Assembly (NCBI RefSeq): GCF_009914755.1
Contig: NC_060934.1
DNA from: the human T2T-CHM13v2.0 reference genome, Homo sapiens
Length of the DNA stretch: 64,000 nucleotides
Strand: one strand, 5' to 3'
Positions 1 to 64,000 of this stretch are shown here, in pieces. A model generated the notes under the pieces. That model was not told the origin of the DNA and did not search any database. It worked only from the letters and a program-made list of their open reading frames with translations. A program made the translations under genes and the position numbers. Positions within the stretch are counted from its first letter, which is position 1, and every line of letters starts with the position of its first letter.

Positions 1-103
1 AATTGCTTGAACCTAGGAAGTGGAGGTTACAGCAAGCCGAGATCACACCACCGCACTCCAGCCTGGGTGACAGAGTGGGACTCGGTCTCAAAAAAAAAAA
101 AAA
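1..103 (+). mobile_element. Alu 3' end
   Basis: Right-arm consensus plus poly(A). Confidence 0.9.
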
Positions 104-808
104 ATACACAAGCTGGCCCTCTGGATGCTCCCTGAGGAGCCCAGCCAGAGTCCCACATGCAGCAGTAGCTGCAGCCCCAGGTTATCTTTCATTCTTGGAA
201 GAAGATGCAGTGTTTCTGATTAGGCCAGCACTGAGACCTCAAACCATGAAGCCCAACATGAAAGAGAGAAAGCAGTGGCTAACAGAACCTTCAGAATGAA
301 GACCTGGGAAATCGGCTCTCAAAACCACCCTGAAGGAGCAAATGCGGGAGCTCAGGGAGGAATGGGAAAGGGGCCTGAGTGCTCTGTAAGGGTGGCCTCC
401 TTCCCAGCTGCCACATTGACTCCAGGACCCTCCAACCTGGGCAATTGTTCCTGGACTCATAGCCACACAAGCTGCCTGGTGGGGACTGCAGAGATGGGAG
501 TGCCAGCACATCACAAAGAGAGAAGAAGCAGTCCAGGAAAATCAGAGGGCAAATGCAGAGAAGACCTGGCAGGCAGTTGGACCTGGATTACAGTGAAAAG
601 AAGGTTAAGACTTAGAGCCCGTTTCAGGCTGAAGGCTGAGGAGCTGCTGCTCCCATCACCAAGTTCCCCTGAAAGCAATAGTTTCCAAGCTCTAGACTTC
701 ACAGATCAGTGAAATCTGAGAGAAAAAAAAAATAGTATCTAACAAAGAGCTGCCAAATTTTATATTGCTGAGTAAGAACATTTAAGAAGTAATCATCTCT
801 CATCATAA

Positions 809-1615
<807 letters not shown>

Positions 1616-1982
1616 AAGTGAATTTTTAATGCCAAAAAAGTAAAGAAAAAAATAATCTTGGTGCTTGAAAGAGTGAATATATTTAATCTCATGAAAAACT
1701 CAACTCTGGTGGCCTTTAATGTTGTTTTGCAGGGATCCAGGCCAGTTAGTGGGCAGGTGTCTGAGCTCAGGGTTGGGACTGGGGCTGAAGCTGAGGTGGG
1801 GAACTCACCCCTTTTGGGGGCCCCTCCAGGGGCCCTGCTCTTGCTGGGGGCTCCCCAGGATCAGCCAGAAGGGCTCTGAGACCACCCAGGAGGATGTCCC
1901 TGTGGGGTGTCCTTGGTGTGGTTGGGGGAGAGGCTGCCTGTCTCCTCGGGTCCTGGAGAAGGTGCCCTCTTTGGATCACCAG

Positions 1983-2084
1983 AAACTCCGAGGAGACACA
2001 CGCCAGAAGCTGCCCATGGACTTGCTGGTGCTGGAGGATGAGAAGCACCACGGGGCTCAGAGTGCAGCCCTGCAGAAGGTGAAG
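1983..2084 (+). CDS. ANKRD2: ANKRD2 coding exon 2 (KLRGDTRQ...LQKVK)
   Basis: cag| acceptor at 1980-1982 and |gtaagc donor at 2085; 102 nt, phase 0-0; peptide matches the ANKRD2/Arpp N-terminal region. Exon 1 is outside the window. Confidence 0.95.
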
Positions 2085-2422
2085 GTAAGCCTGGGAGGAT
2101 CCAATGTCTGCACCCAGGGGACCAGCCAGGTAGCCATGGCCTGTCTGCACCTCTCCCCACGTGGCCCATGGACCAGCAGTTCAGCACCCCCGGTAGAGCT
2201 TGCTAGCCCTGCAGAATCTCCGCCCCGTCCCAGAACTACTGAGTCAGAATTCCCCCAATGTGAGAGCCATCTAGGCCTGGAAGGAGGGATAGACCTTGGT
2301 TCCTTCTTTCTTAAGAGGGTCTTCCTGCCCACCCCACCCTCCCCACCAGCTTAGCTCAGAGGTCTCCCAAGCCCCCCAAACTCTCTGCCCGGCCTGGGGG
2401 GTTGATGGGCCATCCCGCGCAG

Positions 2423-2581
2423 GGCCAAGAGCGCGTGCGCAAGACGTCCCTGGACCTGCGGCGGGAGATCATCGATGTGGGCGGGATCCAGAACCTCATC
2501 GAGCTGCGGAAGAAACGCAAGCAGAAGAAGCGGGACGCTCTGGCCGCCTCGCATGAGCCGCCCCCAGAGCCCGAGGAGATC
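2423..2581 (+). CDS. ANKRD2: ANKRD2 exon 3 (GQERVRKTSLDL...PEEI), with an RxRxxS Akt-type motif and a basic NLS-like RKKRKQKKR
   Basis: gcag| acceptor, |gtaagg donor, 159 nt, phase 0-0; lies within ORF 2402..2659. Confidence 0.97.
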
Positions 2582-2680
2582 GTAAGGGTCCTGGGGAGGA
2601 CACCGCGAGGGGGCGGAGGGGGAGCCCGGGAGGCTTCGGATTGCTGGGACGGCCCGTGACTGCTGCGTCCACATCTGCAG

Positions 2681-2788
2681 ACTGGCCCTGTGGATGAGGA
2701 GACCTTCCTGAAAGCTGCGGTGGAGGGGAAAATGAAGGTCATTGAGAAGTTCCTGGCTGACGGGGGGTCAGCCGACACGTGCGACCAG
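2681..2788 (+). CDS. ANKRD2: ANKRD2 exon 4 (TGPVDEETFLKAAVEG...TCDQ)
   Basis: ctgcag| acceptor, |gtgatg donor, 108 nt, phase 0-0; first, degenerate ankyrin repeat. Confidence 0.96.
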
Positions 2789-3217
2789 GTGATGCTCCTA
2801 GCCGCCCCTGACCAGCCTCCCTGTCAGTTGCCACCCCCACTCCGTTCGGCTCCTGGGTCAGCCCACTGTGAGCCTATTTGAGAGGAGGCACCGGTGTTCT
2901 TTGGATGGGTGGGTGGCTGGGGCGCTCAGAATGGGTGTCCCTTCCCCGTACAGGAATTGACCTAAATCCTTAAACCCTTTTCCAACTTGAATCACCTGCA
3001 GAGCAACAAATGTCACATGTTTGTTTAGGAAAGAAAGAAAAATAGAATCAAATAAAAACAGACCAGGACCAGAAGATGTGGGCTCAAATCCCATCTCTCT
3101 CACTCACGAGTTGTGGGACCTGTGGCTGGGTCGGTGCCCTCTCCATGCCTCAGTTTCCTCCTCTGTAAAATGGCCTACTTCCCTCACAACATGTTACGGT
3201 GATCAAATGGAATATTA

Positions 3218-4137
<920 letters not shown>

Positions 4138-5037
4138 TGAAACTGCCTCTTTCACACTTCCCGGGGTGCTTTCTTGCTCTCGTATCCTGGAATTTGGCAC
4201 ATTAGTGGTTTTCCACCTTTGGTCTGCATTATTGTAGACTTGGACCACATGTCCTTTCTGTTCTTTAGACTCCAGAGTCTTCATCCTCTCAGTCTGTCCA
4301 ACTACCTCCTACTTCCGAGCACCATGCTAGGTGCCAGAATACAAAAAAACAAAAAAAGCAAAACAAAACAAAAAAACAGACCAGGGTTGGTTCCTTGGGG
4401 AGACTGACATGTAACCAGATCATTAGAATAAGGAAAGATACTCACTGTGTGTGTCCTGTAACCAGATCATGAGAATATGGAAAGATATTGTGGCTTGAGC
4501 GTTTCAAAAGTCCAAGGCAGAAAGGAGAAGGGGAAAAGTTTATTCTTTCTTTGAATCAGTGATCAGTGTCACCTGTTCATGCTGGCCTTGTGCTAGGCAC
4601 TTGGGGAGTCCAGCAAGACTTGACCTGCCCTCGAACACACTCTCACAGTTAAGGGTCATCTGGGCCCTAGGGAAGCCCTGGCCTAGAGGTTTCAAGGAAA
4701 TGATGGCATTTGAGCTGCATCTTGAAGGAGTAGCAGATTTTATCAAGCACTCCCAGGAAGTGAGGGCAAAACAGGCATGCTTGGCAGAGGAAACCACCTG
4801 TAGAGAGGCATGGCTTGATGTGCCTGGGGGGCAGTGAGAAGGTCGGGTTCCCTGGGGCAGAGGGCTCCCAGGCTGGTCTGGATAGAGCATAAGGGAGCTG
4901 GCAGAACACAGAAAACATGGGGGCCAAGCACAGGGGTGAGAATCAAGCTGGGGGGAAGGCCTGGGCCTCAGCTTGGGTGGGAGATGGGCTCAGGCCTGGA
5001 GCCAGAGGCCAGGCCCTGACAGCCTCTCTGGGGACAG

Positions 5038-5136
5038 TTCCGTCGGACAGCACTGCACCGAGCTTCCCTGGAAGGCCACATGGAAATCCTGGAGAAGCTT
5101 CTAGATAATGGGGCCACTGTGGACTTCCAGGATCGG
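5038..5136 (+). CDS. ANKRD2: ANKRD2 exon 5, ankyrin repeat (FRRTALHRAS...QDR)
   Basis: acag| ... |gtgagt; 99 nt = 33 aa with a TALH ankyrin motif. Confidence 0.97.
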
Positions 5137-5498
5137 GTGAGTGAGAGGGCAGGTATTCAATGGGAGACAGGAGGTGGGTCCAGCACTGACAGACACCCTC
5201 TCCCTGCCACCTGTGCCAACCTGAAGCATAAACAGGTTGCTCAGGTGCCAGACTCCACCTCAGTGGCTTATGTGACCTTGAGTAAGCCCCTTCTCCTCCC
5301 TAAGCATCCTCTGTGAGTCTGGCTTGGACCAGATGGGCCCTGAGTGTTCTTCTGTTCCACTTGGTCCATTGCCCATGCCCAGGCCTGCTCCCTGTACCTT
5401 TCCCCTAGATATCCCTCTGCCTTCCTGGCTGGGGTACATTACCCCCGAATACTTTCTTCCCTGCAGCTCTGTAGTTAGACCCCCTCATTTCTTTCTAG

Positions 5499-5597
5499 CT
5501 GGACTGCACAGCCATGCATTGGGCCTGCCGCGGGGGCCACTTAGAGGTGGTGAAACTTCTGCAAAGCCATGGAGCAGACACCAATGTGAGGGATAAG
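5499..5597 (+). CDS. ANKRD2: ANKRD2 exon 6, ankyrin repeat ([10 protein letters not shown]...RDK)
   Basis: tttctag| ... |gtgagg; 99 nt. Confidence 0.97.
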
Positions 5598-5904
5598 GTG
5601 AGGCAAAAACACTCAGAAGCAACAGATATTGGGGTGGCTGTGGGGAGAAAGGCAGGGGTCCAAGGGCAGGAAAGCCTAGGGGGCAGGAAGGTAGTGAGCT
5701 AGTCTGGTTTCTGGCTGCAGAGCAGGGAAGCTAAAACAGTGTCCTACTGGGCCTCCCAGCCCAGGGATGGGTCCCTGCCATCCACACAGGCCCTTGAGGA
5801 ACCACCATCTGAGGATAGGAGCAGGAAGAGCAGACAAGAAGGGAAGACAAGAGACTCACTGTGTTGGGGGCTTTGGGACCACTCAAAAGATGCAAGATTT
5901 GTTC

Positions 5905-6040
5905 ATGTTATCTGTCATTATCCTTCTGTCTACCTATCTATTCATCTATCCGTCTATCCATCCATCCATTCCTCCATTTATTCATCCCCTCATTCATTTA
6001 TTTATTTATGCACCATCCTTCTATTCATTCATTATTTCAT
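5905..6040. repeat. Degenerate (TCCA/TTCA/TCTA)n simple repeat
   Basis: Visible tetramer periodicity. Confidence 0.8.
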
Positions 6041-6497
6041 GTACAACCTTGAACAAGTGACAGCCTCTGAGCTTCTGTTGCTCATCTGTGAAATGTCTTG
6101 CAGAGTTCTTGTGTAGCTTAGGTGGGAAAACATGTGTAAATGAATTATTTATTCAACATAAGGCAAATGTCTTGTAAGCTTTTGCCATGTCCATTACATA
6201 GTCATCTCTCAATAAATGACATCTATTATGATTATTAAAAGAAGGGTAGAAGAGTGAGCAGCTGGGTGAGAGGAGAATCACAGAAGGCTTCCCAGAGGAA
6301 GTGGCATTTAAGGCTTTAGAGTTAGGCCATTGGATAGGATGGTAAGAAATTGTACCATTCTCTGCCCCTCCAAGGCTCAGGCCTTGGCACTAGGACTTGG
6401 AAGAGGGATTAAGCTGGAGTTAGGACAGCCCCCGCCTTCCCAGGGGTACCACAGTTCAGGCCCCGTCAACTAGCAGTTCCTGATTCCTCCCACCCAG

Positions 6498-6596
6498 CTG
6501 CTGAGCACCCCGCTGCACGTGGCAGTCCGGACAGGGCAGGTGGAGATTGTGGAGCACTTTCTATCCCTGGGCCTGGAAATCAATGCCAGAGACAGG
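6498..6596 (+). CDS. ANKRD2: ANKRD2 exon 7, ankyrin repeat (LLSTPLHVAV...RDR)
   Basis: cccag| ... |gtgagt; 99 nt; TPLH motif. Confidence 0.97.
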
Positions 6597-6786
6597 GTGA
6601 GTGCTAGCCTGTCCGCTGCTCACCCGCCATGGGTGTGTGGGCAGCCTGCGGGCCCCTACAGGTGGTGTCCTTCCTCCTGGGGCCTTCAGGACTTGGCTCC
6701 TGAGCAGGGTCTCCAGCCCACCTCCCATCACCCTTGCCTCCTCCCACTGCCCACAAGGGCCATAGTGAGTGCCACACTGACTCTAG

Positions 6787-6885
6787 GAAGGGGATACTGC
6801 CCTGCATGACGCTGTGAGGCTCAACCGCTACAAAATCATCAAACTGCTGCTCCTGCATGGGGCTGACATGATGACCAAGAACCTG
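6787..6885 (+). CDS. ANKRD2: ANKRD2 exon 8, ankyrin repeat ([10 protein letters not shown]...KNL)
   Basis: ctctag| ... |gtaagc; 99 nt. Confidence 0.97.
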
Positions 6886-7470
6886 GTAAGCTCATTCCCT
6901 CCTTGATTCAGTCACTGGCGTGAGCACTCATACAGTGGAGGTGCTGTCCTGGTCCCTGGAGCAGCCCCCGCCTAGGGACATGTATCATTGGCTCTGGCCA
7001 GCACCATAGTACATAAACTTGTCCTCTTCCAGAGCACCATTCCAACTGTCCGCCCCATTCTCTATGTGTGTCTATGTCCAGAGTGCAAGTGCAGAGAGAC
7101 AGCAGGAGGGGCAGCAAGAGGACTTCCCAAAGACCCCCAAGTAGGCCAGAGGGGGTCCTCAAGTACTGGCCCAAGGAGGCCAGAATCATGAAAGGCCAGA
7201 GCTGGAAGGGACCGAGCACTCAGCTGGCATGACAGTTCCTAGCACCCCATGTCAGCTCCTGTGGTCTTTGAGTTTTCTTAGGATCTAGGCAGGAAGTCCT
7301 TGGAAGGGGAAGGTGCCCAGGGAACACCTTGGACTAGGGAACACTTAGTCCAAGTTCTTCTTTGGGGCCCAGAGCATTCACAAAAGGAGGCCATGAGAGA
7401 GTCCCTCGGGCTCAAGAAAGGCTAAAGGGATAATGAGAAAAGCAGGAAAATATGGAGAAGGTATAAATGA

Positions 7471-7666
7471 GGGGTTTTCACCCTCAGCATTATTGACATT
7501 TAGGGCCGGGTGATTGTTTGTTGTAGGGGACCATCCTATGCCTTGTAGGATATTTAAGCAACATTCTTGGCCTCTGCCCACTAGATGCCAGTAGTACCCA
7601 TCCCCTAGTGTGACAACCAAAAGTATCTTCACACAATGCCAGTTGCCCCCATTTGAGAAGCACTGG
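7471..7666 (-). mobile_element. MER20 (hAT-Charlie DNA transposon) in ANKRD2 intron 8
   Basis: Matches recalled MER20 blocks (cccactagatgccagtag; tgtgacaaccaaaa; ttgagaa.cactg terminus). Confidence 0.8.
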
Positions 7667-7758
7667 TGGTGTCAATGAGGGTACCTTCTGTGAAAGCCTT
7701 CAGGACAGTTAACAGATTTTCTCTTGCCAACCCCCACGCCCCGTCCCGCCCCCTCCAG

Positions 7759-7908
7759 GCAGGAAAGACCCCGACGGACCTGGTGCAGCTCTGGCAGGCT
7801 GATACCCGGCACGCCCTGGAGCATCCTGAGCCGGGGGCTGAGCATAACGGGCTGGAGGGGCCTAATGATAGTGGGCGAGAGACCCCTCAGCCTGTGCCAG
7901 CCCAGTGA
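7759..7908 (+). CDS. ANKRD2: ANKRD2 last coding exon (AGKTPTDL...PVPAQ*)
   Basis: ctccag| acceptor; 49 aa then TGA at 7906-7908. Confidence 0.96.
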   Translation, partial: AGKTPTDLVQLWQADTRHALEHPEPGAEHNGLEGPNDSGRETPQPVPAQ

Positions 7909-8044
7909 ATGCGTGCCCCAGCCCAGCCAGCTACCCAGCCCCTCTCTGTGTGCAGCCGGAGGGTCCTAAGAATGGCTCCCGGAGCTAACTGAGGGCCCAG
8001 CCTTTTTTCTGCATGATCCAGGAGCACATACCACAAACTACCAC

Positions 8045-8050
8045 AATAAA
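8045..8050 (+). terminator. ANKRD2: ANKRD2 polyadenylation signal AATAAA
   Basis: Canonical hexamer 137 nt after the stop, followed by U/GU-rich sequence. Confidence 0.85.
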
Positions 8051-8794
8051 AAAGCTGTTTTTGCTAATTGCGATGTTCATTTCCACTTGTGTCTGAAATC
8101 TTTGGGAATGAAGGAAGACTGGGGGCAAATGCTGGTTTGGGGAGGAGGGAAACTGGGAGCCGGTTGGCCCTCTGAGCCAGCCCTGCAGCTTCTTTACTGT
8201 GGTCTCTTTTCCTTTCCTCCCTGCCACTCAACTTTTCCTGCCCCTTCTCACATCTCCAGGGCCAGGCTTGGCCCCTGCATGGATTGACTTGGTAATACAC
8301 TCATCCTGGCCCCCTTCCTGGTGCCTGCTGTCCTGTGGGGCTGTGAATGGCTAGCACAGGCTTGTCACGTGGCTGCCTTGGCAGGAGGAGCCTGGTAAGG
8401 GAGCGGGGCAGGGGATGGACAGCCTGTCACAGGCAGCTTCTTGCCCAGCCTTGCCACACCTCCCACAGGGCAGGACCTGCTCAGCCAATCAGCTCCACCA
8501 ACCTCAGAACTGCCCGTGGAAACCTGGCTGGGCTTCTGGCTTCAGAGCTGGGAATTGTGGGAGGAGGGCCCAGATCCCACTGGAGATACCGAAGGAGATA
8601 CTCTTTAGTATTGGGATCCCAGAAACCAGTCCTATATCTGGCCAGAGGGACACTGGGTTGTGGCATCTCTCTAGCTGCTACCCAGAAGGAACAGGGCCCC
8701 CTGGGGCCTATAGGCCTTGCCCCTGACCCTGGGAACACCCAGCTCAGGCCTGCCCCAGTGGCCACAAGTCAGGGAGGCCGCAAATTTTTAACTA

Positions 8795-9291
<497 letters not shown>

Positions 9292-10057
9292 TAACCTTAA
9301 GCTAAACCTCACCTGCTTCAGTTTACCCAGCTGTAAACTGTTAAAGTGCCTTTGTAGCTCCCAGAGTGATTCTGAGGTTGGACTGGATAATGGGCGTGAA
9401 AGTCCTTGTCAACCTTGTCACTTGGTGCAGATGTGAAGGCATGTGGCTGGGGTCACGTGGCAGCCCAGCCACAGTCCCAGTTCCCTCCAAAGTTTGTTTG
9501 TACATTCTCTTCTGGACAAAGCCTCCTTGCCAGAATTAGTTCTCCTGTGACCCCTTGGCTCCTGTGACTCCTGTTGTGGCTCCTGTGACCCCATCTCTCT
9601 TTACACATGGGTCTCCCCAACTCTGAGGTTAGGGACCAGATGATATTTGCAACAATCAACATGTAACAGAGTCCCAGGCACAATAAATGAAGGTAGAAGA
9701 AAATGTCAAATTCTGCCTGCCCTGCTCCGCCCATCCCCATTCCTTACTGCACAATCCCCTGAGGCAGTGCTCTCTGTAGGACCATCCCACAGATGGGAAT
9801 CTGGGCCTCAGAGTGACATGGTCACTGCCCAGGGTCATTCGGCTAACACATAGCTGAGCTGAGGTTTGCACCTCGTCTGACTGCATGGCCCATGCTCCAT
9901 TTTACTCCCTCGCTGACTCTCATTATAAACCCTTTGGAGCTGCTAGGCCACACTATTTCAACGGAGTGTCTGGTCAGCACTAGCTTTGTTGTGGCTGCTA
10001 TTGAGGCAGTATCGTGTAGACTGTGGACTCTGGTTTCAAATCACAGCTCTGGAGTGA

Positions 10058-10339
<282 letters not shown>

Positions 10340-11433
10340 TCACATCTCTGGCACTGACTTAGTGTGGGATGATTGCTGTCCCTATCGGACACATGGGAGT
10401 GATAATGCTCATATTATGGGATGGTTGGACAAAAAAATCTGAGAGAATGCAAGTGAAATCGTGCTATAAATTGTGGAGTAATATACATTGGAAGGTACTG
10501 ATTCCAATGGTAATAATGATTAAAATGACAGTGTGATTGGCATTGCAGCAAAGCTGCTTTGTGACTGTGACCCCTGGCCTGATGGACACGTTGATCATTC
10601 ATAGCTCAGTACTGAGGGAATGTGCCCCTTCCTTGGGGACAATGAATGCCCTGTGGAGGGCCACGTTGAGCAGGGCACAACTGTTAGGTTTCTGCTGGTG
10701 CTTGGCTCGTGGGGCCTGGAGGTTTGGTGAGGTCCTGGTTCTCTTGAAGTGAGAAGCATTTTGAGCCTCTAAGTGAAGACCTTACTTCAGCTTCAAGGTT
10801 CAAGGATGCTCTAGTTCAGGGTGGGGAGGGTGGACTTTGCATCTGGTGTTTGCCTGACACCCAGAGAATCCACAGAGACCCCCAGACTCTTCTCTGGACC
10901 CTCCCTTCTGGGCCACCCACCCACTCTTGCAGAGGGCATGGGGTGCCCAGGAGCACAGGCTTCCGTGGATTTAGCAGGCTGTGGGCTGCACATACCCACT
11001 TGTCTGTCTCCCTCGCAACCTATGCAGGCTCCAGCTCCCATCTGATCACTCACCCACACACCAGAGAGCCAGCGGGGTGTGGTAGGAAGAGCCCAGCATC
11101 TTGAGTTAGAGGACCTGGGCAAGAATCCTGCCACTTCTGCCAGTTAACAGAGACCTTGGGGAAACCACTTAACCTTTCAAATCCAGTCCTCGTTTTAGAA
11201 TAGGAACTGAGCCTTCAGGCTTCTAGCCACAGGGTCAATATAATCCTCCCAAGGCACTGTCACAGAAAACACAGAGATAGAGGGTCCCTTCCCTGCTTCC
11301 AGGGTGCAGCCAAAATGCCCAGGAAGGAAGACACAAACAACTTTAGCTCTGAAATCTGTGTTTCTCTTGCCCTGTCCTGGCCCCTGAGGTAGACTTTGCA
11401 GCCCAACACTCAGGCTGAGGAGGGAACGTATCA

Positions 11434-12690
<1,257 letters not shown>

Positions 12691-14076
12691 GTATTCTTTT
12701 TAAATAAAAATTATGACCAGAGACTAGAGGAAGGGGTCATTACAGAAGGGCTCTATGGCCCTGAACTCACACCCATAAACACCCTCAAAGATGGACTTTG
12801 AATTGTTATTTCCAAATGAGGTTAGCCAACCACAGAACTAGTCCAGCAGGACTGGGAAGATGAGGTTCTCCATAAAACACTTGTGTCCTATTCCTTCCAT
12901 ACATAGAGTGGACCATGCTTTCTTGCAAAGATATAATATTTTGTATATATTAAAACCATTACTCTGTTAAAGAAAATATTTTGTTTAAAGCATCACAATG
13001 TTTACAACCCCATTTTGGCATTTCTTATTTTTTTTTAAATGGGCTAGATGCTTTTGAGGGGAAAAAAAAATACAGTGGCCCAGGCCTGTTTATACCCTGA
13101 GAGGCCTTGGAGATTAATTAGGCTTTTAGTTGTCTGCACCTATGGAAAGCCTGGCCAGCCAGCCCACCTGCTCACAACCCGAACCATGCCTATTTATGGG
13201 GGGGCAAATTCTGGGTTTGTAGGTGCCTCACTAAGGCAAGAGGTAGCAGCTACCATCCCGGAGTGGCCCCAGGGATCTAGACCCGATGAAGTCTCCTGTC
13301 CACTCTGCCTTCTCAGCCCACTGCTTGCCTCTCCACCCTCAGCCCATTGTGACCTCATGTTAGTTACTCCAGAATGAGCTCCTTCCTGGGTTCTTTTCCC
13401 TCTGAACTCTGCCCTGTAGTGAGGCGAGGGGCTGCAAATGAGGATGGAATATGCCAGGCTGGCAGCAGACATGGGCACTGGATGGAGGTGCACTGGTCTC
13501 AGATGGCTAGGAATGGATACCAGCCCAGTCAAGGGGATCATTCTGTCATGGCCAGCCTGACCCAGCATACTTTGCCCCCTGGGGGCCACCAGATGGGGAG
13601 AGAGAGAAACCAAAGACTGGAAGATACAAAGGCCTAAGTTGTAGAATGGATTCCAAGCAGAAGGCAGAAGGACTCAGAATTGGAGAAGCAGCCCTTTCAC
13701 TGAGCCTGGGGACAGCTGTCAGGGTAGGAGACAGGACCCAGGCCTCAGGCAATGCCTGCCAGGCTAGACATGAGGGATGCTGCGGCCTCTCCCCACCCCA
13801 CTCTCCCCACCCCACCCGCAACTGCCTTCCTCACAATGGGGTTCATTGTTGAGGTGGTGGGGGGCACCTAGGGAGGGTGCAGCAGGGGGCCTGCCTGTCA
13901 GACATCCTTGGGGAGCCTGCCCTTTCAAGCATGAATCATACCACCAGAGATCACCCAGCTTGCTCTTAGCTCTGCCTGCCTGGTGTAGGGTCCTGGAGAC
14001 CTTCTTGGAGCTCATCCAGCAGCCATCATGCAAGGTGGTGCTGGGGACTGCCCTCTTGCTAGGAGGTGGAGGTCTC

Positions 14077-14748
14077 ATGCTGTGGGTTCAGAGAAAGAGG
14101 AGAAGAAAGGAAACCTCTGAGTGTCCATCAGACAAGGACAAGTCACCAGAATCCCATAAAGCAAAGAATGAAAGCTGGATTAAATCCCACTTTAGCCGCC
14201 TTTCCGAAGAGAAGCTGGCCCTCGACAACAATGCCAGCGCTAGTGGCAATGCTACCCAGACTGAGAGTGGGAGTGAAGAGGTCAGCTCCACGGTTCACAT
14301 AGAGACCTTCACCACGAGGCACGGAGAAGTGGGCTCCGCTCTGCACCGGGAATCCTTCACCAGCAGGCAGAAGACATCTGGGCCCTCAGTGATCCAAGAG
14401 ATCCACCAGGAGTCTGGAAAAGCCCCATCCACTGATGACGCCACGTGGGCCGCTGTGGCTGCCTGCACCAAGGAGATTGACACCCAGGGGCGGCACCTGG
14501 CTCACTCCATGCTGCAGCGGGCCATAGCTTACCAGCACTCAGGTCACCTGGAGTCCAAGGACATCAACCAGGAGGAGCTGAGGGCCCTCGAGGAGGTAGA
14601 GATGAAGCTGCAAAAGAATTTCCTCACCCAGCGGGAAAACACCATAGCTGGTGCCAATCACACACACACCTTCTATGGCCACAGTCACCACAGTCACCAT
14701 GGCCACCCAAGCCACCAGAGCCACAGCCTGCCTAATCGCAGACACTAG
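14077..14748 (+). CDS. C10orf62: C10orf62, single-exon uncharacterised protein (223 aa from this ATG; frame open back to ATG 13777), nested in HOGA1 intron 1 on the same strand
   Basis: Longest non-repeat ORF in the track (13777..14748); MLWVQRKRRRKETSEC...LPNRRH recognised from memory; has its own AATAAA downstream. Confidence 0.88.
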   Translation: MLWVQRKRRRKETSECPSDKDKSPESHKAKNESWIKSHFSRLSEEKLALDNNASASGNATQTESGSEEVSSTVHIETFTTRHGEVGSALHRESFTSRQKTSGPSVIQEIHQESGKAPSTDDATWAAVAACTKEIDTQGRHLAHSMLQRAIAYQHSGHLESKDINQEELRALEEVEMKLQKNFLTQRENTIAGANHTHTFYGHSHHSHHGHPSHQSHSLPNRRH

Positions 14749-15091
14749 ATCTGTGACTTCTTGGAAGCCACCTAACCATGGATGGAGACGCCCCTGCCCC
14801 CAGCAAGGCTGGCTCACACACACGTCTGTTTTCTCTCCTATGGGGCCATCTATGCAGGCCAGGGTGAGATGCTGTGCCCAAATCCCTACTTTCTTAGGCT
14901 CCTCACGGGGATTATGGGCTCTTTAAACTCCATGAGTGGGGTCTGCCACAGAAGATGGCCCCTGTTGGAGGGAGAGCTGGGAGGACACAGCGCAGGTGAG
15001 ATAGACCCTGAGGCCCCTGAAGACCCACCAAGAGAAGACAGATGGGAGCAGGCAAGAGCCCCACACTGATGTCATTGCCTGGAACGGAGCC

Positions 15092-15097
15092 AATAAA
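15092..15097 (+). terminator. C10orf62: C10orf62 polyadenylation signal AATAAA
   Basis: Canonical hexamer 344 nt after the stop, followed by a GU-rich tract (tttgtgtg). Confidence 0.75.
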
Positions 15098-15589
15098 GCT
15101 TTGTGTGCCTTCACTCTGAGTCCAGGGGCTCTGTGGGCAGCCTAAGGTCTGGCAGGGATGGAGGGAGGGGGCTCCCTCTCCAGCAGTCCTCTGGAGTGGA
15201 GTGGAGAAAAGGCCCCCGACCTGGGGCCTTTTCACTGGGCCTCATTTAAAGCTCCATAAAACAGCTACCCTGGTCTCAGGTTCTGGAAAAGGGGTACCTC
15301 TAGACGTCTCAACACCCCCAATCTGATGTTGCCAGGGAAGAGGGGAGCAGCCAGGTATTGGGCTTGGAGGAGAAACAGGCTTTCAGAGGAGAGTAACTAA
15401 GCCAGGTGGGAATGAGGGCCCCTGTTGTCTTGGTGCTATCTTTGCTCTCAAGTCATGTGGCATCCTACAAGGCAGTTCTCTCACCAGCCCCACCTGCTTC
15501 CTGGGGCCCCTTGGGATCCATGTTAGTACCTCCCCACCACCTAAGTCTACAGCTACTGAGTGAGCACAACACTTTCTTCTTGTTTGTTT

Positions 15590-15760
15590 AACTTAATTTA
15601 ATTTAATTTAATTTAATTTAATTTTAAGTTCTGAGTTACATGGGCAGGATGTTCAGGTTTGTTACATAGGTAAACATGTGCCATGGTGGTTTGCTGCACC
15701 TATCAACACGTCACCTAAGGTATTTATTTAGCCCTGCGTGCATTAGCTATTTAACCTGAT
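15590..15760 (-). mobile_element. L1PA 3' end with a (TTAAT)n tail
   Basis: caggtttgttacataggtaaacatgtgccatggtggtttgctgcacctatcaac is the antisense L1PA 3' UTR. Confidence 0.85.
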
Positions 15761-15822
15761 CATCTTGGGTTCTTTTTTTTCTTTTCCCTTTTTTTCTTGT
15801 TTTTTATGTATGTATATTTTGA

Positions 15823-16149
<327 letters not shown>

Positions 16150-16367
16150 TAGCTAAGGCCAAAGGCACACACCACCATGCCTGGCAAATTTTTTTTGTAT
16201 TTTTAGTAGAGATGGGGTTTTGCCATGTTGCCCAGGCTGGATTACAGTGGTGATATCATAGTTCACTGCAGCCTCAGACTCAAACTGGCAAAATTCAAAT
16301 AAAGTCCTTAGTTAATGACATTGTACCAGTGTTAATTCTTTGGTTCTGGTCATCATATTATAGCTAG

Positions 16368-16722
<355 letters not shown>

Positions 16723-16929
16723 AGAAAATCCCTGTACTATTTTTGAAACTTTTCTGTAAATCTAAAAGTAATTCAATATTTCAAGTTAAAAAAAAAGTTT
16801 TCAGACAATTTGATTATGAGTGTGTGTCAAAGTTTGATTATCGTTGTAATGCAAGCAAAATGACCTGTAAGCAGCTAACTCAAATATATACTCTTGGTAA
16901 GAATATTTTTATTAAAAAAAGAATGGTCA

Positions 16930-17779
<850 letters not shown>

Positions 17780-18079
17780 TTATGTCATGCAAAAAACTTT
17801 GGCCGCAGACCAGGGCAGAAAAAAATAAAGAACTTCTTTTTCTTTTGCACAACAAATTGTCAACACACACCTCAACACCTATGCTAGGCACCACACAGGA
17901 GGCCAGAATGCATCCAGGCAAAGTAAGGCAAGCACTGGGCAAGGAAAACAGAATGCTGGGTAGCCGACTTGAGCTTGTTGGCCCGCATTTGGAAGGTGTT
18001 CCAGGCAGAAGGGAACAACACAAGCAAGGGTGCAGAGGGAGGGAAGTGCAGTGTCTGGGGAACCATGGCAGTCAACTTG

Positions 18080-19068
<989 letters not shown>

Positions 19069-19593
19069 TGAAGAGTTCTAGGGACCTTTGTAGATGGGTG
19101 CTGTCCATGGGGAAATATTATACAAGGAACAGGTAACGGAAATGCAGAGCAGGGAGGCCCAGTGGAGAGATCCCAGGAAGACTTCTCAGAGGAGGTGGCA
19201 ATGATGATGGACTAAGAACGCATAATAATGTCTGGGGACACTCCTTATGTGATTCTTTTTAGCCACAGTAAGTCACCATGTTGCTTATGTGTCCCCAGCC
19301 CCAAACGCCCACTCCCCTCACTGCCACCCCAGCTCCCAGAGCAGCAAGTGTAATCATGGGGGCAGGGGAGAGTATCTTCCTTTGTCTTACAGCTGGAGGG
19401 GGCCTTGTACACCCACTCCTAATATCACAGTAGGTGTACAATGAGAGGTCATTGAGAGCAGCCTCCCCTTCAACACCAGCCACCCTCCTGATTTAAGGTT
19501 TGAGCACTTTCTCCTGACTCCATAAGAATGACAGCTAACACTTATTGAGCACCAGGTTCTATTCGAAGTACTTTATAAATAGTATCTCATTTA

Positions 19594-19929
<336 letters not shown>

Positions 19930-21307
19930 CTAATATCATCACTATTTTTTAATTGAGTTAGCCTGGGCTTCTCTGACTTCAGGGCCTGTGCATCTGACCC
20001 CTCTTCTGTGAGCCCTCTGCTTTTCTGCTTTTTCCCCAGTCCCTGCTTCATTGGAGATCCTGGCCTTTTCCTCTCCTCTGGCCCCCTCTCTACACTAACA
20101 GGGACACATCAGGCTCACACCTGGACATCTAACCAGGGTGAAGGAGGGGCTCTTTGGGGTACCCACTCACAGATTTCTGGGACATTTTCTTATCCTTTAA
20201 AACAGTCCTATAAGCTAGGATTGAAATGATTTCACTGTCATCCCATAGAAAAGGAAACAGACTCAAAGATGTGATGTGACTTGTTCAATATCCAGAGGTG
20301 ACTCTTGAGTCTAGTGCTGCCCTGACTACGCCACACTCCCTCTTCTCCAGCCAGGCACTTCTTCCTTCTTGGGAGTCAGGCATGAGTCAGTTGCCCCCTT
20401 CAATGAGACAGAAGAGAGGGCTGTGTCATAGAAGCTTTGAGCACAGTGTCTGCTTCTGACTCCCAGAGTGCAAGCCTCAGCTGTCCTGCTGTTTAGACCA
20501 GCTCCACCTGTAGGGCCCCTGGAACTGACCAGCAGGATGAGAGGTGAAGGAAGAGGGTGATGGTGGCTGAATCAGTGGCCGCAGCAAGAACCTGCCCCAG
20601 CCCAGGACGGCAGGCAGGGTTGGGGAGGAAGATGACTTTGGTATTGGAACAGAGAGAGTGGCAAGAGTTTGATCTTTGACTCTTTAGTCAGAGGGTGCTG
20701 GTCCAATCGTAGCTAGATTGGAGTCCTCACCCAGGGCTGGCAGCTTTTACGGAGAGCACTGCAGCCCCATGTAGCAAGACACAGGGAGGCCCTTCCTTGG
20801 GCTGCTAGCCTGACACACAGGAATCAATCCCCCAGAAGCAATCCCACAGGAGCGAGAAGCTGTGTGCCTCCAGACGTTCCCTGCAATGTTACCAATGCAA
20901 AATAACTACCAAAAAAAAAAAAAAAAAGCAGCTAAATATCCAATGAGAGATATCCTGATATCCTGGCAACTCACTCTGGAATCTGACGGTGTAGTGAACA
21001 GCATGGAAAAAGTTGGTGGAATGAAGTGGAGTCTACATCACACAGTGTCCCCTGAAGGATGACTCACAGGAACAATTTCTCTTGGTCCCAGTGCCAGGAA
21101 ACTCTGTGTTTCTCCGGGGCAGTTGCTTTGCTTTTATCTTTTGGGTTCTACATGTCTGTTAGCTGACCATGTTTCCCTTTTAGCTCTGGCTATCAGGAAA
21201 CTCCACATCGAATTTCTGGCTCATTTCTCACAACTATATGGCAGGAACTTTGTATACCAATACTGCTTGTGGCCTTATTTTCATTTCCTTCTCCCAAATA
21301 GCCTCCA

Positions 21308-22815
21308 ATTTTTTTTTTTTTTTTGAGACAGGGTCTTGCTCTGTCACCCAGGCTGGAGTGCAGTGGCACAATCATAGTTCACTGCAGCTTCAAATGCACC
21401 TGGTTTATTTATTTTTTATTTTTTTGTAAAGTCAGGGTCTCACTTTGTTACCCAAGGTGGTCTCGAACTTCTGGCCTCAAGTGATCCCCCCATCTTAGCC
21501 TCCTGAAGTGCTGGGATTACAGGCCCAAATATCCTTCTATTAATTAAGAATCCTGTTGTATTGTACTCTGTGTTTGTAAACTACTTCCATTTTTTTTTTC
21601 TTTAATGGAGTGGGATAGAGAGGAGAAAGAAGAAGAAAGAGAAAGTTAAGCGGGCTGGGCACTGTGGCTCACCTGTAACTGGTACAGGTATACTGGTTAG
21701 ACATATCCCAAGTAAGTGATTGATAAAAACAGGAAAACGCAAAATAAAGCAATGAGATTCACTTTTCACCCAGAAAGTTGGCAAAAATTTGTTCTGACAA
21801 TACCATGATTTGGCATGTATGACATTCTATGCTGCTCCTGAGGTCTACACTGATTGATTAGAAATGTGGCGCACAGTCAGGCATGGGGGCTCATGACTGT
21901 AATCCCAGCACTTCTGGAGGCTAAGGTGGGAGGATCACCTGGGCCCAGGAATTCGAGCCAGCCTGGGCAAAATAGTGAAACTCCATCTCTACAAAAAAAA
22001 CTACACAAATTAGTTGGGCATGGTAGCTCATGCCTGTAATCCTAGCTGGCTAAGACAGGAGGATCACTTGAACCCGGGGGGCTAAGGCTGCCGTGAGCCG
22101 TGATTGTGACACTGCACTCCAGCCTGGGTGACAGAGTGAGACCCTCAAAGAAAAAGTAAATACATAAAAAATGTGTCACAGATGAAGGTGCACATAGCTA
22201 TGACTCAGCAATTAACACACCAAAGTATCTGAACTCTAGAGGAACTCTTAGACATATGCACAGAAGACTTTACAGAAAATGTTTGTTTCAGCATTGTTTG
22301 CAATAGCAAATAGAAGAAAACATTCTTTTCTTCTTTTTTCTTTTTTGGTAGAGACAGGTAGGCCATTTTTTGGTAGAGACAGGCAGCCATGCTGCCCTGC
22401 CTGGTTTTGAACTCCTGGGCTCAAGCGATCCACCCACCTTGGCCTCCTAAAGTGCTGAAATTATAGGTGTGAGCCACCAGGCCCAGCCAAAAGAAGGAAA
22501 CATTCTAAATGCTCTCAACAAGAGAATGACAAATAAATTGTGTTCTAACCTTACAACAGAATACTATACAGCAATTAAAATGAATGAATCAGGGCTACGT
22601 GTGCTTTTATGAACAAAGCTCAAAAAATAGTATTAAACAAACAGCAAACTGCAGAAGGCTATTTAAGCTTAATTCCATTTCTACAAGGCTTAAAATTGTA
22701 ATAACCTTATTACATAAGGATCACTTGAGCCCAGAAGGTCGAAACTGCAGCAAGCTATGGTTGAGCCACTGCATCCCAGCCTGGGCAACAGAGTGAGACC
22801 CTGTGTCTAAAAAAG
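21308..22815. mobile_element. Alu pieces interleaved with old L1M fragments
   Basis: Alu consensus at about 21308-21525, 21875-22150, 22330-22490 and 22715-22815; L1-like AT-rich sequence between. Confidence 0.65.
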
Positions 22816-22938
22816 AAAAATGATGTGAACAGTCATTGCAGCTGTGTGGGAACCTTCTGTCTGCAAAGATGGGAAGGAAATGTGTGAAAGATTATGGTGT
22901 CGTAAGGTAGGAACACCAATGTCCTAGTTGTTCGGTAG

Positions 22939-23483
<545 letters not shown>

Positions 23484-23751
23484 TAGGGTGGTGCTTCACA
23501 TGAACGGCAGCTATAGGAAACGGGTGGACTGCCACCATGGATCAGCTGCACGACATTGGGAGGCTTACCTGACCACTCTGTGTTACTGCTTTCTCCCCTC
23601 TAAAATTGGAGGAATGATGTCATCTGTCTCATAGGGTTGCAGTGAGCATTAAATGAGATCAGGAACATAAAGGCCTTAGAACTGTGCGTGGCATATGGAA
23701 AGCACTCCATAAATATGACCCACTGTGATTGCTTACACTCGGGGCACGTAG

Positions 23752-24066
<315 letters not shown>

Positions 24067-24096
24067 TAGCACTTTTGCTCCTGAGGGCAGCTCTGA

Positions 24097-24441
<345 letters not shown>

Positions 24442-25966
24442 TGAGGGCTGGGGCTGGGTCTGCAGATGGTAGTTTGCCAGCCTGCCCACTCTGAAAACTC
24501 AGAAACCTGGCCACGCCGCTTACCTGTCTGAATTCGGGATGCTGTGAGTAACCTTGTTGGCTGAAGGAGGATGGCCGTGTACAATCCCTGGCCTGTAGTA
24601 GGGATGCCTGCAGTTTGTTCTGAGTCCTGAGCTCCATGATTAGATGACAAACTTAGCTGCTCTAATCCCACCTTGTACATCATTCTCTGAGGGCAGAGGC
24701 CCTGGGGCCCTCCTCTGTAGTTCAGGAGTCCATTTTCCTCTCCCCTGTCCCAGACCAGAATGAATTGTCAGATCTACAGAGTTGAGCCAGGGATCTTCAG
24801 TTGCCTGATCAGATTCTGTTCCAATCCAGGATCCCTAGGAATGTCACTTAGATCAACTGCTCTTGTCTGTTTGGGGTCAGGGTCCTTGGGTTTGGATTAG
24901 ATTTGAGCCCTGGAGGGAAGGGAGAAGAAGGGAAGCTGTTCCCTTCAGCTGAAGCCCCAGTGAGTAGAGATTTGAGTGACTTTTCCAGCACTGCAGGGGA
25001 GAATGCTTGTTCCTATTCCATCTGGTCCCTCCAGACTTTGGCTGGTTGTCTAGGCCTTTGTACATCTCCCCTGCCATGTCATGGCCTCTACGGTGAAGGG
25101 GAAGAAGAAGGGATCCATTTCTCCCTCATTCCTGGAAGTGGAGTAGATTAAAAATAAAAAAAAAAGCACAGGCTCTGGAGGCTGGGGGGAATCTCAGCTC
25201 TGCAGTTTATTCACTGAGTAATGCTGGGCAAAGCACTCACCTCTCTGGGCCTGAGTTTCTACTCTGTGTACAGAGGGATCATGAGGATTAGAGAGCATCA
25301 GGGCCATGCTGCTGTAGCGCGCCTGGGACACATAGTAGGTATTCCACAAACAACAGCTCTATTAGCTCATTCTGAATTGCCTACTCTCTCTACGGTTTTG
25401 AGGCCACTGTGCCTAGGGTTCCACTCCTATCTAGCCTTAGAAGCATACTTACAGGCTTGCAGAAGTGGCGGGGGTTTCTGAGATCACAGCCAAACCCATT
25501 TTCATTGCCCCGATGGGCACAAAGAGGACTAGAGAGGGTCTCATTCAGGTTTATGCAGTCAATGGGAAGACATGCCTGGTGACCTGACTCTGTCCAGAGT
25601 GCTTTCCATGCCCACTGCTGTCTCTGGTTGCATCCACTGGGGGGAATAAAATTTCAAAAGAGCAAAGGCTTCCCATCCGTCCTACCCTCTTACAGGACTG
25701 ATGAGTCAGGGGGCTATTGGAGGAAGCTGGAGGTGTCAACTGTCAGATGGGATTTTATTCCGGGAGGGGTTCAGGGAAGGAACCGTCCTTGAGTTCACTT
25801 TCAGGCTCTGCTCCCTGCCCCTCACAGATCAGCCCTGAGCAGTGCTTGACCTGCGGGATTCTATTTTGAATATGCAGGCAGCTCTTCTCTCTGGAAATGT
25901 ATACTCTGGACTCACAGAGCATGCCTTTGATGTAGCCAGCCAAGTGACATAGAAATCTGTATCTAA

Positions 25967-26341
<375 letters not shown>

Positions 26342-26799
26342 TGACTCCCAGAAAATCCTGACTTCGGACAAAGTCGAGCACCACTGATTGTCAAACTTAA
26401 GTGTGCATTAAAATTTCCTTGGGGGCGAATTAAAGTTCCAACTTTTGGGCCCAAGAAGATGCATTGAAACAAACATCCTGTGTGATTGTGACAGAGTAAC
26501 CCTAGGACCACACTTAGAGATGCCTGGAGAGAAAGAGTGTAAACCAGGGGCCTCTAAATCCGTGCTATCGGGGGCCAGGTCCTGAAAAAATAGGAATGAC
26601 TGGGGCTGGCAAAGGAGTTAGAAGGCAGGAGAGTGTTGTCTTCAAATAATCGGTTCTGTGGTCAGACTGTATACCCCAATTCTTTGTTGGGCAAGCAAAG
26701 GAGAACTTCAGAGAGAACGCCCATCAAGTTCAGGGTCATTCTGAAGTCTGAGGCAACAGAAAAATATGTGCCCCTGTATTCAAGTTTTAATGTACATTT

Positions 26800-28060
<1,261 letters not shown>

Positions 28061-28064
28061 AAAC

Positions 28065-31190
<3,126 letters not shown>

Positions 31191-32234
31191 TCTGGTGCAG
31201 AGTGGCTCACGCCTGTAATCTTAGCATTTTTGGAGATAGAGACGGCAGTATTGCTTGAGGCCAGGAGTTTGAGACCCACCTGGGCAACATGGCCAGACCC
31301 CATCTCTTAAAAAAAAAAAAAAAAAAAAGACACCTCTGCACTAGGATCTGTACTAGGCATCTATGGACATCCTGCTGCCTGGAGGGTAGAAGAGCCCCCT
31401 GGCTGCTCCCTACACACTGCCTCCACTGCATTGCCTGTGTGTCTGGCAGCAGGTGGGGTGGGCTCTGGTGGCCTTTTGAAGATGAGCAGTGGTGCAAGTC
31501 CTGACTTCCCTCCCCCTGGCCTGCTCTGACACCACCCAGCTGGGAGCGGGGGTGGCAGTTCAGACTCCTTCACTCAGTCTTTGCTGGCCTGGCTGGTTTT
31601 CGGCTGGAGTAGAGCAGTTACTGTCTGAAAGCTTTCCATCTTGCTAGGCAACCCCTTTTCTGGTCCTCTGGCTAGAGAGAACTGGCTTCTGTTAGTGCGT
31701 GTATTGTCTGTACCCATTGGCACTGCGTGCTTGCTGACTTCTTCAGCTCCAAGTCTGGGCCAGGGTACGTAGCACTGTGTTACTTCTTGGGTCTCTAGGT
31801 CCCTTGTTGGTCTTCCTTCTCTCTGCCTTCCAGAGTCTTCTTATGTCTTTTATATAATGTCCAGATATATATATAATTTTTTATATAATGTCCAGATAAT
31901 ATTTTTATGTAACGTCCAGAGCTTTTAGTTGTACTTATTGGGAAGAATTGGGACAAGTACATCTACTCCATCTTCCTGAAAGTAAATGCTCTAAGTATTT
32001 TTCTAAATGGTGATTTTTTTCCCCCTAAGAACATTAAAGTGGGTGAAAAAATATTGAAAATTGAGAAGTAGGTATGTTAAAACTCACAGCACTATTTTAG
32101 GCTTAAATATTTCATATACCAAAAACATGATTTATTATAATTTTATTTTCCTGGCTTTAATGGAAGCAAACTCATCAAAACATATTTTTCCAAGTCTACT
32201 TCTAGAGAAAGAATAACCGCTAAAAAGACACCAG

Positions 32235-33125
<891 letters not shown>

Positions 33126-33184
33126 AGCTAGGCACTCCACAATATTTTGTTTGGGTAAAGTGATGGGTGGGCTCTAAAGCTCCC

Positions 33185-33505
33185 TCACAGCTGTATCCTT
33201 ACCTCAAAGGGGCAGATTAACTTAGATTTACAGAAACGACAGCTGAGGAGGTAAATCTGAGTCCCTCTGGAGGTGAAGGTGCTTCTGAGATGGGACCTTC
33301 TATAAATAGGTTATAAGAACTTGCAGAAACGAGGGCCCCGTTGGGCACAGGCCGTCCTGCACATACTGAACATTCCACTGGGGTGGGGCCTCTGCTCTCC
33401 CACTCCCAGTGCACCTCTGAAAACGAAGGTCCCAGAACCCGCATGCCACCGGGACAGGAAACGGAGCGGCTTCCAGGGCTCATGGGAACTGGTCTAATAT
33501 TAGCA
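33185..33505. promoter_or_regulatory. Candidate muscle enhancer (2 MEF2, 2 CAGCTG E-boxes, 1 MCAT)
   Basis: CTATAAATAG 33300, CTAATATTAG 33494, CAGCTG 33188 and 33240, CATTCC 33371, in sequence with no repeat I could recognise. Confidence 0.5.
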
Positions 33506-34306
33506 GTGTTTTTCTCATCTGGCCCTTGGGACGTCTCTATGGGGTAGGTGTTGTTATCACTCATTTCACAGATGAAGCAGCTTGGGCTGCCCCTGGGGAA
33601 GAGTGGATGCCTAGCTGTCATCCCAGATCTCTGCGTGTCATCCCGCCCTACCCCATCCTGCCTCACCCTTCATTCTGTGTCCTCTCCTGTGCCAGCTCTG
33701 GGCACATACCCAGGAATGCCTGGAACACCTTTCTGCTGCCTAGGCTGTAGGCTCAGACACCCCGAGAACAGCTTGATGTCACTCTATTGCCCATCCCTGG
33801 TCAAACACAATGTCCTTCCTCCACCTTCCCACCAGCCTGCCTCCTGCCCCTGGCTATATTTAGGACTTTCTACAGTCTTTGCCACCAACCCCTTCTTAGG
33901 GTTTGAAGAGGGGCCACATCAGATATCTTTGGAAACCCATGGCAGGAGTGAGCTTTTCTCTGGGCACCTCTTATTTCCATCCTGTATCCTGGGTCTTTCC
34001 CACCTACTCAGGCTTTGGGTAAAAAGGCCAGGCTATTAGAACATCATGGGGGTGGCGAGGCCTGCAGGAGGGTGGCTTACCACCCATTCCAAGAAAAAAA
34101 ATCCATGCTTGATAAAGCCTCCGGGACTCTAGTGGTAAAGTTATTAGTCAATCTTTCATCAGTGGTTCCTGGCCTTTTTATCCCAAACAACCTTTTATTT
34201 TTATCCTCCTAAGGTTTTAGCTTCTCTCCAAATAAAACTTTCTTAAGGACTACTTTTGTAGTTTTTAGGTAGTGAAAGATTCATCTAATATTTCTGATCA
34301 GCATGA

Positions 34307-35035
<729 letters not shown>

Positions 35036-35715
35036 ATTATAACAATAGCTTTAGGTCCCCCATTATCAGGGAAAAGCCTTTAGAGATCATGTTGTCCAGC
35101 CCCTTCCTTTTTTAGACAGGAGAACTTACTCAGAGATAATAAGTAAATGACATACAGTTTATACAACAAAACTTCCTTGGGAAATGATGCTTTGCTTTTC
35201 CTGGGAGACCATTTAGTGTTAGGGTCAGGAGGAGCTATGGGGAGGTGAGGGCAGCCAGATGCAAGGGGAGTAGAGGTCTGGGCTGTGCCTGAGACTCTCA
35301 CAGATCCTTCCCCTTCCTGACTTCCCAGGTCTGGTGTGACCTGCGTCAGGTTTCAGGGAGCTGGGCTGCAGACTGCTGATGCTCTAGTGCCTAGACCTGC
35401 AGCCTTGCTGTCTTCTCCCACCCCAGCTTGAGGACCAAATACCACTCTCCTCTCTGTTGGAGTGGATTTTTCTCCTAAAACCAAAGGAGGCACTCTTCTT
35501 CCCCAATCTGAAGTTTTTGTATTTTGCTATTACAGACCTGCTCTCTGGTCTCTAAATCTGGATTCCCAATGTACCCTGGGTGCCATAGAGTTGGCAGTTA
35601 CTTTCCTGGGGGAAGAGGGTAGGACTTCAATGTTCTGAAAGTGACAGATCTCCGAGTTCCAGATATGGGTGTTCAGCAAATTTCTCAGTCTCTTCTAACA
35701 GGCCCTGCTTTGCAG

Positions 35716-35865
35716 GTGACCCGGCGCTTTGGGATCCCAGGGCTGAAGAAAATCATGGACTGGTTTGGCTACTATGGAGGCCCCTGCCGCGCCCCCTTGC
35801 AGGAGCTGAGCCCCGCTGAGGAGGAGGCACTGCGCATGGATTTCACCAGCAACGGCTGGCTCTGA
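35716..35865 (+). CDS. HOGA1: HOGA1 exon 7 coding part ([11 protein letters not shown]...SNGWL*)
   Basis: ttgcag| acceptor, TGA at 35863-35865; exon sum 211+129+128+135+97+134+150 = 984 nt = 327 aa + stop. Confidence 0.97.
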
Positions 35866-36219
35866 GGGCAGGCAGGGTCCATGGCTGGCCTGAGCCCATC
35901 TCAGCCTCCTGCCTTGCACTTGCAGCCTGAAGCGGAGAGCACAGGGGGATGAGGGTGGCAGGCAGCGGGGAGCCGATAGAGGCTCCTTTGCCTGCTGTGG
36001 TCCTCCAGGCAGCCTTTCACAGGCACGCCCATGCATATCTCCTATTCTAACGGCCCCTGACCTCTCCCTTTTGGATCCTAAACTGTGTCTCTGGTCTGAA
36101 GACTGGGAAGGAGCAATTTCTCAATTTATCTTTCTACTGTGGATGCTTTCCTACGCCCTGAGGCACATGAAGTCAGAAAGGAAGGGCAGAGGGGCAAGTA
36201 GGCACAGTAAGGGAATTTT

Positions 36220-36506
36220 CTTTTCTTTTTTTTTTTTTTTGAGACAGAGTTTCACTCTGTCACCCAGGCTGGAGTGCAATGGCATGATCTCGCCTCCTGG
36301 GTTCAAGCGATTCTCCTGCCTCAGCCTCCCGAGTAGCTGGGATTACAGGCGCCTGCCACCACGCCCAGCTAATTTTTGTATTTTTAGCAGAGATGGGGTT
36401 TCACCGTGTTGGCCAGGCTGGTCTTGAACTCCTGACCTCAGGTGATCCAACTGCCTCGGCCTCCCAAAGTGCTGGGATTACAGCTGTGAGCCACTGCACC
36501 CGGCCG
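36220..36506 (-). mobile_element. Antisense Alu within the HOGA1 3' UTR
   Basis: Alu consensus between the stop (35865) and the poly(A) signals (about 36970-36990); flanked by gggaattt on both sides. Confidence 0.88.
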
Positions 36507-36961
36507 GGAATTTATCAAAGGGGGGACTACTTAGATTTGGGGCTTCAAACCTGAGTCTAGCACAATGCAGCTGGAGGCCAGGGCTACTCCTACAAACCCA
36601 AGTTCTGACTCCTTCCAGGGAAGTATCAGCTTAAGAAACTTGATCAGGAAAGTGACACTGGTCTTTCAAAGAGCCCTCTTTACCCTCCCATCCCTGCCCT
36701 CCACACTGCAAGCTGCATTCCAGCCACAACGCCCTTTTCTAAATCTATTTTCATTCATCTCCTATTCTGGTCTGTAGCCTTGATTCCAACCATTGAATGC
36801 ACGGAGACAGCCCAGTGGCTTGTCAGATTGGTAAATAATGACACCTGGTGGATAAATGTTACATTCTAGAAGACTATTCTGGTCAGCCTAGGTCTGAAAC
36901 ACTAAGGAGACTTGGCCTGAGATAGGGCCATCCACTTGCCTACAGGCACTCTGCTTTTATT

Positions 36962-36993
36962 ATTAAAAATAGTCACTTTGTTACTATAATAAA
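36962..36993 (+). terminator. HOGA1: Probable HOGA1 polyadenylation signals (ATTAAA 36962-36967, AATAAA 36988-36993)
   Basis: First hexamers I saw in the AT-rich stretch about 1.1 kb after the stop; the sequence does not show which is used. Confidence 0.65.
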
Positions 36994-37237
36994 ATTTAAC
37001 AGAAAAAATTAGTGTGGCTATATAAAGATGGACACTCTATTGCTATGCAGATCTTAGGTTTCCTGGCCAGATGTCAAGAACCTTTCTAAAGGCAAAAGAG
37101 CTCTGATGGTCTGCCTTCTCCCAGCTCGAAGAGTGTCCCCAGCAATACTGAGCCAACAGGCATTCACTTACTGGAGACCTGGGGAAGGGGTAAGAGGCAA
37201 AAGAGAGCAAGTGAGCTATTTAGAAACAAACACTTAG

Positions 37238-37850
<613 letters not shown>

Positions 37851-38779
37851 GGATGCTTTCTCCAAAATATTTAACCTTTTTCAGTGGTAATATTTGACTA
37901 GTGGCAGAAAAATGGAGATACATTGTAAAAAAATTACTCCTTAAAAGAAAGTGTAAGGTTAAAAAGAGAGGTAAATAGATACTTGTTTAGGGCAGAGGCT
38001 AAAGGAGAGAAAATAAAAGATCTCAATCTTCAACCCAAAACCAGGCTCTGAATGGCACTACAGCTTGGGGCTTAGTGCCTGGGGTCCTCTCACAGGCAAC
38101 TTCCAGAGGAGCAAGGCTCAGAGGAGAATCAAGTTTAGGACTTGGGGGAAAAGTTAGGGCTAGGCAGGCAGGGTAGTGCACTGGGTAAGAGCTCAGCCTC
38201 TGGGCTTAAACAGGTCTGGGTTTAAGTTCTGGGATCTGCCCCTTAGTGTCTATGGGACCTTGGAGAAACTGCTTAACTTCCCTGAGCCTCATCTGTAATA
38301 CAGGGATAATAATAGTACCTTCCTCCAACAAGGACGTGCATGTAAAAGGGTTAGCGTGGGGGTCAATGTTCCACCACTCTCCTGTTGCAGAAAAAGGGAA
38401 ACTCCGGCAGGAGTGGACCTGCCAGAGGTAACCCAGCAGGTGTGGCCATAACTAGTCTCAGGACTTAAGTACTCTGATGCTCAGGGTGAGAGAGGTCCAG
38501 TAAAGGGAGCTGGAATCAGAAAGGCTCGGTTACAAATCTCACCCAGCTGTGCTACCTACTAGTTGGGACAGCCTGAGATTGTCTGATTTAAATAAGAAAA
38601 AAAAGTTCATACGTCCTCCTCTGTAGAGGCTGAGAAAATTAGATGACTTGATAAAGTGTGCAGGGTCAGTTCCAAGGGCTAACCCGATTAACTTTTACAA
38701 ACAGCAAATGGGTTGATATTCATGAAGACGCAGGGCCAGAAAGTCAGGAAAACTAGGTATAGGCAGTTCTGGTGATTTC

Positions 38780-38785
38780 TTTATT
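38780..38785 (-). terminator. MORN4: Probable MORN4 polyadenylation signal AATAAA
   Basis: tttatt on + strand, implying a 3' UTR of about 1.7 kb. Confidence 0.65.
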
Positions 38786-39507
38786 CTTTATAAACACCTT
38801 TTTCTACAGTACAATTCAGAGAATAAATAGAGGCACACGGCTATAACTTCCACCACAATCTGCTGTTGAAGAGACATTCAATGTGAGGCTAGGGAGCTAG
38901 AGGTGGGGGACGTATTTGGGTACCAGGGTAACGGGAGGCCTACGTAATAAACTGCAGAGATCCCATCAGTAAGGTCTGATTGCGGCCTGACGGTCAAGGC
39001 TCATGATAGAAGAGCTACAGTGAGCCAAATGCTCCTTTAGTTCCCCACAGTCCTAGAGTAGGTCCAATTCTACCAAAACCCCAGGGGTTCGGGTGAGTCT
39101 GATTTATTGGTCCACTGGGAAGAAACTGTGTCAGCCCAAGCCATCCGTATGAATTCAGTTCACTCCATGGTAGTGCCTGAAGTGGCCTAAATATTCTACC
39201 CTTTTCCCTGGAGTTAGTCACAAATACAAGTAATAAGATTACTGTTTACATGAGTTTTTTTCTTGATTGTCCCAAAAAGGGATCCTGTTCCCCATCTAAG
39301 GAAGGAGAGAGGCACACATGGGGATTATCTGCTCTAAGTTGATGAAAGAAGACAGCCTGTCTTCTAAAGGGAGGAGGAAATAGCACTCTTACCGAATCCT
39401 TCACGGGGACATAGGCAGGAATGAATACCAGTCTGATCAGACCAAGTGGAAGCCTGCAGCCATGATTCCAACCAGCATGAGGAGTAACATATGGAAAAGC
39501 TCTGCCA

Positions 39508-39978
<471 letters not shown>

Positions 39979-40469
39979 AAAAGCTCTGGCCTTGACTTTC
40001 ACAGGGCTGCTGTACTGAGCCACCCCTATCTTTTCCCTATTTCTCCAGAGTGGCACAGAGCACTGGCCCTAAGCTGGGGCTAGGATCACCTGTCCCCAAA
40101 GCAGCAGAACGAAGGTTCTGTATCACTTGGCAGAAAATGAAGCAGAAGGGTCACAGCAGGCTACACTGGGTAACCTGAGGTCTTAGGAACAGAGTATCAA
40201 CCAGTGAGAAGAGGTGGCTCCTCTGTCCTCCAGCACATAAGGGTTAGGGAAAGACAGAACCACCAATGACTGCTGCAGGGTCTGCTGGCCAGCATCCTCA
40301 GCACTTTTCTGTGGTCCAGTTCTGGAATGGCAGGTGACAGGGCACATACAAGGCCTCTGCTCCACTGTCATTGTCAACTCATCTCAGCTCTGATTCATTT
40401 GTTCACCTCGAATCAACAACAGGGGCACTGGCTTTACCCAATACTTATCAGCTGGTGCCCACTGCGCTG

Positions 40470-40658
<189 letters not shown>

Positions 40659-40819
40659 TTAATGTCTCAAAGATGAGACATATCTTTGGCCTTGATATGT
40701 CCAGGCCAAAGAAGAGAAAAACTCCCAGCTCTACTCAGGAGTACTCTATTGATGAGTTCAATGGATAGGTGTCAGGGACGGCCACTATGGATTGCTGGAC
40801 ACCCGCAGGATTAAAACTA

Positions 40820-41020
<201 letters not shown>

Positions 41021-41407
41021 TCAGTGGAAAGTTAGCTGTCCAGATGAACGGAGTCGAGCAGCTGCTGATCTCTGTTATTTAATGATGCTAAGGAGCAAGC
41101 CGATTCTACCAGTCACATAGCTCCACCTACCCCACCTATTCCCAAGGAGCAGAGAGTATATATGACATGAAGCCCTGATCTCAAGGAAAGAAGATAGGAT
41201 GTGAATGGGAGTGGGGTGGAAAGTCACTCACTTGGTTGACATTTCAAATTTTAGGTCCACTTAAAAAATAGCTAATAAAAGAACTACTTATTCCTCATCT
41301 GTGTTCTGCAGGGAGTGAGACAAGGTCAGGATTGACCAGATATTTACCAGAGTCCCATTTTTCTGTCAGACCCTCCCTTATTTAAGGCTAAGAAAGGAAT
41401 GACCTCA

Positions 41408-41614
<207 letters not shown>

Positions 41615-41788
41615 TCACCCTACCCACAAAGAAAACAAGAGAAGCAGTGACATTAGCAGGGCAGAGGATTATTAGCCAGAGTCAGGCACTGGGAAAACCT
41701 GGCTCCTGGGGCCTTCCCATCTTATCACTACAGATTAAAGCAGGTCTACCCAAGTATGAATAAGAGAGCACTTAAAAATAACAACAGC

Positions 41789-43577
<1,789 letters not shown>

Positions 43578-43722
43578 GAAAGATATAACTCATTCCTGGA
43601 GGTTGAATTAACAATAGCATTTTCAAATTCCTTTATTTAATCCTAAAATGGAATAAAGGAATGGCAGGCACTATATGGAATTAAATCCTGGAGTTGAAAA
43701 TGAAGATCCATAAAGTTGGCTA

Positions 43723-43869
<147 letters not shown>

Positions 43870-44410
43870 TTACAGGATAAAAGGATGAAACTGTAGGAAA
43901 TAAGCAAAGGAGAACCAGTGTCATGGAATGGCGGGAGGAAAGGACTGCAAGGCAATTTTATAGATACATTCTAAAGGCCACCAGCCTGGTAAGTGTACAC
44001 TGCCTTAGGTGCATTTAACCAAAATACCCCTATCTCCAACCACCACCAGCACCATCATCTCCACCTCTGCCCAAGTGCTCTTATCCTCCTGCTTATCTTA
44101 AAAGTTTTCAGCCAGTTCCTATTTTCTATGACCTGGGATGGAAATCTACAAATATTAATCTACAAATATTTATTTGATACCTACTATGTGCTCAGTCGAT
44201 GTATAAAATACAGTATCTTCCCTTGACGAGTTTATAATCTAGTTAATAAGACTAACAATTTAAACACTGAATTATGCCAGAGATAATGTGATTAAGTGCC
44301 AACTTGGATGGCAGAGATTAACAAAGACATGAGATGGCCAGAATTTAAAACAAGCAGACAAGCAGTGGAGAAGGCAAAGAGCAATTCCAGAATCAGAAAA
44401 CATAGGGAAC

Positions 44411-45462
<1,052 letters not shown>

Positions 45463-45729
45463 CTAGTCCTTTTTTCCTGTACAGCACAGCCTCTGCTTTT
45501 AGCTCAGGCTAACTTAAAGAGACCTTTGAAAGCTGGGCATAAGAGTTTACAGCATATGAGGGAGGAAAAGAGGCGACCTCTGCGGGTTTGTGAACCAGGA
45601 TGTAATATGAAGGCAGTGTGTAAGGAAAATGAATGTGGTAGCACGAAGTGGGATGAATTGGAGCAGCAAGTCCATAGTCAGAAAAGCTTGCAAGGAAGGG
45701 AAATATGATAATGAAGCAAATTGTAAAAA

Positions 45730-46452
<723 letters not shown>

Positions 46453-46614
46453 CGTTCAGGCATGAGTCTGGGAGATCACAGTATAATGGGAGCAGAAGGA
46501 ACAACTGGGGGGATACATCATAGGAAAACAATCAGTAACATTTGGGGACTGGCTAGATATGGCTTCACATTAGTGGTGAAAGGATGTATTGAAGGATATT
46601 CTATAAGAAGGGAA

Positions 46615-51645
<5,031 letters not shown>

Positions 51646-52864
51646 ACATAATGATTTTTGATACAGACACCAAAAGCCCAGAAATGGTCTAATGTGAAAA
51701 CAGCTAGGCCTGACCAGAGCAGGGTTCAATGACATCTTCTACGCCCTGGCTCTGTCCCAGCCATGAGGACAGACGAGTTATAAGAATCCCTGTGCTCTCA
51801 CCCAAATAAGAGAAAAGATTCATTTCTCGCCTAAATGAAGGGCAACCTTGTGGAGACTCTTCTAGAGATATTTGGGGGCCACTCCCATAGGACTTTCTCC
51901 CTTCTTCAGTTATCAGTCAAGCATTCCATTTCCAGTATCTCTCACACAGAAGATATCCGAGGCAAGGACCATTATCTTCTTGTAGTAAACTCCCTCCAAA
52001 CCTCTGGGAGCTATTTTCTGAGACGTGATGCTGGTACTTGCCATGTCATCTCTGTCCTATCAATGTCCCACAAGGTCAGCATCCAATTTCAGGCTCACAA
52101 GCCTCTTATCACCAGCCCAGCATCAGAGTGTGCTGGGGTAGAGGCCAACATGACTCCATTGCAAATATAACATTAATGAGAGCATGAGAAGTAGTTTTCC
52201 ATCAGAATAGCAGAAGAAAACGCTTTCCAGTACAGACGGGCATTTTGATCAGGCAATCCTCAGCTCTTCCCAGAACTAAGTTACAGCACTAAAAGTCAGC
52301 TTATGGTTGAAGTTTCATTCCTTCAAAACACATCAGTTAGAATCTGAAGGGCTGTATCTTCCACTAAATCTTATAATTAAACAACCATTCCAAAACCTAA
52401 ACACAAAATCACTATTTATACAAAAAGATTATAAGAGCATTTCCTTTAGATGTCTGGCAGCAGTTAACCAACTTGTTTTCACTCAAAATTTGGAAGGAGT
52501 TATTGCAGTGGGATTTGAGGAGTCATATTGACTACACAGGGACTCAGGGAAAGTACTGCCTTGTATTTATTTACTTTTTCTCAAGGCTACGTGAAACTTC
52601 CAAAGAGTGGCATTCTACCTTGTTCCAGAAGGAACAGTATAAGATTGCTGAAAGAAGGGAACATTTCTCCAGTTTGAGGGTTATTTACGGACAAAGTACT
52701 AGTTTTCAAGTGGTACACCTAACCACTTTTTTTCTTTCTTTTTTTTTTTTTGAGACACAGTCTCACTGTGTCACACAGGCTGAAGTCTAATGGCATGATC
52801 TTGGCTCACTGCAACCTCCGCCTCCCAGGCTCAAGAGATTCTCGTGCCTCAGCCTCCTGAGTAG

Positions 52865-53056
<192 letters not shown>

Positions 53057-53129
53057 TAGCTCTTGGGGATTATACCCTAAATATTTTAAGGAAGCCAATG
53101 AAACTGAAAAGGTTACCTTCTTATTACCA

Positions 53130-54635
<1,506 letters not shown>

Positions 54636-55059
54636 ATGTTTCAACCTAACCCTCCCACCATCCTCTCCCATTGGTTTTCAACAGTACATACTACAAACTT
54701 CCATTCCATTTTGACTTAGGCACATATAGCAAATTCCCTTCAGCAAATGCTTGCCAAAATGATGTCCATTGCCAAGACCACAGTCAGAAGTGCTAATGAA
54801 AGGGAATGTGTGTAGAATCCATGAGTCTCAGGCCATGGTTGAATACATTTGGCTAGAAACTGTCACATGTGCCCAAATAGTTGATATTGTCACTATTTGG
54901 GACAGTGTCTGGATTTTATGACTTTTATAATTAACCATGCTAATGAATAGCTTTACAGCTACTGACCTAAAAAGGAATTTCACCAGTAACCATGGTCATT
55001 GAGACAAACCTAGTTTAACAAAGTATAGTCAGTGCCGATGAAGACTGAAAGCCCAATAC

Positions 55060-56716
<1,657 letters not shown>

Positions 56717-57229
56717 TAAATATTTTTTTTTAAGTGTTTTAAAAGGAGCTCGAAATAACTGTTTTTCATTATAAGTCTAACCTCCTCTTTCCTCATGTGA
56801 AAAGTAAAGAAATGTATCGTTGCTATATGAAGGGTTCGTTTAGGGAAGACTGTGGGATGGTTAGATTGAAGAAAGTGGGAAGAAAATACTGGCGCCAAAA
56901 AGATTTTTTTTTTTTTTTATTTAAAGGCGATGATGACCTGGGGGTGATTGGGACTAGGGAGTAATACTGCCAGAATACTATCCTATTTCACGGGAAAGGG
57001 AATGCCAGGGCTGGACTCCGATATAGCAGTTATTCCTGCTGGTACCTAAGCAGTTCAGAGATGCTAGAATGCAGGGATACCACCCATCAACTAAATGAAG
57101 CATCCCATTCCCCAGGCTTCCATATGTGGGAGTTCTCTCCACCAGTGAGATAAAGGCGGGCTCAGGGAAAACAAAGCCCTAGACCACAACAAGGCAACAC
57201 CTTCTCGCACCCCATTTTCACCTTCCAGG

Positions 57230-58085
57230 CGCGTTCCTTCCTGCTATCCGGGCCCGCTCTCCCGCCCGGCAGGGTCTAACGCTCACACAGGTCTGCCAAT
57301 TCCCCTGATGCAACCCTCCACCCTCTGCTCGCTAACCCCAGTCCAGTCAGCTCTCCCGGGCCTCGACCCCCGCGGTGGAGACTAAAGGGTTCAGGTTTGG
57401 GTCCCCCACAGGCAACCGCCCTCAGGTCAGCGTATCCGAGGTGGAGCCGCGCCCCCGAGCCGGGTCATCTCGTGCTCCGTTCCTCAGTGCCCACCTGACC
57501 GATCACACTCTTTCCCGGCCCCCTCCCTCCTGCGCCTCCAGCCAACCTGGGGCCGGCCTTTCGGGATGACCGTCACGCCTGGACGCAGGGTTCCAGCGCC
57601 TCGGACTTTTCCTCTGATGGGCTCCCGGCTGCCACCTTGCTCTCCGCCACCTCCACCAGCGATTGCCCCACTTGACGCCGCCATCCTGGGCGACCGCACT
57701 GGGTACAATTCCCGCTGCCCATTGGCTGTTACCTAGGCAACCGGGAGCAACGCCACTCCGCATTGGCCCAGCCCGGCTCCACGCCATCTTTGTGCGGGGC
57801 CGAGTGTTTGCGAACCCGGGCTGACTATGTGAAAGAGGGGTGGTCCCACCTCTGCAACGCAGATAAAGACAGAGGATCCAGATCTGGCCTACCCAGAGGC
57901 CGTCTAGTTGAAATGGCAACCCCAAAGAAAACCAAACCTGCGCCCGAAGCAACAGTGACCATCAACGCGAGCGGCTCTGATCTTGCTCCAGTCCCCACTG
58001 CTGTCAAGGGCCCCGCCGCGGAGTTTAAGGCAGATCCTAAATCCAGCTTCAGAGAGGCAGCTTTGTAAATTGTAACGCGCTAGGC
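57230..58085. promoter_or_regulatory. CpG island / MORN4 promoter with RFX X-boxes, CCAAT boxes and YY1-like motifs
   Basis: Dense CpG; GTTACCTAGGCAAC at 57728-57741; ATTGG at 57721 and 57762; CGCCATCTT at 57782-57790. Confidence 0.85.
57547..57700 (-). other. MORN4: Probable MORN4 first (leader) exon; TSS approximate
   Basis: Lies inside the CpG island, just downstream of CCAAT and X-box elements; donor CCAG|GTTGGC at 57547/57546. An alternative donor TCAG|GTGGGC is at 57495/57494. Confidence 0.6.
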
Positions 58086-58305
58086 AGGATAGCCTCCAAT
58101 AACTCTGTGCTAGACATTGTGATATCAAGACACTTTTGCATTCATTATAGGAATTTGTGCTGTCCTTGTCATTATCTAGATCCTTTTTGTTTAAAATATA
58201 GTACCTGGCCAGGCGCAGTGGCTCACATCTGTAATCCCAGCACTTCGGGAGGCCGCGGCTTGAGCTCAGGAGTGCGGGAGGCTTGAGCCCAAGAGTTCTA
58301 GATCA

Positions 58306-58479
<174 letters not shown>

Positions 58480-58509
58480 CTAGCAAGACCCTGTCTCAAA
58501 TAAATAAAT

Positions 58510-58854
58510 TGCAAACCAAAAAGTATCTGAGACAGGTCTCAATCAATTTAGGAGTTTATTTTGCCAATGTTAAGGACATGCCCGTGACACAGCCTTAGAA
58601 GGTCCTAAGAATGTGTGTCCAAAATAGTCGGGACACCACTTGATTTTATACATTTTAGGGAGACGTAAGACATCAATCAATACATGTAAAATATACATTG
58701 GCTTGGTCCCGAAAGTGGGGGTGGGGGTGGCAAGTTCCAGGATGTAGGTGGATTCAAAGATGTCCTGATTGACAATTGGTTGAAAGAGTTTAAAGACCTG
58801 GAACCCACAGAAGGGAATGTCTGGGTTAAGTTAAGGAATTGTTACTAAGATATG

Positions 58855-58897
<43 letters not shown>

Positions 58898-59676
58898 GGA
58901 ATTGTGGAAATCAAGGTTTTTATTATGCAGAGAAGGCTACAGGTAGCAGGCTCCAGAGAGCATAGATTGTAAATGTTTCTTTATTTTTTTTTTTGTTTTG
59001 AGACAGGGTCTCCCTCTGTCACCCAGTCTGGAGTGCAGTAGCTGGATCACGGCTTACTGCAGCCTTGACCTCCCAGGCTCAAGTTATCCTCCCACCTCAG
59101 CCTCCTAAGTAGCTGAGACTACTGGTTCATTCCACTATGCCTGGCTTATTTTTGTATTTTTTGTAGAGATGGTGTTTTGTCATGTTGCCCAGGCTGGTAT
59201 TGAACTCCTGGGCTCAAGTGATCCTCCCATCTCTGCCTCCCAAAGTGCTAGGATTACACGTGTGAGCCACCAAGGCTGGCCAGTGTTTATTATCAGATTT
59301 AGAAAGGTATCAGACTCTTAGTTAGTTCTCCCCTGGATCAGGAAAAAGACCTGGAAAGGGAAGGGGATTTTCTACAGAATGTAGATTTTCACCACAAAAG
59401 ACACCTTTGCCTGCTATCATGACAGATGGGGCCTGCTATCTGTCAATGTTGGTATCATTGCTACAAAGAGTCTGCTGTGTCAACCTTAAGATCTCTGCTT
59501 TAATGTTAAATGCTGGTCCTGAATTCCAAAAGCAGGAGAAAATAATGAGGCATGTCTGACTCCCACTTCTCATCATGGCCTCAAATAGTTTTTCAGGTTA
59601 ATTTAGGAATGCCCTTGGCCCAGAAGAGGAGGCCATTCATTTGATTGGGGGGCTTATAATTTTATTTCTGGTTCAC
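58510..59676 (-). mobile_element. MER4-family (ERV1) solo LTR interrupted by (CA)19 and an antisense Alu
   Basis: Terminal blocks aaaccaaaaagtatctgagacaggtctcaatcaattta and ggggggcttataattttatttctggttcac match MER4 LTR ends as recalled; subfamily uncertain. Confidence 0.75.
58859..58896. repeat. (CA)19 microsatellite
   Basis: Counted directly. Confidence 0.95.
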
Positions 59677-59952
59677 TAGATAAATAAATAAATAAATAAA
59701 ATATAGTGCCAAGATTGGAGCAAATCTTCCCAAATACCACTCACATCAATCTGTGTATCCATATGTTTATTTCTTAAACAATGTGAGTACAGCATGATGC
59801 TAGGTTCTGTCAGGCTTGAAAAGCCATGATTGTTACTCTTATGGCCTTTATAATTAGCTGAGTGTGGTGACAAGTGCCTGTGGTGCCAGCACTCGGGAGG
59901 TTAAGGCAAGAGAACTGCTTGAGCCTGGTTAACAGAGACCCTGTCTCAAAAC

Positions 59953-59953
59953 A

Positions 59954-60000
<47 letters not shown>

Positions 60001-60002
60001 AA
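59953..60002. repeat. (TAAA)n microsatellite (Alu tail)
   Basis: About 12 perfect units. Confidence 0.9.
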
Positions 60003-60411
60003 TGTAGTTTCTTGGCCAGGGGAATGACACACTACAAGCAGTATTTTATGAAAATTAATCTGACAGTGACACTCAGAGATGACCAGTGAGAGATTGGAAG
60101 CAAAGTAACAAACTCAGAAGTTATTGTAATAATGCAACTAACACATCCTGGAAGTTTCATGTAGCATCAGTGGAGATGAAAGAAAGGGGGTAAATATGAG
60201 ACATATTTCATAGGGATATTTAATAAGAATCAACATAGTGTTAAGAGCATGGAAACAGTCTGCCTGGATTTGGATCCGGCTCTGCCATTTACCAGCTGAA
60301 TGACCATGGGCACATTACCTTTACCTCCCTGGGTCTGGGTTTCCAACATCACAGGATACTATAAAGCTGGTTCCATGAGTTAATCCATGTAATGCATTTA
60401 AAACAATGTCT

Positions 60412-60894
<483 letters not shown>

Positions 60895-61521
60895 CTAAAT
60901 CTGGGACCTTTCCTTTACCATAATTTGAAGCTTATGGGCTAAATGAGATGAATGATACCAAAAGATTATCTATGTGGCTACAGACCCTGGGCCACAAGAG
61001 CCAGGCATCAGTTGATTATTGAGGTCTAGATAGGAAAAGGAAGTGCATGTATTATAACTGAAAGGGGCAATTTAACCTTCTGTACGACTTTTGTTTAGAA
61101 TGGTTTGTCTGGCCAAAAATGTTTAAGACATTCCCATACATATAATTAAACAATAGTGCTTTCAATTTGGTATTTCTAGTTAGCAGTGGCAATAATTTGA
61201 TTCAAGAAAGAATGATTATGAAATATTGGTGACTATGTGACTGGCCATGATTCGTGAAAGCCCATACCTCTAGTCTGCTGGTGACTTTAAGCATAAAAAC
61301 AAAAACAACATCAACAGTAACATCAGCAGTGATTTTTTTTCAAAAAGCTACCATATGTTGAGTGCTCTTTATGTACAAAACACTATGCTAAGTGCTTTAT
61401 TTTTATTTTTCCTATTAGAGAGTCATGCTTCATATGCTAAGTGCTTTACATAACATTATATTGATTCTTGATTCAGTAATCATGGGGATGATTATTCCCA
61501 TTTTATAGATTAAGGAACTGA

Positions 61522-63940
<2,419 letters not shown>

Positions 63941-64000
63941 TAATAATAATATTTTAAAAAGAAATCTTCAGGGCTTCCTAGGAAAACCTGGAGGCAATTG

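What the first reader, a model, noticed from the sequence alone, without database searches (positions are those of the whole stretch)
33185..33505. Muscle-enhancer motif grammar hidden in HOGA1 intron 6: a candidate distal enhancer for ANKRD2
Seen within 320 bp of apparently unique sequence: two perfect MEF2 sites CTA(A/T)4TAG (CTATAAATAG 33300-33309, CTAATATTAG 33494-33503), two myogenic E-boxes (aCAGCTGt 33188, aCAGCTGa 33240), a TEAD/MCAT CATTCC (33371), and locally retained CpGs including four AAACG motifs. A perfect MEF2 10-mer is expected about once per 65 kb under uniform composition. Known: MEF2 plus MyoD/myogenin plus TEAD is the classic striated-muscle enhancer combination; ANKRD2 is a stretch-responsive muscle gene whereas HOGA1 is liver/kidney. 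Inference: the element regulates ANKRD2 (or MORN4) from inside a bystander gene.
Basis: partly seen in the sequence, partly recalled or inferred. Interest (0 to 1): 0.7.

Follow-up and report, generated by a model that had tools for sequence, protein, structure and literature searches.

The report
Triple-MEF2 muscle enhancer candidate in HOGA1
A 680-base stretch in the last intron of the kidney-stone gene HOGA1 carries three exact binding sequences for the muscle regulator MEF2 plus helper motifs, and is likely an ordinary muscle enhancer that probably serves both HOGA1 and its muscle neighbour ANKRD2, though its activity and targets are untested.

Summary
All five motifs and the four AAACG words are at the stated places. 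Three of the five exact CTA(A/T)4TAG sites in 206 kb lie in these 564 bp (chance about 3e-5 to 5e-4). CpG retention is in the top 1-2% of non-repeat, non-exon tiles. The MEF2 sites are not repeat-derived. The E-boxes and single MCAT are weak alone. A MEF2/TEAD striated-muscle enhancer is the best reading (about 0.55), but no chromatin data for the element itself could be read. HOGA1 is not a clean bystander: published tables show it rises 2- to 6-fold about 3 h after exercise in human muscle, also when ANKRD2 does not, and MEF2A/C/D are linked to both genes. Against: shallow rodent MEF2A ChIP lists give no peak here but one upstream of Ankrd2; myotube capture Hi-C lists no contact; Mef2a knockdown in C2C12 lowers Ankrd2, not Hoga1. 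Known kind of element, no paper found on it, modest interest.

The parts
33188..33863 (.). Candidate MEF2/TEAD/E-box enhancer, full extent (T2T chr10:98,489,188-98,489,863; about hg38 chr10:97,608,980-97,609,660; about hg19 chr10:99,368,740-99,369,420)
   Evidence: Top-scoring 700-bp tile for muscle motifs in 206 kb, 8.8 against 4.3 for the next (motif classes chosen after seeing the element). hg19 offset from HOGA1 variant positions in PMC9412052; hg38 offset checked against HindIII fragment ends in PMC7264154.
33188..33193 (.). E-box CAGCTG, flanks A and T
33240..33245 (.). E-box CAGCTG, flanks A and A; starts 60 bp before MEF2 site 1
33300..33309 (.). MEF2 site 1, CTATAAATAG; contains a TATA-like TATAAATA at 33301
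33370..33377 (+). TEAD/MCAT site ACATTCCA
33494..33503 (.). MEF2 site 2, CTAATATTAG (fits the consensus; recalled to be a less favoured variant)
   Evidence: affinity remark is recall
33237..33468 (.). CpG-retaining core: nine CpGs, four of them in AAACG on the plus strand
33515..33603 (.). Short fragment of an old dispersed repeat between MEF2 sites 2 and 3 (MIR-like by recall); holds none of the named motifs
   Evidence: four blastn hits at 71-83% identity in 206 kb
33712..33719 (-).
33854..33863 (.).
32728..33013 (+). Left boundary: high-copy SINE (Alu by recall) flanked by a 33-nt direct repeat; not part of the element

Best explanation
Window 33188-33863 in HOGA1 intron 6 holds three exact MEF2 sites, two TEAD sites and two CAGCTG E-boxes in non-repeat, CpG-retaining DNA, and is likely a striated-muscle enhancer that probably raises transcription of both ANKRD2 (36 kb upstream) and its host HOGA1 (25 kb upstream). 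Shown: the motifs, their rarity, the CpG retention, the non-repeat origin. Inferred: MEF2 dimers bind the three sites; TEAD (skeletal and cardiac muscle) and MyoD/myogenin-E protein dimers (skeletal only) cooperate; contraction signals that activate MEF2 (established MEF2 biology, recalled) would switch the element up; it would loop to the two plus-strand promoters upstream. Within the 0.55 I put about 0.27 on both genes, 0.14 on ANKRD2 only and 0.14 on HOGA1 only.
For: 3 of 5 exact MEF2 sites in 205,900 bp lie within 564 bp; expected triples 2.9e-5 to 4.5e-4 at the local rate. Two RCATTCCW sites among 33 in 206 kb. CpG count reached by 14 of 799 control tiles. No repeat similarity at any of the three MEF2 sites, whereas 8 of the 18 relaxed sites in the region sit in high-copy repeats. 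Ankrd2 normalised counts 134/120 against 255/241 on Mef2a knockdown in C2C12, edgeR adjusted p 5e-6 (PMC4191398 supplement row), with no YTA(W)4TAR site from window -7000 to -2000 around its tested promoter. In human muscle HOGA1 log2 change +0.96 and +1.39 at 3.5 h (adjusted p 0.003, 7e-7) and +1.77 and +2.56 at 3 h in a second cohort (PMC13001352 supplement row). The same study's ATAC-plus-RNA model links MEF2A, MEF2C and MEF2D to HOGA1 and to ANKRD2 through exercise-responsive peaks within 100 kb; 11 of 13 listed factors are shared. HOGA1 promoter listed as active in heart, score 0.283 (PMC5059478).
Against: No direct chromatin, binding, conservation or reporter datum for the element was obtained. 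No RefSeq functional element overlaps it (task annotation). In MEF2A ChIP-exo lists (2,783 C2C12 and 1,648 rat cardiomyocyte peaks) no peak is tied to Hoga1, Morn4 or Pi4k2a; the one Ankrd2 peak is at -38,612, upstream. Among 36,809 myotube capture Hi-C interactions none involves the element's HindIII fragment (window 31629-45684) or the ANKRD2 promoter fragment; the HOGA1/C10orf62 promoter fragment links instead to a UBTD1-intron fragment and to window 15096-31634 (first six places per term seen, table sorted by chromosome). The model's edges give no peak coordinates, and its factor set includes AP-1/BACH and ROR proteins whose strict motifs are absent from 33050-34380, so the linked peak may be elsewhere. 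Hoga1 does not change on Mef2a knockdown in C2C12. HOGA1 is absent from the uncut all-genes table of a muscle CAGE study (no positive control run), so its level in muscle is probably low. HOGA1 and ANKRD2 respond with different timing, which a shared enhancer alone does not explain. About 46 dispersed loci genome-wide match E-box plus two exact MEF2 sites.
Confidence: 0.55

Rival explanations
1. The cluster is a chance arrangement in neutral or non-muscle DNA, and the MEF2 input to ANKRD2 and HOGA1 comes from elsewhere, for example the exact MEF2 site at window -61293 in the UBTD1 intron.
For: A genome has about 49,000 such windows: roughly 13 non-tandem triples of similar spacing are expected genome-wide (3 non-tandem loci among 10 loci in the first 100 of 528 rows; chromosome lengths recalled), 46 dispersed E-box/MEF2/MEF2 loci and 95 MEF2/TEAD/MEF2 rows. 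The rodent MEF2A peak is upstream of Ankrd2, none here. The -61293 site lies in unique DNA with 11 CpGs in 610 bp and a TCAGGTT core nearby. No Hi-C contact.
Against: The local background is one exact site per 41-103 kb, so a triple here is expected 3e-5 to 5e-4 times. CpG retention and two full TEAD sites coincide with it. The rodent lists are shallow and cannot see a primate-specific element.
Confidence: 0.25
2. It is a real MEF2 enhancer, but works in another MEF2-using cell type (neuron, lymphocyte, endothelium, smooth muscle) or on another gene (MORN4, PI4K2A, AVPI1, C10orf62, UBTD1).
For: MEF2 also regulates smooth muscle, neurons and T cells (PMC4191398 passage). MORN4, C10orf62 and PI4K2A promoters are 19-31 kb away, nearer than ANKRD2. 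The fragment next to the element contacts the MMS19/UBTD1 promoter fragment in myotubes.
Against: TEAD and myogenic-type E-boxes fit muscle better (recalled). MORN4 and MMS19 barely move after exercise, and AVPI1 has no model edge in the stored part of the table. Morn4, Pi4k2a and the C10orf62 orthologue are flat on Mef2a knockdown.
Confidence: 0.12
3. It is an intronic, MEF2-driven alternative promoter: the TATAAATA inside MEF2 site 1 starts transcripts that run into HOGA1's long last exon and inflate HOGA1 RNA-seq counts after exercise without making enzyme.
For: TATA-like word at 33301 on the HOGA1 strand with CpGs just downstream. HOGA1 is induced in RNA-seq yet missing from the CAGE gene table.
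Against: Only middling donors (7 of 9 consensus matches) lie downstream of a start near 33330, at 34443, 34877 and 35245, and eight AATAAA words lie between the element and exon 7. No promoter row with these coordinates was seen in the stored part of the CAGE promoter table, though not every place was displayed and the table of intronic clusters was cut before chr10.
Confidence: 0.08

Closest known systems
MCK (Ckm) small intronic enhancer, MCK-SIE (Tai et al. 2011, PMC3157005; abstract and section 8 read)
   Same: Intronic; two E-boxes paired with a MEF2 site; there the MEF2 site and the E-box pair each account for about 90% of activity.
   Different: MCK-SIE has one MEF2 site, is conserved, is shown to be bound by MyoD, myogenin and MEF2, and acts on its own host gene. 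This element has three MEF2 and two TEAD sites over 680 bp, none tested, in a gene best known from kidney and liver.
[quoted passage not shown] 2016, PMC5168824; search listing and start of abstract only)
   Same: Intragenic position near a muscle gene and locally retained CpGs fit this class.
   Different: That paper does not mention ANKRD2 (0 occurrences). Methylation of this element in muscle was not seen; CpG retention reflects germline history, not muscle methylation.
ANKRD2 proximal promoter (Belgrano et al. 2011, PMC3189947; passages read)
   Same: Same candidate target gene; E-box driven (MyoD), also responsive to Nkx2.5 and p53.
   Different: It is the known, reportedly sufficient 280-bp control region at about window -3480 to -3035 and has no consensus MEF2 site. 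The intron-6 element would add a distal MEF2/TEAD input not described in the passages read.

Membership tests
MEF2/bHLH/TEAD striated-muscle enhancer (MCK-SIE type) | Consensus MEF2 site(s), (C/T)TA(A/T)4TA(G/A) | tested here: met
   Three exact CTA(A/T)4TAG at 33300, 33494, 33854; consensus as written in PMC4191398.
MEF2/bHLH/TEAD striated-muscle enhancer (MCK-SIE type) | Myogenic E-box pair next to a MEF2 site | tested here: met
   CAGCTG at 33188 and 33240, the second 60 bp before MEF2 site 1; alone they are reached by 1.35% of tiles.
MEF2/bHLH/TEAD striated-muscle enhancer (MCK-SIE type) | MCAT/TEAD site | tested here: met
   RCATTCCW at 33370 (+) and 33712 (-); 33 such sites in 206 kb.
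MEF2/bHLH/TEAD striated-muscle enhancer (MCK-SIE type) | Occupancy by MEF2, MyoD/myogenin or TEAD in muscle cells | tested here: inconclusive
   No Hoga1-, Morn4- or Pi4k2a-linked peak in shallow mouse and rat MEF2A ChIP-exo lists; no human muscle ChIP list could be read; orthology of the element is unknown.
MEF2/bHLH/TEAD striated-muscle enhancer (MCK-SIE type) | Open chromatin, H3K27ac and hypomethylation in muscle or heart | not testable with these tools
   The genome-wide tables were too large to read: myotube enhancers, heart distal enhancers, myoblast and muscle DMRs. CpG retention is only an indirect hint.
MEF2/bHLH/TEAD striated-muscle enhancer (MCK-SIE type) | Conservation of the motifs across mammals | not testable with these tools
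   The genome tool holds no relatives for this genome.
MEF2/bHLH/TEAD striated-muscle enhancer (MCK-SIE type) | Motif-dependent activity in differentiated muscle cells | not testable with these tools
   Needs reporter or CRISPRi work.
MEF2/bHLH/TEAD striated-muscle enhancer (MCK-SIE type) | Contact with a target promoter | tested here: inconclusive
   No row for the element's HindIII fragment in myotube capture Hi-C, but none for the ANKRD2 promoter fragment either.
Enhancer inside a bystander gene acting only on a neighbour | Host gene silent or unregulated in the tissue where the enhancer works | tested here: not met
   HOGA1 is exercise-induced in human muscle in two cohorts and its promoter is listed as active in heart. 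Its level is probably low and mouse Hoga1 ignores Mef2a knockdown.
Transposon-derived motif cluster | Motifs lie inside a repeat copy | tested here: not met
   Zero repeat coverage at all three MEF2 sites; one genomic match. Very old repeats with few local copies could escape these searches.
Intronic alternative promoter with overlapping TATA/MEF2 site | Capped 5' ends about 30 nt downstream and a splice route to exon 7 | tested here: inconclusive
   TATAAATA at 33301; only middling donors downstream; CAGE cluster table cut before chr10.

The most novel reading that the evidence does not exclude
A contraction-responsive MEF2/TEAD enhancer, possibly primate-specific, that switches on the hydroxyproline-degrading enzyme gene HOGA1 in human muscle within hours of exercise and also drives ANKRD2 in human heart. 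It would tie collagen-derived hydroxyproline and glyoxylate metabolism to muscle activity, and would be one element behind a human-mouse difference in cardiac ANKRD2 (ANKRD2 is discussed among human-specific chamber genes in PMC8130971 section 9).
Probability: 0.12. Interest if true: 0.6.

Novelty: new member of a known kind. Interest (0 to 1): 0.36.

Why it matters
If active, it gives a precise 680-bp CRISPRi target for two open points: where the MEF2 dependence of ANKRD2 comes from, given a promoter without a consensus MEF2 site, and why a primary-hyperoxaluria gene rises several-fold in exercised human muscle. The mechanism class is textbook, and the element may already be an unnamed peak in public chromatin catalogues that I could not consult, so the gain is local and not conceptual.

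Tried and rejected
Repeat origin: rejected for the MEF2 sites. Tandem duplication behind the 93-94 bp spacing of three AAACG words: best 31 of 60 matches against a shuffle mean maximum of 28.5 and 95th percentile 30, so not convincing; Tandem Repeats Finder shows nothing in 33185-33505. Read-through from ANKRD2 (505 bp upstream of HOGA1, same strand) as the cause of HOGA1 induction: rejected for endurance exercise, where ANKRD2 is flat (-0.20 and +0.02) while HOGA1 rises; not excluded for resistance exercise. CTCF boundaries: no exact match to my recalled consensus in the window, two one-mismatch hits at 7578 (+) and 46101 (-), too weak to use. The relaxed MEF2 site at -49874 has AP-1, ROR-like and NFAT words nearby but few CpGs and looks like old LINE sequence by recall, so I did not promote it. 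The reversed-pattern control (1 and 0 matches) is uninformative, because the reversed E-box contains a CpG. A whole-window Markov simulation timed out and was replaced by analytic expectations. Papers that led nowhere: PMC11602805 (hits were ANKRD24), PMC6660590 (passages point to atherosclerosis tables; supplements not opened), PMC11870903 (kidney enrichment in buffalo only), PMC6817842 (passages only, no Hoga1 or Ankrd2 in main text, supplements not opened). Ten full-text searches listed no paper whose title or abstract start describes a regulatory element in HOGA1 intron 6; most listed papers were not opened, and the library lacks most subscription papers.

Full report
1. Observation. The interval is in HOGA1 intron 6 (26192-35715, task annotation). 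A third exact MEF2 site, CTATATTTAG, lies at 33854 and a second full TEAD site at 33712. The element is better taken as 33188-33863, between high-copy SINEs at 32728-33013 and from about 34390.

2. Chance. The three sites are the only exact CTA(A/T)4TAG in the window and 3 of 5 in 205,900 bp covering HOGA1's start plus or minus about 100 kb; the other two are at -78220 and -61293. Expected triples within 554 bp are 1.5e-5 to 4.7e-4 per window under Markov orders 0-5 and 2.9e-5 to 4.5e-4 per 206 kb at the local rate without or with the cluster. Genome-wide, the same patterns are rare but not unique. There are 987 pairs with a 150-250 gap. Triples number 273 forward and 255 reverse; the first 100 of 528 rows fall in 10 loci, of which I judged 3 non-tandem from their first 80 bases, or about 13 per genome (chromosome lengths recalled). 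E-box/MEF2/MEF2 gives 70 rows: 21 in four satellite-like arrays, which I dropped, and 46 other loci including this one. MEF2/TEAD/MEF2 gives 95 rows, two of them from this element. The E-boxes (1.35% of tiles have two) and a single CATTCC (20%) are weak alone. CpG retention is independent support: 14 of 799 non-repeat, non-exon tiles reach nine CpGs, all near the MORN4 promoter, median 2. The AAACG run is unusual but chosen after the fact, is not a clear tandem repeat, and stays unexplained.

3. Not a repeat. 33100-33900 has one genomic match (also at E up to 10; these searches skip very common words). Against 206 kb of local DNA only 33515-33603 finds other copies, four hits at 71-83%. None of the three MEF2 sites has repeat coverage, while 8 of 18 relaxed MEF2 sites nearby lie in high-copy repeats.

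4. Coordinates. HOGA1 variant positions in Table 1 of PMC9412052 (passages) give hg19 = window + 99,335,551 to 556. The hg38 offset (window + 97,575,794; the hg19-to-hg38 step was recalled) reproduces a HindIII fragment end in PMC7264154 at window 31629 exactly and upstream ends within 36 bp.

5. Is it active? Not shown. The three tables that would answer directly were too large to read. What could be read is neutral or mildly negative. No RefSeq functional element overlaps it. In PMC4191398 (passages and supplement rows) the MEF2A ChIP-exo gene lists for C2C12 (2,783 peaks) and rat cardiomyocytes (1,648) tie no peak to Hoga1, Morn4 or Pi4k2a; the single Ankrd2 peak, from the rat set, is at -38,612, upstream. 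These lists are shallow and rodent. In PMC7264154 (passages and Supplementary Data 4) no interaction involves the element's fragment (window 31629-45684) or the ANKRD2 promoter fragment; three rows cover the locus and join the HOGA1/C10orf62 promoter fragment, window 15096-31634, a UBTD1-intron fragment and the MMS19/UBTD1 promoter fragment.

6. Which gene? For ANKRD2: Mef2a knockdown halves it in C2C12 (134/120 against 255/241) while Hoga1, Morn4, Pi4k2a and the C10orf62 orthologue stay flat, and its tested promoter (window -3480 to -3035) has no consensus MEF2 site between -7000 and -2000. Against a need for this element: 280 bp of upstream DNA are reported sufficient for muscle specificity (PMC3189947 passage), the knockdown effect may be indirect, and an exact MEF2 site in unique, CpG-retaining DNA at -61293 could match the upstream rodent peak (orthology untested). 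For HOGA1: in PMC13001352 (preprint; passages and supplement rows) it rises at 3.5 h after endurance (+0.96, adjusted p 0.003) and resistance exercise (+1.39, 7e-7), and at 3 h in the second cohort tabulated there (+1.77, +2.56). ANKRD2 is flat after endurance exercise (-0.20, +0.02) and peaks 24 h after resistance exercise (+1.76), so read-through does not explain the endurance response. MORN4 is flat. The study's ATAC-plus-RNA model lists MEF2A, MEF2C and MEF2D for both HOGA1 and ANKRD2; 11 of the 13 factors listed for each are shared (table cut when stored). It uses peaks within 100 kb and gives no coordinates, and AP-1 and ROR motifs in its factor set are absent from the element, so this supports a shared MEF2 input in the region and not this element in particular. 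The HOGA1 promoter is also on the heart-active promoter list of PMC5059478 (score 0.283). Against a strong muscle role: HOGA1 is missing from the uncut gene table of a muscle CAGE study (PMC9308330, passages and supplement search; no positive control was run).

7. Mechanism. Most likely (0.55) a MEF2/TEAD striated-muscle enhancer with an E-box pair at its left end, acting on ANKRD2 and HOGA1 together. Motifs, rarity, CpG retention and non-repeat origin are shown; binding, activity, looping and targets are inferred. Rivals: a chance cluster with the real MEF2 input upstream (0.25), a real MEF2 enhancer for another cell type or gene (0.12), an intronic promoter feeding exon 7 (0.08; one search found only middling donors and eight AATAAA words on the way).

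8. Known kinds and novelty. [quoted passage not shown] The sequence features of that class are met; occupancy, chromatin, conservation and activity are untested or inconclusive, so membership is provisional. The 'bystander host' feature was tested and not met. Ten searches listed no paper describing this element; it may still be an unnamed peak in public catalogues or in supplements that I could not see.

Noticed in passing
L005:707 (window -61293, UBTD1 intron): Exact MEF2 site CTATATATAG in unique DNA with 11 CpGs in 610 bp, a TCAGGTT core, a CACCTG and two GGTCA half-sites nearby; a rival MEF2 element for ANKRD2, possibly matching the rodent peak upstream of Ankrd2.
   Followed up: partly
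window 36451-37151 (HOGA1 3' UTR): Second-best muscle-motif tile in 206 kb: two CAGCTG, a TEAD site at 36715 and a relaxed MEF2 site at 36963; overlaps the RefSeq enhancer 36532-36751.
   Followed up: no
window 8572-37008 (HOGA1): HOGA1 mRNA rises 2- to 6-fold about 3 h after acute exercise in human muscle in two cohorts; the gene is not mentioned in the main text of the study that tabulates it.
   Followed up: partly
window 8067-8572: Only about 505 bp separate the ANKRD2 end (AATAAA at 8045) from the HOGA1 start on the same strand, so read-through could contribute to HOGA1 counts after resistance exercise.
   Followed up: partly
L010, window -6000 to -4500: Six CAGCTG E-boxes 1.5-3 kb upstream of the tested ANKRD2 promoter; third-best muscle-motif tile.
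   Followed up: no
window 32696-33046: SINE insertion flanked by a 33-nt, 97% identical direct repeat, long for a target-site duplication, inside an AT-rich stretch that resembles a DNA-transposon fossil by recall.
   Followed up: no
window 34014-34032 and 34168-34186: 19-nt inverted repeat, 89% complementary, arms 135 nt apart, in non-repeat DNA just right of the element.
   Followed up: no
L006, about 3900-5400: GC-rich tandem array in the UBTD1 intron, seen as many repeated CpG words.
   Followed up: no
HOGA1 gene body, position not given in the passage: cg13985639 is reported as an age-associated methylation marker in human pectoralis muscle (PMC12705185 passages); I could not place it relative to the element.
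   Followed up: no
G000 C1:227.73 Mb, C16:38.40-38.44 Mb, C19:30.20-30.30 Mb, C23:57.39-57.55 Mb: Satellite-like arrays that repeatedly match MEF2, CAGCTG and CATTCC patterns.
   Followed up: no
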